64,000 nt of DNA from the IMG/VR virus record IMGVR_UViG_3300042558_003926, positions 186,001 to 250,000 of that record, one strand, 5' to 3'. Made by a program: the position numbers and the translations under genes. A model generated the notes under the pieces. That model did not search any database and had not been told where the DNA came from. It saw nothing but the letters and a program-made list of their open reading frames with translations. The first letter of the stretch is position 1; the number at the start of each line of letters is the position of its first letter. Positions 1 through 64,000 of this stretch are shown piece by piece.

Positions 1-1592
1 TTTAGATCATACATACCACCAGCGATTAAAGCAGATCCTAGGAAAGGTGTTTTATAAACTTGCCCATATGATATTGTCCCCATATAAACTGCCTTCAGAT
101 TCGGTATCTTCGGGAACATAAACATTTGACCTCCTGCTAATGTTCCGTAAATAGAACCTCTTCCTTCAAATCCTACCGATAATGTTCCAGATAAAAGACC
201 AACACTTTTCTTATTTATCCATGCATGATATCCAGTTAGATTTGGCCCTTTCTGAGCAGATACGTAGTCTAGTAAACCCCCACGAGCAGTTTCTCCATCC
301 CATCTCATATTGTGATACCCACCTGTTAATTTTAGTCCTGTTCTGACTTCAGAATTTTGAAAATTAAATCCAACAAAATCACTTGATGCTATTACAGTAG
401 GCTTACCCCCATCCTTATTTTGATTTATAGTCTTCGTAGCTCCCTGTGTAATATTTGTTTGCCCACCTTGTTCTTCTTGAGGTTTCGTCGTTTCCTCCGA
501 ATTTGTAGTGTTTCCATTTTCATTAGGAGATCCACTATTTGAATTTCCACCGGAGTTAGAGTTGCTATTTGTTGAATTGGTAGGAGTAGGAGTAGGAGTA
601 GGATTACCGTTAGTTATTCCCTGATTCGTTTCTCCTTTTTCCCCTTGCCCGGAAGTACTAGACCCCATATTGCCATTCCCGACAGAGCCGCTAGGATTAT
701 TATTGACAGTGCTATTGATATTAGTTCCATTGGTATTTGAATTTTGATTATTTACAGACGGCAAAGTCTGTGTATTTCCATTTTCATTTGATCCATTTTG
801 AGCTGCATTGCTTCCTGTTGGTGTCTCACCTTGAGCTCCAGCATTTGAACCAGAGGTTCCAATTCCTCCATTGTTTGAGCCTCCTTCATTTGATCCAGAA
901 GTGGCTTGATTTCCTCCATTAGTGTTACCTGTTCCATTAGTTCCATTTTGATTATTTGATGCGGTGCTATTGGAGATTCCCCCTGAATTTGAATTTGTAC
1001 CGGTGCTATTGCTTGTACTGGTCTCTGAGTTATTATTAGGATTTAAGTTACTGTTTGAACTTCCCGCATTATTTGTAGATCCGCCGGCATTAGTTCCACT
1101 ATTTACAGTTCCTGAAGCCGTCTGCTGAGAATTAGCATTCCCACCGTTATTATTCTTTTTATCCCCTTTTTTTTCCCGTGTATTTGATGAATTTGATGCT
1201 GCTGTTAAAGTTCCACTTAAAAAATCAGTAGCACCATTAGATAAATCCATGAGGGAAGAAAGAGAGTTAATTATACTTATAGTATTAAGAGCAACATCCT
1301 GAGCCATGTTTATCTGGCCGCCAAGTCCAATTATCTCAGAGCATGGAGATCCATTATATTGGGAAAATATATTATTAGCCCATGATTCAAAATTCCCATT
1401 GGAGAAGTCCTGCTGTGAAAAATTACCAATAAATCCATAGTATCCCACAGTAACAGTACCGTTTATTGGTACTATTAGATTTTTAATATTGCCAGTACAT
1501 GGATCAGTGTAAGAATAATTATACGTTTGCGCATTTGTTTTTAAAAAAGCAAACACCAAAAAAAATAAAGATATAGAAATTCTTATTCTCAC
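1..1592 (-). CDS. Secreted protein (partial, runs off the left edge): signal peptide, N-terminal domain, long Asn/Gly/Ser/Thr-rich linker, C-terminal beta-strand-rich (possible outer-membrane barrel) region
   Basis: Absent from the ORF track because it has no stop in the window. Hand translation from GTG at 1592 (overlaps the upstream TGA) gives MRIRISISLFFLVFAFLKTNAQTYNYSYTDPCTG..., then low-complexity NSG repeats and PTPTPTP, then alternating strands such as GLKLTGGYHNMRWDG and YGTLAGGQMF. I spot-read the start and end rather than checking every codon. Confidence 0.8.
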   Translation of the reverse strand, partial: MRIRISISLFFLVFAFLKTNAQTYNYSYTDPCTGNIKNLIVPINGTVTVGYYGFIGNFSQQDFSNGNFESWANNIFSQYNGSPCSEIIGLGGQINMAQDVALNTISIINSLSSLMDLSNGATDFLSGTLTAASNSSNTREKKGDKKNNNGGNANSQQTASGTVNSGTNAGGSTNNAGSSNSNLNPNNNSETSTSNSTGTNSNSGGISNSTASNNQNGTNGTGNTNGGNQATSGSNEGGSNNGGIGTSGSNAGAQGETPTGSNAAQNGSNENGNTQTLPSVNNQNSNTNGTNINSTVNNNPSGSVGNGNMGSSTSGQGEKGETNQGITNGNPTPTPTPTNSTNSNSNSGGNSNSGSPNENGNTTNSEETTKPQEEQGGQTNITQGATKTINQNKDGGKPTVIASSDFVGFNFQNSEVRTGLKLTGGYHNMRWDGETARGGLLDYVSAQKGPNLTGYHAWINKKSVGLLSGTLSVGFEGRGSIYGTLAGGQMFMFPKIPNLKAVYMGTISYGQVYKTPFLGSALIAGGMYDL

Positions 1593-2332
1593 CTTGGAAA
1601 TATCCCTTTCGATATAAGCCTAGTTACAACTCTTGATGAAGCTGTTTCTAAAGCTTTCTTTGTTGATATACCAACAGTAGATTGATTAAACTTCACATCA
1701 TCGCTAATGTCACCCAATATAGAAGATGTCTTGATTGTTACAGCTTCTCCCAGACCAGATCCAACTATAACCTGACTTGTTTCTGCATCAACGAATTTAA
1801 TCTGCAATCCTAATCTTGTAGTCTGATTTACTGTTTGCTGTCCATTTACCTTAATTATCTCATCTTCAGATACACTAAAGTCATAAACCTCTATATAAAC
1901 AAAATATTTAGCTAAAACCACATTACCTTTAACTTCAATCTTGTTCGAAGACACACCTTTATCTGAAGCCTTGTCCTGTGCGATCATCCTCTGCTTGATG
2001 TCTTCCTTTTCTTCGGTGAATATGAATCTGTTGGTATATTCTAGATACTCGATAACAATATTAGTTACACCAAGACCAACTCGTTTGTCTTTTAATTCTG
2101 GGTATAGATCATACAGTTCTTCGTTAATTCCGATTTTTAATAATTGTATTGGAACTTGTACTGATCCATCGTAATCAGCAACAGAATCTATCGATTGCTT
2201 CTTTTCAAAATCAGCAACGTACTGTTCTGTTTTAACAGAACCTATACCCCCTCCATTTTGAGGGGGTTGGGCCTGTAAGGTTTTACAGCTGAATAAGCTT
2301 AATATTAATGTTACAAATATTATATTTTTCAT
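1589..2332 (-). CDS. CsgG/HfaB-family lipoprotein
   Basis: Probable start at MKNIIFVTLILSLFSC (lipobox-like LFSC). The body RVGLGVTNIVIEYLEYTNRFIFTEE...VYDFSVSED...LGLQIKFVDAETSQVIVGSGLGEA fits the CsgG-like fold as I recognise it. Confidence 0.7.
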   Translation of the reverse strand: MKNIIFVTLILSLFSCKTLQAQPPQNGGGIGSVKTEQYVADFEKKQSIDSVADYDGSVQVPIQLLKIGINEELYDLYPELKDKRVGLGVTNIVIEYLEYTNRFIFTEEKEDIKQRMIAQDKASDKGVSSNKIEVKGNVVLAKYFVYIEVYDFSVSEDEIIKVNGQQTVNQTTRLGLQIKFVDAETSQVIVGSGLGEAVTIKTSSILGDISDDVKFNQSTVGISTKKALETASSRVVTRLISKGIFPR

Positions 2333-2334
2333 TA

Positions 2335-2982
2335 TTATTCTTCTATTTGGCTTCTTAATAATCCGCATTCTTGACATTCTTCGAATCCGTCTCCGTCTGC
2401 GTCTCCCCAAACATGTTCGCAATTTCTATGCTCGAAATATTCATCGATATCACCGTCTCCGTCTGTGTCGTATCCATCATTTATACCGTCTCCGTCTTCA
2501 TCAACTTCAGATTTTTGGAATTCCTCTGCAATAGGTTCTTCTATTATTGTCTCCTCTACTGCTGAAGGGTATTCAACTTCTGGTTCTTTGACGTAAACTT
2601 CCTCTACGACACTAGTTTTTTTTTCTCCTAAATGAGAGTCATCAGCTACATTAGAAATGCTTACTCCGTCTTCCTCGTCAACTTTTTGGATTAGCATTTT
2701 ATCTCGGTCTTCTGAGTTGAACCAGTAATCTACCACCTTATTCAAGTTACCTACAAAGGCTCCTAATAGGATCAATAACATTTCTTTCCAATCTTCTCCT
2801 ATAGTCTTACCAAAGAATACACCCGCATTAATACCCAATATGATAAGGGTAAATAATCCTAATACGATTGCTGTTATTCTCCATCTGTTTGCTTGCATTT
2901 GTTGAAGCATATAGTAGAATCTATTTTTATCTTCTACTTTTACGTAATCTGTTTTGCTGCTAAAGAATTTTTTAATTGCCAT
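2335..2982 (-). CDS. Membrane protein (2 TM) with acidic tail, DxDGDG Ca-binding-like motifs and terminal Cys/His cluster; holin candidate
   Basis: Two hydrophobic segments ending ...NKVVDYWFNSE, then DEDGDGINDGYDTDGDGDID and CEHVW...CQEC. It lies in the endolysin operon. Confidence 0.5.
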   Translation of the reverse strand: MAIKKFFSSKTDYVKVEDKNRFYYMLQQMQANRWRITAIVLGLFTLIILGINAGVFFGKTIGEDWKEMLLILLGAFVGNLNKVVDYWFNSEDRDKMLIQKVDEEDGVSISNVADDSHLGEKKTSVVEEVYVKEPEVEYPSAVEETIIEEPIAEEFQKSEVDEDGDGINDGYDTDGDGDIDEYFEHRNCEHVWGDADGDGFEECQECGLLRSQIEE

Positions 2983-3007
2983 TTTTATAATTTATTTTAT
3001 TTTTTAA

Positions 3008-3349
3008 TTACCAAGATTCCTCTTCCTTTTTAGGTTGAGTTTGGGTTGTCTGCTGAGGTGCAGGTTTTTCAATAACTCTTTCGTGTATTACTGTACCACC
3101 ACCGTTATTTTCAGTCTTTTGCTTGTTCTCTTGGTTTTGTTGTACATTTAAATTGATAACCGGTTGTTGTGCAGGAGCAGCTTGTTCAGTTTTATTTTCC
3201 TCGCTTTCTTCACCTCCACCACCAAAAATAGTAGTACTTATCCATACTCCACCTCCAGCAATTACTGTAGTTAATGTTCCGATAATTGTCTTTTTTAGTC
3301 CAGACCAAGTCCCGTCGTTGGTCTCTGGCGCATTTGTTTCTTCACTCAT
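3008..3349 (-). CDS. Small single-TM protein with Gln/Pro-rich tail
   Basis: TIIGTLTTVIAGGGVWISTTIFGG hydrophobic segment; co-directional in the operon. Confidence 0.6.
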   Translation of the reverse strand: MSEETNAPETNDGTWSGLKKTIIGTLTTVIAGGGVWISTTIFGGGGEESEENKTEQAAPAQQPVINLNVQQNQENKQKTENNGGGTVIHERVIEKPAPQQTTQTQPKKEEESW

Positions 3350-3357
3350 TTTTTATT

Positions 3358-5283
3358 TTATTTTATTTTAGCTATCTTTTCTACTATAGATGTTCCGTTC
3401 TCCGTATTTAGAGTTACGAAATATAATCCCGATTGTAATTTACCAAGATCTGTATAGTATGAAAATTGTCCGTTTGGCACCTGACCTGTTAATATAGTAG
3501 CTACCTTTCTACCTTGCAAATCTGATATGTATAACGAAGCATTTGAAGTTTCAGATAGGTTGAATGTTATCATAACATCCTTTTCAAATGGGTTAGGATA
3601 AACTAACATGGAGTTCGAGTCTATCAATTGTCCGTTAGAAATTTTCAATACCTGAAGTATACCATTTGTTGGGGTCAATGTTAAATCTTTAGAATTAGAA
3701 GAGTTACCCGCAAATTTTCTGGTAGTATATAATGGGCTCTCGTCCCATTGATTCTGTGGTTGGAGTGCTACAAATTGTAGTGTTACAACCTCATCTCCGT
3801 TTTTAAGGGTATTCTGATTATTGGTAATATCATATCCTCCCCAATCTATTTCCCCGTTATTTGGATTAATATAAGTTAACCATTGCATTGCAGAAGATGA
3901 TGAATAAACTCCCTTAAATGAAAGTAGGTCCTCGTTATATTTTAATCCAAATTGAAGTGAACTTAATTCGATGCCATTAGTTAATACCTTAACTGGTACG
4001 TTTACTAAATTTCCCTCTTGTACTGATATGTGTGGTACGTTAACTTCTATAGTAGAAGTTGGGAAATCATATTCCACTTTAGTATCGATTACATTGTAGA
4101 TTTGATTCTCTAATCCTGGAGCAGGCCCAACTATTACTTCGATTGGTGTTACACGAGCCATATTATAGCCAGTTCCATTGGCATCTCCCGGTACAGACAC
4201 GTAATAAACTACTGAATCAGGTTGACCTGGTAAAATTTCAAATGTGAAGTTTGTTGTTCCTGCTATTGATGCAGTGTAGTTAGTTGAAGATCCGTTGATT
4301 GTGTTATATTCTGATTGAGTAAAGAATTTAACGTCTTTAGTGTTATTTGGCCAAACGTTGAATCTGCCCGAGATTCTACCAAATACTCCCCAAGCGTCGG
4401 ATATTGTTACGTTGTTTGATCCATTAACATCTGCTGCATAGTAATCAAATCCTGTCATAGTACCGTTACCTAATACCCATTGGTTTATTAGCTGAGCATC
4501 CGCAGTTGAGATGATGTTACCGACTGTCATTGAATCACCTTGTACTGCTAATCTTACATCCCAATAGGTTGTATCCAGAGGAACAGATATAGCAAAGTCA
4601 CCATTTATGTCAGTAACGTATGTTGAGTGTTGTGTCCAAGTGTTACCTCCAAACGGTCTTCTCTGTAAAGCTAATGTTAAGTTCTTAGCTGGTGTTCCAG
4701 TTACGTTGGTGAATGTTCCATGGTAAGCAAAGTTTACTGGAGTAAATACACCGCCGTAATTGTGTACACTTAGTGTGGTATCCATACCGTCTTGTTTAGC
4801 AGCATACGGGGTAAAGGTCTGAGCTCCCGACCATGTCAAGTTGGATATGGAAACTAAGTTATTAAATGTAGCTGCTGGTGCATGAGTAAATGTTATTAAG
4901 AATCTCTCACCGTTTGGTATCGTATAAGTAGCACTTGAACCAGTGTAAACTAGAGTTATAGTAATGTATCCGTTTGCTGTGTTTGTTATGTACTGTAGAT
5001 CCAAGTTTGTCGGAGATCCGATCAAAGACACAGTAGCATTTGTGAAAGCTACATTATCGTAAAATACTCTAAATTGAACACCCGCAAATTTTGTAAGCGT
5101 TGTGTTTTGTAGAGTGATCTTAGCGTTTGTAGTTCCTTGAGCTGATGTTCCAATCTGATATTGAGCATCAATAATACCCCATAATCCGTTGGATGGAGCT
5201 GCCGGAACAGCCTGTGCAAAAAGGTGGTCCGTTGTTAACGAAAGCAAGCTTAAAAGCAGTGCTAAAATAATTTTGTTTTTCAT
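3358..5283 (-). CDS. T9SS cargo protein: signal peptide, cohesin-like domain, Ig-like domain, dockerin-like segment, second cohesin, T9SS type A C-terminal sorting domain
   Basis: Cohesin-like motifs (FAGVQFRVFYD; VNVPVKV...LSSLQFGLKYNEDLLSF). Dockerin-like ISTADAQLI...AADVNGSNNVTISDA. C-terminal LVYPNPFEKDVMITF...LYISDLQGRKV...LQSGLYFVTL...VEKIAKIK. Confidence 0.85.
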   Translation of the reverse strand: MKNKIILALLLSLLSLTTDHLFAQAVPAAPSNGLWGIIDAQYQIGTSAQGTTNAKITLQNTTLTKFAGVQFRVFYDNVAFTNATVSLIGSPTNLDLQYITNTANGYITITLVYTGSSATYTIPNGERFLITFTHAPAATFNNLVSISNLTWSGAQTFTPYAAKQDGMDTTLSVHNYGGVFTPVNFAYHGTFTNVTGTPAKNLTLALQRRPFGGNTWTQHSTYVTDINGDFAISVPLDTTYWDVRLAVQGDSMTVGNIISTADAQLINQWVLGNGTMTGFDYYAADVNGSNNVTISDAWGVFGRISGRFNVWPNNTKDVKFFTQSEYNTINGSSTNYTASIAGTTNFTFEILPGQPDSVVYYVSVPGDANGTGYNMARVTPIEVIVGPAPGLENQIYNVIDTKVEYDFPTSTIEVNVPHISVQEGNLVNVPVKVLTNGIELSSLQFGLKYNEDLLSFKGVYSSSSAMQWLTYINPNNGEIDWGGYDITNNQNTLKNGDEVVTLQFVALQPQNQWDESPLYTTRKFAGNSSNSKDLTLTPTNGILQVLKISNGQLIDSNSMLVYPNPFEKDVMITFNLSETSNASLYISDLQGRKVATILTGQVPNGQFSYYTDLGKLQSGLYFVTLNTENGTSIVEKIAKIK

Positions 5284-5336
5284 GATCTAAAAATGTTTGT
5301 TTTGGTTGTTTTGGTTTTTTGGGTTCTTAGTAGGTA

Positions 5337-6167
5337 TTACGAGCTAAGAGCTTTGTAATATTCCTTAAAGTGTTTAATTCTATCAGCTAATCCGATTGTT
5401 CCTCCATTTACTCTTTTAGTAACTGCAGTAACAGTTGCATCATCAGCTCCTCTATCGCAAATAGACCAAAGTTTATTTGAATCAAAAAAGAATGCTGCTG
5501 AAGCTAAAGGATATTTAGTAGCAACTAGATCCGGATTTGAAACACAATCTTCTCCGATAAACTTTGTGAAATTTGTGTAGTTTGATTTTCCTGTCAATTG
5601 GATGTATCCTCTACCTCTGAACTTGAAACCTTCTTTAGATGATTCATCACCGTTACCCATTCTAGATGCGTAAACTCTGGAAGCTATCTTCTCAGGTTGG
5701 CGAGCGTATGATTCATTAAGATTACCCGGAAAATATTTTCCAAAGATTTTCTTTAGTCCATCAGCAGAATAGTTGAGATTTTCGCTAACCGCTTTGAAAC
5801 CACCAGATTCATGCCCGCACTGTGCTAAGAAGTGTGCTAGTCTCAGATTGTTTGTAATATTAAATTTCTTTGCAGTGTCTGGTATCTGGGCTAGAACTGC
5901 ATCCGGAACGTGACCTCTAAGACCCTCCAGATTTAAATTCTCCATTTTTGGAATGGATACCGGTGCTGCAGCTGGTGTATTACTTTCGCCAAACATCTTA
6001 CTCCAAGTTCCAGATCCGACAATTCCATCGGCTGTTAATCCATTGGCTGCTTGCCATTCTTTAACTTTAGCTTCTGTTCCTGCTCCAAAAGCCCCGTCTG
6101 CATTTAAACCTAATTTTTGCTGAAGTTTTTTTACATCTTCACCACTAGATCCTTTTTTTAGTAGCAT
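5337..6167 (-). CDS. Endolysin: peptidoglycan-binding domain plus GH19 muramidase/chitinase-like domain
   Basis: LKKGSSGEDVKKLQQKLGLNADGAFG (PG-binding); RLAHFLAQCGHESGGF and FRGRGYIQLTGKSNY (GH19). Confidence 0.92.
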   Translation of the reverse strand: MLLKKGSSGEDVKKLQQKLGLNADGAFGAGTEAKVKEWQAANGLTADGIVGSGTWSKMFGESNTPAAAPVSIPKMENLNLEGLRGHVPDAVLAQIPDTAKKFNITNNLRLAHFLAQCGHESGGFKAVSENLNYSADGLKKIFGKYFPGNLNESYARQPEKIASRVYASRMGNGDESSKEGFKFRGRGYIQLTGKSNYTNFTKFIGEDCVSNPDLVATKYPLASAAFFFDSNKLWSICDRGADDATVTAVTKRVNGGTIGLADRIKHFKEYYKALSS

Positions 6168-6184
6168 AATTTTTTATTTTTTTT

Positions 6185-6193
6185 CTATATATC
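6185..6193 (-). promoter_or_regulatory. Putative late promoter GATATATAG (endolysin/envelope operon)
   Basis: Recurrent motif 17 nt upstream of the ATG. Confidence 0.55.
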
Positions 6194-6274
6194 CCCCCAT
6201 AAATCGAAAACATCCCCCTATATTTTTTAATATCCGCAACTTTTTAATATGTTTGAGTTATATAAAAATAAAGG

Positions 6275-6556
6275 ATGCACGAAAAACCACTTTTACAGGA
6301 TTTTAAGGCAGAAACTGCTGGAGAGAATTGCATAAAAATAACCGTAGATCCGGATCTAAATCTGGAAGGAGCATGTTTAAAGATTCTGGGATCATCCAGA
6401 AATCTTTTGGTAACAGTTAAGCCGGTCAACCTCGTAAATGAGATATGTCTATCTACTGGCAATCCCATGTTTGTTGAGCTGGTAACTCCTTGTGGGATAT
6501 CTGTTCAATATGTAAAAGGATCTGGAAAGAATTTTTACATTCAAAATCTAAACTGA
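6275..6556 (+). CDS. Hypothetical protein
   Basis: 93-aa ORF with an ATG start filling the gap. Confidence 0.55.
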   Translation: MHEKPLLQDFKAETAGENCIKITVDPDLNLEGACLKILGSSRNLLVTVKPVNLVNEICLSTGNPMFVELVTPCGISVQYVKGSGKNFYIQNLN

Positions 6557-6606
6557 TGTCAGGATACGATCTATTCACTTTATTATTGGATAATAAGTCG
6601 ATTTAA

Positions 6607-6637
6607 TTTTTTTCCCCGAAACAGTTACTTATCTTTA
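6607..6637 (+). promoter_or_regulatory. Putative early promoter (T-run CCCCG-N11-TATCTTTA)
   Basis: One of 16 copies with an identical 11-nt spacer. Confidence 0.65.
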
Positions 6638-6656
6638 CGTTAAGAAATTGAAAAAG

Positions 6657-7094
6657 ATGACACTTAAAAAAAGAATTAACACCGATTACATGATCGCTTT
6701 CAAGGAAAGAGACATGCTAAAGAAAAATTTACTTTCCGTAATCAAAGGAGGAATTGAATTGGCAGAAAAAAATAAAAACGTACAGGATCTAAGCGACGAG
6801 GATGTAACTGCCATTCTAAACCAAGCTGCTAAGGCATCGAAGGAAACTATCGGGAAGATGGAAGATGGACAAATTAGGGATTTCGCAAAAGAGGAGCTAA
6901 AGATCATAGAAAGCTATCTACCTAAGCAAATGACCGAGGATGAGATTGTAGATAAAATCAATGAGCTTATCTCGAATGGTGCTTCCTCTACAGGAGAAAT
7001 CATGAGAGGCTTTGCTGGTCTTCCTGCTGACAGAAAGATGGTTTCCGAGATCTACCTCTCGAAAATTAATAAGCTCGAAAATAAAATCGACTAA
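6657..7094 (+). CDS. GatB/YqeY-domain protein
   Basis: AFKERDMLKKNLLSVIKGGI...ELKIIESYLPKQMTEDEI...GEIM; ATG at 6657 preferred over TTG at 6648. Confidence 0.85.
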   Translation: MTLKKRINTDYMIAFKERDMLKKNLLSVIKGGIELAEKNKNVQDLSDEDVTAILNQAAKASKETIGKMEDGQIRDFAKEELKIIESYLPKQMTEDEIVDKINELISNGASSTGEIMRGFAGLPADRKMVSEIYLSKINKLENKID

Positions 7095-7095
7095 C

Positions 7096-7200
7096 ATGGA
7101 AAATTTACATCCAGTAGCACAAGTAGTAGCTATCATAGTAATTGGTGTAATCGCTTGTGTATACTTGCTAGGCATTACAGGTTATTTTGATAAGGAATGA
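7096..7200 (+). CDS. Small membrane protein
   Basis: MENLHPVAQVVAIIVIGVIACVYLLGITGYFDKE; the stop overlaps the next start (ATGA). Confidence 0.6.
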   Translation: MENLHPVAQVVAIIVIGVIACVYLLGITGYFDKE

Positions 7201-7550
7201 GAACCTTTGTTTTCTATAAAGAGATTAGCGGCAGATGGTATGTTGACTTACCCGAATGGGAAGGAAGCAAGGACGATCTCGAGATGATTGCTGGTGCCGA
7301 CTCTTTTTTAGAAATCTTATCGCAGGGGGAAGAGGAGATATGTGTCACTCTTTCGGTTCTTGATTTCGATGGATCTGGCAAACTAGAATTGATAAAACCA
7401 GGTAGAATCGAAGGCTGGGAAATGGGCGAAGGATCTTGGTACAGATTAAACAACTATATAGGGATAGAATATGAACTGGATATGTGGCTATGTGATGTTA
7501 CTAAGTTTGTATTTGGGTATTTCCCGGAAATAATTTATTTTAAAAGATGA
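7197..7550 (+). CDS. Conserved phage hypothetical protein (DUF6717-like)
   Basis: FYKE..GRWYVDLPEWEGSKDDLEMIAGAD motif; family name recalled from memory. Confidence 0.5.
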   Translation: MRTFVFYKEISGRWYVDLPEWEGSKDDLEMIAGADSFLEILSQGEEEICVTLSVLDFDGSGKLELIKPGRIEGWEMGEGSWYRLNNYIGIEYELDMWLCDVTKFVFGYFPEIIYFKR

Positions 7551-8179
7551 GCGAAAAAGAAATAATCGTGAGAATTGAGACCCTGAAAAAATACATTAGT
7601 GAAAGCGCAGACTCGGATCCTAGAGATGCCTATGAAATCCGTCACTGGAAGATGGAGATAGCTGATCTTGAAAATGCTTTAAGCACGATTAGAGACAAGA
7701 AAAATTCTCCCGAGCCTTGGCTTAGAGCTAGTATCGAGATTACCAAGCCTATAGTTCTCATTGATATGGATGGCGTTATCTGCGATTTCGATAAGAGAGC
7801 TAAGGAATTGGAAGCTAAGGGTGTAAAGGGACACAGTCTTTTTAGACACACTGAAGCATATAAAGATCTTGAGCCAATCGAAGGAGCTATTGATGCTTGG
7901 ATCGCACTTCAGGAAAAATACGAAACCTATATCTTAAGCACACCACCGTGGAGTAATCCAGATGCATGGGCAGAGAAAAGATCATGGGTACAAAGGTATT
8001 TGGGTGACACATCTAAAAAGAAACTAATTCTTTGCCACAATAAAGGATTGGTTAAGGGGGATTTTCTTATAGATGACCGAATCGCCAACGGTGTTGCAGA
8101 TTTTAGCGGAGAACACATTCACTTCGGACAGGATAAATTTCCGGGATGGAAGGAGGTTATGACTTATTTAGGACATTGA
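7547..8179 (+). CDS. HAD-family 5'(3')-deoxyribonucleotidase (NT5C-like) with N-terminal extension
   Basis: VLIDMDGVICDF, ILSTPPW, KGDFLIDD. Confidence 0.85.
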   Translation: MSEKEIIVRIETLKKYISESADSDPRDAYEIRHWKMEIADLENALSTIRDKKNSPEPWLRASIEITKPIVLIDMDGVICDFDKRAKELEAKGVKGHSLFRHTEAYKDLEPIEGAIDAWIALQEKYETYILSTPPWSNPDAWAEKRSWVQRYLGDTSKKKLILCHNKGLVKGDFLIDDRIANGVADFSGEHIHFGQDKFPGWKEVMTYLGH

Positions 8180-8212
8180 AAACAATGTCATACCATTTAA
8201 ACAACAAGAAAA

Positions 8213-8575
8213 ATGACAAAAGAATTTGTACCCTATGAGTTGGCTTTAAAACTCAAACAACTTGGATTTGATGAACCTTGTTTTGCGTGGTATGTTAGTG
8301 AGTCATATGGTTTAGCATATGGGGAAGCGGTTAAATCCGATTTGATAAAAGATGGAATAGTTGCACCAACATTTTCACAAGCATTTAGATGGTTTAGAGA
8401 AAAACAATTTCTTATTGATGTGACAAGTCTTAATAGCGATGAATATGAGTTTTATATTAAATGGTCATTTGCATATTCATTTCTTTCAGATATCTATAAA
8501 ACCTATGAAGAAGCGGAGCTTGCTTGTCTTGACAAATTGATTGAAATTGTAGAACTTAAACAACGGGAACAATGA
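8213..8575 (+). CDS. Conserved phage hypothetical protein
   Basis: KEFVPYELALKLKQLGFDEPCFAWY...APTFSQAFRWFRE...TYEEAELACL. Confidence 0.7.
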   Translation: MTKEFVPYELALKLKQLGFDEPCFAWYVSESYGLAYGEAVKSDLIKDGIVAPTFSQAFRWFREKQFLIDVTSLNSDEYEFYIKWSFAYSFLSDIYKTYEEAELACLDKLIEIVELKQREQ

Positions 8576-8644
8576 AAGATATAAACATTCATAACAAAGA
8601 GTATTACTTGTGGCGTATTGAAAACAATTAAAATAAAATAAAAT

Positions 8645-9322
8645 ATGATTTACTTATCAATCGATCTCGAAACTACCGGTCTAGAGAAGGACAAATACCA
8701 GATTCTTTCATTCGGAGCTATCCTTGAGGACACAGAAAAAAAACTCCCTTATGATGAAATTCCTAAATTCCATGCTGCAATCTTGCACAACGAGATAACG
8801 GGATCTCCATTTGCTATGAATATGAACAAGAAGATAATAGAGGCTATTGTCCAGTACCAAACAGCAAAGGATCAGGACGAGAAAAACGATATTGTTCAGA
8901 TGACGGGCATGCAATTCTACCACGAGAGCGATTTAGTCGAAGGATTTTATCGATGGCTATATGATAATGGTGTGGTGGAATTTAACCCGGATATGCTCAA
9001 TGGTCAAATGGTCAAGCTAGAAAACGGGAAAACATATCCCATGATTACATCCAAAACGAAGCCAGTTACTATAAATGTAGCAGGAAAGAATTTTGCTTCT
9101 TTTGATAAGCATTTCGTCGATCGTCTACCGAGATGGCAGCAGCTTATAAGAATCAGGCAGAGAATAATTGACCCCGCAGTTATTTTTACAGATTGGAAAA
9201 ACGATAAGGCATTACCTGCACTTTATGATTGTAAGAAGAGAGCTAAAGTGGAGGGAGTAGTTACTCACGATGCTTTGGAAGACTCTTGGGACGTAATACA
9301 GCTTTTAAGAACCCAGTATTGA
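8645..9322 (+). CDS. DEDDh 3'-5' exonuclease
   Basis: SIDLETTG (Exo I), NFASFD (Exo II), HDALED (Exo III). Confidence 0.85.
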   Translation: MIYLSIDLETTGLEKDKYQILSFGAILEDTEKKLPYDEIPKFHAAILHNEITGSPFAMNMNKKIIEAIVQYQTAKDQDEKNDIVQMTGMQFYHESDLVEGFYRWLYDNGVVEFNPDMLNGQMVKLENGKTYPMITSKTKPVTINVAGKNFASFDKHFVDRLPRWQQLIRIRQRIIDPAVIFTDWKNDKALPALYDCKKRAKVEGVVTHDALEDSWDVIQLLRTQY

Positions 9323-9326
9323 TGGT

Positions 9327-9449
9327 ATGAGAAATAGAAATAAGGTAGCAGTAAATAAGGATCTTTCGTTAATTAGAAAAATTCTAAGATCGAAGAAGTT
9401 GAAGAAATTAAAATCTATAGATTTTTACAAAAATCCTGAATTTGATTAA
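9327..9449 (+). CDS. Small basic protein (40 aa)
   Basis: Hand translation MRNRNKVAVNKDLSLIRKILRSKKLKKLKSIDFYKNPEFD; lies between the exonuclease and a terminator. Confidence 0.4.
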   Translation: MRNRNKVAVNKDLSLIRKILRSKKLKKLKSIDFYKNPEFD

Positions 9450-9453
9450 TCAC

Positions 9454-9488
9454 AAAAAAAACCTAGATCTTTCAATCTAGGTTTTTTT
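9454..9488. terminator. Bidirectional intrinsic terminator
   Basis: A-run ACCTAGAT-loop-ATCTAGGT T-run between convergent genes. Confidence 0.8.
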
Positions 9489-9504
9489 ATTTTATTGTTA
9501 TCGT

Positions 9505-10920
9505 TTAATGAGAAGAATCTCTAAATCTAACACCATCAATCTTACTCACCCTTTCATAAAGTCCTCTTTGTTTAGACTCGTTTAGATATTTAGATAGTTC
9601 TTTTACCCTATCGAAGTCTCTAGCATCGATCGCATCGTCGATCAATCTACTAATTTCTTTTTGAGACATATTAGCGTAATCTGGTTCTCCCTCCGGCTCT
9701 TCTGTTGCGGTTGGATACTCCTTGTAATCATCTGAATCTATACCAGCCATTGCCAATTCATAGTCTTTCAATTCCTGAACTATCTCATCGATAATTTCCT
9801 GAACCCCTTCTTTGGCTTTAGGATCCTCTGATAAAATCATCAGCATTAACTTTAGAAAATCATCAGCAGGCATGAGCATGAGCTTACCAAAAACATGCTC
9901 TCTTAAGTTTGGTACATCTGCAGACTCTGGAAATTCGTTGATAAAATCTCTAAGGTCTCCTGCAATCTCCGGCCCATATCTAAGATCCTCAATTTCATCT
10001 GCTAAGGTATCAGTGTTATCTATAACCATTTGAGCGGATTCTTCGTCTTCCGGAATAGCACAAGCAGCGATTAGCTCATATATTCCTTTAACTGTTTCAT
10101 GCAAAAGCATAGCAAAGTCAGTACCAAGAACGTTTATCGTTGGTCTAACTGAATCGAAAAGCTCTTCAGTTTCTTCCTTAGGAAGTTCAGAATCGTCCAT
10201 TAGCTCATCTAAAATTTGCTGTGCTAAGTCTTCCGAATCCTTAGATTCTTCTGGAGTTTCCCACTGAACTGAAACGGATCCAGAAAAACCAGATTTGTCT
10301 CTTTCCCACATCTCTTTTTGAACCTCCATTGGAATCATCCAATCGAAGAATCCAGCAATTTCAGTGATCTTATTCAGGGTAACCCGATATTCCTCACCAA
10401 CTTCTCTACCAAGGATCTCATATAAACCATCTCTAACTTCCGGAAGGTTCAACATTTTCTTGGTGTTCTTAGCTTCTCCCTGAGTTATGTTGTTTGCGAT
10501 TTTTCTCTTGTGGATTTCTGAAATAATCCCAGCGTCTTGCAATTCTTTGAATTGTGGCATTTCTGCTGGTTCTGCTGGAACATTCTCCATGCTTTTCTTC
10601 ATCTGGTCACCTTTAGGAAATTTAATTCTTAATTCAACATCATTTAGAATATCTCCATACATGGTTCTGATAGCTCTTTCTGCTAAAGCCTCTAATTGAG
10701 CTTCCTTACCTTTTTGAATAGCTTTCGCTCTAGAGACAAGACTCATGAATTGAGGGATGTCCCTTCCGTGGGTTCTTTGCAATTGAGCGTTTCTTTCCTC
10801 CGCCTTTCTCTCTATATCGGCTAGGTATTTTTTTCTTTGATCTCCCTCTCCCTCACCAGGTATTCCTGGATTTCCTCTAAGAGAAGCTTCATTTAGTCTG
10901 TCATGGAATGATTTAATCAT
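9505..10920 (-). CDS. Hypothetical protein with CTS-like N-terminal tag; putative virion protein
   Basis: MIKSFHDRLNEA; acidic and helical. Confidence 0.6.
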   Translation of the reverse strand: MIKSFHDRLNEASLRGNPGIPGEGEGDQRKKYLADIERKAEERNAQLQRTHGRDIPQFMSLVSRAKAIQKGKEAQLEALAERAIRTMYGDILNDVELRIKFPKGDQMKKSMENVPAEPAEMPQFKELQDAGIISEIHKRKIANNITQGEAKNTKKMLNLPEVRDGLYEILGREVGEEYRVTLNKITEIAGFFDWMIPMEVQKEMWERDKSGFSGSVSVQWETPEESKDSEDLAQQILDELMDDSELPKEETEELFDSVRPTINVLGTDFAMLLHETVKGIYELIAACAIPEDEESAQMVIDNTDTLADEIEDLRYGPEIAGDLRDFINEFPESADVPNLREHVFGKLMLMPADDFLKLMLMILSEDPKAKEGVQEIIDEIVQELKDYELAMAGIDSDDYKEYPTATEEPEGEPDYANMSQKEISRLIDDAIDARDFDRVKELSKYLNESKQRGLYERVSKIDGVRFRDSSH

Positions 10921-11173
10921 CGTATCTGGATTTTAGTTTTGATAAGTCGAATTTAATTGCCATTTTGCTTTTTCTTAATTCTGTCATGAATCTTTTCATA
11001 ACATCATCAATCTTAGCTTTAGGTCTAGGATCAACAGAAGGCTTGTCCCTTCTGATAGGTCCTGGCTTGGACGGAGTTGTGCCTGGGGTTGTTCCTGGCT
11101 TAATATCTGGCCTAGTCGGAGCTGTTCCGGGTCTGGTGGCCAAAAACTCATTCATTTTTGTAATTATTGCCAT
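10913..11173 (-). CDS. Small Pro-rich protein with CTS-like tag
   Basis: MAIITKMNEFL followed by PGT/P-rich repeats. Confidence 0.6.
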   Translation of the reverse strand: MAIITKMNEFLATRPGTAPTRPDIKPGTTPGTTPSKPGPIRRDKPSVDPRPKAKIDDVMKRFMTELRKSKMAIKFDLSKLKSRYDD

Positions 11174-11193
11174 TCTTTTATGATTTAGTTTTG

Positions 11194-11203
11194 AATATAT
11201 ATC
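11194..11203. promoter_or_regulatory. Putative bidirectional late promoter AATATATATC
   Basis: Near-palindromic motif in the 40-bp gap between two divergent tagged genes. Confidence 0.55.
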
Positions 11204-11213
11204 GAAAGTAAAT

Positions 11214-12752
11214 TTGTATAAAATGATGAAAAGCCTTAGCTTCCGAACTTTTTTTGAAGCTGTAGATCCTCTTAATGAGAGTCTTCAACCAGCCAAAGAT
11301 TATCTATTAAAGAAACATGCAGACAAAAAGGAGATAAAAATCTCAGATATTCCAGAGGAAGACAAGAGAAGGATTCTTCAGAACCCTAGATATATTCAGG
11401 TTCGAGATTTAACTCAGAAGAATACTGGGTATACGCTACCATTCTTAAAGTTCTATCTGGAACAGAATGCAACGCTAGAGGAACTACAGGAGATCTTCGC
11501 TCTGTTAACAAAATACAAGAACACTTTATCAGACCTTTCAATGTCTGTTGGTGACTATTCTAAATACGTACCAGGTGAGGATGACGAAGAGACTAAACCG
11601 GGATATGAACTTCTTGGTGATGAGCTAAGAAGCTTTGAAAGAAGAAAGAAGGTTAAAGATTTCTTCCAAGAGATGACTCCGAGAATGAAGAAAGAATTCA
11701 ACAAGGCATCGGAAGAAGAAATTGAGGACCTAACTGCAATATCTAACCAGTTAAAGACACTACCTGATGTTGACGGTGAGAATGCTTGGAAGTCTTTTTC
11801 TAAGAATATGAAGAAGTATGACGATACTAGAACATACACTGAATATTCAAATTCACGTACAGCATTCCTGGATATTAAAAAGGATGCTCTTAACTTTATA
11901 GAAGCATGGGGTAAAGGAGACGATGAGCTTCTAGCATCGCTGAAAAAATTAGGACCACAAGCTGGTATTCTCTATGCTAAAAACAAGTATATTGCAATGT
12001 CTGCAAGAACACCGGAAGCAAATAGAGCAGTTTGTTCTGATACTGGCTGGTGTATTAAAACGGACTCTACATTCTGGTCATACGGTGGAGGTAGAATCCA
12101 ATTAAATATTATCGATAGAAACCGTCCGGTTTCTGATCCTAAGAGTTTGCTTGGTATCACAATAAACCCAGATGGAAGTGTACACACATCCCACGATAGA
12201 CCAAATTCAAGAGTTAGCGGAAGAACTTATGTTGAAATTCTCAAGCAATATTACCCGCAGGAACTTGTTGATGCAGTTAAGGAAAGATTTGATAGAGAGG
12301 TTTCAATTAAGCTTGCTTTAGAGAAATACTTTAGAGATTCTTCCGGTCTAGACACTAAGAAAATCATAGAATCTCTAATCACATTAAGCAAAGGATTCCT
12401 ATCTGGAGCGGTTCCGCCGGAAGACTGGGAACAAATCTCAGGAACTGTTGCTGAAATTATCTTCATAGAAAGAAAACTGACCAAGAGCGAGTTCATGAAA
12501 GTATTTAGGGATCATGGAATTTTCTCAGCTGCAACTTGGCACGTTTTCGATGCTATTGTTGGCACTGATTATTCCAAAGATGATATGGAAAAAATCGGGG
12601 AATCAGTTAAGAGAAATCTGAAGAACATGCAGGATCTTATCGATCTTAAAAAACAGGGTGTCCTAGATATTAAACCGAAGGATATGGAAAGCATGGAGGA
12701 AATTATCAAAAACCGAGATGAGGTTATGTCGGAGATCTCTAAAAGAATGTAA
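11214..12752 (+). CDS. Hypothetical protein with CTS-like tag
   Basis: MKSLSFRTFFEAVDPLNES; internal TPEANRAVCSDTGWCI segment. Confidence 0.65.
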   Translation: MYKMMKSLSFRTFFEAVDPLNESLQPAKDYLLKKHADKKEIKISDIPEEDKRRILQNPRYIQVRDLTQKNTGYTLPFLKFYLEQNATLEELQEIFALLTKYKNTLSDLSMSVGDYSKYVPGEDDEETKPGYELLGDELRSFERRKKVKDFFQEMTPRMKKEFNKASEEEIEDLTAISNQLKTLPDVDGENAWKSFSKNMKKYDDTRTYTEYSNSRTAFLDIKKDALNFIEAWGKGDDELLASLKKLGPQAGILYAKNKYIAMSARTPEANRAVCSDTGWCIKTDSTFWSYGGGRIQLNIIDRNRPVSDPKSLLGITINPDGSVHTSHDRPNSRVSGRTYVEILKQYYPQELVDAVKERFDREVSIKLALEKYFRDSSGLDTKKIIESLITLSKGFLSGAVPPEDWEQISGTVAEIIFIERKLTKSEFMKVFRDHGIFSAATWHVFDAIVGTDYSKDDMEKIGESVKRNLKNMQDLIDLKKQGVLDIKPKDMESMEEIIKNRDEVMSEISKRM

Positions 12753-12773
12753 AATCAAAAGCATAAATATAAA

Positions 12774-14024
12774 ATGGAAGAATTCAAAAATAACACAGTA
12801 TCCATAGATGAAATGGCCAGAAGAGGTCAATGGTACGGAACGACCGAAACTACTAGAGAGCTTACTGACTCATTTAATAACAGCGAAGAAGGACGAGATC
12901 TTCAGGCGATTGGAGTCCAGATTGAAGCTAGGGATAGAGACACCATACTTCTAATTAGAAGAGGAGGTCCTATGGCAGACGTTGAGCTCTACAAGAATGA
13001 GGATGGCGAGTTCTGTTATGAGTACCTATCTAGCAAAGCTGGTGTTGAAAGATATGCACTTCACAAGTTCGATACTCCTGAGGCATGTTTAAGATCACTG
13101 CTCCTTAGAATTATTAGAAATAATATTCCGGCAGCGATTATTCCTAAGAAAGATATCCCGAATATCAACTTCAACGAATTAGTTCCTGTTGGAGCTGCTT
13201 TAAGTATGCAGGATATCCTATCCAGAATGAAAGAAACTATTGCAGCGGACGAGTTAATTGATCCAGATGCTAATGCAGTTGAGGCTTTACCAACAATCAG
13301 AAACCTGGAGAATATGGGTATTGTCGGTAAGAGTCTTACTGGAAGTACCAGAGGTGATGTTATTAAAAAAGTTGATGTTATTGCTCCAAAATATAAATTT
13401 TACTCAAGAGCAGCCTCTAGAGTAGGTGAAATCTATGGTGAGATGATAGCACAAATATTGGGAGTTAGATATACAGATCTTAGTGGTACTATAAGACAAA
13501 GCAATGAGGTTTGGCGTGTAAATAACACCAATCGATTACCATTAAATGGAATCAACTTCAGAACAGGTGACAATTCAGTTAGATGTAACATCCAGGACAA
13601 CGAGATCTTTGGATCGGTATTCATCGCTATCTTTAAAAGAACCTTTAAAAGGGCTAAGGGTAAATACGAGAAAGAACATTTACTTAAAGGAGGATATAGC
13701 TTTTTCACAACAGCAAGAGGTACGAACAAAGAGGAACTACTCGTAGAGCTTAATGCACTCCTGTCCGATTACTTTACCGAGGCAGCGGAAAAACTAGAGC
13801 CTACAGTATTTATAGATCCAGGAATGGAGGGATCACAAGTTCACGAGAACGCTAAAGCTCTCCTAATAAAATACCTTCTCAAAAAGGGATCAATGGATCT
13901 TAAAAGAGCAATCGGAGAGAATGACGAACTTAGCGATCTTGTAGATATGACTACTAGACACGAAGATATGGACGACTTAACAAGAAAACTAATCGACGTA
14001 TCTAGAGCACTTAGATTTGTATAA
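12774..14024 (+). CDS. Hypothetical protein
   Basis: 416-aa ORF; TAAATA just upstream; C-terminus RKLIDVSRALRFV. Confidence 0.65.
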   Translation: MEEFKNNTVSIDEMARRGQWYGTTETTRELTDSFNNSEEGRDLQAIGVQIEARDRDTILLIRRGGPMADVELYKNEDGEFCYEYLSSKAGVERYALHKFDTPEACLRSLLLRIIRNNIPAAIIPKKDIPNINFNELVPVGAALSMQDILSRMKETIAADELIDPDANAVEALPTIRNLENMGIVGKSLTGSTRGDVIKKVDVIAPKYKFYSRAASRVGEIYGEMIAQILGVRYTDLSGTIRQSNEVWRVNNTNRLPLNGINFRTGDNSVRCNIQDNEIFGSVFIAIFKRTFKRAKGKYEKEHLLKGGYSFFTTARGTNKEELLVELNALLSDYFTEAAEKLEPTVFIDPGMEGSQVHENAKALLIKYLLKKGSMDLKRAIGENDELSDLVDMTTRHEDMDDLTRKLIDVSRALRFV

Positions 14025-14034
14025 AGAATAGAAC

Positions 14035-14280
14035 ATGGAATTACAAGAAAGAAAAAGACAGGACTTATGCTCAGGATGTGGAAAGTCAATAGCTGATCCG
14101 GAAAAAGAATGTCCCCACTGCGGAACATTCCCACATAAGGCATATCACGAAAGATCCGCTGCTAGTACTCTAGGTATAGCGAAATGGTTACAGAATGCTC
14201 CTGTCATGCAACCTAATCAGAAGCTAAGCGAAGATAATGGAGGTATGCAGAACCTAATTAGTTTCGAAGATTTCAAATAG
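14035..14280 (+). CDS. Zinc-ribbon protein
   Basis: CSGC...CPHC; C-terminal MQNLISFEDFK resembles the N-terminal tag of other genes. Confidence 0.65.
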   Translation: MELQERKRQDLCSGCGKSIADPEKECPHCGTFPHKAYHERSAASTLGIAKWLQNAPVMQPNQKLSEDNGGMQNLISFEDFK

Positions 14281-14299
14281 TAAATAACTAGAATAAAAG

Positions 14300-14328
14300 A
14301 TCCGGAGTTTTCGCTTCGGATTTTTTTT
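14300..14328 (+). terminator. Intrinsic terminator
   Basis: ATCCGGAG-loop-CTTCGGAT followed by a T-run. Confidence 0.75.
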
Positions 14329-14336
14329 GTGTTCTA

Positions 14337-14368
14337 TTTTTATTTCCCGAGTTACTTTTTTATCTTTA
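14337..14368 (+). promoter_or_regulatory. Putative early promoter (CCCG-N11-TATCTTTA)
   Basis: Motif copy. Confidence 0.6.
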
Positions 14369-14384
14369 TGGTAAATTCAAAAAA

Positions 14385-14603
14385 ATGAAGGCAACCAAAA
14401 GCGAGAGAGTAGGGATAAAAATTTCCAAGCACGAGGTTTATTCGATAATCATAAATCATTTGGCATCAAAGGGATTTGAGGTTAATCACTGTTCTGCTAT
14501 TATAGAAACGGTATATGATGGGACTATGGGCGATACTGGAACCGAAGAGTTCATCGGATTAACCATAGTGGCCAATGAGAAAAAGGAGGAGTTTGAGATA
14601 TGA
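14385..14603 (+). CDS. Hypothetical protein
   Basis: ORF directly after the promoter; stop overlaps the next start. Confidence 0.6.
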   Translation: MKATKSERVGIKISKHEVYSIIINHLASKGFEVNHCSAIIETVYDGTMGDTGTEEFIGLTIVANEKKEEFEI

Positions 14604-14869
14604 AAACAATTATTCACGTAAACCAACACAATATAAGGGCAAACTCTAAAGGTGAGAACAAGCCAGTGCTGACTTGCAAGACTTACAAGTCTAACGTTTA
14701 CTGTAATGAGGCAATAGTATATGGACAAGACGGACTTCCCGCTGCAAGAATAGTATATTCTCCAGAAAAACCGCTATCCTGCGGAGCTAAGGTTTGGATA
14801 GAAACGTATGGGGAAGTGAAAACAAACAGGGAAATTGAGATAATAGAAGAATCAAAGTGCATAATTTGA
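14600..14869 (+). CDS. Conserved phage hypothetical protein
   Basis: MKTIIHVNQHNIRAN...PVLTCK...PLSCGAKVWIET. Confidence 0.7.
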   Translation: MKTIIHVNQHNIRANSKGENKPVLTCKTYKSNVYCNEAIVYGQDGLPAARIVYSPEKPLSCGAKVWIETYGEVKTNREIEIIEESKCII

Positions 14870-15411
14870 AATTAAAAGAGAAAATGGAAAAGAAGATTGA
14901 GTATTTAGAATTTAGTAAAACAGAGAAAGAAAATTCTGTGGAAGAGCTATTCTGTGGGGAATTGGAAAGAACTGGGAAGATAAACCCTCTTGATGAGGGC
15001 ATGATGAAATTGCTGGTCACCCTTGTTACAAACAAATCGGCTATCGATGAGATCTACGAGGATGCACGTAAGATGTCATTTCTAATTCCAATACTAGAGG
15101 ATAGGTTAAAAACGATGAACCGAGAATTGGATAAGGCTGCTGCTATTTTCATCGGTCTTGCATGTCAAACACCAGGAGATTCCGTCATGTATTCATATTA
15201 CATTGCTTATCAGATGAAAAAGAAGGGAATTGGCAAAAAATTGACATTGGAAGAAATCTGTATGTCTATTTTCCCAAATGGTCTTTTTGATAGTGAATCA
15301 ATGGATGAGATTTGGGACAAACAGAAAGTTAATAGAGATGGATCAGGATCAGACAATCTCTTAGATTACAGGAAAGCTTCGGAAAGCTTAATATACGAAG
15401 CGAATGAGTAA
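14857..15411 (+). CDS. Hypothetical protein
   Basis: ORF in the operon; alternative ATG at 14884. Confidence 0.6.
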   Translation: MHNLKLKEKMEKKIEYLEFSKTEKENSVEELFCGELERTGKINPLDEGMMKLLVTLVTNKSAIDEIYEDARKMSFLIPILEDRLKTMNRELDKAAAIFIGLACQTPGDSVMYSYYIAYQMKKKGIGKKLTLEEICMSIFPNGLFDSESMDEIWDKQKVNRDGSGSDNLLDYRKASESLIYEANE

Positions 15412-16015
15412 AGTAAATAATTTTGATCTCATAAGGCCTCTGATAGTTTTTCCTGACGATCAGAGTTTCTATTTTCTCCAGATACTAAAGAGAAGAAAGG
15501 ATAATCCTGATCTAGAAAAGGATATGATCCATATAGCGGACTTCTACATCTACAGCACAGAGGAGTATGATAAGCTAAAACATCGGATTATTAAAATATG
15601 CGACAACGAGAATGCTAGAGCATACCTTAGACTTAACGTACGGGACTCAAAGAAGATCGCTATGCAGACTTTGAAGAGAATAGTGGACTACATATCATCT
15701 GAGAATTATAAGGCCGTAAAGAAAGCGTATGCGTCCTGTACAGGTGAGTTCGGATCGTCATCCGACAAGACTTGGATAGTTGACATAGATAACGTCTCTA
15801 TGGATTCTTTTGGTCACGCAGAAAAATACGCTAAGATCCGTGACTTCGTTTCTGATTTGCAGAGAGAAGCTGGAAAGGAACCGATGGTAGGGATCATACC
15901 AACTAAAAGCGGATTTCATCTCATCACCAGACCATTTAATCTGCAGAAATTCAAATCAGAGTATCCCGATATAGACGTTCATAAAGATAATCCAACAACT
16001 TTATATTGTCCATGA
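15404..16015 (+). CDS. Conserved phage protein, possible AEP (primase-polymerase) fold
   Basis: FYFLQILKRRKDNP; WIVDID (motif I-like) and TKSGFHLIT (motif II-like). Confidence 0.45.
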   Translation: MSKVNNFDLIRPLIVFPDDQSFYFLQILKRRKDNPDLEKDMIHIADFYIYSTEEYDKLKHRIIKICDNENARAYLRLNVRDSKKIAMQTLKRIVDYISSENYKAVKKAYASCTGEFGSSSDKTWIVDIDNVSMDSFGHAEKYAKIRDFVSDLQREAGKEPMVGIIPTKSGFHLITRPFNLQKFKSEYPDIDVHKDNPTTLYCP

Positions 16016-17457
16016 AGGTAAAGGAAAAAGATAAAAGGATAGTAGATCTAAGTACACTGAATTCTGATCAGTTGAAAGCTTTTGAGACCCTTCGAGACTA
16101 TCTCTCTGATAAGGAGGATCAAAGTGTCTATGTTTTAAAAGGATGGGCAGGAACCGGTAAAACATACTGTATAAGCGTTCTCATCAGGTACGTGCTAGAG
16201 GTTATGTACTCCTCACATGCATGGTATAAGGTAGCAGTGACTGGACCTACCAATAAATCAGTTAGAGTTATCAAAAAAACTGCGGGAATAAAAAATAGCA
16301 GGGTATCATTTCAAACGGTACATAAGCTTCTAGGATTAAAAGAGAAGATTACTCAGGATGGACAACAGGTTTTCGAGAACGATGGATTTCTTAAACCTGG
16401 AATAAACTCCATAAAGCTTCTGGTCATAGATGAGGTTTCCATGCTAAACGATGATCTATTTCAGAAGATTATAAAATATCGGGGTAAATTAAAGATTATC
16501 TGTATGGGAGATCCAGCTCAGATCCCTCCTGTGGGAAGACCTGACTGCATACCTTTTAGAGATGAATTGGCTGATTTTTATAACATCAAGACCATACAGT
16601 TAAAAAAGGTCATGAGGCAAAAGGATGGAAATTCAATTATAGGCGTCTCGGTAAGGATTAGATCGGATCTTGGTTCAACCCAACAGGTAGCTCCGGAGAA
16701 TTTAATAAATGACAGGGGGGAAGGAGTAGAATTTCTAAACCTGAACAGCGATAATATTCGTAAGGAATTTTCCAAAATACTAGAGGGATATTTTAAAACT
16801 AAGGAGTTTGAAAGAGATTCTGAATATGCTAAGATTATAGCATGGAGAAATAAGACCGTATCATCGATGAACTCTCTTATTAGGAAAGTTATTTATGGAG
16901 ACGAGTCATTGAGTTCCAAGATATTAGTTGGGGAAAAACTTATAGCAAATACTCCAATAATAGAAGGGGAGTCGATCATCTTTAATACAAATGACGAATT
17001 TACCGTAGAGAAATTTGAGATTAAAAGTAAGGATCATAGATTTAAAATATCAGACGATCCAGACGAGGAACTTTTCGGTATAAGTTTGAAATACTACAGT
17101 ACAACGGTGTCTTATTTTAACGAGGACGATGAGCTGGAGAGAAAGGTAATTCAGATCCTCCACGAAGATAGTGAGAGCGATTTCAACAAACTAGCTAACA
17201 TACTGAAACTTAGAGCTATTAGAAAGTCTGGTAAGGATAAGACATGGATTCAGTATTATAACTTCCTCCGAAGATTTGCTGATGCGAGTTACGCATACGC
17301 AATAACATGTCACAAATCTCAGGGAAGCACATATAACACAGCATTTGTTCTAGAGGATGATATCAATATGAACTTCGATATTGTCGAAAGAAATAGAATA
17401 AAATACACAGCCTATACAAGGGCGAGCAAAAAAGTTTACGTACTAAAAAGATTTTAA
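16006..17457 (+). CDS. SF1B DNA helicase (Dda/RecD2-like)
   Basis: GWAGTGKT, TGPTNKS, VIDEVSM, MGDPAQIPPV, VMRQ, AITCHKSQGST, YTAYTRA. Confidence 0.92.
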   Translation: MSMKVKEKDKRIVDLSTLNSDQLKAFETLRDYLSDKEDQSVYVLKGWAGTGKTYCISVLIRYVLEVMYSSHAWYKVAVTGPTNKSVRVIKKTAGIKNSRVSFQTVHKLLGLKEKITQDGQQVFENDGFLKPGINSIKLLVIDEVSMLNDDLFQKIIKYRGKLKIICMGDPAQIPPVGRPDCIPFRDELADFYNIKTIQLKKVMRQKDGNSIIGVSVRIRSDLGSTQQVAPENLINDRGEGVEFLNLNSDNIRKEFSKILEGYFKTKEFERDSEYAKIIAWRNKTVSSMNSLIRKVIYGDESLSSKILVGEKLIANTPIIEGESIIFNTNDEFTVEKFEIKSKDHRFKISDDPDEELFGISLKYYSTTVSYFNEDDELERKVIQILHEDSESDFNKLANILKLRAIRKSGKDKTWIQYYNFLRRFADASYAYAITCHKSQGSTYNTAFVLEDDINMNFDIVERNRIKYTAYTRASKKVYVLKRF

Positions 17458-17458
17458 T

Positions 17459-17926
17459 ATGTTGGTAGATTTATCAAAGTCAGAACAGGAAGTTCTGAAT
17501 GGAATTAGAAATTCAGAACAGTATAACAATAAGGATTTCTCGGGTAATTATTTCAGACTTTCCGGAGAGTTAGGTATGGTTGTCGGAGCAGCAAAAATTT
17601 ATATTCTGGATAACTATGGGAAGGTAAAGGACTATTCGGATCTGGGTTTAATTCTTAGATGCGCTAACCACGAAGGAACAAAATATTTCGGAAAGAAGAG
17701 GGAGAGAAGATCTAAGAAGGAGGGTTCAGGTAGCAGGGTGATATCCGAAATGATGAGGGAATTAGACAAGGAGAGAATCGAGATAAAGGAGTTCAACAAA
17801 GCTGTTTATGATTGGTCAGATGGGGATTTTTCGGTTGTTTTCAATGGGGTTTCATACAATTGGATAGATTCCATGAGCATTATAGAGATTGCTTCCTATA
17901 TTGAAGAGAGAATTAAAGGAGAATAA
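17459..17926 (+). CDS. Hypothetical protein
   Basis: ORF in the operon. Confidence 0.55.
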   Translation: MLVDLSKSEQEVLNGIRNSEQYNNKDFSGNYFRLSGELGMVVGAAKIYILDNYGKVKDYSDLGLILRCANHEGTKYFGKKRERRSKKEGSGSRVISEMMRELDKERIEIKEFNKAVYDWSDGDFSVVFNGVSYNWIDSMSIIEIASYIEERIKGE

Positions 17927-17945
17927 CGATCTAAAAATATCATGG

Positions 17946-18464
17946 ATGGAAACACCAAAAAAGAAATACCACTCTAAAATTCACGGAGCCTCCTTATTCC
18001 CCGATCTGGTATTAGTTCACTATGGATCATCCAAATATAAGTCCGAACTATTCAGAGAGGTAAAAAACGAGAACTGGGTTAAGCCCAGAGGAGGTTTATG
18101 GACATCTCCACTAAAATCTAACTGGGGATGGAAAGATTGGTGCTTGGCAGAAAACTTTAGAACTTGCGATGAATCGGATAGCTTTAATCTTAAATTTAAA
18201 GATGAGGCCAAAATATTGGTTATAGATAGTCTGCAAGATCTGGAAATGATCCCAAAATCTAAAGTAGCATACAGTAAAAGGTTTTCTAAGGAGTATCCAG
18301 ATTTCGAGTTATTAGCAAAAGAGTGTGACGCAATATGGCTAACAGAGAGTGGACAGAGAGAAACCCATTTATCCCACCCACTATCTCTATATGGATGGGA
18401 CTGCGAAAGTGTACTTATTCTTAACCCGAATTGTTGTTATGAAGTCACATCTACTCTAATTTAA
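17946..18464 (+). CDS. Hypothetical protein (possible ADP-ribosyltransferase-like fold)
   Basis: VHYG...KPRGGLWTSP...GWDCES; ATG at 17946 chosen. Confidence 0.4.
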   Translation: METPKKKYHSKIHGASLFPDLVLVHYGSSKYKSELFREVKNENWVKPRGGLWTSPLKSNWGWKDWCLAENFRTCDESDSFNLKFKDEAKILVIDSLQDLEMIPKSKVAYSKRFSKEYPDFELLAKECDAIWLTESGQRETHLSHPLSLYGWDCESVLILNPNCCYEVTSTLI

Positions 18465-18495
18465 TTTTTTTCCCCGTACAATTATATTATCTTTG
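18465..18495 (+). promoter_or_regulatory. Putative early promoter (CCCCG-N11-TATCTTTG)
   Basis: Exact TAnnTTTG element of the Bacteroidota -7 consensus. Confidence 0.7.
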
Positions 18496-18514
18496 TGATT
18501 GTAAAATCTAACAG

Positions 18515-19588
18515 ATGAAATACGATCTCAAAATATTAAATGATTATATCGAAAGAGGGATGCTGGAAAGGAATCCACATCCTTATCTTTCTATAGACAT
18601 TTACAACTATACAAGAGATTGTCAGTTCACCCAAAGCTGGGACGATATAACTCTGAATATGAGAGGTACAGTACTAGATCTGGAGGGTAACGTCGTAGCA
18701 AGAACTTTTCCTAAGTTCTTTAATATGGAAGAACATACGCCAGATCAAATCCCTTCGGAGCCTTTTGACGTGTTCGAGAAAATGGACGGATCATTGGGAA
18801 TTCTTTTTCATTATGACAGCGATTGGCATTTGGCAACTCGAGGTTCGTTCGTCTCTGATCAGGCAGTAAAAGGAAAGGGGATACTCTCGAAATATAAATA
18901 CCAAGATCTAGATCCCGGATGCACCTATTTATTTGAGATCATATATTCGGAAAACAGAATAGTTGTTAGCTACGATTACGAGGACCTAGTTCTTCTTGCT
19001 ATAATAGACAACCAGACTGGATACGAGTATGATATACACAACGTTCTTTTTAGAGACTTTGAGGATGCTGGCTTTAAGATAGTTAAGAAATACAATGGAA
19101 TAGATGACTATAAGGAGCTTAAAAAGATAATCCCAGATAATTCAGAGGGATTTGTTATTAAGTTCGTCTCAGGCTTTAGAATGAAGATTAAAGGGGAAGA
19201 ATATGTTAGACTCCATAGACTTATTACTAATTTCTCCAATGTTGATATATGGGAGGTACTAAAAGAAGGCAAGAATTTAGAAGATTTTCTGGACAAAGTA
19301 CCCGATGAATTCGACTCTTGGGTAAAGAGGACAATGAATTCTATTTTAACAAATTACCAGAGAATAGAATCACAGGTTGGTAAAATCTATGAGTATCACA
19401 TGTTCGGTAAATTTGGCGACAAAGAGCCAGAGACTGACAAGAAAAAATACGCTGAGTGGGTAAAGGAACGGGATCCTAAAATTCAGCCCATATTATTTAA
19501 GATGTTTGACGGCGGAGACTATTCCAAATATCTATGGAGATTAGTTAGGCCAGAATACCAAAAACCATTTTGGAATAAAGAGGATTAA
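18515..19588 (+). CDS. RNA ligase, T4 Rnl1/RnlA-like
   Basis: RTFPKFFN, FEKMDGSLG (KxDG), LATRGSF, FEII, SEGFVIKF, MKIKGEEY. Confidence 0.88.
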   Translation: MKYDLKILNDYIERGMLERNPHPYLSIDIYNYTRDCQFTQSWDDITLNMRGTVLDLEGNVVARTFPKFFNMEEHTPDQIPSEPFDVFEKMDGSLGILFHYDSDWHLATRGSFVSDQAVKGKGILSKYKYQDLDPGCTYLFEIIYSENRIVVSYDYEDLVLLAIIDNQTGYEYDIHNVLFRDFEDAGFKIVKKYNGIDDYKELKKIIPDNSEGFVIKFVSGFRMKIKGEEYVRLHRLITNFSNVDIWEVLKEGKNLEDFLDKVPDEFDSWVKRTMNSILTNYQRIESQVGKIYEYHMFGKFGDKEPETDKKKYAEWVKERDPKIQPILFKMFDGGDYSKYLWRLVRPEYQKPFWNKED

Positions 19589-19589
19589 T

Positions 19590-20231
19590 ATGAAAATAAT
19601 ACTAGCAAAAAATCAAAGACTATTCTTTACCTCAGATACACACTACAATCACACTAATATATGTAGGGGTATTTCTAATTGGGACGGAAGAAGGGGAACA
19701 AGAGATTTTAATTCCCTTGATGAAATGAATGCCTCAATTATCGATGGAATAAATTCCACTGTAGGAGAGGATGACGTTTTGGTTCACTTGGGGGATTGGA
19801 GTTTCGGTGGGTTTGATTCAATATCTGAATTCCGAGAAAAAATAAATTGTAAGAACGTTATTCTTTTCCTAGGAAACCACGATCATCATATCCGACGAAA
19901 CAAAGAGGAGATCCAAAAAATATTCGCTAACGTTACAGATTATGATGTATTGGATGTTCGTGTTCCTGAGGGTAAGGAAACCAAAAAATATCAATTTGTC
20001 TGTTCACACTATCCTATAGCTAGCTGGGATGGGATGGGAAAGGGTGTACCTCATTTGCATGGACATGTACACCTTCCCCCACATCTCCGATTACATGAGG
20101 GTAAAGCGATGGATGTTGGTATGGATGGGAACAACCTAATTCCTCATTTAATGGAGGACATTTTGGAAATGCTGAGTGGCCGACCGAATAAGTATCTGGT
20201 TTTACCTAAAGATCATCACACTGAAATTTAA
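19590..20231 (+). CDS. Calcineurin-like metallophosphoesterase
   Basis: SDTHYNH, HLGD, GNHDH, SHYP, HGHVH. Confidence 0.9.
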   Translation: MKIILAKNQRLFFTSDTHYNHTNICRGISNWDGRRGTRDFNSLDEMNASIIDGINSTVGEDDVLVHLGDWSFGGFDSISEFREKINCKNVILFLGNHDHHIRRNKEEIQKIFANVTDYDVLDVRVPEGKETKKYQFVCSHYPIASWDGMGKGVPHLHGHVHLPPHLRLHEGKAMDVGMDGNNLIPHLMEDILEMLSGRPNKYLVLPKDHHTEI

Positions 20232-20255
20232 AAAAAGTTATGCTAGAATACAATG

Positions 20256-20280
20256 TTGCCGTAAGAAGGTTTTATATTTG
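20256..20280 (+). promoter_or_regulatory. Putative early promoter (GCCG-N11-TATATTTG)
   Basis: Motif copy lacking the T-run. Confidence 0.5.
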
Positions 20281-20389
20281 GAGGTTAGAACTATGGTGGA
20301 TCGCTTTCGATTCACCCAGATTCTATCCAGAGGGTAGAACCCATCTAAAAGGTAATTGGTTCTGGAGAAATAGAAAAAAATAAAAAATA

Positions 20390-20842
20390 ATGGAAAAGAC
20401 AAATTCTAGAAACGAGAACTCTGACGTTCTAAAGCCTACCCTCTTTATAGTGAGAGGTATACCAGGCTCTGGTAAATCTACATTTGCGAATCACATCTGG
20501 AACGAATATGCAATCTGCGAGGCAGATAAGTTCTTCTATGACAAAGAGGGAAACTACAACTTCGATGTCTCTAGATTAAGAGAAGCCCACGAATGGTGCA
20601 GAAAAGAAGTAGAGACTAGAATGCAGGACAATAAGGTCAATCCTCAGTTTTATCCGGAGATAGTAGTCTCCAATACATCCACTCAGGAGTGGGAGATGAA
20701 AGCATACTTTGATCTTGCCGAGAGATACGGGTATCGCGTGGTTTCCCTAATAGTTGAGAACAGACATGGTGCTAAAAACACCCACAATGTTCCTGATGAG
20801 GTATTGGATAACATGAGAAGTAGATTTGAGATTAAGCTATAA
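20390..20842 (+). CDS. P-loop kinase (polynucleotide kinase-like, AAA_33 type)
   Basis: RGIPGSGKST, CEAD, AHEWC, VVSNT. Confidence 0.85.
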   Translation: MEKTNSRNENSDVLKPTLFIVRGIPGSGKSTFANHIWNEYAICEADKFFYDKEGNYNFDVSRLREAHEWCRKEVETRMQDNKVNPQFYPEIVVSNTSTQEWEMKAYFDLAERYGYRVVSLIVENRHGAKNTHNVPDEVLDNMRSRFEIKL

Positions 20843-20900
20843 GAATAAAGAGGGTAAGATACCAGTATAAAAAGTAAAAATAAAAAGGGAAAGAAAGAAT

Positions 20901-21299
20901 ATGAGCGAACTCAGGATAAAAAAGCAAACAGTAAAGTACAGCGATTTCAAAATTAATTTCATAAAAATACAAAATAAGAAAGATATAGAGAGAAAGATAT
21001 CCAGATCACTGGAGGATGTATCATTTTTGATAACCTCTCTACTTTTCGAAATGCCCACAAAAAATACACTTCAGAAGCTGGCTAAAAGAATGGAACCATT
21101 GTTTTTACCGGACGATAAGAAATACAAAATAGAGCTAGTGGTTTCGGATGATAGCAGTAAGGGTCTTCCTGCATATTGGACTAATCTTGGATTCGAGGCC
21201 TATGTAAAGGACATAGAAAATAGAAACAGATTCGAGTTTCTGGACTATATTATAATGAAGGAGAAAGTCTCCGAAGTTGAAAACTGGATAAAGTTATAA
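20901..21299 (+). CDS. Hypothetical protein
   Basis: ORF in the operon. Confidence 0.55.
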   Translation: MSELRIKKQTVKYSDFKINFIKIQNKKDIERKISRSLEDVSFLITSLLFEMPTKNTLQKLAKRMEPLFLPDDKKYKIELVVSDDSSKGLPAYWTNLGFEAYVKDIENRNRFEFLDYIIMKEKVSEVENWIKL

Positions 21300-21300
21300 A

Positions 21301-21708
21301 ATGTACAATCTTTTTTTAGATGACTTCAGACACCCCTACGACTGCGTAGCATACATGGTGGATCCAATTAAATACGCAAAGTGGAACTGGGTAATCGTAA
21401 GAAGTCATGACGAGTTCGTGAAAAAAATCGAGGAGGATGGTTTACCCATTTTAATCTCGTTTGATCATGATCTAGCGGACGAACATTATGACAATTCAAT
21501 GTACCAAGGGGTGGATGAATATAATAAGAAGTACGATCATTTTAAAGAAAAAACGGGTCTAGATTGTGCTAAGTGGTTGACTGAACACTGCATGGACACC
21601 AACCAGAAACTTCCCGAGTTTGAGATCCACTCAATGAATCCAGCTGGTGGGGAGAATATAAGATCGCTGCTGATGAGTTTTAAGAAATTTCAGAATAGCG
21701 AAATTTAG
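21301..21708 (+). CDS. Cyclic-phosphate-processing receiver-like protein (RNA repair associated)
   Basis: LFLDDFRHP, ISFDHDL, TGLDCAKWL, HSMNPAG. Confidence 0.75.
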   Translation: MYNLFLDDFRHPYDCVAYMVDPIKYAKWNWVIVRSHDEFVKKIEEDGLPILISFDHDLADEHYDNSMYQGVDEYNKKYDHFKEKTGLDCAKWLTEHCMDTNQKLPEFEIHSMNPAGGENIRSLLMSFKKFQNSEI

Positions 21709-21729
21709 TAATTTTAAAAAATCAAACTT

Positions 21730-21858
21730 ATGTCGGAATTAATCGAAATATCAAATTATCTGCTACTGAATTATTGGTGGATAATCGTACCTTCAGCTTT
21801 CGTATTTGGATGTGCTGCTGCATATCTAGAATGTAAAATAACAAATAACTGTAAATAA
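21730..21858 (+). CDS. Small membrane protein (42 aa)
   Basis: Hand translation MSELIEISNYLLLNYWWIIVPSAFVFGCAAAYLECKITNNCK. Confidence 0.45.
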   Translation: MSELIEISNYLLLNYWWIIVPSAFVFGCAAAYLECKITNNCK

Positions 21859-21861
21859 AAA

Positions 21862-22533
21862 ATGGACGTCAATAAAGAATTTGAGAAATATTCTCTCAGC
21901 GAAGGTATAAGTTCTCTTAGCCTTGATTATTATAAAAAACAAATTGAGTCATCAATGACCCCGATGATTCTGGAGGAAAGAGAATTAAGAGTTACCCAGA
22001 TGACGGTCTTCGATCGATTAATGATGGATAGGATCCTCTGGGTTGCAGGCCCCGTCAACGATAGAATGTCTACAGTTGTTCAAGCTCAATTGATGTTCTT
22101 ATCTTCTTTCGATGCCAAGAAAGACATTACGATGCACATAGACTCACCCGGAGGATCGGTGAAGTCCGGATTAAGTATAGTTGATGTTATGCAATACATA
22201 AAACCGGACATCATCACAGTTAACACCGGTATGGCAGCTTCAATGGGATCTGTACTTTTAGGTGCGGGGACAAAGGGTAAAAGATCTTCACTTAGATTTA
22301 GTAAGGTGATGCTTCATCAATCCAGCGGCGGATTCAGAGGAAACATTCAGGATGCAGAGGTTGACTGGAAAGAATGGAAAGAGGTGAATCAGATTCTATT
22401 TGATCTTCTTGGAGAATTTTGCGATAAGGATCCTGAGGTAGTTAAGAACGATGCAACCAGAGATTTCTGGCTAAGCTCGGCCGAAGCAGTAGAATATGGA
22501 ATTATAGACGAGGTGATTAAGTCACAGAAATAG
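21862..22533 (+). CDS. clpP: ATP-dependent Clp protease proteolytic subunit
   Basis: FDRLMMDRI, IDSPGGSV, GMAASMG (Ser), VMLHQ (His), RDFWLS...YGIID. Confidence 0.92.
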   Translation: MDVNKEFEKYSLSEGISSLSLDYYKKQIESSMTPMILEERELRVTQMTVFDRLMMDRILWVAGPVNDRMSTVVQAQLMFLSSFDAKKDITMHIDSPGGSVKSGLSIVDVMQYIKPDIITVNTGMAASMGSVLLGAGTKGKRSSLRFSKVMLHQSSGGFRGNIQDAEVDWKEWKEVNQILFDLLGEFCDKDPEVVKNDATRDFWLSSAEAVEYGIIDEVIKSQK

Positions 22534-22588
22534 TTAATTTCTCTTTGTTATAGCAACTCTAAACGATAAATATCGTGTATAAAAACAG

Positions 22589-22777
22589 TTGCTAATGGAA
22601 AGGGATAGAGATCCGGTCGGTATTTTTGTAGTTTCACTACTAGTTTCATTGCTTTATATTTTCGGAACGGTTAGCAAAAAAGAGAAAGATGCTATGAACT
22701 TAAAAAATGATAGCATCAGGAAAGAAAATAAGCGTAAAGAAAAATATATACAGCATGAAGAATATACTAGACTTTAA
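22589..22777 (+). CDS. Small hypothetical membrane protein
   Basis: One hydrophobic segment; overlaps the next gene's promoter and start. Confidence 0.35.
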   Translation: MLMERDRDPVGIFVVSLLVSLLYIFGTVSKKEKDAMNLKNDSIRKENKRKEKYIQHEEYTRL

Positions 22778-23441
22778 TCAGTTCAGTGAGATCAACGAGG
22801 CATATAAGCCATCCAGTGGGATGGATTATGTGAAGAATATGATAAAAGGTGGTGTAAAATCAGCAGCAGATTTTCTTAAAAAACCTAAGGTTGTCAAAAA
22901 AACCCCCATCGATAATTCGGAATATTGGACTCTAATAACTATAATGGCATGTGAGAATTTCTCAGATCAAAAACAAGGTATGTCCGATACAGCCCAATCA
23001 ATCTACAATAGATTAGCAGTTCCAAATAAACCTTACGGAAAAACGATTAAGGAGATAATTCTTGCTAAGGGACAATATGAGCCGGTTAGTGTAGGTAAAA
23101 AAAGAGGAGCAGATTGGAATAACATAAACTCAAAAGAGAAGGCTATAACGGTATACATGAAAACCAAAAAGCTAGACAGAAATAAAGCCACCGCTGCCAT
23201 TAATAACGCTATATTGGCTCAAAAAGATCCAAAATTGGCTAAGGAAGCTGGAAAGCACGTTCAATCCAGAACGGAGTTCTTAGCTGATAAACCAAAAAGC
23301 GGAGGAGCAGCTAAACCAGTAGAGAGACAAAGTCCTAAGACTAACAATGCCTTTTTCTGGAACTATGCAGGAAAAACTAGATTCTATTCTAAGAATGATT
23401 TAGCTCCTAAGCCTAAACCAGGAAACGTTAACGTAGCTTAA
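22755..23441 (+). CDS. SleB-like cell wall hydrolase with CTS-like tag
   Basis: MKNILDFNQFSEINEA; IMACEN...QSIYNRL...YGKTIKEIILAKGQYEP; AATATATA at 22743-22750. Confidence 0.7.
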   Translation: MKNILDFNQFSEINEAYKPSSGMDYVKNMIKGGVKSAADFLKKPKVVKKTPIDNSEYWTLITIMACENFSDQKQGMSDTAQSIYNRLAVPNKPYGKTIKEIILAKGQYEPVSVGKKRGADWNNINSKEKAITVYMKTKKLDRNKATAAINNAILAQKDPKLAKEAGKHVQSRTEFLADKPKSGGAAKPVERQSPKTNNAFFWNYAGKTRFYSKNDLAPKPKPGNVNVA

Positions 23442-24016
23442 TCCTTTTTATCTTTCATGTTTTTTCTAGCTCTTTTATAAAGAGCCTTATCTGACATTTC
23501 AGTAGTTCTCCCGCCGGTTACAAATGAGTTCACTCGTGCAAATGCCCACTGTTGTGGGGTAGTTCCTGGAACATGTCCAGTTTTCCAAGCTGCATACCCT
23601 CTGCTCCAGACTTGTTTCAATATACCGAGCGGGAATCCAGTCTTATCAGATTTTTTCTTCAAAGCTTTATAGACTGGTGAATTCTTACCCATTTTTTCAT
23701 TTAGAATCTCTTCGGTTAAAGAATCATCCTCCAAAACTATCTCCTCAAATACATTATCTGGAATATTAGAAAAATCTTCATATGATAATACCATACCTTC
23801 CGTATCATCGTCTTCCTCGAACATCTCCTTATACTTCTTGGTGTATTTACTAGGTTTAGTTTCTACTGGTTTACCCTTACCTGCCTTTCTACTTTTATAA
23901 TCAGCATCCCAAGGACCATAAGCTGAAGAATCATTATCCGATTTATCCGCATGTTTCTTGATTTCCCTCTTCATAACTTCGGGATTAGTTTTTAAGTATT
24001 TCTTTGGAAGTTTCAT
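23438..24016 (-). CDS. Phage protein, DUF5824-like
   Basis: YGPWDAD; LKKKSDKTGFPLGILKQVWSRGYAAW...PQQWAFARVNSF; family name recalled from memory. Confidence 0.6.
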   Translation of the reverse strand: MKLPKKYLKTNPEVMKREIKKHADKSDNDSSAYGPWDADYKSRKAGKGKPVETKPSKYTKKYKEMFEEDDDTEGMVLSYEDFSNIPDNVFEEIVLEDDSLTEEILNEKMGKNSPVYKALKKKSDKTGFPLGILKQVWSRGYAAWKTGHVPGTTPQQWAFARVNSFVTGGRTTEMSDKALYKRARKNMKDKKD

Positions 24017-24017
24017 A

Positions 24018-25106
24018 TTATTTAAGATATCCTTTTAGTTGACTTGGTCGATTAGTCATGATTAGACTAGGTTTTATGTTTTTAACTATTTTTTCCCATG
24101 CTGTCTTAGAATCTCCTCTGTAAGAAGCACCGTTTGTATTTTTGGTTCCTCCTACCGCAACTACCATGGGATAAACACCCTTAGTTCTCAGAGAATCCGA
24201 CATATATCCATTAAGTATATAGGAGTCAGAGTCACTGAACTGATATTCGAAAAACCCCGGGGTTGTTTTTGATACTATATCATCAGCCGAGATCTTAGAT
24301 TTTATTTTCCCCACATTAGTGGTGGGGAGAATGGGCATCCATTTGATACCCATTGTCTTAACTATGGATGGAGGATAGTATGATTGACCCTTTGCTACTA
24401 TTTGATTTTCTATCCCTCTAAGCATTCCAATTTTATTGATCACTGACAATTCTTTAGCGTCGCATTTATCTAATTGTAGCATTGTTTTGGATGAGTATTT
24501 TTTTATAAGATTCACAACATCCTGAAGGGAACATATTTTCTGGGATGGGTCGGAATTATAAGAAATCACTTTAACCTGGCTCCAATTCAGATTCTGTATC
24601 TTTCCTTTACCATTAGTTTTAGAATCAAGACGGGAGTCATGGAAAAGAACAGGAACACCATCGGCTGTTATTTGTATATCTATTTCTATCATGTCTATCT
24701 TGGCCTTGATATTCTCCTCGATGTTCTTTAGACAATTCTCTGCCTTGGATGCACCGGGACCATCCCATTTACCAGCATGTGAGCAGATCATAGTTGATGT
24801 GTTCGTGGAAGGAATAAAGTCCTGTTTATTACCTGGTGTTAAATTAGTAGCCGTATTTGTAGGTGTATTTGTAGGTGTGTTGGAATAAGTTGTTTGCTGG
24901 GCTACTTTTTTTCTAGCCTGTGGATGTCTAGAATCAAGAATGTCCGTTGCCGTCTGGTTACCTGATAAGGACTTCCAGTCCTTTATATCTTTACCCTTGG
25001 TCATCCATACGTTATTAATCACTTTGTATTGATACGGATCTCCTGGGGTTTTATAGATCTTCTCAGATTCTAAAATAAACTCGTTAAATTCTAAGATTAT
25101 TCTCAT
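24018..25106 (-). CDS. Glycerophosphodiester phosphodiesterase-domain protein with CTS-like tag
   Basis: MRIILEFNEFILES; CSHAG...AENCL...MIEIDIQITADGVPVLFHD; GDPD-like C-terminus IMTNRP. Confidence 0.8.
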   Translation of the reverse strand: MRIILEFNEFILESEKIYKTPGDPYQYKVINNVWMTKGKDIKDWKSLSGNQTATDILDSRHPQARKKVAQQTTYSNTPTNTPTNTATNLTPGNKQDFIPSTNTSTMICSHAGKWDGPGASKAENCLKNIEENIKAKIDMIEIDIQITADGVPVLFHDSRLDSKTNGKGKIQNLNWSQVKVISYNSDPSQKICSLQDVVNLIKKYSSKTMLQLDKCDAKELSVINKIGMLRGIENQIVAKGQSYYPPSIVKTMGIKWMPILPTTNVGKIKSKISADDIVSKTTPGFFEYQFSDSDSYILNGYMSDSLRTKGVYPMVVAVGGTKNTNGASYRGDSKTAWEKIVKNIKPSLIMTNRPSQLKGYLK

Positions 25107-25109
25107 AGT

Positions 25110-25118
25110 TTATATATC
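25110..25118 (-). promoter_or_regulatory. Putative late promoter GATATATAA
   Basis: 3 nt upstream of the tagged GDPD start. Confidence 0.55.
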
Positions 25119-25123
25119 CTTAA

Positions 25124-25155
25124 TTTTTTATTACCGTCTTCCTGGATTACTTTTA
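25124..25155 (+). promoter_or_regulatory. Putative early promoter (ACCG-N11-TACTTTTA)
   Basis: Motif copy, back-to-back with a late promoter. Confidence 0.55.
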
Positions 25156-25171
25156 TGAAAAAAAAAACGAT

Positions 25172-26038
25172 ATGTCACACTTTACAGTAATGGTAATTGG
25201 CAACGATCCAGAAAACCAATTAGCCCCCTATCAGGAAAACAATATGGAAGATTGTCCGGAAGAGTATTTGTCCTTTGTAGACGAAACTGAATATTTAAAG
25301 GATGGATGGGATAAACTCACGGAGGATGAAAAGAATGGATACGGAAATTCGTTCGAAGAGTATGCTAAGGACGAGGGTTACAAAAAGCATCCAGAGGAAG
25401 AAAAATATGGGTTCTATGAAAATGCAAATGCCAAGTGGGACTGGTATCTTCTGGGAGGAAGATGGACTGGATTCTTAAAATTGAAAGACGGTGCCGAAGG
25501 TCAAATAGGAGAAGCGGGCATTATGACAAGAAGTGCAATACCAGGATTTGCAGATAGTGCAAGAAAAAAGGACATAGACTTTAACGGTATGAGAAAATCG
25601 GAGGCTGAGGATGCAGGTAAAACGTGGGACAAGGTAAATAAGATCCTCGGTGATGTTGAAATACCACATTCATGGGAACACGTTAGAGAAGTTATGTTCC
25701 CTGGCGACCTTCAAGCAGCTAGGGAGTACTACCACAATCAGGATGCAAACAAGAAAATAGATGAATGGAACAGAAAAAATAATCACTCACTATTTGGGGT
25801 GGATCCACTTGATTTTCTGACTGTTTCGAAGGAAGAGCATTGTCAAAAAGCTGCGGATTCTGCAATATCTACATTTGCTGTCTTAAAGGACGGTGTATGG
25901 TACGAGAAAGGAGAAATGGGATGGTGGGGAACAGTAAGTGGAGAAAAAGACCAATCCGACTGGAACAAAGAGGTCTCCAAAATGATAGAATCATTGGATG
26001 ATGATACCATGATCTCAATCTACGATTGTCACATATAA
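25172..26038 (+). CDS. Conserved phage hypothetical protein
   Basis: MSHFTVMVIG, NAKWDWYLLGGRW, GEMGWWG, IYDCHI. Confidence 0.75.
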   Translation: MSHFTVMVIGNDPENQLAPYQENNMEDCPEEYLSFVDETEYLKDGWDKLTEDEKNGYGNSFEEYAKDEGYKKHPEEEKYGFYENANAKWDWYLLGGRWTGFLKLKDGAEGQIGEAGIMTRSAIPGFADSARKKDIDFNGMRKSEAEDAGKTWDKVNKILGDVEIPHSWEHVREVMFPGDLQAAREYYHNQDANKKIDEWNRKNNHSLFGVDPLDFLTVSKEEHCQKAADSAISTFAVLKDGVWYEKGEMGWWGTVSGEKDQSDWNKEVSKMIESLDDDTMISIYDCHI

Positions 26039-26047
26039 GTATTAAAA

Positions 26048-27190
26048 ATGGAAAGAAAATTAGCCTCCATACAGAGAGTAAAGGAAATCCTTCATATAGA
26101 AGGAGCTGATGCTATTGAGATAGCAGTAATTAATTCTTGGAAAGTAGTAACTAAGAAAGGAGAATATAGTCCTGGTGATCTTTGCATCTACTGTGAAATA
26201 GACTCTTTCCTCCCAGTAAGAGATGATCTTGAATTTCTAAGAAAATCATCCTACAAGAAAATGGGAGATCTAGAGGGATTCAGATTAAAAACAATCCGTC
26301 TCAGAGGACAGATTAGTCAAGGACTCATTTTGCCGCTACATGTCTTGGAAGATGATGGTGAAATGAAGATCGGAACTAGCAAACAGCCCTGGGGAGATCA
26401 GCTCCAATTGGGTCCATATGATAATGCCTTAGTGATAGAGGAAGGAACCGACGTAACTGGAATTCTTGGAGTGGTTAAATATGAGCCACCGATACCTGCA
26501 GAGTTATCGGGTAAGGTTAAAGGATTTTTTCCTGGATTTATCAGAAAGACTGATGAGGAGAGAATCCAAAATATGACCAAGGAGTTTGATAATATGAAAT
26601 CCCAGAAGTATTACGTCACAGAGAAACTTGACGGTTCTTCTGCAACATACTACTTCAGAGACGGTGTTTTTGGTGTCTGTTCAAGGAATCTAGAATTGGC
26701 AGATCCCGGGGAGTTCCAACCAGGAACGGTCTTATGTGAAGATGGAGTGGAAAGACCTAAGAAGGAGAATACTTTCTGGAAGATTGCTAGGGAATTTTTC
26801 ATCGCAGAAAAACTCGGAACCCAGAATCAAAACTACGCAATCCAGGGAGAATTGATAGGTGAGGGCATTCAAGGAAATCCATACAGAATTAAAGGACATA
26901 AGGTTATGATCTTCAACGTTTTCAACATAGACGAACAGGAGTACCTTGGTCTTGATGAGATGAGAGACTTTTTAGATAAAATCAACGTAGACGGAAACCC
27001 CCTTGAATTAGTTCCAATTATATCAGAAGACTATCAACTTCCTGAAACTATAGATGAGATTCTAAATCAGGCGGAAGGAAAGTCGATCTTAAATAATCAA
27101 ACGGAAAGAGAGGGTATAGTTATTAGAAACCGTAACAAGACAGTTTCTTTCAAAGCTATCTCTAATAATTTTCTACTTAAAGAAAAATAA
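26048..27190 (+). CDS. RNA ligase (ATP), DRB0094-like (Rnl2-related)
   Basis: RKLASIQRV...GADAIE, EIDSFLP, RGQISQGL, TEKLDGSS, QGELIG, REGIV, FKAISN. Confidence 0.9.
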   Translation: MERKLASIQRVKEILHIEGADAIEIAVINSWKVVTKKGEYSPGDLCIYCEIDSFLPVRDDLEFLRKSSYKKMGDLEGFRLKTIRLRGQISQGLILPLHVLEDDGEMKIGTSKQPWGDQLQLGPYDNALVIEEGTDVTGILGVVKYEPPIPAELSGKVKGFFPGFIRKTDEERIQNMTKEFDNMKSQKYYVTEKLDGSSATYYFRDGVFGVCSRNLELADPGEFQPGTVLCEDGVERPKKENTFWKIAREFFIAEKLGTQNQNYAIQGELIGEGIQGNPYRIKGHKVMIFNVFNIDEQEYLGLDEMRDFLDKINVDGNPLELVPIISEDYQLPETIDEILNQAEGKSILNNQTEREGIVIRNRNKTVSFKAISNNFLLKEK

Positions 27191-27197
27191 AAAACGC

Positions 27198-27635
27198 ATG
27201 AATAAAACAATCTTGTTAATAGCAATATCCATTATCCTCGTTTCTTGTGAGGATGTAAATATCAAGAAGGCTTCTGATAAGGATAAGATTTCTTTAGATA
27301 CTACCGCAGAATTTTCGGATCAGAATTATAGCGTATATCGTTTAAATAACTGCGAGTACATTGTATACGGTTCAGGGAATAACAGATGGGGATCACATAG
27401 AGGCGATTGTAAAAATCCAATTCACAATAAATCAGAGGACAAAAATTCTTTCCCTTATGATTCCTCTATTTATCGGGAAAAGCATTTTGATTGTTATGTT
27501 GAAGAAATAATGGAGGAGGAGAATGAAAAATATAAGTATTGGGTTTACACTGAATGCGGGATTGCATTTTTAACCAATAGGAAATATAAAATAGGAGAAA
27601 AGCTTAAAGGATTTAAATCACCTAAGCACAAATGA
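27198..27635 (+). CDS. Putative lipoprotein
   Basis: MNKTILLIAISIILVSC lipobox. Confidence 0.65.
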   Translation: MNKTILLIAISIILVSCEDVNIKKASDKDKISLDTTAEFSDQNYSVYRLNNCEYIVYGSGNNRWGSHRGDCKNPIHNKSEDKNSFPYDSSIYREKHFDCYVEEIMEEENEKYKYWVYTECGIAFLTNRKYKIGEKLKGFKSPKHK

Positions 27636-28675
27636 GAATTTTAATAACCGGAGGTGCGGGGTACATTGGATCTCACACCGCAGTAGAAGCTTTAAGGGAG
27701 GGACACGATGTTGTAATCTTGGACTCATTCATAAATTCAGATAGATCTGCTGTAGAGAATATAGAAAAAGCCAGCGGAAAGAAAGTAGATCTAGTAGAAT
27801 GTGATCTCAGCTTACCTATGCACATGGTTTTTGAAAAATTAGACTCTCTTGATCCTAATTTTGATTCGGTGATACACTTTGCAGCATTAAAATCTTCTCC
27901 AGAATCGGTTTCCAATCCAATAGAATATTATGATAACAATCTGAAATCACTTCTTAATATTCTGAAATTCTGCAAGATTCGGAATGTTAAAAATTTTATA
28001 TTCTCAAGTTCCGCTACTGTTTATGGCGATCCCCAATTTTTACCAATTACAGAGGAACATCCAATCGGGAAGGGCACTACTCCCTACGGATCTTCTAAGG
28101 TTATGGGTGAGTGGATAGTTGAGGACACGACAAAATCACAGAACATTAGATCAGTTGCTCTGAGATATTTTAATCCAGCAGGAGCTGATAACAGCTTATT
28201 AATAGGGGAACTACCAAAAGGGAAACCGAGCAACCTTGTCCCCATCATAACACAATCTGCTGCAGGAGTATATGGACCGATGACTATAACAGGGTCGGAT
28301 TTTCCAACTCCTGATGGTACAGCTATTAGGGATTATATACACGTGACAGATCTCGCAATCGCTCATCTAAAAGCTTTATCTTGGCTGGAATCTCAGAATA
28401 TCGGGACTTTCGATTACTTCAACATAGGAACAGGAAAGGGGACATCAGTTTATGAAATGGCGGAAACATTTGTCTTCTGCGTTGAGCCGGATCTTTTAGT
28501 TTGCGAAAGAGGACCAAGAAGGCCAGGAGATCCTGCTGAAGTTTGGTGCGACAGTACCAAGGCTAATTCTATTCTGGGATGGGAGTCTAAATTCGGTGTG
28601 AAGGATATTTTAAATAGCGCATGGGAGTGGGAAAAGAAAATTCGTTGGGAAGATACTGATAATATTTATCACTAA
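27632..28675 (+). CDS. galE: UDP-glucose 4-epimerase
   Basis: ITGGAGYIGSHT, FSSSATVYG, YGSSK, LRYFNPAG, DGTAIRDYIHV, RRPGD. Confidence 0.93.
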   Translation: MRILITGGAGYIGSHTAVEALREGHDVVILDSFINSDRSAVENIEKASGKKVDLVECDLSLPMHMVFEKLDSLDPNFDSVIHFAALKSSPESVSNPIEYYDNNLKSLLNILKFCKIRNVKNFIFSSSATVYGDPQFLPITEEHPIGKGTTPYGSSKVMGEWIVEDTTKSQNIRSVALRYFNPAGADNSLLIGELPKGKPSNLVPIITQSAAGVYGPMTITGSDFPTPDGTAIRDYIHVTDLAIAHLKALSWLESQNIGTFDYFNIGTGKGTSVYEMAETFVFCVEPDLLVCERGPRRPGDPAEVWCDSTKANSILGWESKFGVKDILNSAWEWEKKIRWEDTDNIYH

Positions 28676-28714
28676 AAGGAAACATAAGATCCATATATAG
28701 ATAAAATATCTAAT

Positions 28715-28906
28715 ATGATGATCTACTGTCTAATATTTTTTGCTCCTGGAGTTCCCATCTGGATAACTATGGAGCTATTGTCTCTTTTTTCTAAGGATGA
28801 GGAATATAGAATGGACAGCTTTATTGAGAGGGTCATCATTTTCCACTTTTGGCCTTTTGTCGGTTATTTTCTATACCACAAATTATTCAGGTCTAGGTGT
28901 GATTAG
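28715..28906 (+). CDS. Small membrane protein
   Basis: Hydrophobic 63-aa ORF. Confidence 0.5.
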   Translation: MMIYCLIFFAPGVPIWITMELLSLFSKDEEYRMDSFIERVIIFHFWPFVGYFLYHKLFRSRCD

Positions 28907-28922
28907 ATAAAACATTCTAAAT

Positions 28923-29330
28923 ATGAGGAAAGGTAAACAAAACAAGCCTAAGGAGACGGAGGTTACGGATCTAGAAGTAGCCAAAAAAATGCTAAAAATA
29001 CACCAGAGCGCACAAGACAGAAAATTAGAATTCGATCTTTCATTCGAATCAGTAAAGAAACTTTTAGCTTACCAGACATGTTATTACACTGGTAAAAAAT
29101 TCGAGGAAGAGGGATTACTCGCAAGAAGCTTTGATAGAATAGATTCAGCAAAGGGTTACATCGAGGGAAATGTTGTAGCTTGTACCGTTGATATAAACGG
29201 GAAGAAAAGCAATTTAAGTTTGGATGAAATAGAGTGTCTCTACAATAAACTAATAGTAAAAATGTGTCCAAAAAAGGATCCGGATTTAATAAGTGTAGAG
29301 ATAACCGATATTAAGGATGTTGAATCCTAG
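28923..29330 (+). CDS. HNH/endonuclease VII-like protein
   Basis: CYYTG...SFDRIDSAKGYIEGNVVACTVDIN. Confidence 0.6.
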   Translation: MRKGKQNKPKETEVTDLEVAKKMLKIHQSAQDRKLEFDLSFESVKKLLAYQTCYYTGKKFEEEGLLARSFDRIDSAKGYIEGNVVACTVDINGKKSNLSLDEIECLYNKLIVKMCPKKDPDLISVEITDIKDVES

Positions 29331-29337
29331 ATATATA
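29330..29337 (+). promoter_or_regulatory. Putative late promoter GATATATA
   Basis: Directly upstream of three tagged genes. Confidence 0.55.
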
Positions 29338-29342
29338 CCTAC

Positions 29343-30179
29343 ATGAACCTAAAACACATAAAGAAATACTCCATAAACGAATCCGAAGATGCTTTGAAAT
29401 CCGGTGGAATAACTTTAACCGATGACCAGATTGACTATCTAAACAGCGAAGGAGTAGATCTTGTGGTGAAGGTAAATAAAAATCTTAAGAAAAACGGTGG
29501 GCTTCCATGCATATCAAATAAAAAATGGGGGCAAAACTCCATATCTATTTCAATAGGTTTAAAAGAATTAGGTATATCAGAAAATATAGATAAGCTTGAA
29601 AAATATTCGGATAGCGATATAATCCCAAAATATCCTATCTCCGAAAATAATATGCAATTCCAATATTTTTTAGATCCTTCTCTAGCTTCGGGTAGTTATA
29701 AATTGAATAATTATAACTTCTCCCAGTACGGAGCTCAAACTATAAGGGTAGACATTAATTTTGAAACATTCGAAGATATCACAAGGATTATTAACGAATC
29801 GATTACTGAGATCTTTCAGGACTTCAAAAAGGTTAGAATTTTTGTCAATTGGAATTTGAAAAGACTCCCATCGATATCTTCGCATATAAAAAAAGAGGTG
29901 AAAGAGATTTACTGTAATCTGCTTGATCAATTTTTGGAAAATGGTAGGATAGAAGGAGACGACATAGACGAAAGCTTACATGCTATTCTCCTCGGTGATG
30001 CTTTAGAAAAAAATCAAGACGAGATCGAAAAATTTAATTCTCTACCCGAAGAAGCGAGAAAATCCCTTCTCTCCGGGTGGAGCCAAATACTTAAAAGCGA
30101 CGATCTAACGATATCTCTTAGAAAAATAGAAGCTCTTAAGAAATACATTAGCGTAAAAAAATCCTGGGATTTTATTTAG
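29343..30179 (+). CDS. Hypothetical protein with CTS-like tag
   Basis: MNLKHIKKYSINES; C-terminus RKIEALKKYISVKKSWDFI. Confidence 0.65.
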   Translation: MNLKHIKKYSINESEDALKSGGITLTDDQIDYLNSEGVDLVVKVNKNLKKNGGLPCISNKKWGQNSISISIGLKELGISENIDKLEKYSDSDIIPKYPISENNMQFQYFLDPSLASGSYKLNNYNFSQYGAQTIRVDINFETFEDITRIINESITEIFQDFKKVRIFVNWNLKRLPSISSHIKKEVKEIYCNLLDQFLENGRIEGDDIDESLHAILLGDALEKNQDEIEKFNSLPEEARKSLLSGWSQILKSDDLTISLRKIEALKKYISVKKSWDFI

Positions 30180-30223
30180 GGGGTTTGAACATGGATAAGG
30201 ACAAAAATTAGATAATAGGTAAG

Positions 30224-30478
30224 ATGGAACATATAGAACTGTACGAGAATTTCAGTAAGCCTGAAAAAAAAGAGTTTACTGATGCAGAGATCCAGTACTA
30301 CCAGAAGCTCTGGGACTGGTTACCCCAGAAGTATAGATTCAATCCTTTTTTCTCTAAGTTATGGAATCAGGTTAAGGATAAAAAGTACCTAACGAAAAAA
30401 CAATGGACCCAGCTAGAATATCTTCTTAAGAATGGCAAATCGCAATACGAAGCAGGAATTCTACCGTCTAATTATTGA
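30224..30478 (+). CDS. Small protein with CTS-like tag
   Basis: MEHIELYENF. Confidence 0.65.
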   Translation: MEHIELYENFSKPEKKEFTDAEIQYYQKLWDWLPQKYRFNPFFSKLWNQVKDKKYLTKKQWTQLEYLLKNGKSQYEAGILPSNY

Positions 30479-30481
30479 TCG

Positions 30482-30865
30482 ATGAAAAATATAGAACTAT
30501 ACGAATCTTTTGAGGAAGAAGATCCAAAGGAACTTTTAAATGATTTTATAAAAGAGATATGGCCGGATATAGAAAAGTACCTGGAGTCAGCGGGATTGGA
30601 GAGTGATTACGTTTGGATTGACGAGGAAGAATTCGCAATTGAATATTGGCCAACCAGCATGGATGGATCTGTACCTAACAGAATTTCCTATATAGTAGAC
30701 GATTTAAAAACCATTCTGGAGAAAGAAATGGGTACAGGTATATCGTGGAGATTTGCACCAAACGGGAACTGTCAAAGACTTATCTTTGTTCTGGATTCTC
30801 CTATAGAAACTGGGTCTGTCACGGACAAAATACTTAAGGTTAAAAAGGCTTTAAAGTTCACATAA
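30482..30865 (+). CDS. Hypothetical protein with CTS-like tag
   Basis: MKNIELYESF; C-terminus DKILKVKKALKFT. Confidence 0.65.
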   Translation: MKNIELYESFEEEDPKELLNDFIKEIWPDIEKYLESAGLESDYVWIDEEEFAIEYWPTSMDGSVPNRISYIVDDLKTILEKEMGTGISWRFAPNGNCQRLIFVLDSPIETGSVTDKILKVKKALKFT

Positions 30866-30896
30866 TTTTTATTTCCGGGATTTGTTATTATATTTA
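30866..30896 (+). promoter_or_regulatory. Putative early promoter (CCG-N11-TATATTTA)
   Basis: Motif copy. Confidence 0.6.
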
Positions 30897-30912
30897 CCTA
30901 AATTTTAAAACA

Positions 30913-31263
30913 ATGAAAGTAATCATAGCCGGAGGTAGAGACTTTATGGAATATGAACTTCTATATGAATCATGCAGAAGAATCTTTGAAAATCGTGAAA
31001 TAAGAGAAATTGTTAGTGGATGCGCTAAAGGGGCTGATAGGGTTGGAGAAAAATACGCTGAATTCAACAAGATACCGATTAAAAAATTTCCTGCAGAATG
31101 GGATAAGTATGGTAAATCAGCAGGTTACCGTAGAAACAAGGAAATGGCAGACTATGGTGACGTTCTAGTTGCTTTCTGGAATGGTGAGAGCAAAGGAACT
31201 AAGCACATGATAGATCTAGCAACGGCAAATAAATTAGAAGTACACGTAATAAAATACACATGA
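30913..31263 (+). CDS. SLOG-superfamily protein (DUF2493/YspA-like)
   Basis: VIIAGGRDF, IVSGCAKGAD, AGYRRNKEM, AFWNGESKGTKHMI. Confidence 0.85.
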   Translation: MKVIIAGGRDFMEYELLYESCRRIFENREIREIVSGCAKGADRVGEKYAEFNKIPIKKFPAEWDKYGKSAGYRRNKEMADYGDVLVAFWNGESKGTKHMIDLATANKLEVHVIKYT

Positions 31264-31478
31264 GCACATTTATTAAATTAACACACTCCGACGTACAAGG
31301 AGATCTTAGGATTAATCCTATTTTTATATCTGCAATGAATAGATTAGATGATAGAACTGAGGTCTATTGCATGGGGGTAGAATATGCTTGGGAGGTAAAG
31401 GAAACCCCCGAAGAAATTATAAAACTTTCAGAGACTAAGAAATATTTTACCACCTATAATAAACCAGGAAATGAGTAG
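31260..31478 (+). CDS. Small hypothetical protein (FlbD-like beta fold)
   Basis: FIKLT...INPIFI...EVKETPEEI. Confidence 0.5.
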   Translation: MSTFIKLTHSDVQGDLRINPIFISAMNRLDDRTEVYCMGVEYAWEVKETPEEIIKLSETKKYFTTYNKPGNE

Positions 31479-31716
31479 ATACGTTATAAAAAACCAGGAG
31501 ACCAATAGAACATTGACATATGGATGGGATCACGCTCTTGGGTACTTCTATGACATTACCGATTCGTCTAAAAATGAAGATGAGCCTGGATATCTGATAG
31601 AGGAAAAATGTTATTTTCTGAATCGGCTATCGCGAAACGATTTTGCTGAGGTACTTTTAGAATGGAAGGCTCCGGAAAAACATCTAACTTCTCTGAGCTT
31701 AGATCTGCCTTTTTAG
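31471..31716 (+). CDS. Hypothetical protein
   Basis: YGWDHALGYFYDI; overlapping starts and stops. Confidence 0.6.
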   Translation: MSRYVIKNQETNRTLTYGWDHALGYFYDITDSSKNEDEPGYLIEEKCYFLNRLSRNDFAEVLLEWKAPEKHLTSLSLDLPF

Positions 31717-32264
31717 GAGTATGTGATTCTCCCAGCAGCCCTGCTACCAAGTTCTTTTAAAACACTATCTACGAAATCTTCCCAATTTACATAGGATACC
31801 TCCGGGGTTCCATTTATTTCTGCAGTTACCCTAAATTCGTTATAGGTAAATTTTCCTCTTTCTACGGTCCAGCTTATAGTGCAATCCCCTGTGTATATCG
31901 ATTCAACAAAATCTCTCCCGTCATCATTGTTGCCTATCGCATCATATATCGCTTTTTCTATCTCGCTCGCCGTAAATAGAGGGGTTTCTTCAGAAGGATT
32001 TATATAGGCGAAAAGGTCATTCGATATCTGTTCATTGTCCATCTCTATATAGTAGTCGCTTGGATGATCGCTTAGTTCCGCAGTGATTTTTAGTTCTGTA
32101 TCATCCTCCGAATAATCTAATTCCGGACTATGATCATCCATGTTTATTATGAAATATGATTCAGCTTGACTCTTCAGAGACTCTAATCCTTCTTTAATGT
32201 CCATGATATTGAAATATTCATCATCGGACTCGTTAAGTTTTTTAAAACTTCTTATGTGCCTCAC
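31713..32264 (-). CDS. Acidic protein with CTS-like tag
   Basis: MRHIRSFKKLNES; GATATATAG at 32280-32288 on the minus strand. Confidence 0.65.
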   Translation of the reverse strand: MRHIRSFKKLNESDDEYFNIMDIKEGLESLKSQAESYFIINMDDHSPELDYSEDDTELKITAELSDHPSDYYIEMDNEQISNDLFAYINPSEETPLFTASEIEKAIYDAIGNNDDGRDFVESIYTGDCTISWTVERGKFTYNEFRVTAEINGTPEVSYVNWEDFVDSVLKELGSRAAGRITYS

Positions 32265-32299
32265 TTGTAGATTTTTTCTCTATATATCGATAGATTATC

Positions 32300-32878
32300 C
32301 TAGAGCTTTACTAAAAGATCCTTCATCACATAAGCATCCCTATCCTGTATAGGGATATGACTTAAATCGACATATGGAATCTTTTCAAGTTCTAGATAAT
32401 TCTTGATAATCGAATCAAGTTTTATGATCTCTGCCTTATTGTGATATCTGATACCATCCTGCTCATCCTCTTCAAGAAAGGGTGGTACGTAGTATATCTT
32501 GTGCCACTGATTGAGAGATTTCAGAATCTCCTTCTGGATATGATTTATCGTTGCTATGTCTTTCTGCGATAGAGTTGAATTGAATCTGGATCTAAAATAG
32601 AAATAGTTTAGGATTGAGCTCGAGTCGCATATGATCCAATCTTTACTACCATCGTACATTCTTTCTCTTCCTAGCTGCTTATAAAAGATAACTATTTGGT
32701 CAACAGGGGTATCCGGAATTCCCCACTCGGCTATATAATCAGTAGCTGCTTCTCCGACAAAGATCGAATTCTGTTTTCTTATTTTTAATCCATGATGCAC
32801 AGAAGCTGCCAGTGTGCTTTTCCCTGATGATGGAGCTCCTATTATAGAAACCAATTTAGACTTTATCTCACCTTTCAT
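32300..32878 (-). CDS. NadR-like/AAA_28 P-loop kinase
   Basis: IGAPSSGKSTL, IICDSS, EQDGIRY. Confidence 0.75.
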   Translation of the reverse strand: MKGEIKSKLVSIIGAPSSGKSTLAASVHHGLKIRKQNSIFVGEAATDYIAEWGIPDTPVDQIVIFYKQLGRERMYDGSKDWIICDSSSILNYFYFRSRFNSTLSQKDIATINHIQKEILKSLNQWHKIYYVPPFLEEDEQDGIRYHNKAEIIKLDSIIKNYLELEKIPYVDLSHIPIQDRDAYVMKDLLVKL

Positions 32879-32957
32879 TACCTCAAATTTAATTTTTATA
32901 TCGTAAAAGACATCTATTATTTCAGATCATTTAAAAAATATAATAATCTGATTTATC

Positions 32958-32988
32958 TTTTTTATCCCGTAACGTTGTTGTAAATTAG
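32958..32988 (+). promoter_or_regulatory. Putative early promoter (CCCG-N11-TAAATTAG)
   Basis: Motif copy. Confidence 0.55.
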
Positions 32989-33005
32989 CTCTTAAATATA
33001 AGGAC

Positions 33006-33758
33006 ATGAACAAGATATTAGAATCATTAGCACCATTCTGCCAAGAAAAAAACGCAGGAAATGCTACATTAAATACTGAAGAGCCAACTCCACGAGTAAA
33101 GTTTCTATTGTCTTTGTTAGATGGACTTGAGATTCCCTACGAGTTAGATAGTTTCCTAGCTAGAGAAACAACATACCATAATATCATTCTTCGTGGAACT
33201 AGTAATAGAATGGTAATAGCTCATCATGATATAGTGAACCCAGATTCGGATAATGCTAACGATAACTCAGCATCTGTAATAAATGCAATCTACTTAAAAT
33301 CCTTAGTCCCTGATCTTAATGTTGTTCTTACAGATGGTGAGGAAGTTGGATTTATTGGTGCTAATCATTTAGCTAAACAAATCCTCTGTGGGGATTTTGG
33401 TGATATTGAATGGGTTCTTAATATAGAGCTAAGTGGTAAGGGGGGTAAGAACTTTATGATCGGGGCACATTCAGGGAAACTAACAGAGCACATTCTTGGT
33501 ATATTCGATGCACCTGTAGTTCAAACTCCTCCCAGTGACTGTTATGCTATTTCCAGGTATGGAATCGATACCAATGTCATCAATCCTCTTCCGATGCTAT
33601 TAGAAGGAGAGTCTGGTATTAAGCAAGGAGATTCTTTCCTAGATAATTCTTCTTGGTATTTATGTCATAGCAAAGGTGATTCATTGGATAAAATCTCTCT
33701 TAAGGATATGAACGAATTCGTGACTGAAGTTCTATATCCGATCGTAACACATAGATAA
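33006..33758 (+). CDS. M28-family metallopeptidase
   Basis: IAHHD, ANDNSASV, TDGEEVGFIGA, LNIEL, terminal H. Confidence 0.8.
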   Translation: MNKILESLAPFCQEKNAGNATLNTEEPTPRVKFLLSLLDGLEIPYELDSFLARETTYHNIILRGTSNRMVIAHHDIVNPDSDNANDNSASVINAIYLKSLVPDLNVVLTDGEEVGFIGANHLAKQILCGDFGDIEWVLNIELSGKGGKNFMIGAHSGKLTEHILGIFDAPVVQTPPSDCYAISRYGIDTNVINPLPMLLEGESGIKQGDSFLDNSSWYLCHSKGDSLDKISLKDMNEFVTEVLYPIVTHR

Positions 33759-33776
33759 GGTTGGATATATAAGTAC

Positions 33777-33959
33777 ATGATACTTAAATTCCAAGAATTT
33801 ATCACCGAGTCCAAAAAAGAGGACAAAAAAATCACAAAATCCAAATCGAAGAAGTCCACAAATTGCAATGAATGTGGACAGAAAATTAGAGAGTGTTCCT
33901 GTCAGGATTATGGTGGAGGGTATCTAGGGCCAGAGATGCCATCAAATTTACTTTACTAA
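33777..33959 (+). CDS. Small Cys-containing protein with CTS-like tag
   Basis: MILKFQEFITES; CNEC...CSC; GATATATA at 33764-33771. Confidence 0.6.
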   Translation: MILKFQEFITESKKEDKKITKSKSKKSTNCNECGQKIRECSCQDYGGGYLGPEMPSNLLY

Positions 33960-33961
33960 TT

Positions 33962-34162
33962 ATGATTAAAGCTTTTGTTATTAAATCCCAGACCATTAAG
34001 GAGGCTAAAGAGGTTTGGGGGGAATCCATATTGAATGATGTTTTCTCCATTACTCGAAAGGTTAAGCCAAATGAAGCTCTAGAAATTCTAAAAAACGAGA
34101 ATAAATCTAAGCATTCCGACTGTTTACGATATATTTTTAGCGAAATGCTGATTAATAGGTGA
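33962..34162 (+). CDS. Hypothetical protein
   Basis: ATG at 33962 avoids overlap with the upstream gene. Confidence 0.5.
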   Translation: MIKAFVIKSQTIKEAKEVWGESILNDVFSITRKVKPNEALEILKNENKSKHSDCLRYIFSEMLINR

Positions 34163-34236
34163 AACCATTTATTCTTTCTGATATAGAACACTAGCAACAT
34201 TTAGGAGGTTCTCTAAAAATGTTTGTTTTGGTTTAG

Positions 34237-34264
34237 AATCAGGGAACACGGTTCCCTGATTTTT
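34237..34264 (+). terminator. Intrinsic terminator
   Basis: AATCAGGGAAC-ACG-GTTCCCTGATT then a T-run. Confidence 0.8.
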
Positions 34265-34290
34265 ACTTCTAAGTAAATATATAACGGACT

Positions 34291-34497
34291 ATGAGCAACT
34301 CCGAATTTCTAGAAGAAATCCTTTTTGAAGGCCACAAATTGGGAATTATAGATCCATTAATGAATGAGGCTAAAATAGAAATAGATAAGGGTGTACATGC
34401 TCATCCCTGTGATGCTTACCTCTCAGCATTAGTTAGACTCATAAGGGAAATGGACATTAAGGAATCCTCTTTTTATTCCCTATCCCTGGTATCCTAA
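34291..34497 (+). CDS. Hypothetical protein
   Basis: AATATATA at 34276-34283 upstream. Confidence 0.55.
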   Translation: MSNSEFLEEILFEGHKLGIIDPLMNEAKIEIDKGVHAHPCDAYLSALVRLIREMDIKESSFYSLSLVS

Positions 34498-34546
34498 TAG
34501 GTTTATCCGAAAGCCAAAAATATAAGCCAGAAAAAAGTAATGGAAA

Positions 34547-34850
34547 TTACTCCTTCCATTTCCATTTACATCCTAATCTCGTTTTTTCTGGATGATTGAT
34601 ACCTGTAAATAAGCTGCCACAACTAGCATTATAGAATTTGGCAGCCTCTGATAAACTGTTCCATTCTCTAATAAAATTCATATTTAAATCCATCTGGATT
34701 AGGATTTTTGCTCTAGTTCTGTGGTTTCTTTCCTTTCCCTTCTGTGATTTACTCATTTTTTCCCTAGATTCTTGAGTATGAGATTTTCCTAACCATGATA
34801 TTTTTTTCTTATGCTCTTCTGTAAACTTCCTGCATTTATTAATGCTAACT
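34547..34850 (-). pseudogene. Homing-endonuclease remnant (NUMOD3 plus NUMOD1-like DNA-binding modules, no nuclease domain)
   Basis: Frame reads FTEEHKKKISWLGKSHTQESREKMSKSQKGK...IQMDLNMNFIREWNSLSEAAK...GCKWKW; an in-frame TAA lies just upstream and there is no catalytic domain. Confidence 0.65.
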
Positions 34851-34860
34851 AATTCTCCAT

Positions 34861-35076
34861 TTAGATATCTTTATTAGGGGTGTTATTTTTTACATTGATA
34901 CCCATAAAAAAATATAATCCAAAAAATAGGAGAGATGTGAAATAGAAGATTAAATCGGTTGCCCAATATGACCCTGTCCACTTCATCACAAGAGCGAATA
35001 AAGCGTCGAATCCTAGTGGATTGAAAAACGTTGCTAGGATCAGGGCAACTGTCTGGATCTTTTTTCTGTGATTCAT
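34861..35076 (-). CDS. Small membrane protein
   Basis: LILATFFNPLGFDALFALVMKWTGSYW; start uncertain (35076 or 35118). Confidence 0.6.
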   Translation of the reverse strand: MNHRKKIQTVALILATFFNPLGFDALFALVMKWTGSYWATDLIFYFTSLLFFGLYFFMGINVKNNTPNKDI

Positions 35077-35237
35077 TATCCTTATGCTCAGGGTCCATAG
35101 TGGAAAATTTTTGCACAATTTTTATTCATAGTGGAAAAAAATTGAGGGATTCGAGTTATCCGATTGTATATATTGGAAAATTTTTAATTTTGCCGAAATA
35201 TTTTGAATGACACTCATATAAATTAAAAATAATAATT

Positions 35238-35546
35238 ATGGCAAATTTTGAAGCATGGGTAGATGTTGATCCAGATGATTACTGGAGAGAAATGTCTAAA
35301 AGGGAAAAGAAGGAAATGATCGGTATACTTGTGGAAGAGGCATCAGAAGATAATGATCTCATGGATTCACTAAAAGAAAACTTAAGCGAATATTCTAAAG
35401 GAAAAGCCGCATTAATATTTAGCTCGGATGCCTCTTATGATCAGATAGATTTTGAGAAGTCTCTTGTTGCTCTACAGGGAGCTTATTATAGTTTATCCAA
35501 GGAAAAGATCGACCAGATAAACGAGATTGCTAAGTTATACAAATAA
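35238..35546 (+). CDS. Hypothetical protein
   Basis: Acidic 102-aa ORF. Confidence 0.6.
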   Translation: MANFEAWVDVDPDDYWREMSKREKKEMIGILVEEASEDNDLMDSLKENLSEYSKGKAALIFSSDASYDQIDFEKSLVALQGAYYSLSKEKIDQINEIAKLYK

Positions 35547-35547
35547 A

Positions 35548-35955
35548 ATGGAGTTACTAAACACACATCCAATTAAGAAGTCTGATTTGGGTTTCCATGG
35601 GAATCTATTTGGAGGAAAACTATTGGCTTGGATCGATGCAGCTGCAGCTGGTTATTCGATGCAGCTATGTGATACGCCAAGAATGGTAACTGTACAGATA
35701 GACAAGTGCAATTTTGAAAAACCAGCAAGAGAAGGACAGCTACTTAAAATATATGGTTATCCGACAGGAGTTGGTAACAGTTCTATTACTTTAATTATGG
35801 AGGCTAGAGCTCATAATGTTTATACTGGTAAGCAAATATTAGTTCTTAGAACACACATTAAATTTGTTCATATAGATGAGGAGGGACATCCGATACCTAT
35901 CGGTGAGAAGGGGAAAAATAGAATCAACGATCTTATCGCTGATTTATCAAAATAA
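35548..35955 (+). CDS. Acyl-CoA thioesterase (hotdog fold)
   Basis: DLGFHGNLFGGKLLAWIDAAA, MVTVQID..NFEKP, GNSSI. Confidence 0.88.
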   Translation: MELLNTHPIKKSDLGFHGNLFGGKLLAWIDAAAAGYSMQLCDTPRMVTVQIDKCNFEKPAREGQLLKIYGYPTGVGNSSITLIMEARAHNVYTGKQILVLRTHIKFVHIDEEGHPIPIGEKGKNRINDLIADLSK

Positions 35956-35968
35956 ATTTTTCAAATTA

Positions 35969-36000
35969 TTTTTTTCCCCCGTAATCCTTTAATATATTTG
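35969..36000 (+). promoter_or_regulatory. Putative early promoter (CCCCCG-N11-TATATTTG)
   Basis: Motif copy. Confidence 0.7.
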
Positions 36001-36024
36001 AGTATAATTTAAAAAACATTATTT

Positions 36025-36462
36025 ATGGCTTACGAAAAAAAACCAGTTAACACAGCCGCTCCTTCTAACAATAAGGCGTGGACAAAAGATGATCTAAACA
36101 TCCTACAGTCTTTGGCTGCAAAGGGTGCTTCAACCGTAGAGATCGCTAAGATCTTAGGAAGAACTAAAGCTTCTATATGGTGCAGAAAAAGCTCCATGGG
36201 CATTGATAGAAGATTGGCTTCCTCTAAAGGGAAGGGAATCGTTGCTCCGACTACAGTTAGCACCAAGATGCGAGGAGGTAAAAAGAAATTAAAAATCGAA
36301 ACTCCTAAAATGGAAACTCAGAAAAATGAAACTAAGATGAGTCTCCCTAAGGCAAATCCAGCACCACAGACCACTGTATATGCTAACGCAGTTCAAGGTC
36401 TAATGGATCTTAAGAAGTTAGCTAAGGTAACCGGAGCTAAAATTGTCATCACACTGGAGTAA
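36025..36462 (+). CDS. Basic HTH/Myb-like DNA-binding protein
   Basis: WTKDDLNIL...STVEIAKILGRTKASIW. Confidence 0.65.
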   Translation: MAYEKKPVNTAAPSNNKAWTKDDLNILQSLAAKGASTVEIAKILGRTKASIWCRKSSMGIDRRLASSKGKGIVAPTTVSTKMRGGKKKLKIETPKMETQKNETKMSLPKANPAPQTTVYANAVQGLMDLKKLAKVTGAKIVITLE

Positions 36463-36482
36463 TTAAACTCTTATACCGAAAT

Positions 36483-36515
36483 AAAATCCCTGTCTCTAAT
36501 AGGCAGGGATTTTTT
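36483..36515 (+). terminator. Intrinsic terminator
   Basis: AAAATCCCTGTCT-loop-AGGCAGGGATTTT. Confidence 0.8.
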
Positions 36516-36517
36516 GT

Positions 36518-36526
36518 GATATATAG
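36518..36526 (+). promoter_or_regulatory. Putative late promoter GATATATAG
   Basis: Precedes three tagged enzymes. Confidence 0.55.
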
Positions 36527-36530
36527 ATTC

Positions 36531-37016
36531 ATGAGGTATATCCAGCTATTCGAATCATACACAGCAACTAATGCCGACTATAGTGCTATGGTATTCAACG
36601 TTCCTAATTTCAAGGAGGATTTTGAAAAATTAGCTGAGGCATTTCTCAGAGATTTGGGAAAGGATTATGATCTTAGAAAGGGAGAGAAATTCGATCCAAA
36701 GATAGGGAACTGTGCATGGTACTCCAAGAAGTTCTTCGAGTGGTGTGAGAATCAGAGACTGCCGATTAAACTTATCTACTTCGACGAAACAAAGAAGAAC
36801 AAGGAGGCTCATATAGCTCCTTATTTGGAAGGATGGGTTATAGATTTTACATATAAGCAATTCTCCGATAACTCCAAACAATCTTTTAGAGTTGGTAAGC
36901 CAGAGGATTATGAAAAGTTAGGGTATGTTCTTAGTCCAGAAAACATCTACGAGGAATTCCCTAATTGGATAGAGACGATATATAGTTTGAAAAAAAAGGA
37001 AGATGAGGTACATTAA
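36531..37016 (+). CDS. Papain/transglutaminase-like protein with CTS-like tag
   Basis: MRYIQLFESY; candidate triad GNC(AW)...AH(IAP)...ID(FT). Confidence 0.55.
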   Translation: MRYIQLFESYTATNADYSAMVFNVPNFKEDFEKLAEAFLRDLGKDYDLRKGEKFDPKIGNCAWYSKKFFEWCENQRLPIKLIYFDETKKNKEAHIAPYLEGWVIDFTYKQFSDNSKQSFRVGKPEDYEKLGYVLSPENIYEEFPNWIETIYSLKKKEDEVH

Positions 37017-37821
37017 GCTATTTGAATATTTCTCTCCTGGAGATGGCAATAAGCTAAAGCATTTTATATTGGATGGTGCATCTTCCGCAGGTAAAAGCTC
37101 AGCTTTGGTTAATCTAGATTCATCTTGGTGTGTATTAGCGGTAGACTCTTTTTACAATGTTATGTTTGAAGAATTGGGAATGGAAGATTTTGGTAATAGG
37201 GGAAAGCCAACTATTTCAGAGATCTATCCAGGATGTCCATATAAGTATACTAGTCCAGAGGATTATCCTAATTACGATAAGGCTGCTAGATGGTATATGG
37301 CACAAGAAGCTATGTATGGTAAGATTTTTGAAACAGGTCTAAAAGATGCTTCGGGAAATCTATTCGGTAAGCCACACGATAAGAATAAGGTGATATATGA
37401 TGATGTTGAGGGGAGGGTGATCGATATGTTTAATAAGGCGGATAAACCAAAATGGTTACTTATTCATGCTCCCATAGATCACACTATTAAGAATGTTCAG
37501 AGAAGGGGAGACAGACCTTTGGATGGTGTTCTTAAGAATTCCTACTGTTTTAAGTATTATGCAAAACCTATTCGAGGTGGTGTTGACCCAGATAAGTCAT
37601 GGACTGCCGATGAGATAAGATCTTTACTACCGAAAGAAGAATGGGTAGAAGTATTTCTAACGGATCTCGGTATATCGGATGAGAATAGAGAATATTGGAT
37701 TTACCCTAAACCACAGCCTCAGGGTGAATATGACGTGATTATTAACACAAGAGACAGTAAAGGAAATCAAAAGTCGATAGAGCAAATTGCAAAAGAGGCT
37801 AAAATAAAATTTGAACAGTGA
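37003..37821 (+). CDS. P-loop small-molecule kinase (chloramphenicol phosphotransferase-like) with CTS-like tag
   Basis: MRYIKLFEYF; DGASSAGKSS, LAVDSF, VIYDDV, YDVIINT. Confidence 0.7.
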   Translation: MRYIKLFEYFSPGDGNKLKHFILDGASSAGKSSALVNLDSSWCVLAVDSFYNVMFEELGMEDFGNRGKPTISEIYPGCPYKYTSPEDYPNYDKAARWYMAQEAMYGKIFETGLKDASGNLFGKPHDKNKVIYDDVEGRVIDMFNKADKPKWLLIHAPIDHTIKNVQRRGDRPLDGVLKNSYCFKYYAKPIRGGVDPDKSWTADEIRSLLPKEEWVEVFLTDLGISDENREYWIYPKPQPQGEYDVIINTRDSKGNQKSIEQIAKEAKIKFEQ

Positions 37822-38633
37822 GATACATTAAATTATTTGAATATTTTCAAAAAACCAGACAGACATCGGATATCACTCTAGCGTGGTCTACGAGAAGACT
37901 AAATCCTCTGGACATTGGGGTATGGAAAGGAAAGGGCATAGAACCCAATAGAAAAGTCTATAAGAAAGGAACGATGGACGGAATACCGTATTCTAGTAGA
38001 ACCATGTTTACATTCCCGAATGACGGAACCCTTTTAGAAAATATCAAATACATCTCAGGAGGAATAACAAGAAAAGATGTTGCTGAATTGGTTGATTATG
38101 GGATTTCTTTGCTCCCTAGTAAAATGGAGCTGGAGAATTATGATGTTGTTCTTATACCGGATAGCAGATCTAGGTTATTGGTTGAAATGGTTGATGCTCT
38201 TTTAGACATAGCTCCATCATATTCATCACATAAAAAGGAATGGAAGCCAAATGTAATAAGCAGAGCTTTTAGTAAAAGAAACTGTAACGAGGTAGAGTGG
38301 GATATGGATAAATTGAATAGGGTAAACTCTCAGGACACGAGAAATCAAGTACTGAGGATTATAGAAAAAGTAAGGGGAAGAACTGAGCCCTTTAGATTAT
38401 CCGATCATTTACAATATCCGCCACATAGAAAATTTGTAGCCAGATTCATGGATATAAGCCCGATAGCTCAAGAGGATGTCAGAGGTAAAAGAGTCTTAAT
38501 CGTTGATGACTTTGTTACAGACGGAACAACTAAAAGACAGATGAGGGATCTAGTTTTACCCTTTGGTCCTAGAGAGGTTACTAACTTGGCTCTATTTAAT
38601 ATCAAGGGAGCGAGAGACTCCGACGAGGCTTAG
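37818..38633 (+). CDS. Type I phosphoribosyltransferase-domain protein with CTS-like tag
   Basis: MRYIKLFEYF; GKRVLIVDDFVTDGTT (PRPP-binding loop). Confidence 0.8.
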   Translation: MRYIKLFEYFQKTRQTSDITLAWSTRRLNPLDIGVWKGKGIEPNRKVYKKGTMDGIPYSSRTMFTFPNDGTLLENIKYISGGITRKDVAELVDYGISLLPSKMELENYDVVLIPDSRSRLLVEMVDALLDIAPSYSSHKKEWKPNVISRAFSKRNCNEVEWDMDKLNRVNSQDTRNQVLRIIEKVRGRTEPFRLSDHLQYPPHRKFVARFMDISPIAQEDVRGKRVLIVDDFVTDGTTKRQMRDLVLPFGPREVTNLALFNIKGARDSDEA

Positions 38634-38720
38634 TATTTATTAATTTTAAAGCACTTTAAAGAGCTTTATTAGAGAAGCTAAGTTATCCGATAGATTTATC
38701 TAAATAATGTCTTATAACAC

Positions 38721-38747
38721 AAAAAAAGGAGCTAAAAAGCTCCTTTT
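38721..38747. terminator. Bidirectional intrinsic terminator
   Basis: A-run GGAGCT-AAAA-AGCTCC TTTT between convergent genes. Confidence 0.7.
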
Positions 38748-38766
38748 ATTATTTATTTTGATAGTC

Positions 38767-39222
38767 TTATTGTGCTTGATTAAATAGACCTCCTAATTTA
38801 GAAAAGAAAGAAACCTTCGAGGGATCTGGTCTAAGTTCTTTAGAGGTATCTATATCAGTTTGGGAGATGCTACCAAGAACAGTAGGTATAGCCTCAACCA
38901 TAGATTTAGCAAGCTTAGGTGCCTGTGATTTTATCTGATTGATAAATCCAGGATCTATACCGGGAACATCATTTAGAATGCCTTCAATTCTTTGCTGAAG
39001 ATAAGATGCTGCACTTGCGGGATTGGTATCCGCCATTTTTGCAATTCTCTCAGCCTCACCCGATACTAAAACTGATTTAGCCATTAAACCAGCGATAAGC
39101 TTCATAGCCTCATCCGAAACACCGGATACTGTGAAGTCGATCTCACCAAAAATAGGTGGAGCTGCTTCTACCCCAGCTTCCTGAGATTCGAACATTTTTC
39201 TGAAGTGTACTATATTTTCCAT
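38767..39222 (-). CDS. Hypothetical protein with CTS-like tag
   Basis: MENIVHFRKMFES. Confidence 0.6.
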   Translation of the reverse strand: MENIVHFRKMFESQEAGVEAAPPIFGEIDFTVSGVSDEAMKLIAGLMAKSVLVSGEAERIAKMADTNPASAASYLQQRIEGILNDVPGIDPGFINQIKSQAPKLAKSMVEAIPTVLGSISQTDIDTSKELRPDPSKVSFFSKLGGLFNQAQ

Positions 39223-39229
39223 TTATTAA

Positions 39230-39886
39230 TTATTTTTTAGTTGAATATTTCGCTGCTATATCAGCAAGTTTACCGAATAGGATTAACCATTTAGGGTCAG
39301 TCTCTCCCAATTGCTGCATAGTGTATCTTGTTGGTGAATTCTCAAAATCTATTTCGTTACCAACCTTCTTGTAAAGGAAAGAATATCCACCAAAGTTTTC
39401 CGGGCCTAATTTTATCATATTTCTGACGTCCTCCGGTGATTTATCTATGAATGGGTTATAGAAATTAAATCTAAGATTCTCGATATCATAAAATACGTCA
39501 ATAAAGAATGAGCATTTAGGAAACCCTGCATCTACCTTAGATTTTTCGGTTCTTGTTGCTTCAACAACTAGACCTGCTCCACTTTTTTCTCCTACACATC
39601 CCCAGTAAATGTCCTCGTAATTTCCAAATTTAAATGATGCCGGCTTTATCACACCATATCCAGGAACCTTGTAAACCTTACCTGTTAAATCTGAGGTGAT
39701 TAAATCCTTAATATCCTTAGTGTATCTAGTTAGGACATCAGTTTGAGGTTTAAGCATTCCTCTAGACTTTGCTTCCACTGCTTTACGAACAGAAGTTCCC
39801 TTCATTAACTTATTAGTTTCCAGATAATTTACAGCAGATTGCTCGGCTTGTTGAGTAAAAGCTTCAAAAAGATTAATATATTTCAT
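39230..39886 (-). CDS. Hypothetical protein with CTS-like tag
   Basis: MKYINLFEAF; AATATATAG at 39909-39917 on the minus strand. Confidence 0.65.
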   Translation of the reverse strand: MKYINLFEAFTQQAEQSAVNYLETNKLMKGTSVRKAVEAKSRGMLKPQTDVLTRYTKDIKDLITSDLTGKVYKVPGYGVIKPASFKFGNYEDIYWGCVGEKSGAGLVVEATRTEKSKVDAGFPKCSFFIDVFYDIENLRFNFYNPFIDKSPEDVRNMIKLGPENFGGYSFLYKKVGNEIDFENSPTRYTMQQLGETDPKWLILFGKLADIAAKYSTKK

Positions 39887-39922
39887 TTTGATTGGATTTA
39901 TATTTACCCTATATATTCAACC

Positions 39923-41017
39923 CTAGATTTGTTTTAATGCGAATCCTAAATCCGAAAAATCCCTCATACCTGTTCTTTTCAATATACCATCCTTAATATC
40001 TGGATGATTTTTAAGGTACTGTAGGTCCAACGGATTTTTTTGGAAATGACTATCTGGCAAAGCCGTTGCAATAAATTCCTTAAATTTATCATCATCCTTA
40101 CTAAATGCCATATAATGCGAAATTTGATAGTGATGGTCTATATATGAGCCAGGACCCTTATCCATTATCATAGGAAGTACCTCTATATCGAAAGGAGAAG
40201 CGTAAAAGTAATCACACTGGAAAGCAACTATTTTTCTTTCCCTATCGAAATATCCAGCTAGAGAATTTAATGCAGGTGATTCTGACATGGTTCTTCTTTC
40301 ATGGTTTACCGATAAAATTCTAAGAGGTTCCGAAACCTCTATAGTAGGAAATGTCATTAGATCTTTGATTCCTCCCAGAGAGTATAGTAGCATTTCTCCG
40401 CCAACTTTTTCGGGGAGAAATTCCAATGACTCCAGATCATTCAACCGAATGATCACAAATTTACCCTTCACTGTACCAAAATTTATAGATGCTAGTATAT
40501 CTGGATCAGATGTTTGAGGATCCTGTGAGAATGTTCCCGAAATATCCACTGCTTGACTTACTCTATTCCATTTCCATTTAGATTTAGTCCCCTTGTTTAT
40601 CTCGATAATCTGATTAGCCGTCAAAGGACCAGTATTTTCATTTGGCTCATTCCTTTTTATTTCTCCGGAAAATCTATCAAGTAGATTAAGAAGCATATCA
40701 TACAGGGTGAAATCACTCTGGTATCTTTTAATAAATCCAGAGGTTGCCGCTTTATCTCTTATATAACCGGATTTCTGTAAAACGATTCCGTCTGGGTACA
40801 TATAAGAAATTGATGGATTATTGGTTTTTAACATGATGGTAGAGTTCTTGGCTTGAAGTGGGGTTGTGACTTCTACAAATCCGATATCCTCTAAAGACTT
40901 CCATATTCCCATTTCTTTCCAGTTAGAAGGCCAATGTTCTTTTTCTATATCAGATAGATTTGAATTCTCGTAGATATAACCAGAATTAAACTCCTTGAAC
41001 CCCTTTATATTTTTCAT
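39923..41017 (-). CDS. Tagged protein with a degenerate copy of the LRR-like module found in the 48-53 kb array
   Basis: MKNIKGFKEFN...YE; WKWNRVSQAVDISGTF...FGTVKGKF...LESLEFLPEKVGG. Confidence 0.65.
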   Translation of the reverse strand: MKNIKGFKEFNSGYIYENSNLSDIEKEHWPSNWKEMGIWKSLEDIGFVEVTTPLQAKNSTIMLKTNNPSISYMYPDGIVLQKSGYIRDKAATSGFIKRYQSDFTLYDMLLNLLDRFSGEIKRNEPNENTGPLTANQIIEINKGTKSKWKWNRVSQAVDISGTFSQDPQTSDPDILASINFGTVKGKFVIIRLNDLESLEFLPEKVGGEMLLYSLGGIKDLMTFPTIEVSEPLRILSVNHERRTMSESPALNSLAGYFDRERKIVAFQCDYFYASPFDIEVLPMIMDKGPGSYIDHHYQISHYMAFSKDDDKFKEFIATALPDSHFQKNPLDLQYLKNHPDIKDGILKRTGMRDFSDLGFALKQI

Positions 41018-41118
41018 ATATAAAATTAATTTTTTGCAATTTATTAAATCATTACGATGGATAAAAAATATTAATATATTTCATTCCAATTATATTTACC
41101 GTGTATCCATAAATTTTT

Positions 41119-41349
41119 CTATTCCTCAGCAGAAACCTCAAATTGGTAGGGTTCCCCGAGGATGGGCTCTGTCCCCTCGTAATATTCGATATACCAAAAC
41201 ACTGGATTATCCAAACTTGCTTCCTTGTAGTCGACGTAATATTTAGTTACGTCTTCAGCTGTTTTAGGAAGTCCGTAGTAATCAGCACACGATTTCCTTG
41301 CATCTATAGCCTCTTGTTCAGTTGTATATTTATATCCATCAATAAACAT
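41119..41349 (-). CDS. Small protein downstream of the fibre-like gene (possible chaperone or partner)
   Basis: Start overlaps the upstream stop. Confidence 0.6.
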   Translation of the reverse strand: MFIDGYKYTTEQEAIDARKSCADYYGLPKTAEDVTKYYVDYKEASLDNPVFWYIEYYEGTEPILGEPYQFEVSAEE

Positions 41350-43036
41350 CCCAGTAAGTATTTATGTTTGATTCTATTCCTGTTCTATTTGCACTCTGAT
41401 CAGAATCCCAATATATGTATTCAGCATATCTACCCGAAGTTGTGCCCGATCCGGTTCGGCCAAAGTAAATAAAATTAGCACCAGTTGCTGGAATTTGGGT
41501 GGCTGTCGTAGCCGAAGCGCTACCGTTAACATAAGCAGTTTTTAAATCACTTGAATTTTTTTCCGAAGTAATTATAAACGCACCTACATTAACATCGAAC
41601 CCATGGCTTACCAGAGAACTCATGTCGCTCCTCAATCTTCCCGTTGTAGCTTGCCAATATAAAGGTTGCTGACCCTGTATGCCGCCAATAGTACTATTAC
41701 CAATTGAACCGATATTAATAGTATTCGAAGTTCTATTGACAACACCTACCGATAAATATCGTGTATTTGGACTTATCCCAGATGCTAATGAATAACTATC
41801 ATTTACCCAAGTAGTGGTTATTTTACCTGTATTTGGGTCTGTTATAATTGAACCACCTGAAACAATTTGAGCTTGATCTGCTGTTGCTGCTTGTGTTGAA
41901 TTATTCGAGTTTGTACTTTGGTCATACCAGGTTGTTACAAAACCACCACCTGCTGAAGCTAACGTTTTTTGATATGCCCTAAGATCTGCTGTTTTACTTA
42001 ATTGAAAGCCCCAAACATAAGCACCAGAAGTACCGTCCCCCGCATAGGCTAACTCTCCATTCGCAGCTCTTAAATAAATTCTAAAACAATTTGAAGTAGA
42101 AGTTTGCCCAGCAGTAATTTTAACTGAAAATCTATACCACCCGTTAGATTCTGCTGATATTACGGGCGAATTCGTAAAATTGCTACCCGATATAGTTCCA
42201 TCTATTAAATTTATGACGCAAGCTTGTGTAGTTCCGGGTAGGAGTGATTCAAATCTTACGCTTGTTCTTTCTCCTTGTTTTAGATATAGAGATAAATTAT
42301 AATCCGCTCCAATTACAGCAGTAACTCCTCCAGTTTTGTTCAATATATGGGTTGCATCTGATGTACCTTCGATAAGTTTATCACCGGATAGGGTATTGTC
42401 TGGAGCTGTTATAACATTTAAATAGGGAGGAGTCCCAGTTACATTTAAAGAGGCATACGAGTAGGTGGACGTCTGACTTATATCTTCCGAATATGTTGTT
42501 ATATTATAACCTATGAAATCGAGTAAACCTACCGTGTCCAGATCATTGGAAGAAAATCCTATATCTTGTTCAGCGTCATCCAACGATCTTCTTACCCTTA
42601 TGGCACTTCCAGAGTAAGCTGTTCTGAGTTTACGCAACGAATAAGCTAATGCTGCATTTGGGTATAGATCAAGTAAAGGTGTAATTAGGGGGAAAGAAGT
42701 CCAATATCCATTATTATTTAAATATGTCTTTGCGGAAGATCCGTCCGAAAAAGATTGGCCAAATATACTGTTTGTTAGATCAACAAAAGATTGCTCCGTT
42801 AATGATCCGCTTCTCCAAAATCCAACTGATGCTCCCAATCCATCTGGTGTGGGTTGATTCCCCCCGGGAACTGATGCCGCTATAACATATCCTAGATCCT
42901 CATCCGGACCATTCCACCAGCTAACCCCAGTAGATCCAAACCCAGATGATGGGTATCCGACAGCCAGGTTACCAACCTGTTCGGTTCCTGCAATAGAAGC
43001 TCCTGTGTTATATGCGAATGGTCTTGCTGTTGGCAT
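41339..43036 (-). CDS. Putative virion fibre/spike protein with lectin-like (LamG/concanavalin-type) modules
   Basis: Gly/Ser/Thr-rich; LLDLYPNAALAYSLRKL...AIRVRRS...EQDIGF; inserted beta-sandwich (NGWYRFSV...YVWGFQL); GFVTTWYDQS. Confidence 0.6.
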   Translation of the reverse strand: MPTARPFAYNTGASIAGTEQVGNLAVGYPSSGFGSTGVSWWNGPDEDLGYVIAASVPGGNQPTPDGLGASVGFWRSGSLTEQSFVDLTNSIFGQSFSDGSSAKTYLNNNGYWTSFPLITPLLDLYPNAALAYSLRKLRTAYSGSAIRVRRSLDDAEQDIGFSSNDLDTVGLLDFIGYNITTYSEDISQTSTYSYASLNVTGTPPYLNVITAPDNTLSGDKLIEGTSDATHILNKTGGVTAVIGADYNLSLYLKQGERTSVRFESLLPGTTQACVINLIDGTISGSNFTNSPVISAESNGWYRFSVKITAGQTSTSNCFRIYLRAANGELAYAGDGTSGAYVWGFQLSKTADLRAYQKTLASAGGGFVTTWYDQSTNSNNSTQAATADQAQIVSGGSIITDPNTGKITTTWVNDSYSLASGISPNTRYLSVGVVNRTSNTINIGSIGNSTIGGIQGQQPLYWQATTGRLRSDMSSLVSHGFDVNVGAFIITSEKNSSDLKTAYVNGSASATTATQIPATGANFIYFGRTGSGTTSGRYAEYIYWDSDQSANRTGIESNINTYWDVY

Positions 43037-43086
43037 CTCTTTATATATTCTAAATAAATATATAGATCACAAATAGAATTAAAATA

Positions 43087-43656
43087 ATGGCATCGTCAAT
43101 TAACCCTATATCGGTTACTCTCCATGAGTTGGGATCATATCTAGCAGATAATGGAATAGAAGTAAATCTATGGGGCAGAGGAGCTGCTAAAACGGTAGAT
43201 CATCTCTTACAGGAGATACGATCTGGGGAATGCGAATTAACAGAAACGGAAGATGGATTAATCCGAGTAATCCACGTGGTCTCTGCTAATATCTACTATG
43301 AGGACACATTCGGAATGTTTATTCTAAAAGAGGACAAACAGGTTTTCAAAGGAGGCAGAACAAAAACAAGATCTTTAAACACTTCTCTATCAGAAAAGAT
43401 TGGACCGAATGAAATACCCCTGGAAGGGATCATCCGAGGAATAAAGGAAGAATTAAACATAACGATATCACCAGACCAGATAAAAGAGGTTTCCAAATTT
43501 AATGAGTCTAGGGAATCGAATTCTTTTCCTGGTCTATCTACAATCTATATGGGAACTAGGTTTTCTTGCAGATTAAACAGGGATCAATATAAACCGAATG
43601 GCTATATAGAGGTTCAGAATGACAAGACCGTTTATTTTAAATGGGAGAAGGCTTAA
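43087..43656 (+). CDS. Nudix-like protein
   Basis: LSEKIGPNEIPLEGIIRGIKEELNI (degenerate Nudix box); AATATATAG at 43057-43065. Confidence 0.6.
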   Translation: MASSINPISVTLHELGSYLADNGIEVNLWGRGAAKTVDHLLQEIRSGECELTETEDGLIRVIHVVSANIYYEDTFGMFILKEDKQVFKGGRTKTRSLNTSLSEKIGPNEIPLEGIIRGIKEELNITISPDQIKEVSKFNESRESNSFPGLSTIYMGTRFSCRLNRDQYKPNGYIEVQNDKTVYFKWEKA

Positions 43657-43862
43657 ATAAAAAAGGATCGGAGTAGCGAATTCCGATCCTTAGTAGTCGT
43701 AACTACTCCGGTCCTAAAATGGGGGATTAAACCCGCCGGATATCTTTATGATAATTTATTCGAGGTATTAGCCCTACTGCCAATGGCACCCCGCTAAGAG
43801 TGCCATTGGAGGGAGATGATTCTGACACGAGGTCCGAATTTCTTAAATACCTTCTCTTTCGT
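43657..43862 (-). ncRNA. Candidate structured ncRNA (about 200 nt)
   Basis: No ORF. Late-type promoter at 43863-43871. Several stems (CCAATGGCAC/GTGCCATTGG; GAAGGTATT/AATACCTC; TCCGG/CCGGA; AGTAG/CTACT). Ends in an AGGATCGGA/TCCGATCCT stem plus a U-run. Confidence 0.6.
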
Positions 43863-43896
43863 CTATATATTACAGTTGAGGATAAAAATATGTGAA

Positions 43897-45300
43897 TTAT
43901 TTTAGTGAAATGCTAATATCCCCATAATCGATACTCGTATTCATTTTCTTCTTATGGTGAACCCAATATTTTTCGTGATTGGTGAATTGGGTTTGTTCCT
44001 TGAGCAAAGATAAATTTGTATGAAGAAATCCATTATAATATGGTGGAGTCACTATCTTAGAGAGAATGTTAAATCGGAAATCAATAAATTCTTCTCTAAT
44101 CGATGAAATATCTCCGGTATAAGACTTTATTGCTTGAGATTCATCAACACCTTTTAATATTTTTTCACGAATCTCCTCGCGATTACTATTATGATTAAAT
44201 CCAGGTAGCGAAGCTATTAAGAATTTTTCATTATACTTGGTCCGTTTATCCAGATCCCCCAACATCTCTTGAGCTTTATCAAAGCTGTCAAAAAGATTTT
44301 TTCTGCGTAATTTTTCACAGTTTTTATTCCACAGAATTCTTGGAACCAGAGCAACTTCTTGGAGCAAATCATTAACATACAAATGGACTTTATATGTATT
44401 ATCCGTTGTACCGTCCTCTTTTCTTAATTCTATCCTCAGATTATACCATTTCTTCAATTCAAACTTATAATCTGTGTAGACTGTTTGGGATCCGGAGGCT
44501 AATGGAAAGGCAACCCCTATCGAAAATGGACTTCTTTTCTCTTTATAGGATTCTTTGTATCTATATTTATTGCCTTCCGTCTCGACAGGTATGATAGAGT
44601 AAGGGGCAACTGCTCCTATCGAGATAAAGTTATGAGGAGGATCAGTATAAAGCTTAGTACCCTTTTCATTTTCACCGTTTTCTCGTGAATACTGAAATCT
44701 CATTATCTCCGTACGTCTAGTTGTATTGGTTTTATAGATAGAATCTATCGATCTGTAAAATGTTCTAGTTGGAAATCTATTTAATCTAAATGAACAGCTA
44801 ATCGTATATTCGCTAGTCATCTTATTATCAGTAGAATCATATATCGGTTTCCAGTTATCCTCCGAAAGTTCATTTCTACCCAATATTTGTAAAGTTGGTT
44901 GATGACCAAATGCAAATAGATCATCAGGTAATCCCTTAAATTTTTTATTAGCACCATTAATGGTTGCCTGGTTTATTTCAGTAGAGGTAACAACAATCAG
45001 ATCCGATGCGGATGTTTTTGGCTGATAAGTAAAAACTGTTCTCTTATCATCCTTAGTCCCTACAATCGATTGGACTTTAACTAGAGTTGGAGCATCCACA
45101 AACTTATAAGCATCCTTAGTGGTATTTTCAACCGACTTCATTAACTTATCCTTTAAGTCCGAGTATTTTTGAACCTCTTGTTCGCTCAATTCTTTCTCCC
45201 CCTTAGATTCTATCTTAGTTCTAAGTTTTTCATATTCAGGATAGAATCTTCTAATCTCGCTGGATAGCTCAAGAGCTTTCGATTTATTAACAGAACTCAT
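43897..45300 (-). CDS. Hypothetical protein (possible LamG-like beta-sandwich in the middle)
   Basis: 467-aa ORF; FELKKWYNLRIEL...VHLYVND. Confidence 0.6.
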   Translation of the reverse strand: MSSVNKSKALELSSEIRRFYPEYEKLRTKIESKGEKELSEQEVQKYSDLKDKLMKSVENTTKDAYKFVDAPTLVKVQSIVGTKDDKRTVFTYQPKTSASDLIVVTSTEINQATINGANKKFKGLPDDLFAFGHQPTLQILGRNELSEDNWKPIYDSTDNKMTSEYTISCSFRLNRFPTRTFYRSIDSIYKTNTTRRTEIMRFQYSRENGENEKGTKLYTDPPHNFISIGAVAPYSIIPVETEGNKYRYKESYKEKRSPFSIGVAFPLASGSQTVYTDYKFELKKWYNLRIELRKEDGTTDNTYKVHLYVNDLLQEVALVPRILWNKNCEKLRRKNLFDSFDKAQEMLGDLDKRTKYNEKFLIASLPGFNHNSNREEIREKILKGVDESQAIKSYTGDISSIREEFIDFRFNILSKIVTPPYYNGFLHTNLSLLKEQTQFTNHEKYWVHHKKKMNTSIDYGDISISLK

Positions 45301-45316
45301 TTATTAAAAATTTATT

Positions 45317-45769
45317 TTATGCTACTTTAGTAAGTGTTGCATCATAGTCTCCCTCGACTCCTTTAATCTCTCCGGTCCCACTAAAAGCTATACTTGATGC
45401 TTTTGTCTTAACCTTGGATGCAAGAGTGTTTAGAGTTGCATCGTCCAATTTAAATACCTTATCTGTGTTGTCCTTAACGTAGATGTCTCCGGTCTCCTTG
45501 CTTTTCCAAACCACTTCAACAGCTATAGGTCCTTCATACCAAGTTACAAGGAGTTTTTTAACTTTGACATTTACCTTATAATAAAGTTCTGTGTTGTTAT
45601 AGATGAAAACTATTCTACCGGTCAAATCCTTTGGCTTACCAGTTTTGGGATCCTTACCCCCGTGTGTTCTGGCAGAAACTATCTCTACCCCCTTCCACTC
45701 TACTGATTCTAAAATTGGTTGATTTAAAGATTCGTTTACGAAATCTTGATATCCCTTAATGTTTTCCAT
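45317..45769 (-). CDS. Hypothetical protein with CTS-like tag
   Basis: MENIKGYQDFVNESLN; AATATATAC at 45790-45798 on the minus strand. Confidence 0.65.
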   Translation of the reverse strand: MENIKGYQDFVNESLNQPILESVEWKGVEIVSARTHGGKDPKTGKPKDLTGRIVFIYNNTELYYKVNVKVKKLLVTWYEGPIAVEVVWKSKETGDIYVKDNTDKVFKLDDATLNTLASKVKTKASSIAFSGTGEIKGVEGDYDATLTKVA

Positions 45770-45833
45770 TGAACTCTATATCTCTTTCTGTATATATTCC
45801 AATGGAACGGATAAATTGGAAAGAGATCCGGAT

Positions 45834-46148
45834 CTAAACTAGATGCTTCAGAAGTTCATGCTTTCTAGATCTGTGTCTTCGCTGTGTCTCTGCCCACTCG
45901 ACTCCGCCTTTATAGTAGATCTTACTTCCTCCTCTTTCGGCTCTTCTCTGTAGATCTATCTCCTTCTTCTTGGGATCTTGGATAAATGTAATTAGTCTTC
46001 TGGAAACCTTAAATAGTTTTGCGAGGTTTCTCTGACTCATGCCTCTCTCGGTCCAGTACAATACCATTTCTTTCTGGCATGGCAACAGCTTAACCCTTTT
46101 ATCCAGAAAGGGTGAATCGAGCTTAAGTTTTTCAGTTTTGTATGGCAT
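45834..46148 (-). CDS. Small HTH protein
   Basis: GMSQRNLAKLFKVSRRLITFI. Confidence 0.7.
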   Translation of the reverse strand: MPYKTEKLKLDSPFLDKRVKLLPCQKEMVLYWTERGMSQRNLAKLFKVSRRLITFIQDPKKKEIDLQRRAERGGSKIYYKGGVEWAETQRRHRSRKHELLKHLV

Positions 46149-46158
46149 CTTGCTTTAT

Positions 46159-46395
46159 TTAGACATCTTCTGAATTAGTTTTGCTTTCCTTGTCTTCCTG
46201 TTTTTGCTCTACGAATTCATACTCCATTGTTTCTGTTGGTCGATAGTACTCGCATCTTTCCTCCTCCCTCTTATAAGGGGCTTCGGAAAAATATGCTTCC
46301 ATAAAAGAATCTTTTAAATACATGTGTCTGCTGCAGGTTTTCTTTAAAGGACAATCCTTTCCCACGCAAAATGTAATATCAATGTCCATTCTCAA
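46159..46395 (-). CDS. Small Cys-rich conserved phage protein
   Basis: DITFCVGKDCPLKKTCSR...CEYY. Confidence 0.65.
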   Translation of the reverse strand: MRMDIDITFCVGKDCPLKKTCSRHMYLKDSFMEAYFSEAPYKREEERCEYYRPTETMEYEFVEQKQEDKESKTNSEDV

Positions 46396-46470
46396 GTTCT
46401 TTTATTTGTTGTTATCTATCAATTTTCTCAATATTAATAATACATTCCGTGAATAAAAAATTGTGATTTA

Positions 46471-46502
46471 TTTTTTCATCCCGTATATGGTGTCTATATT
46501 TG
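46471..46502 (+). promoter_or_regulatory. Putative early promoter (CCCG-N11-TATATTTG)
   Basis: Motif copy. Confidence 0.7.
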
Positions 46503-46518
46503 CTCAAAACTAAAAGAA

Positions 46519-47064
46519 ATGAAAAACCAAAAATCAGAATCAGAACAGGGTCTAAAAGCTTTCCCTGGACCACCGATGGGCATGGGTATGATCATACCAA
46601 TTAAGATCAAACAGGCTTCAGAATTTCTAAGTAGAGGAAATGATAGGAGTCAGAAGCTAGGAAAAATCCTATCTGGAATATTCGAAGCAATGGTTAAAGG
46701 CGGCGAAACCTATTTCAATCTCTACGAGAATATTGGACGTTCCTATCCAAAAATGTCCAAATTCTGGAACGATGAGATTTTTCATAAGATGAACGGGAAG
46801 GAAGGACCTACTGAGATTGGTGACGTTAAGAAGAACACTGGCATCGACTTCGAGGTTCTTGTTTCTGGAATAGATCCAGAGGGATTCAATTATTTACAGG
46901 CAACTATCATGTTCGTGAAGAATGTACGGAATCATGCTCAGAAAGAATCGGAGGATGAGATCGAAAGATTTGAGATCTTCTATCCTATGATCTGGGGGGT
47001 GTACATCTCGGTATTTAATGACGAGTATCTGGACGAAATTCTAGATATAGTCGAGAGAGCATAG
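46519..47064 (+). CDS. Hypothetical protein
   Basis: ORF after the promoter. Confidence 0.6.
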   Translation: MKNQKSESEQGLKAFPGPPMGMGMIIPIKIKQASEFLSRGNDRSQKLGKILSGIFEAMVKGGETYFNLYENIGRSYPKMSKFWNDEIFHKMNGKEGPTEIGDVKKNTGIDFEVLVSGIDPEGFNYLQATIMFVKNVRNHAQKESEDEIERFEIFYPMIWGVYISVFNDEYLDEILDIVERA

Positions 47065-47745
47065 TTAGTTCCCGATCATCACGGGAATCGGTGTTCCCAC
47101 TGGATAAGGAAATCCTTCCTTAGCTGCTGTTACTGAGGTCTGTCCGTTTTTGACAGGGATTGCAACACGAAGAGGAACTGCATCCTCATTCAAAGGCCCG
47201 TAAACTCTAGCCAGTACAATACCGGTTTCGGTTGTATCGAATATTACACCAGGCATGGCAAACATGTTGCTCTCGCTTGTTGCTGGATCTGACATATCAA
47301 TTACAAATGCACGATTAACCGGTGACATCAACTCCCATTTCTTGCTATCAGGATTGAACTGTGGGATAACGGTTGTGGTGTCAAAGTACCAGAATAGAGA
47401 CCAAACGGTGTTGTCAGTGCCATCTGGGGTTTGAAAATTGCTGGCAACATTAAAGTCTCCCCAGGTTCCACCACTACCGTACATGGCCAAGTTAGAGATA
47501 GAAGGTCCATTAAGTACAGGACAGATAGCGCACCCTTCACGATACTCAACGCCCTGAATTGTTATGGTCTTTCCAGTAGGAACTGCTGCAGAAGCTCCAC
47601 AGAAAGCGAATTGACCTTCGTGAATTCTAAGAACCCCCGCTTCTTTCTCTTGTGCAACTTCGATTTGTGTCTCATGCTTCTTATCCGAGCATGATGTAAA
47701 AGCAAGAATTGCGGCTACCATTAATAGTATTTTTGTTCTTTTCAT
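47065..47745 (-). CDS. Putative lipoprotein
   Basis: MKRTKILLMVAAILAFTSC lipobox; GATATATAA at 47783-47791 on the minus strand. Confidence 0.7.
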   Translation of the reverse strand: MKRTKILLMVAAILAFTSCSDKKHETQIEVAQEKEAGVLRIHEGQFAFCGASAAVPTGKTITIQGVEYREGCAICPVLNGPSISNLAMYGSGGTWGDFNVASNFQTPDGTDNTVWSLFWYFDTTTVIPQFNPDSKKWELMSPVNRAFVIDMSDPATSESNMFAMPGVIFDTTETGIVLARVYGPLNEDAVPLRVAIPVKNGQTSVTAAKEGFPYPVGTPIPVMIGN

Positions 47746-47853
47746 TTTTGTTTATTTGTTATTTATAATTATTTCTCTGAACTTATATATCCACCGATTT
47801 CTGACAGCTATCAAAGAATATAGCCCGCTTCAACATCAAGTAACTTACCCCAC

Positions 47854-47879
47854 AAAAAAAGCAGACCGGAATCTGCTTT
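47854..47879 (-). terminator. Intrinsic terminator
   Basis: A-run then GCAGA-loop-TCTGC on the + strand (U-run on the minus strand). Confidence 0.6.
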
Positions 47880-47899
47880 CTAAATGCTTATGAGTTTAC

Positions 47900-48361
47900 T
47901 TATCCTATGTAAGTTTTGATGAATTCATCAACACCCATTAATTCTGTGTGACCGTGATGGTCGATACAAAGCAATTTACCTTCAACTAGGTCAAATAAAC
48001 GAGCTTCTTCGTAAACTTGGAAAGAATCACTACCGTTGTTCTCATTACCAAGTCTACCATCTTTAGCTATGTAGTAAGCATAATCCTCTGTGTTAGTGCT
48101 ATTCGGCACCGCCTCAAATTCTCCATTCTCGTCATGAATTACATAACCCATTCCTGTTACATCGACATCGAAGATTTTTAATTCGTCTTCAGTTCCAGGA
48201 AATTCGGCAGCAAGTCTGTCAATAGCACTTTGCAATTTCTCTTTCTGAACTTCGTCGATGATTCCTACTGCTGCATAAGCATCTCCCTGAAAGCAAGTAG
48301 CATATCTTCTACCGGATCTTTGTGTGGGACCGAAGTTCTCAAATAATCTAAGGTGTTTCAT
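47900..48361 (-). CDS. Hypothetical protein with CTS-like tag
   Basis: MKHLRLFENF; GATATATAA at 48382-48390 on the minus strand. Confidence 0.65.
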   Translation of the reverse strand: MKHLRLFENFGPTQRSGRRYATCFQGDAYAAVGIIDEVQKEKLQSAIDRLAAEFPGTEDELKIFDVDVTGMGYVIHDENGEFEAVPNSTNTEDYAYYIAKDGRLGNENNGSDSFQVYEEARLFDLVEGKLLCIDHHGHTELMGVDEFIKTYIG

Positions 48362-48423
48362 TTTAGTTTATTTTTTTTGGTTTATATATCTCCAAATATA
48401 AGGAAGAATTGCGGAAGAATCAT

Positions 48424-49098
48424 TTATATCATACCCTTAAATCCATGGTAAGCCCTTATCAATTCCAGTCTCTTTATTTCTTCCGGCCCCACCCACTCGA
48501 ACTCTGGTTTGTAGAGTAGCATCTGATCCTCTAACGGGATCTCGCTCCAAAGTGACTCTACAGCCTCCTGATAGCTCATCTCATCTTCCATTTGGTAGAA
48601 TATACTCCTGAGTGTATCCTCAGAAACCGGATTATTTACACATTTGAACATCCCTCCGATTTTCTGAGGGGCACCTTCGAGAGAGGTGAGCTGGTTGTTG
48701 CTACAATTGAAATCGCTACCGATTTCCTGTGGTGCTCCCTCCAGTGAGGTAAGCTGGTTGTTGTTACAAAAGAAATCAAGGCCAACTCTCTTTGGTGATC
48801 CCACCAGCGAGGTGAGCTGATTGTCGTCACAATAGAAACCCTCAGCCTCCTGTGGTGCTCCCTCCAGTGAGGTGAGACGGTTGTCCTCGCATGAAAAATA
48901 TGCTCTCACTACACCAAATCTAACTCCTTTAAAATCTGTCAGATCCTGTCCAGTGCAGCTAAAGCTCCCATCCACATCAACAAGTCCGGTATGAGGATTA
49001 ATAGTCCATTTATCAGAGCACTCATCAAGCCACTCGATCTGCTCCGGGGTAAGCTCTACCGCACTCTCAAACATCTTATATGTCTTTAGATTCTTCAT
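48424..49098 (-). CDS. LRR-like repeat protein, paralog 6 of 6 (4 modules)
   Basis: MKNLKTYKMFES tag; xxNQLTSLEGAPQxVGxxFxC repeats; conserved C-terminus. Confidence 0.85.
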   Translation of the reverse strand: MKNLKTYKMFESAVELTPEQIEWLDECSDKWTINPHTGLVDVDGSFSCTGQDLTDFKGVRFGVVRAYFSCEDNRLTSLEGAPQEAEGFYCDDNQLTSLVGSPKRVGLDFFCNNNQLTSLEGAPQEIGSDFNCSNNQLTSLEGAPQKIGGMFKCVNNPVSEDTLRSIFYQMEDEMSYQEAVESLWSEIPLEDQMLLYKPEFEWVGPEEIKRLELIRAYHGFKGMI

Positions 49099-49100
49099 TC

Positions 49101-50156
49101 CTATATCATACCCTTAAATCCTTGGTAAGCCTTTAACGCTTCCAGCTTCCTTCCCTCCTCTGGACTCACCCACTCGAACTCTGGTCTGTACAGCAGAGCC
49201 TGATCCTCTATAGGGATCTCATTCCAGAGTGATTCCATAGCCTGGATGTAACTCTTCCCTTTCTCCATGGGGTATAATATTCTCCTGAGTGTCTCTTCAG
49301 AAACCGGATTGCTCTCGGAATAGAAAATCCCATTAATCTCCCGTGGTGCCCCATCCAGTGAGGTGAGCTGGTTGTTTTCGCAGAAGAAACCCCCTCTGAC
49401 CCGCTGTGGTGCTCCCTCCAGTGAGGTGAGCTGGTTGTTCCTGCAAATGAAATCCTCTCCAACCTCCTGTGGTGCTCCCTCTAGTGTGGTGAGCTGATTG
49501 TGGTCACAACTGAACCAAAATCCAACCTTCTGTGGTGCTCCCACCAGTGAGGTGAGCTGGTTGTTGCTACAATTGAAAGCCTGTCCAACACTCTGCGGTG
49601 CTCCCTCCAGAGAGGTGAGCTGGTTGTTGGTACACTTGAAACTCCCTCTGACCCGCTGTGGTGCTCCCACCAGTGATGTGAGCCGGTTGTTCTCACAATA
49701 GAAATACCCAGCAATCTCCTGTGGTGCTCCCACCAGTGATGTGAGCCGGTTGTTCTGGCAATAGAAATACCCACCAACATCCTGTGGTGCTCCCTCCAGT
49801 GAGGTGAGCTGGTTGTTGCTACAATTGAAATCCTGCCCAACACTCTGTGGTGCTCCCACCAGTGAGGTGAGCTGGTTGTCGTGGCAATAGAAATCCCCTC
49901 CAACATCCTGTGGTGCTCCCTCCAGTGAGGTGAGCTGATTGTTCCGGCAAATGAAATCCTCACTGACCACTCCAAACCTAACGTCTTTAAAATCTGTCAG
50001 ATCCTGTTCAGAGCAATCGAAATCCCCATCCACATCAACCAGTCCGGTTTGTGGATTAATAGTCCATTCATCAGTGCACTTGTCCAACCACTCGATCTGC
50101 TCTGGTGTAAGCTCTACCGCACTCTCAAACATCTTATATGTCTTTAGATTCTTCAT
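49101..50156 (-). CDS. LRR-like repeat protein, paralog 5 of 6 (10 modules)
   Basis: Same architecture. Confidence 0.85.
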   Translation of the reverse strand: MKNLKTYKMFESAVELTPEQIEWLDKCTDEWTINPQTGLVDVDGDFDCSEQDLTDFKDVRFGVVSEDFICRNNQLTSLEGAPQDVGGDFYCHDNQLTSLVGAPQSVGQDFNCSNNQLTSLEGAPQDVGGYFYCQNNRLTSLVGAPQEIAGYFYCENNRLTSLVGAPQRVRGSFKCTNNQLTSLEGAPQSVGQAFNCSNNQLTSLVGAPQKVGFWFSCDHNQLTTLEGAPQEVGEDFICRNNQLTSLEGAPQRVRGGFFCENNQLTSLDGAPREINGIFYSESNPVSEETLRRILYPMEKGKSYIQAMESLWNEIPIEDQALLYRPEFEWVSPEEGRKLEALKAYQGFKGMI

Positions 50157-50157
50157 T

Positions 50158-50844
50158 TTATATCATACCTTTAAATCCTTGGTAAGCTCTTAACGCTTCC
50201 AGCTTCCTTCTCTCCTCTGGACTCACCCACTCGAACTCTGGTCTGTACAACAGAGTCTGATCTTCTAACGGAATCTTGCTCCAGAGTGATTCCACAGCCT
50301 GCATGTGACTCTCCCCTTTCTTCATGAGGGAGAATATTCTCTTGAGTGTTTCATTAGAAACTGGGTTGCCGTAGCAATAGAAAATCAATCTCACCCGCTG
50401 TGGTGCTCCCACTAGAGAAGTGAGCTGGTTGTTGTCACATCTAAAATCCCCTTCAACCTCCCGTGGTGCACCCTCCAGTGAGGTGAGCTGATTGTTGTTA
50501 CAATAGAAATCCCATCCAACCTTCTGTGGTGCTCCCTCCAGTGTGGTGAGCTGGTTGTCACTACAACTGAAACCCCCACCAACCCGCTGTGGTGCTCCCT
50601 CCAGTGTGGTGAGCTGGTTGCCGTAGCAATAGAAATACCCACTGACCACTCCAAACCTAACGTCTTTAAAATCTGGCAGATCCATACGAGAGCAGCCAAA
50701 ATCCCCATCCACATCAACCAGTCCGGTTTGTGGATTGAGTGTCCAGGTACCATCAATGCACTCGTCAAGCCACTCGATCTGCTCTGGTGTAAGTTCTCCT
50801 ACACTCTCAAACAGTTGGCGATATGTCTTTAGATTCTTCATCAT
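50158..50844 (-). CDS. LRR-like repeat protein, paralog 4 of 6 (4 modules)
   Basis: Same architecture; start at 50844 or 50841. Confidence 0.85.
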   Translation of the reverse strand: MMKNLKTYRQLFESVGELTPEQIEWLDECIDGTWTLNPQTGLVDVDGDFGCSRMDLPDFKDVRFGVVSGYFYCYGNQLTTLEGAPQRVGGGFSCSDNQLTTLEGAPQKVGWDFYCNNNQLTSLEGAPREVEGDFRCDNNQLTSLVGAPQRVRLIFYCYGNPVSNETLKRIFSLMKKGESHMQAVESLWSKIPLEDQTLLYRPEFEWVSPEERRKLEALRAYQGFKGMI

Positions 50845-50848
50845 AATA

Positions 50849-51661
50849 CTATATCATACCTTTAAATCCTTGGTAAGCTCTTAACGCTTCCAGTTTTCTT
50901 ACCTCCTCTGGACTCACCCACTCGAACTCTGGTCTGTACAACAGAGCCTGATCCTCTACTGGAATCTCGTTCCAGAGTGTCTCCACAGCCTGAATGTAAC
51001 TCTCCCCTTTCTTCATGAGGGAGAATATGCTCTTAAGAGTCTCCACAGAAACTGGGTTGTTCTCACAATAGAAATAATCCCGTCCGATCTCCAGTGTTGC
51101 TCCCTCCAATGAGGTGAGCTGGTTGTCCCCACAATAGAAATACCCATCCACCTTCTGTGGTGCTCCCTCCAGTGTGGTGAGCTGATTGTTCTCACAATTG
51201 AACCTCCCTCCAACCCGCTGTGGTGCTCCCTTCAGTGAGGTGATCTGGTTGCCGTTACACTCGAAATACCCTCCAACCTTCTGTGGTGCTCCCTCCAGTG
51301 TGGTGAGCTGATTGTTGTTACAAAAGAAACCACTTCTGACCCGCTGTGGTGCTCCCACCAGTGAGGTGAGCTGGTTGTTGCTACAACTGAAATGCTCTCC
51401 AACCTCCTGTGGCGATCCCTCCAATGAGGTGAGCTGGTTGTTCCTACAATTGAAACTCCCACTCACCACTCCAAACTTAACGCCTTTAAAATCTGTCAGG
51501 TCCTGTCTAAAGCAATCGAAGTCTCCTTTCACATCAACCAGTCCTGTTCGTGGATTGATCTTCCAGGTACCATCAGTGAACTTGTCCAGCCACTCGATCT
51601 GCTCTGGTGTGAGCTCTTGTGTGTTCTCAAACATTTGGCGATATGTCTTTAGATTCTTCAT
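50849..51661 (-). CDS. LRR-like repeat protein, paralog 3 of 6 (6 modules)
   Basis: Same architecture. Confidence 0.85.
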   Translation of the reverse strand: MKNLKTYRQMFENTQELTPEQIEWLDKFTDGTWKINPRTGLVDVKGDFDCFRQDLTDFKGVKFGVVSGSFNCRNNQLTSLEGSPQEVGEHFSCSNNQLTSLVGAPQRVRSGFFCNNNQLTTLEGAPQKVGGYFECNGNQITSLKGAPQRVGGRFNCENNQLTTLEGAPQKVDGYFYCGDNQLTSLEGATLEIGRDYFYCENNPVSVETLKSIFSLMKKGESYIQAVETLWNEIPVEDQALLYRPEFEWVSPEEVRKLEALRAYQGFKGMI

Positions 51662-52408
51662 TTATATCATACCTTTAAATCCTTGGTAAGCCTGGAGAGC
51701 TTCCAGCTTTCTTCTCTCCTCTGGACTCACCCACTCGAACTCTGGTCTGTACAGCAGAGCCTGATCCCCTAATGGAATCTCACCCCAGAGAGACTCCACA
51801 GCCTGAAGATAGCTCTCACCCTTCGTCATGGTGGAGAAGATGCTCTTGAGTGTCCCTTTGGAAACTGGGTTGCCCTCACAATTGAAATGCCGTCCGATCT
51901 CCCGTGGTGCTCCCTCCAGTGAGGTGAGCTGGTTGTTACTACAATAGAAATACCTCCCAACCTTCTGTGGTGCTCCCTCCAGTGTGGTGAGCTGATTTCC
52001 CTCACAAATGAAATCACCCTCAACCTTCTGTGGTGCCCCCACCAGTGAGGTGAGCTGGTTGTTGTCACACCTGAAACGCTCTCCTACCTCCTGTGGTGCC
52101 CCCACCAGTGAGGTGAGCTGGTTGTTGTTACAATAGAAACCCTCACCAACCTTCTGTGGTGCTCCCTCCAGTGAGGTGAGCTGGTTGTAGTCACAACCGA
52201 AATCCTTACTCACCACTCCAAACCTAATCCCTTTGAAATCCGTCAGATCATGTTCAGAGCAATCGAAGTCTCCTTTCACATCAACCAGTCCTGTTCGTGG
52301 ATTGATCTTCCAGGTACCATCAATGCACTCGTCAAGCCACTCGATCTGCTCTGGTGTGAGCTCTCCCACACTCTCAAACAGTTGGCTATATGTCTTTAGA
52401 TTCTTCAT
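51662..52408 (-). CDS. LRR-like repeat protein, paralog 2 of 6 (5 modules)
   Basis: Same architecture. Confidence 0.85.
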   Translation of the reverse strand: MKNLKTYSQLFESVGELTPEQIEWLDECIDGTWKINPRTGLVDVKGDFDCSEHDLTDFKGIRFGVVSKDFGCDYNQLTSLEGAPQKVGEGFYCNNNQLTSLVGAPQEVGERFRCDNNQLTSLVGAPQKVEGDFICEGNQLTTLEGAPQKVGRYFYCSNNQLTSLEGAPREIGRHFNCEGNPVSKGTLKSIFSTMTKGESYLQAVESLWGEIPLGDQALLYRPEFEWVSPEERRKLEALQAYQGFKGMI

Positions 52409-53281
52409 TTATATCATGCCTTTAAATCCAGCGTAAGCCTTAATGACATCCAGCTTCTTACCAAACTCTGGACTCACCCACTCGAACTCTGGTCTGTATA
52501 ACAGAGCCTGATCATCTAATGGAATCTCGTTCCAGAGTGTCTCCACAGCCTGCAGGTAGCTATTCCCTTCCTTCGTGAGGGAGAATATGCTCTTGAGTGT
52601 CTCTTCAGAAACGGGGTTTTTCTCACAATAGAAACCCCCTCCAACCTTTTGTGGTGCTCCCTCCAGAGAGGTAAGTTGGTTTCTATCGCAATTGAAACTT
52701 CCACCGACCTCCTGTGGTGCTCCCTCCAGTGAGGTGAGGTTGTTGCCCTCACAAAGGAAACGCTCTCCTACCTCCTGTGGTGCCCCCTCCAGCGAGGTGA
52801 GCTGGTTGTTGTTACAACTGAAACCTCTTCCGACCCGCTGTGGTGCTCCCTCCAGTGAGGTGAGCTGGTTGTCGCTGCAATAGAAATCATGTCCAACCCG
52901 CTGAGGTGCTCCCTCTAGGGAGATGAGCTGGTTGTCCTCACAATTGAAATTCGCTCCGACTTCCTGAGGTGCTCCCACCAGCGAGGTGAGCTGGTTGTAC
53001 CTACAATAGAAATCCTCTCCAACCTTCTGTGGTGCTCCCTCTAGGGAGATGAGCTGGTTGTTGCTGCAATAGAAATACCCACTGACCACTCCAAACCTAA
53101 TCCCTTTGAAATCTGTCAGGTCCTGTTCAGAGCAATTGAAATCCCCATCCACATCAACAAGTCCGGTTTGTGGATTGATCTTCCAGGTACCATCAGTGCA
53201 CTTGTCCAACCACTCGATCTGCTCTGGTGTAAGCTCTCCCACACTCTCAAACAGTTGGCGATACGTCTTCAGATTTTTCAT
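52409..53281 (-). CDS. LRR-like repeat protein, paralog 1 of 6 (7 modules)
   Basis: Same architecture. Confidence 0.85.
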   Translation of the reverse strand: MKNLKTYRQLFESVGELTPEQIEWLDKCTDGTWKINPQTGLVDVDGDFNCSEQDLTDFKGIRFGVVSGYFYCSNNQLISLEGAPQKVGEDFYCRYNQLTSLVGAPQEVGANFNCEDNQLISLEGAPQRVGHDFYCSDNQLTSLEGAPQRVGRGFSCNNNQLTSLEGAPQEVGERFLCEGNNLTSLEGAPQEVGGSFNCDRNQLTSLEGAPQKVGGGFYCEKNPVSEETLKSIFSLTKEGNSYLQAVETLWNEIPLDDQALLYRPEFEWVSPEFGKKLDVIKAYAGFKGMI

Positions 53282-53285
53282 CCCA

Positions 53286-53294
53286 CTATATATC
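53286..53294 (-). promoter_or_regulatory. Putative late promoter GATATATAG driving the LRR array
   Basis: 4 nt upstream of the first paralog. Confidence 0.6.
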
Positions 53295-53420
53295 TCTCAA
53301 TATAAGGCATCATCCCGGTCTAAAAAAAAATGTGTTGGGGGCTTTTGGGACCAAATCCCCAGGAGGGGCCCGCCCACCAAATAGATGTAGTATATGTTCC
53401 GTCTCCTATAGATAGAGGTA

Positions 53421-53843
53421 GTGATAGATAGAGTACAGTCACACACACTAAAGAGCATGAGCACACAATCGCATATAGACAAGGTAAACATGAAACCTAA
53501 TCTACTACCTTATCCACACCATGTAGCAGCACCTAAGATAGAGACAGTAGATCTATCAGCGTTCAATACACTACAGGCACACAAGGTGAGCAAGTCACTA
53601 CAGAAGAGAGCAGAGGAGATAGCTAGTGCTGTGAAATCCCTACAAGAAGACTATGCACTCAACCTACAGCTATACTCTGCAACCAGATCATTCGAGCCTG
53701 TACTAGGAGAGGTGTATCATCTATATGAGAAGGCAGATGGCACCCAGTTCCTAAGTCTCATATCTCCCAGAGAATGGAAGCAGAAGTACCTGTATTCTGG
53801 TGTGCTAAACTCCGATGGTACCTGGACCCGAGTAGATCTGTAG
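53421..53843 (+). CDS. DUF2452-like protein
   Basis: LPYPHHVAAPKI...FEPVLGEVYHLYE...FLSLISPREW; start uncertain (53421, 53457 or 53490). Confidence 0.7.
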   Translation: MIDRVQSHTLKSMSTQSHIDKVNMKPNLLPYPHHVAAPKIETVDLSAFNTLQAHKVSKSLQKRAEEIASAVKSLQEDYALNLQLYSATRSFEPVLGEVYHLYEKADGTQFLSLISPREWKQKYLYSGVLNSDGTWTRVDL

Positions 53844-54048
53844 GAGATCCCAGAACTGATCCCAAACTAACCCCCAACAACATAGTATGTTAGTAAGATA
53901 GTATGCACAGCCATGTTCATCTGAGTGGGAAGCACGTGGAGGCACTCATATAGGTACTCGTATGCGAAAACTTGGCCCTCCCGGCAGCCCCTCTCCAGGG
54001 CCGAGCAACCACCCAGGGTGCGAACAAGGGTGTTCTCGGATAGCCCCG

Positions 54049-54170
54049 TTAGCCCGGGTTAACCACCCCCGCTTAGCCCGGGTTAACCCAGCCTCCCACT
54101 AACCCGGGGTAATTCCTGGTAAGCAATGGTAAAAACTGGAATTTTAGCCCGGGTTAACTAGGTTAACTCG
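54049..54170. repeat. Near-palindromic iterons TTAGCCCGGGTTAAC (3 exact copies plus variants) in a GC-rich non-coding segment
   Basis: Exact copies start at 54049, 54073 and 54144; variant TAACCCGGGGTAA at about 54100; extra GGTTAAC at about 54161. Confidence 0.85.
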
Positions 54171-54395
54171 GCCCGCCCCGAATCCCTAGGATTTCTCGCC
54201 CCGATTCCAGCCTCAGACACCGCGGTTATCTCTTAGGTATCTCGCCTCGCCTCACTCTACCTCTCTCTATAGGATCAGGAGACGGAATCTACTCATGTCT
54301 ACTCTATCTATAGGGAGAAGGATAAGGATAATACATAACTATTTGGGGCGGGTTTCCCACGGTGTTACCCCTCAGAAAACCCCCCGAAGAATTTG

Positions 54396-54404
54396 GATAT
54401 ATAG
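54396..54404 (+). promoter_or_regulatory. Putative late promoter GATATATAG
   Basis: 6 nt upstream of a tagged gene. Confidence 0.55.
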
Positions 54405-54410
54405 ATCACT

Positions 54411-55205
54411 ATGAAACATGTTAAAATATTTGAAGAGTATATCCCAGGAGGCAGAGCCTCTGGCAAGAGCCTAAAGGATCTCGCCAAGATCCACGGTGTA
54501 GGAATCAAGAGCCTGGAGAAGCAGCTGAAGGTTGGCGTAGCCGTTGAGATGGAACACACCAACAGTGAGGCCAAGGCCGAGGAGATAGCTATGGATCACC
54601 TAGCAGAAAACCCACGGTATTACACTCGGCTTATCCGGAAGGGATTCGTGGATGAACCAAAGGCTCTGAAGATCTATAAGGAACTCTATGAGGGAGACTG
54701 GTTTGATAATCTAAGTTACCACCCGGCAAACCAACCAGATGGACCTGATCCAACAAGGGAGATCGAATACACCCCGGCCCAACAGAAGTTTACCACTATG
54801 TCATTCCTAGGTGATAGCAGCATTGGCTTTACTCTGCTGCATGGCAAGGACTCCGTGGGAGGTGGAGCTTGGGTGCTTAACATCGATGAGGTTCCGGATG
54901 ACTATCAGCTGATCACTGTCTATGGAGATGATGAAGAGAATGAGACGGAGATTGATGAGGACACTTGCATCAACTACGCTACTGATCTCTGGGATGCTAG
55001 AGATAGAGATGTTGAGAATGTAGGAGAAGGCATGGAAGGCTGGGAAGATGGTAAGTTGCTATGTAAGCTAGATGCTGAACTGGCAGAGGATTTGATTGGC
55101 ACTATGGAGTTCGTGATGAGAAGAGGTAATTACGGTCCTGGTTCTAATATCAAGAAAAAAGTCTCTGGTGCTGTCTATGAGCTAAGCAAACTATTTGAGC
55201 TGTGA
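54411..55205 (+). CDS. DUF5661-like domain protein with CTS-like tag and acidic C-terminal domain
   Basis: MKHVKIFEEY; KQLKVGVAVEMEHT...AEEIAMDHLAENPRYYTRL; family name recalled from memory. Confidence 0.7.
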   Translation: MKHVKIFEEYIPGGRASGKSLKDLAKIHGVGIKSLEKQLKVGVAVEMEHTNSEAKAEEIAMDHLAENPRYYTRLIRKGFVDEPKALKIYKELYEGDWFDNLSYHPANQPDGPDPTREIEYTPAQQKFTTMSFLGDSSIGFTLLHGKDSVGGGAWVLNIDEVPDDYQLITVYGDDEENETEIDEDTCINYATDLWDARDRDVENVGEGMEGWEDGKLLCKLDAELAEDLIGTMEFVMRRGNYGPGSNIKKKVSGAVYELSKLFEL

Positions 55206-55258
55206 AAGATAGTATCTTCGTAACATACTCTGTGGTCGGGCGCAAAACCTGGCCATTA

Positions 55259-55290
55259 TTTTTTTACCCCGAGTCTAAACGTTATATTTG
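55259..55290 (+). promoter_or_regulatory. Putative early promoter (CCCCG-N11-TATATTTG)
   Basis: Motif copy preceding a 31-aa membrane ORF (ATG at 55297). Confidence 0.7.
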
Positions 55291-55550
55291 AAAGTATGAA
55301 GAATCCAAAAGATAAAAGCGATCTAGTGATAGCACTGATAATAGCTGGATGGTTCTTGGCAATAGGTGTTGTAGCTTATCTCTTTACTTAAGAGCCATCC
55401 CGGCTCTTGCCAATAGATCATGCTATCCCAAAGAATTATAAGACTGGGGCTAAAGGTTAGACCCCTTACCACACCTCACCCACGGTGTTACCCTCTTCAA
55501 CCGCTAAACACAACACCGAACTTCATAAATAGAATTCCGATATATAAAGC

Positions 55551-55766
55551 ATGGGAATCAAAAGATTTAAGTGCTGCAAAGAGAGCAACAGATTTGCCTT
55601 TATGAAACAAGGTAAATTTCTAGTCTTTAGTTTTTTAATCATATGGCTCGGTCTCTCACTACATTTAAACGAGATTAATCCTATTGAATGGCCGAACATC
55701 TATAAGCCATTCCTCTTTCTTTTTATCTGCCCGATGTTCGCGTATCTCTCTCAAGAAAAAGTTTAG
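55551..55766 (+). CDS. Small membrane protein
   Basis: Two hydrophobic segments; GATATATA at 55539-55546. Confidence 0.5.
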   Translation: MGIKRFKCCKESNRFAFMKQGKFLVFSFLIIWLGLSLHLNEINPIEWPNIYKPFLFLFICPMFAYLSQEKV

Positions 55767-55772
55767 TAATTA

Positions 55773-55804
55773 TTTTTTTTCCTGGAACCGAATGGTTATC
55801 TTTG
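55773..55804 (+). promoter_or_regulatory. Putative early promoter (CCTGG-N11-TATCTTTG)
   Basis: Motif copy. Confidence 0.65.
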
Positions 55805-55826
55805 ATTTAACCAAAAAAAGAACACC

Positions 55827-56222
55827 ATGAAAATTACCTTTGAAAAGAAAGAAGCAGAAGAGATCTTCTACAGCGCATTATGCAACGGCTTAGGCTACAT
55901 TGGAGGCTACGGTCTAGTCCTCGACTTCGAAGACAAGGCATACGAAAAAGCAAAGAAAACACTTAAGAAGGCCACGCCTAACGAAACTATCTGTTATGAG
56001 GACGTGCTCATGCAGATCCTCAGAGAAGGAGGAGAGCTGGTTCTGATCGACGAGGAATGCGACGGTGAATACACCAGCCGAATCAAAATGGAAGACGTCT
56101 ATGAAAGACTTCCTCTTACACCCACACGATTCTTAATGGACATGATCAACGAACAGGACGACGCTGAGACAGCAGACTGTATTATCCAGACCGTGTTCTT
56201 TAAAGATATAGTGTTTGGTTAA
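55827..56222 (+). CDS. Conserved phage hypothetical protein
   Basis: Ends DAETADCIIQTVFFKDIVFG. Confidence 0.7.
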   Translation: MKITFEKKEAEEIFYSALCNGLGYIGGYGLVLDFEDKAYEKAKKTLKKATPNETICYEDVLMQILREGGELVLIDEECDGEYTSRIKMEDVYERLPLTPTRFLMDMINEQDDAETADCIIQTVFFKDIVFG

Positions 56223-56465
56223 TCCAATATATAATTTACACCAAATCAAATTATATGAAGACCACTAAAGATAAAACAAAGGGTAAATGGACTCAGGAAT
56301 CTTTTCAAGGTAAGAGTCAAAGAAACTACGAAACTTCCGCGACCATTATTCTTTGGTGCTCAATCCTTACAGCAGTAATTTCTATCTCCGCAATTTTTTT
56401 CAAAATTTTTTTCTAAAGGGGTTTACTTTTTCCATTTTTTTCCTTATAATTAGATAAAGAAAAAA

Positions 56466-56496
56466 TTTTTTTCCTGGAACTGAATACTTAATTTAG
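56466..56496 (+). promoter_or_regulatory. Putative early promoter (CCTGG-N11-TAATTTAG)
   Basis: Motif copy. Confidence 0.65.
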
Positions 56497-56515
56497 AATT
56501 ATCAAAACAAACAAA

Positions 56516-57163
56516 ATGAAAACAATTTGCATTTACGAATTTTCTGAATTGAATCCGGAGGCTAAAGAATTAGCAATCGAATCGGTTAGAGAAGAGATGG
56601 AATCGAACGAATGGCACGAGGCTTACAACTGGGCCGTTGATGACTGTGCTCTCTTCGAACCCAAGCATGAGGAAATGGTTAAGACCTGTGGGGACAACTA
56701 CTATGAGGAGAACAGAACTTCCGACGGTAAGTATGGGCAGTTCGTTTTCAAGAACCGCAGGAAGATCAAGAGCTTCGATCCGGATCCGGGAGCAACCATT
56801 ATCTTAGGAGAAGCCTTAGAGATAACCAACGATCGTATGTTCAAACTCTGGTTAGGAATCCCGGAGATATTCCACGAGAGTGTTGAATATCGCATAGGGG
56901 CTTCTATCCCTGAGGACTTCATCAGATGGTCTAAGTCCACCACCATAGAATTTGAACACAATGAATTGAATGGGGAGATCATGGGAGACGTGTTGATAGG
57001 TATCTTGGAATTGGCCAAGGAAAAGTTCGACTCACACATTTCTGATATCCATGACAGAATCCTTACCGGGATAGATGCTTACTTCGATGACGAGAACGTA
57101 GAATACAGAATAGAAGAAAGAGAATACGAGTTTCTAGAAGACGGATCTATCTGGAATAGCTAA
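56516..57163 (+). CDS. Acidic hypothetical protein
   Basis: IYEFSELNPEAKELAIE...EYEFLEDG; typical early phage protein. Confidence 0.7.
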   Translation: MKTICIYEFSELNPEAKELAIESVREEMESNEWHEAYNWAVDDCALFEPKHEEMVKTCGDNYYEENRTSDGKYGQFVFKNRRKIKSFDPDPGATIILGEALEITNDRMFKLWLGIPEIFHESVEYRIGASIPEDFIRWSKSTTIEFEHNELNGEIMGDVLIGILELAKEKFDSHISDIHDRILTGIDAYFDDENVEYRIEEREYEFLEDGSIWNS

Positions 57164-57404
57164 TTAACAAGTAAACAATTAAAATCCAAATATCATGAAC
57201 AAAGCAAAGAAAAACACAAGCACTCGCTCTTTAGAGCAATTAGTAGCAGACTTCCAAGCATCTGCAGGATCATTCCTAACATTTCACGGAACGCTAAACG
57301 GAAAAGAGCGAAGCTTATTTAAAGGTTGGTTAGCAGATATGCGTCAACCCGCGGTGTAACCCAAGACCGTCCGATACGAAATCTTTTTCCACTAGAAATC
57401 TATA

Positions 57405-57653
57405 ATGATAGATACAGAAAAGAAAGATATGGCAGCTATTAGATTTGTATGCACCACAGATAACAAGGCCAAGCACTACGATATCAAGAATCGTGCTTAT
57501 CTGGCCGGCGGTGCTATCCTCAGAGAGAAAATCAGAAAAGATACCAGTTCAGAATTCGAGGGTGAGATGGAGATCGTATCGGAAGGCGGAACACTATACC
57601 GAGAGGTTAAGGAATTAGGTCTAAGTAAGACTGAAATGATAATTACACAATAG
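57405..57653 (+). CDS. Hypothetical protein
   Basis: ORF track. Confidence 0.5.
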   Translation: MIDTEKKDMAAIRFVCTTDNKAKHYDIKNRAYLAGGAILREKIRKDTSSEFEGEMEIVSEGGTLYREVKELGLSKTEMIITQ

Positions 57654-57665
57654 GAAAGGGAAATT

Positions 57666-58031
57666 ATGTTTGATGATGAAAGAAGCGATGATCACCCGTA
57701 TTTCGGAGATGATATCCACAAGAAGATCAAGACAACCCAACAGAGAATGAGAGAAGCAGCGGTGAGAGAGTTTGTTGATGGTTGTTACGCGGCATACAGT
57801 GTGCTACACGTTAGAGGGGTAGAGGCCCTCGAGGATGGAGATCCAGACGCGATCAAAATGGCTATCAATCGCATGATGGCTCTTTTCCTACACAGGGAAG
57901 AATATGAGAGATGCTCATTTGTTAAATGGTTTGTTGAGAAACATATTCCTGACTTTGTGATAGAACCAGATTGGAAAGTGATTGAAGATATGGAAGAAGT
58001 AAAAAGTTTATCCAATGGCACTAAGAGTTAA
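57666..58031 (+). CDS. Hypothetical protein (UVR-like EEYERC motif)
   Basis: FLHREEYERCS. Confidence 0.6.
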   Translation: MFDDERSDDHPYFGDDIHKKIKTTQQRMREAAVREFVDGCYAAYSVLHVRGVEALEDGDPDAIKMAINRMMALFLHREEYERCSFVKWFVEKHIPDFVIEPDWKVIEDMEEVKSLSNGTKS

Positions 58032-58221
58032 TAAACCGACCGGAAGGGGTAACACTCCAAGGTCTAGTCAAACCCTTCCTTGTAAACTTTGTGGAGAGAA
58101 GGTACGTAACGTAGATAGTAAAGCGGACGCGGTAACGTGCTTCCGCTGTGTTAGTAAGATGTGCGGTGGTGGTGGAATGATAGAACCTGAAAAACCAAAG
58201 ATTAAAAAATCAGATAAATAG
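58015..58221 (+). CDS. Zinc-finger protein
   Basis: CKLC...CFRC. Confidence 0.6.
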   Translation: MALRVNKPTGRGNTPRSSQTLPCKLCGEKVRNVDSKADAVTCFRCVSKMCGGGGMIEPEKPKIKKSDK

Positions 58222-58224
58222 TAT

Positions 58225-58413
58225 ATGGATCCTAGAACAGAAGAGCTACTTCAAGATTACCGAAAGATGGTGGAGAAGACCGCAAAAAGTCTATACCTCC
58301 AAACAATAGCAGTCCGAAGAGAGTTAGAGAACAGCAAAATTAATCCAGAGGATAAACACGAAATATTGCTACATTGTGTGGGATTACTAATCTCCAAAGA
58401 AAATAAAAAATGA
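58225..58413 (+). CDS. Hypothetical protein
   Basis: Tightly packed ORF. Confidence 0.55.
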   Translation: MDPRTEELLQDYRKMVEKTAKSLYLQTIAVRRELENSKINPEDKHEILLHCVGLLISKENKK

Positions 58414-58616
58414 GAATGAAACCATCAGACAGAGAACTTGAACAGGACGTCATCTTTCAAGAAATCAAAAAAGACCACGAGAAACACGGAGACATTAACC
58501 TTCCAAGGGTTAAGGGAGAACTTGAAAAGAAATCCGTTCATTTGGTTAACTCAGTGTTAGAGTCAAGGAGAGATGCTTATCTAGCCTACGTTAAGAAGTC
58601 TAGTTCTAGAGTTTAG
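58410..58616 (+). CDS. Hypothetical protein
   Basis: ATGA overlap with the previous gene. Confidence 0.55.
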   Translation: MRMKPSDRELEQDVIFQEIKKDHEKHGDINLPRVKGELEKKSVHLVNSVLESRRDAYLAYVKKSSSRV

Positions 58617-58758
58617 AATTCTAGAAACTCCTTCAATACACCGTGAGAGACTCTCCGAGGTGTAACACATTCTGCTCTGAATATTTTTCTTACGTTTCGA
58701 AAGAAATGAATTGCATCAACAATATATAGAGACATAGCCCAATTTCAAAAGATAAAAG

Positions 58759-58789
58759 AGCGGACACGAATTTACGGTCCGCTTTTTTT
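58759..58789 (+). terminator. Intrinsic terminator
   Basis: AGCGGAC-loop-GTCCGCT then a T-run. Confidence 0.75.
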
Positions 58790-58797
58790 ATGGTTTA

Positions 58798-58829
58798 TTT
58801 TTTTATCCCGTGTTAGTGGATTAATTTAG
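58798..58829 (+). promoter_or_regulatory. Putative early promoter (CCCG-N11-TAATTTAG)
   Basis: Motif copy. Confidence 0.65.
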
Positions 58830-58853
58830 TTGAGTAAATCAAAAGGGTGTATT

Positions 58854-59471
58854 ATGGAAAATCTAAGTTTAACAATGGATACTGGTATTTATAAGATACT
58901 AGGTCAGATCAAGAAAGCCTTGATCACCTCGCTAATGCTTGGCGGGATATTTATAGTTCTAATTGGCGTGTACGCTATATTCGTTTCACTACTCATGGCA
59001 GTAGGTGTTTCAGCAGAAGGAGCAGGTTACGTTGTGGGTATGATGCCATTCATCAACGGTGCATTCCATGCAGATTTTGGTCATCTCTTCGGAAATCTCC
59101 TTATACTATTCATCTTTCTCCTGCCAGAGGTAAACCAGGGTTATGATCTGAAGAAGCTGTTCTGGACCTCAGCAATTCTATCCACTATTTACATACCAAT
59201 ATTCATTCTGGGTCTATCATGGCCGGTAATTGGATCCTCTGGAGTATTCTACTTTTTAATGGGGAGATTCATATTTAGCAGAAAGTTAGTTGTGTCTAAG
59301 ATATTTGCCTATGGATTCTTTTTCCTTATTATGATGGGTGATTTGGGTATGATGGCCTCTGACGACGGTGTAGCTCATCTCTTCCATGTGATGTGTGCAG
59401 TAATTGGAATCGTAACAGTTACGAGACTAAGTAAAAGAATTCCAGAAGGGATACATAAGTTAATAGCATAA
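58854..59471 (+). CDS. Rhomboid-family intramembrane serine protease
   Basis: FHADFGHLFGN, IGSSG (catalytic Ser), VAHLFH (catalytic His); multiple TM segments. Confidence 0.8.
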   Translation: MENLSLTMDTGIYKILGQIKKALITSLMLGGIFIVLIGVYAIFVSLLMAVGVSAEGAGYVVGMMPFINGAFHADFGHLFGNLLILFIFLLPEVNQGYDLKKLFWTSAILSTIYIPIFILGLSWPVIGSSGVFYFLMGRFIFSRKLVVSKIFAYGFFFLIMMGDLGMMASDDGVAHLFHVMCAVIGIVTVTRLSKRIPEGIHKLIA

Positions 59472-59487
59472 AAATAATTTTTAGAAA

Positions 59488-59826
59488 ATGATATTCTACG
59501 GTATAGCGGATGCACATGGTATAGAGAGTTTCAAACCTCAGCAGTTTGATTCAGAGGTCGAGCAATTTAATGCTGATCCCAAAGAGCTGTCGATAATGGC
59601 ATTGAGAGCAAATGCTAATAGACACAGACATGCTGTTGTTTATCAAGCAGAGGTTGAAAGTCATACGGCTAAAGAGATTCTGGATCTTCTTAAAGATGGA
59701 GATTATGTTGAAGCTTTGGTGAAACTAAAGGAGGAGGCAACATCTATAAGTCTTATGAGAAGTCCAGGAGCTGAGAAGAGCTGGAATCTAATTCCAAACT
59801 CAGATCTGGATCCGTACCGAGATTAA
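59488..59826 (+). CDS. Hypothetical protein
   Basis: ORF track. Confidence 0.6.
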   Translation: MIFYGIADAHGIESFKPQQFDSEVEQFNADPKELSIMALRANANRHRHAVVYQAEVESHTAKEILDLLKDGDYVEALVKLKEEATSISLMRSPGAEKSWNLIPNSDLDPYRD

Positions 59827-59844
59827 CGTTTTAAATAATAACAT

Positions 59845-60120
59845 ATGCCAGTCAAAGTAAAAGACGAGTACAGAACAAATCCACTAAGTGTGGAGCCAGG
59901 AGGACACGAGGTAACTGTAATCCACGAAGGAGGAAAGACCTTCATTTATGATAAGGTTAAGAGACCGGGAGCTTATATCAAGGGTATCTCTAGTGTAACT
60001 CAAACCAAGAACGGACCAATCATCAAGATTAACATCGACGGTGAAGAGGTGTGGAACGTGAGACACGATGAAACAGAACCTTGGGATAGTCCAGCTATTA
60101 AGAATCTAGGAAAGAAGTAG
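59845..60120 (+). CDS. Hypothetical protein
   Basis: ORF track. Confidence 0.6.
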   Translation: MPVKVKDEYRTNPLSVEPGGHEVTVIHEGGKTFIYDKVKRPGAYIKGISSVTQTKNGPIIKINIDGEEVWNVRHDETEPWDSPAIKNLGKK

Positions 60121-60124
60121 GACT

Positions 60125-60394
60125 ATGAAAAAGATTTTAAGAAAAATAGCAGAAGCGGGTAAGACGATATCATCTGGGAACTTCAAAGCCTCACAATTGT
60201 TAATAGCAGTACCGTTAGTTATTTTAGCAGCAGCTATCATACTATCGATTCCTCTATTACTAGTATGGGGATTACAGCTTTTAGGTTTCGATGAGGTTAG
60301 GGTTGGTTTTAGAAGTTGGTTTGGTGCAATCCTTATTATGCTATTTCTAGCTTATGCCTCAGTTATAAGAGTTAACGGAAATAAGAATCAGTAA
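60125..60394 (+). CDS. Small membrane protein
   Basis: Two hydrophobic segments. Confidence 0.6.
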   Translation: MKKILRKIAEAGKTISSGNFKASQLLIAVPLVILAAAIILSIPLLLVWGLQLLGFDEVRVGFRSWFGAILIMLFLAYASVIRVNGNKNQ

Positions 60395-60405
60395 ACTAAA
60401 GGAAG

Positions 60406-60678
60406 ATGAGAACTATAGAGTTATATAAAAACCAATCCCAGATGGTGGAAGGGTTAAAGCTTAGACAGAGTTTAAGCAACATCGTGGAGGATGCCGAGGT
60501 GATTGATCTGAAAGCTCTTGGGTATCTCATGCTTCAAAAGGAATGGACAGAGGAAGAAATTGAATCTGATCTTGGATCAGTAGCTATCGAAGCTCTCCTT
60601 GATGAGATTGAAAATGCTGACCACTCTAAGATAGTTACCGTTGTTAAGACTTTAAGAGATCAAGGGGCAATTATCTAA
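60406..60678 (+). CDS. Hypothetical protein
   Basis: ORF track. Confidence 0.6.
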   Translation: MRTIELYKNQSQMVEGLKLRQSLSNIVEDAEVIDLKALGYLMLQKEWTEEEIESDLGSVAIEALLDEIENADHSKIVTVVKTLRDQGAII

Positions 60679-60751
60679 AAAATTGATTCACTTTCGAATA
60701 TATAAGTTTCCACTCGGAATCTCAGATTCCGTCCATATACACCCAAAAAAG

Positions 60752-60787
60752 AAATCCTCCGGACGCCAAGCGACTGGAGGGTTTTTT
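60752..60787 (+). terminator. Intrinsic terminator
   Basis: CCTCCGG-loop-CTGGAGG followed by GTTTTTT. Confidence 0.7.
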
Positions 60788-60798
60788 ATCAGAGATTA

Positions 60799-60830
60799 TT
60801 TTTTTTCCCAGAACTGGTTAATTAAATTTA
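60799..60830 (+). promoter_or_regulatory. Putative early promoter (CCCAG-N11-TAAATTTA)
   Basis: Motif copy. Confidence 0.6.
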
Positions 60831-60849
60831 CTTAACAAACAAACAAATT

Positions 60850-61380
60850 ATGGGATTAGATATCGTAGCTTACAGCAAATTAGAGCCACAAAGAGATGAA
60901 AGGGTAGAAGAGGTTATGCAATCTCTCTTCACTCCTCTTGGTGAAGAAGTTATGGAGATTGGGGAAGCATCCGAAAGACTCCGATGTATGGACATGAAGG
61001 TTGGCAAATGGCATCGAACAGAGGAGACTAAGGAAACGCATTTCCGAGCGGGTTCATACTCTACTTACAATTATTTTCGAAATCTCTTATCGAGATGCTT
61101 CCATGGGGTTGATCCTAGTGTTATCTGGGAAGATGAGATGAGCTGGGAAGGTGCTCGTTTCGTCGAAATGATAAATGCTAGTGACTGCGACGGTGTTTAT
61201 GGTCCGACTGATTCTGAAAAACTTTACAAAGACTTCGAAGAGGGAGAAGAGTTATTTCAGGAATTCCTCGCTGATAGATTCGAGGATGATGACGAGGGAG
61301 AATATTATCTCGACGTTTATCGTAACTTCAAAGAGGCATATGGATTAGCTGCTGAAGAGGGAGTACTAATCTTCTGTTAA
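60850..61380 (+). CDS. Conserved phage hypothetical protein
   Basis: MGLDI; FRAGSYSTYNYFRNLL; INASDCDGVYGP. Confidence 0.75.
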   Translation: MGLDIVAYSKLEPQRDERVEEVMQSLFTPLGEEVMEIGEASERLRCMDMKVGKWHRTEETKETHFRAGSYSTYNYFRNLLSRCFHGVDPSVIWEDEMSWEGARFVEMINASDCDGVYGPTDSEKLYKDFEEGEELFQEFLADRFEDDDEGEYYLDVYRNFKEAYGLAAEEGVLIFC

Positions 61381-61412
61381 TTTTTTTGTCTCGGAGATTT
61401 AATCTAATTTTA
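61381..61412 (+). promoter_or_regulatory. Putative early promoter (CTCG-N11-TAATTTTA)
   Basis: Motif copy. Confidence 0.5.
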
Positions 61413-61417
61413 TACCA

Positions 61418-61630
61418 ATGAAGAATCAAAGTCATATCAACGATCTACTTAGAACTCAAAAGGTTCTAGCTTCTTGCAACAGTAAGGAGCACGTGGATGC
61501 TGCTATCCGATACTTCCGCTTATTTATTAAAAAATGGAAACACTTATTTAGTGTTGAGGTGGTGACGGATTTGGAGATGAATTTCACTATCGATGTTGCA
61601 AAGAAACTAAAACAAATACAATTGAAATGA
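61418..61630 (+). CDS. Hypothetical protein
   Basis: ORF track. Confidence 0.55.
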   Translation: MKNQSHINDLLRTQKVLASCNSKEHVDAAIRYFRLFIKKWKHLFSVEVVTDLEMNFTIDVAKKLKQIQLK

Positions 61631-61929
61631 AAAACATAGTTTACATATTAGCTTTGTCTTCTATTCTTCTTGGATTGGCTTCATGTCAGATAAAGGAGGA
61701 AAAGATCATTAAAGAAGGTGATAAGGAATTTGTTGTTTTAGGTGGAGATACTCTTGGAGTAGTTTACGAAAAACACACGGTGATATCATGTGAGAGAACA
61801 ACCCCTAATAATATCCACGAGGAAATGAATCCATCATTCGACATAAAACTAGAGAATGGAAGTTCTTTTGAATCAAGAAAAACTTACGAGGTTGGTGATA
61901 GCATAATTTATACAATCTACACTAAATGA
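61627..61929 (+). CDS. Putative lipoprotein
   Basis: MKNIVYILALSSILLGLASC lipobox. Confidence 0.65.
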   Translation: MKNIVYILALSSILLGLASCQIKEEKIIKEGDKEFVVLGGDTLGVVYEKHTVISCERTTPNNIHEEMNPSFDIKLENGSSFESRKTYEVGDSIIYTIYTK

Positions 61930-62201
61930 AGTTAATCACCATAATAAAAGAAACCGTAATCGGAGATAACCAAAACCAAGATAAGTTATTCTTTGAGTAT
62001 TGTGACGAGTATTCAATAGAACACAAAATAATAAACGAAAACTTAGAAACCTCATCATATCCTGATATAGAGTTTAAATCAGGTCCAGTTGCTTTAAGTA
62101 ATATGCTAAAGGAAAGATTTGGCTACACACAAGAAGAAATCAACGAGGAGTTTCCTCAAATAAAAGAAGCCTTAGAAGAAGATACAGCCAATCAAAACTA
62201 A
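61926..62201 (+). CDS. Hypothetical protein
   Basis: ATGA overlap. Confidence 0.55.
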   Translation: MKLITIIKETVIGDNQNQDKLFFEYCDEYSIEHKIINENLETSSYPDIEFKSGPVALSNMLKERFGYTQEEINEEFPQIKEALEEDTANQN

Positions 62202-62257
62202 GAAACCGGGTGCCTCTTCCCGCCATAAGAGGATTGTTTGTTTGTTTTGATTATGGG

Positions 62258-62285
62258 AAAGGTCCAGTTTATCTGGACCTTTTTC
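62258..62285. terminator. Bidirectional intrinsic terminator
   Basis: AAAGGTCCAG-TTTAT-CTGGACCTTT. Confidence 0.75.
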
Positions 62286-62334
62286 TATTTGCGTGGATTT
62301 ATTATTGCTAAGAGCTGCGGGGAAACACCGCGGG

Positions 62335-63168
62335 TTATTTCAACTGAGTAAGAACCCCTTGAATCTCCGACGGTGAAAGATCTAGTTCCTTATTGTGTAG
62401 TACTTTAGATAAACCACCAAAGATAGATTGTGCTAATGTTTTTCCTTTAATTGCTGAATCAAATTGAGAACCAACAACAGAACTAGAAGGCATTGATGTT
62501 GAATCAGGAAGAGGAGTTGTAGGTATTGGACCTAAAGAACCACTTACTGCTTTAGCACCTTTAATTAGATCGTTTTCAAATTCTTTAGTTCTAGTAGTTC
62601 TGAAGTAATCAATAAATCCATATAGAGTTTTCGAATCCAATTTTCTAACATTAACACCAACTCTATCTCCTTCTCCTGATTGCTGGTCGTTAGTGTTACC
62701 TTCTATTGTAGTAAATGTTCTTTTCTGCGGATCAACACCTAGGACTATACCAGTATGACCCAAACCTTTACCAGGTCTACTCATAATAAATATCTGTCCA
62801 GGTCTTACTAGGTTAGGATCCTTCCTTGCTTGGTCTATAGTAATCTTTGCATCTGCTGGTGCTTTAGTCCAGTGATTCATAACTCCCGCGGTTTTTGGGA
62901 GAGGATTCGTTTGACCTAATTGTTTACTTAATTCGTTAAACACGTAGTAGACAAAAGCCATACACCAAGGATAGCCTGCTCCTAATCCAGTAGATGCAAG
63001 ATAAGCTGAAACCATTTGACCTCTGTTAGAACCTTTTGGTTCTTCTTTAACATTTCTGTTTATTGAAAGAATCTTTGCAAACTTGTCTCCATCACCACCT
63101 GGGTTTTTTAAAGAGAACTGAGCCTCGTTTACAAAATCGCAAAAGTTCTTTATTCTTTTCTCTACCAT
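62335..63168 (-). CDS. CHAP-domain peptidoglycan amidase/peptidase with CTS-like tag
   Basis: IKNFCDFVNEA; YPWCMAFV (Cys), GHTGIV (His), TIEGNT; GATATATAG at 63189-63197 on the minus strand. Confidence 0.85.
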   Translation of the reverse strand: MVEKRIKNFCDFVNEAQFSLKNPGGDGDKFAKILSINRNVKEEPKGSNRGQMVSAYLASTGLGAGYPWCMAFVYYVFNELSKQLGQTNPLPKTAGVMNHWTKAPADAKITIDQARKDPNLVRPGQIFIMSRPGKGLGHTGIVLGVDPQKRTFTTIEGNTNDQQSGEGDRVGVNVRKLDSKTLYGFIDYFRTTRTKEFENDLIKGAKAVSGSLGPIPTTPLPDSTSMPSSSVVGSQFDSAIKGKTLAQSIFGGLSKVLHNKELDLSPSEIQGVLTQLK

Positions 63169-63216
63169 CTCTAGATTATTTAATTATTCTATATATCTAA
63201 AAAAACATTGCTTTTA

Positions 63217-63248
63217 TTTTTTTAACACGATAAACATAGATATATTTG
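63217..63248 (+). promoter_or_regulatory. Putative early promoter (CACG-N11-TATATTTG) with no downstream ORF
   Basis: Motif copy. Confidence 0.6.
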
Positions 63249-63251
63249 TAT

Positions 63252-63380
63252 CATAACAATCAGCCATTAAGGTATTAGAGTATAAAAGCTCTAAGAGAAA
63301 CTGTGATTCTCTGCTTTGTTCTGCAATCACGGTGTTTTAATTGGTTAGAGACTGGATCCGCAAGGGTCCAGTTTCGTTTT
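63252..63380 (+). ncRNA. Candidate small RNA (about 125 nt)
   Basis: Promoter, then closing stem, two hairpins (TTAGAG/CTCTAA; ACTGTGATT/AATCACGGT), then GACTGGATCC-GCAA-GGGTCCAGTT terminator; no ORF. Confidence 0.55.
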
Positions 63381-64000
63381 ATGCAAGATTGTTAGTCCAA
63401 GACCCTACATTAAGAGAAGCCCAATCGCCACCTAATGTTTTTTTGAATTCTTTAATGTTATCAGCTAGAAGAGCAATACCAGCTTCTGCATTAACATAAG
63501 GATCTTTCCAGTTTGCTCCCATAGGTTTAACTACTCCACCGTAATTACTTTCGGGCCTCATAGCAAATAGACCTTTATATGTTCCTCCTCCTGCTAAAGG
63601 GTTTAAACCAGATTCAATCATAGCTACAGTTACTGCGAAATCGAATGGTACATTATACTTAGCACCGAATTTGGTAATAGCATCTTTAACTGCAGCGTTC
63701 TTAGGTTGATTGATTGCTTTAAGAGCCTGATTCTGTTTATCGAACCATTTCTCTTTCCACATGTTAAGGAAAAGTCCAGCAGCAGTCTTCTGATCACCGT
63801 TGTCTAATGCCTTAATTAGATCTGTTTTAACTTGAGGTCTATCGGAAGGTATGTTACCTACTAGATTAGCATATTTAACACCGCTCTTAGTCTTAATCGT
63901 TTCTGGGTGCATCTCACCAGTTCCATTAAGAGCTTTGATTATACCCGTTGCCCCTGCAAGACCTTGTTGATGCTGCATGTATAAAGCAAAGTCATCGTTT
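63379..64000 (-). CDS. Lytic transglycosylase/lysozyme-like protein (partial, starts beyond the right edge)
   Basis: Frame is open to the window edge; YMQHQQG motif and a second domain AVTVAMIESGLNP...YKGLFAM...WKDPYVNAEAG. Confidence 0.75.
   Translation of the reverse strand, partial: NDDFALYMQHQQGLAGATGIIKALNGTGEMHPETIKTKSGVKYANLVGNIPSDRPQVKTDLIKALDNGDQKTAAGLFLNMWKEKWFDKQNQALKAINQPKNAAVKDAITKFGAKYNVPFDFAVTVAMIESGLNPLAGGGTYKGLFAMRPESNYGGVVKPMGANWKDPYVNAEAGIALLADNIKEFKKTLGGDWASLNVGSWTNNLA

What the first reader, a model, noticed from the sequence alone, without database searches (positions are those of the whole stretch)
53850..54395. GC-rich non-coding island with palindromic iterons: candidate replication origin or genome terminus/packaging site
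Seen in sequence: about 550 bp lack a credible ORF and are much richer in GC than the rest of the window. They contain three exact TTAGCCCGGGTTAAC copies (one mismatch from the perfect palindrome TTAACCCGGGTTAA; the first two are 24 bp apart) plus variants. The island lies near the switch from a long minus-strand late block to an 8-kb run of small plus-strand genes dense in early-type promoters. Inference: these are binding sites for a dimeric initiator or terminase, and the early cluster could be the first DNA to enter the cell.
Basis: partly seen in the sequence, partly recalled or inferred. Interest (0 to 1): 0.62.

Follow-up and report, generated by a model that had tools for sequence, protein, structure and literature searches.

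The report
Conserved noncoding control element, jumbo phage
The GC-rich gap with palindromic repeats is real and belongs to a conserved, single-copy 0.5-kb noncoding element that always sits just upstream of one acidic-protein gene in a family of freshwater jumbo phages; it looks more like a protein-binding control region than the genome's replication origin or packaging end, but its function is unproven.

Summary
Window 53844-54410 is a 567-bp gene-free gap with 52% GC, against 37% for the genome. It has three exact TTAGCCCGGGTTAAC copies and one degenerate copy. The motif occurs nowhere else in the 289,651-bp phage record.

It is not an isolated GC island. The GC-rich stretch runs from 48.4 to 55.2 kb and consists mostly of six leucine-rich-repeat paralogs.

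The gap is one member of a conserved noncoding family, with 26 distinct variants in metagenomes. Each variant lies directly upstream of the same acidic protein, here called X. Relatives that lack X also lack the element.

The element is modular. Its parts are a multi-copy TASTA-triplet motif, a conserved core, a variable middle that holds the palindromes, TGG repeats every 10 nt, CGCCCCG repeats, and a reusable promoter/leader module ending in GATATATAG just before the ATG.

The four-site palindrome array (consensus TTARCCCGGGYTAA, spacing 24/25-26/45) is conserved only in the window's own clade of 11 variants.

I found no Rfam match, no conserved RNA fold, no GC-skew inflection and no adjacent replication or terminase gene. 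Read-based terminus analysis could not be run.

Best reading, at about 0.4: a DNA-level operator/regulatory array for gene X. The origin and RNA readings remain open.

The parts
53331..53440 (-). Inverted second copy of the ~110-nt promoter/leader module (CTCTATCTATAGGAGACGGAA ... CTATTTGG ... GC-rich hairpin ... GATATATAG). It points leftward to the first LRR gene, whose ATG is at 53281.
   Evidence: The nhmmer profile of the element, positions 398-508, matches G000 239331-239440 on the minus strand at E 8.7e-13. Inverted repeats I1/I4/I6 are, and the GATATATAG context is.
53457..53843 (+). DUF2452 gene, the upstream neighbour of the element in this phage.
   Evidence: Pfam PF10504 at E 1.2e-12. 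There are 194 homologs. In some relatives a Pterin_4a gene lies between this gene and the element.
53844..54410 (+). The whole conserved noncoding element. It is single copy in the genome.
   Evidence: nhmmer finds one full-length match in G000, at 239876-240405. Alignments A2 and A3 hold 8 and 26 variants. Its identity to relatives is 0.56-0.94, against 0.24-0.75 at fourfold sites of the adjacent gene X.
53879..53905 (+). Motif M1: three TA(G/C)TA pentamers 8 nt apart (ACATAGTATGTTAGTAAGATAGTATG). It is a multi-copy intergenic motif.
   Evidence: It is nearly invariant in all 26 variants, and the G/C centres flip independently. Further copies lie at window 55207 and at genome positions 253371, 258819 and 265341. 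About 8 copies occur in the 430-kb phage G002.
53906..53960 (+). Clade-specific insertion of about 55 nt.
   Evidence: It is present only in the window's superclade and is gapped in the other clades.
53961..54048 (+). Conserved core block 1. It contains the inverted repeat GGCCCT (53974-53979) / AGGGCC (53997-54002) and the palindrome CCACCCAGGGTG (54009-54020).
   Evidence: It is 75% identical to L018 over 88 nt and is conserved in A2. There is partial G-C/C-G swapping at two pairs of the inverted repeat. A recognisable counterpart exists in the distant phage G002. Part of this block was fixed by the search pattern used, so its invariance in A3 is partly by construction.
54049..54063 (+). Palindromic repeat, site 1 (TTAGCCCGGGTTAAC).
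54073..54087 (+). Palindromic repeat, site 2, 24 bp from site 1.
   Evidence: In relatives it reads TTAGCCCGGGCTAA or TTAACCCCGGCTAA.
54099..54112 (+). Degenerate site 3 (CTAACCCGGGGTAA), 26 bp from site 2.
   Evidence: It is a canonical TTAGCCCGGGTTAA in L109, L114 and L118.
54117..54143 (+). AT-richer block with TGG at 54117, 54127 and 54137, an exact 10-nt period. Other clades have four units.
   Evidence: The sequence is, the alignments, and the 10-nt length steps between clades.
54144..54167 (+). Palindromic repeat, site 4 (54144-54158), plus an extra GGTTAAC half-site (54161-54167).
54170..54256 (+). Conserved core block 2, with C-rich repeats: CGCCCCG at 54174-54180 and 54197-54203, and CGCCTCGCCTC at 54243-54253.
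   Evidence: Direct-repeat family D2. Conserved in A2 and A3. CGCCCCGATTTACC is also present in G002.
54257..54410 (+). Promoter/leader module of gene X. Its upstream part is duplicated in tandem (CTCTCTCTATAGG at 54261, CTCTATCTATAGGGAGA at 54302). It continues with CTATTTGG, a covarying hairpin, and GATATATAG at 54396-54404, 6 nt before the ATG.
   Evidence: Hairpin covariation is (pairs 641:679 AU12/GC11 and 645:675 GC12/CG12). The number of 12-nt units varies between clades.
54411..55205 (+). Gene X: a DUF5661 N-terminal domain plus a conserved acidic core. The element always precedes this gene.
   Evidence: Pfam PF18905. Alignment A4. Core pI is about 4.1-4.4 (4.67 in the outlier L117) with net charge -20 to -27 in 23 of 24 variants (-9 in L117). 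The AF2 model has pLDDT 82 and no fold match.
55207..55256 (+). A second M1 copy directly after the X stop codon, followed by a terminator hairpin with a T-run (55232-55256) and then a TTATATTTG promoter.

Best explanation
The region is a conserved, modular cis-acting element that most likely works as double-stranded DNA. I read it as a protein-binding control region for the gene immediately downstream (X, an acidic protein of unknown function) and the run of small genes after it.

On this reading the four TTARCCCGGGYTAA palindromes are operator-like sites for a dimeric sequence-specific DNA-binding protein peculiar to the window's clade. Three sites sit 24-26 bp apart, as in a lambda-type tripartite operator. 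The fourth lies across a block of TGG repeats spaced one helical turn apart, which could bend or loop the DNA.

The conserved flanks (the M1 TASTA triplet, the GC-rich core, the CGCCCCG repeats) would bind factors common to the whole phage family. The 3' 110 nt is a reusable promoter/leader that also drives the LRR gene on the other strand.

What is shown: the repeats are real and unique in the genome; the element is single copy, under purifying selection, and linked to X; it is modular; no conserved RNA fold was found.

What is inferred: that proteins bind it, which proteins, and that the outcome is transcriptional control rather than replication.
For: - The repeats are far beyond chance and unique in the genome.
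- The consensus is symmetric, and site number and spacing (24/25-26/45) are fixed in all 11 clade variants while the spacers change.
- The element is found in 26 distinct variants and always lies directly upstream of X. Even a 430-kb distant phage has X with a diverged element in front of it.
- The element and X are absent together in close relatives and in complete 317-321-kb relatives.
- It is more conserved than neutral sites of X: 0.56-0.59 identity where fourfold sites are saturated at 0.24-0.37.
- There is no conserved RNA structure. The RNAalifold consensus is only -13 kcal/mol. Covarying helices number the same as in a reversed control, 6 against 6. Folding z-scores are near zero outside the palindrome clade. 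There is no Rfam hit.
- The palindromes have no loop, and length differences between clades come in 10-nt and 12-nt repeat units.
- The 3' module recurs upstream of other genes, and GATATATAG sits just upstream of the next ATG at many of its 23 genomic sites, often right after a terminator hairpin.
Against: - About 500 nt of conserved sequence is very large for the control region of one accessory gene.
- The element is GC-rich and C-rich on the coding strand (C 0.35, G 0.23 in the core) in a 37% GC genome. That is more typical of RNA genes; the same genome's tmRNA is also a GC-rich gap.
- No candidate regulator gene lies nearby. The next small ORFs look like membrane proteins.
- DUF5661 is not a demonstrated DNA-binding domain. 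It also occurs on X variants without these palindromes and on unrelated phage proteins.
- No recognisable sigma-70 or Bacteroidota TAnnTTTG promoter overlaps the sites.
- There are no expression or binding data.
Confidence: 0.4

Rival explanations
1. Lytic replication origin. Clade-specific iterons and family-wide GC-rich repeats bind an initiator on either side of an AT-richer, helically phased block that serves as the unwinding element. Flanking promoters supply activating or priming transcription, as in T7 or T4 origins.
For: - The element is single copy, conserved and noncoding.
- It has repeats of several kinds, including a 10-nt phased AT-richer centre flanked by GC-rich blocks. In G002 that centre is strongly AT-rich.
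- Promoter-like modules lie on both sides.
- TRF finds no better iteron cluster elsewhere in the genome.
- Replication modules are known to be exchanged as cassettes; this is general knowledge, not tested here.
Against: - Cumulative GC skew shows no inflection.
- The element is linked to an acidic protein with no DNA-binding signature, not to a helicase, primase or initiator. The nearest helicase is about 37 kb away.
- The element is absent, together with X, from close relatives and from complete 317-321-kb relatives.
- The palindromic sites are not conserved across clades.
- No convincing DnaA boxes were seen on reading the sequence.
Confidence: 0.2
2. An RNA-level element. Either a long, largely unstructured, C-rich intercistronic leader or processed noncoding RNA read through from the DUF2452 gene, or an antisense G-rich RNA. 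It would act through linear sequence motifs, for example protein sponging, processing, antitermination, or translation control of X.
For: - The element is GC-rich within an AT-rich genome, like the phage's own tmRNA gap.
- No terminator is predicted between the DUF2452 stop codon and X, so read-through is plausible.
- At its other sites, M1 sits right after stop codons and just before terminator hairpins, which suggests a transcript-level signal.
- Two local hairpins show some compensatory changes.
- The tight pairing with X would suit an RNA-protein module.
Against: - No Rfam family matches.
- The consensus fold collapses as sequences are added: -43.8 kcal/mol with 8 sequences, -13.5 with 26.
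- Covarying helices are no more frequent than in a reversed control.
- There is no consistent excess folding energy on either strand.
- The palindromes have no loops.
- No expression data could be obtained.
Confidence: 0.2
3. Packaging recognition site (pac or cos-like), or the physical genome end that enters the cell first. The palindromes would be small-terminase binding sites arranged around a bend, as in lambda cosB.
For: Multiple sites flank a phased, bendable block. The site is single copy and conserved within the clade. It lies at the head of a run of small plus-strand genes.
Against: - No terminase gene is adjacent.
- The element is missing from relatives that must still package DNA.
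- In G002, a record with terminal repeats, the homologous element lies about 153 kb from the record's end.
- The contig ends of G000 fall in a coding tandem repeat, so they say nothing about the termini.
Confidence: 0.05
4. No dedicated function of its own. On this reading it is a recombination scar or shuffling junction of a mobile 'element + X' cassette, bounded by repeated promoter modules.
For: Inverted promoter modules flank the DUF2452 + element unit. The cassette shows a presence/absence pattern. Divergence is mosaic: DUF2452 is far more conserved than X.
Against: Purifying selection acts across about 400 nt of non-module sequence. Blocks are invariant in 26 variants and recognisable in a 430-kb distant phage. 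Palindrome spacing is conserved.
Confidence: 0.05

Closest known systems
Lambda-type tripartite operators (OR/OL)
   Same: Three near-palindromic sites of about 14-17 bp at about 24-bp centre spacing, with a symmetric consensus suited to a dimer, placed upstream of an early-type gene run. The lambda spacing is from my own knowledge.
   Different: There is no repressor or Cro gene next to it. The sites lie about 250-360 bp from the nearest promoter-like motif rather than overlapping one. A fourth site lies across a phased block. The sites are embedded in about 500 nt of further conserved sequence.
Iteron-type origins (lambda ori, T4 oriE, iteron plasmids)
   Same: Clustered repeats next to an AT-richer block, single copy, noncoding.
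   Different: The repeats here are palindromes, not same-orientation direct iterons. No initiator gene is adjacent or overlapping. There is no skew signal. The element is dispensable in relatives.
T7 left-end control region upstream of gene 0.3 (ocr)
   Same: Several hundred bp of noncoding control DNA in front of a small, very acidic early protein. The comparison is from my own knowledge. Part of the module even reads CTATAGGGAGA, like the T7 promoter core.
   Different: No T7-like RNA polymerase gene was found (the search's controls were silent, so this is weak). No host-type promoters were recognised in the element. A position at a genome end is not shown. X has no detectable similarity to Ocr or ArdA.
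T4-type PeSL cassettes (promoter-early stem-loop units between small genes)
   Same: The M1-terminator hairpin-promoter units between small genes (window 55207-55295 and three further genomic sites) are repeated intergenic regulatory cassettes of that general kind.
   Different: The sequences are different and the promoter is Bacteroidota-type TAnnTTTG. This comparison applies to M1 and its surroundings, not to the 0.4-kb core of the finding.

Membership tests
Iteron-type replication origin | Three or more same-orientation direct repeats (about 17-22 bp) that bind an initiator | tested here: not met
   The repeats are 14-bp palindromes, so they have no orientation. Other repeats (CGCCCCG, TGG-N7) are 7-10 nt long.
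Iteron-type replication origin | Adjacent AT-rich unwinding element | tested here: inconclusive
   A block of about 30 nt that is AT-richer (54113-54143) lies between sites 3 and 4. It is strongly AT-rich only in G002.
Iteron-type replication origin | Lies within or next to the initiator or other replication genes | tested here: not met
   The neighbours are DUF2452, LRR paralogs and the acidic protein X. The nearest helicase is at window 16006-17457.
Iteron-type replication origin | Strand-composition (GC skew) inflection at the site | tested here: not met
   Cumulative skew rises from 0.2 to 27.4 with only small local dips that follow gene direction.
Iteron-type replication origin | Supports initiation in vivo | not testable with these tools
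   This needs marker-frequency or plasmid-ori assays.
pac/cos packaging site or physical terminus | Pile-up of read starts or a coverage step at the site | not tested
pac/cos packaging site or physical terminus | Location in or beside the small-terminase gene | tested here: not met
   No terminase-like family was found among the neighbours scanned.
Repressor operator array (lambda OR-like) | Two or more palindromic sites with a symmetric consensus and fixed spacing | tested here: met
   Four sites with consensus TTARCCCGGGYTAA, spaced 24/25-26/45, in 11 of 11 clade variants.
Repressor operator array (lambda OR-like) | Sites overlap the promoter(s) they control | tested here: not met
   The nearest promoter-like motifs are 54261-54318 and 54396-54404. 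No sigma-70 or TAnnTTTG site lies in 54040-54170.
Repressor operator array (lambda OR-like) | A cognate DNA-binding regulator is encoded nearby | tested here: inconclusive
   No HTH or RHH family was detected. The downstream small ORFs look like membrane proteins. The DUF5661 domain of X is of unknown function and does not track the sites.
Structured noncoding RNA (any Rfam family or a new one) | Match to a curated covariance model | tested here: not met
   There are 0 hits at gathering score in the window. Around the site there are only chance-level hits.
Structured noncoding RNA (any Rfam family or a new one) | Conserved secondary structure with covariation | tested here: not met
   RNAalifold gives -13.5 kcal/mol and 29 pairs for 703 columns. 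There are 6 covarying helices against 6 in the reversed control. Only two short local hairpins show swaps.
Structured noncoding RNA (any Rfam family or a new one) | Excess folding stability over shuffles, specific to one strand | tested here: not met
   The window gives z -1.7 on the + strand and -0.5 on the - strand. Across variants, z is near 0 except in the palindrome clade.
T7-like single-subunit RNA polymerase promoter | Phage encodes a T7-like RNA polymerase | tested here: inconclusive
   PF00940 was not found in G000, but the search's control genomes were also silent.

The most novel reading that the evidence does not exclude
The 0.5-kb GC-rich element and the acidic protein X form an autonomous two-part cassette of Bacteroidota jumbo phages. 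In it the noncoding part would be either a lineage-specific origin of replication or an unstructured C-rich RNA or DNA partner of X. The variable middle, which holds the palindromes in this clade, would set specificity. That would be a noncoding-element/protein module of a kind not yet described.
Probability: 0.2. Interest if true: 0.65.

Novelty: new variant of a known kind. Interest (0 to 1): 0.42.

Why it matters
Cis-acting DNA and RNA elements of jumbo phages are almost unmapped, and those of uncultured Bacteroidota phages even less so. This work defines a noncoding family with 26 or more variants, clear boundaries and a modular anatomy. It has one obligatory protein partner and a clade-specific palindrome array. 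Together these give concrete probes for finding the binding protein and for testing origin, operator and RNA functions.

The work also yields two candidate promoter or regulatory motifs for this phage group: GATATATAG and the TASTA triplet. If the element proved to be an origin, it would be one of the first mapped in this type of phage. If it is only a control region, the interest is moderate.

Tried and rejected
- **Rfam.** A scan of the window at gathering score and of the site at E-value threshold gave nothing credible.
- **Hidden small gene.** The ATG of the 46-aa ORF is not conserved, and indels are not in multiples of three.
- **Large structured RNA.** Rejected.
- **T7-like promoter reading of CTATAGGGAGA.** No T7-like polymerase was found, and only 2-3 such sites exist per genome.
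- **DnaA boxes and sigma-54 promoter.** I read for these by eye and found no convincing match.
- **Restriction-site avoidance or decoy idea.** CCCGGG and GTTAAC occur at the expected genome-wide frequency, and the element's palindrome density is only at the 95th percentile.
- **DUF5661 domain of X as the binder of the palindromes.** It co-occurs with them in the window clade. But L099, L111 and L119 carry DUF5661 without these sites, and the domain is attached to unrelated proteins in cultured phages.
- **Function of X by fold.** Foldseek against PDB and VIA wide gave only generic helical-hairpin matches. The Atlas returned only DUF5661.
- **Exact 15-mer in IMG/VR.** There were 13 single-copy hits in unrelated contexts, taken as chance.
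- **GenBank phages.** No DNA match.
- **Literature.** Searches for DUF5661 and for jumbo-phage origins gave nothing usable.

Full report
**Context.** The window is bases 186001-250000 of a 289,651-bp IMG/VR virus record that CheckV rates 100% complete. GC is 37.1%. A protein with a type-IX-secretion sorting domain (window 3358-5283) and TAnnTTTG promoter-like boxes point to a Bacteroidota host. The record begins inside a coding Gly/Ser tandem repeat, so its ends are assembly breaks, not physical termini.

**Observation.** The three exact TTAGCCCGGGTTAAC copies lie at 54049, 54073 and 54144, with a degenerate copy at 54099. With up to 3 mismatches there are 8 matches against 0.95 expected, and 0 of 100 shuffles reach that number. 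The 15-mer occurs nowhere else in the genome.

The gene-free gap is 53844-54410, 567 bp. It lies between a DUF2452 gene (53457-53843) and a gene I call X (54411-55205, with a DUF5661 N-terminal domain). GC is 0.52 for the gap and 0.58 for its core, with C at 0.35 and G at 0.23 on the + strand.

The 'island' is really 48.4-55.2 kb. Most of it is six paralogous leucine-rich-repeat genes on the minus strand, at 0.49 GC. The strand switch is at 53282-53456, upstream of DUF2452. Nothing identifies the minus-strand block as late genes. Sigma-70-like promoters are not enriched downstream.

**Relatives.**
- DUF2452 homologs led to syntenic loci.
- A gap of about 560 bp homologous to the finding is present in several lineages (alignment A2).
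- A metagenome scan with a conserved 33-nt pattern returned 34 loci. Together with the earlier loci these give 26 distinct variants (alignment A3). Part of core block 1 is invariant by construction of that pattern.
- A profile search shows exactly one full-length copy in the genome.
- In every locus the element is followed directly by a homolog of X. The upstream neighbour varies between DUF2452 and Pterin_4a.
- Close relatives with 80-81% DUF2452 identity that lack the gap also lack X.
- Two complete 317-321-kb relatives lack X. A 430-kb phage has X, with a recognisably diverged element in front of it.
- The element is more conserved than neutral sites of X: 0.89-0.94 against 0.48-0.75 in close pairs, and 0.56-0.59 against 0.24-0.37 in distant pairs.

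**Anatomy, 5' to 3'.**
1. M1 consists of three TA(G/C)TA pentamers 8 nt apart. It is nearly invariant, and the centres flip independently. It recurs at other intergenic sites, right after stop codons and before terminator-promoter units, and about 8 times in the 430-kb phage.
2. A clade-specific insertion of 55 nt follows.
3. Core block 1 holds the GGCCCT/AGGGCC inverted repeat and the CCACCCAGGGTG palindrome.
4. The variable middle holds the four palindromes in the window's superclade (11 variants). The consensus is TTARCCCGGGYTAA and the spacing is fixed at 24/25-26/45. Other clades have unrelated sequence at this position. L099, for example, has two GGCCGGGGTTCCA copies 22 nt apart.
5. TGG repeats follow at an exact 10-nt period, three units here and four elsewhere.
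6. Core block 2 holds the CGCCCCG and CGCCTCGCCTC repeats.
7. The last part is a promoter/leader module of about 110-150 nt. It has 12-nt units in variable number, the motif CTATCTATAGGAGACGGAA, CTATTTGG, a hairpin with compensatory changes, and GATATATAG 6 nt before the ATG.

An inverted copy of this module lies at 53331-53440 and faces the LRR genes. It also occurs 2-3 times in relatives. GATATATAG occurs 23 times in the genome. At many of these sites it sits just upstream of the next ATG, often right after a terminator hairpin, so I take it as a phage promoter-type signal.

**RNA or DNA?**
- There is no Rfam match.
- The consensus fold shrinks from -43.8 to -13.5 kcal/mol as sequences are added.
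- Covarying helices are no more frequent than in a reversed control.
- Folding z-scores are significant only where the loop-less palindromes are present.

These results argue against a structured RNA. They cannot exclude an unstructured, sequence-specific RNA. GC-richness, the C-rich strand bias and the lack of a terminator after DUF2452 keep that option open. The same genome's other GC-rich gap at 146.6-147.1 kb is a tmRNA gene.

**Origin or terminus?**
- GC skew shows no inflection.
- No replication or terminase gene is adjacent.
- The element is tied to X, whose core is strongly acidic (pI about 4.1-4.4, or 4.67 in the outlier L117; net charge -20 to -27 in 23 of 24 variants, -9 in L117). 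X has no DNA-binding or other recognisable fold.
- The element and X are dispensable as a pair in relatives.
- At least two other GC-rich, repeat-bearing upstream regions precede GATATATAG genes elsewhere in the genome, at 268.8-269.4 kb and 272.9-273.2 kb. This weakens any claim that the site is uniquely origin-like.
- Read-based terminus analysis could not be run.

**Verdict.** I favour a DNA-level protein-binding control region for X and the downstream small genes, with the palindromes acting as clade-specific operator-type sites (confidence about 0.4). Origin (0.2) and RNA (0.2) are serious rivals. The pac/terminus and 'junction scar' readings are minor at 0.05 each.

The element family is, as far as these searches show, undescribed. 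It has no Rfam family, no GenBank phage match and no literature hit.

Noticed in passing
G000 146574-147065 (outside the window; locus L125 575-1066): The phage encodes a tmRNA (Rfam RF00023, 85.5 bits; ARAGORN tag peptide EEVELAVAA*). It lies in another GC-richer noncoding gap and is followed by a terminator and a GATATATAG motif.
   Followed up: yes
window 48424-53281 (minus strand): Six tandem paralogous genes of 224-351 aa. They share N- and C-terminal ends and carry 3-10 copies of a 21-aa leucine-rich repeat (NNQLTSLEGAPQxVGxxFxC; 63-nt DNA period). They account for most of the GC-rich island. Another paralog lies near genome position 273.2 kb.
   Followed up: partly
genome-wide; in the window at 6185(-), 32280(-), 36518, 36977, 53286(-), 54396, 63189(-): GATATATAG occurs 23 times in the genome. 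At many sites it sits just upstream of the next ATG, often directly after a terminator hairpin. This is probably a phage-specific promoter-type motif, analogous in placement to the T4 late TATAAATA.
   Followed up: partly
window 55207-55300; genome 253371, 258819, 265341: Repeated intergenic cassettes: the M1 TASTA-triplet motif right after a stop codon, followed by a GC-rich segment; at 55207 this is a terminator hairpin with T-run, then a TTATATTTG promoter-like box just before the next ATG, and two of the other three sites show a similar box. They resemble T4-type PeSL shuffling cassettes.
   Followed up: partly
G000 268830-269435 and 272930-273200 (locus L126): Two further GC-rich noncoding upstream regions with their own repeats (AGGGGTCCC-type motifs; a 23-nt tandem repeat CACTTTGCATATTTAGAC...). 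Each precedes a GATATATAG motif and a gene. Neither has an Rfam match.
   Followed up: partly
window 3358-5283 (minus strand): A 641-aa protein with a cohesin domain and a type-IX-secretion C-terminal sorting domain (Por_Secre_tail). This suggests a Bacteroidota host.
   Followed up: no
window 54411 and many other gene starts (e.g. 47900-48361, 48424-53281, 55827): Many genes of this phage and its relatives begin with a stereotyped N-terminus, MK(H/N)(L/I/V)K.(F/Y).., whatever follows.
   Followed up: no
G000 1-670: The record starts inside a long coding tandem repeat (27/81-nt periods, Gly/Ser-rich). This is a likely assembly break.
   Followed up: partly
L056 3482-3503: An exact 22-nt match to motif M1 lies inside what looks like a structural-gene region of an unrelated 9.5-kb viral contig. 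It is unexplained.
   Followed up: no
window 18515-19588 and 26048-27190: Two RNA-ligase genes, one T4 Rnl1-like and one with a PHA02142 OB-fold plus an RNA_ligase domain. A Dda/PIF1-like helicase is at 16006-17457.
   Followed up: no
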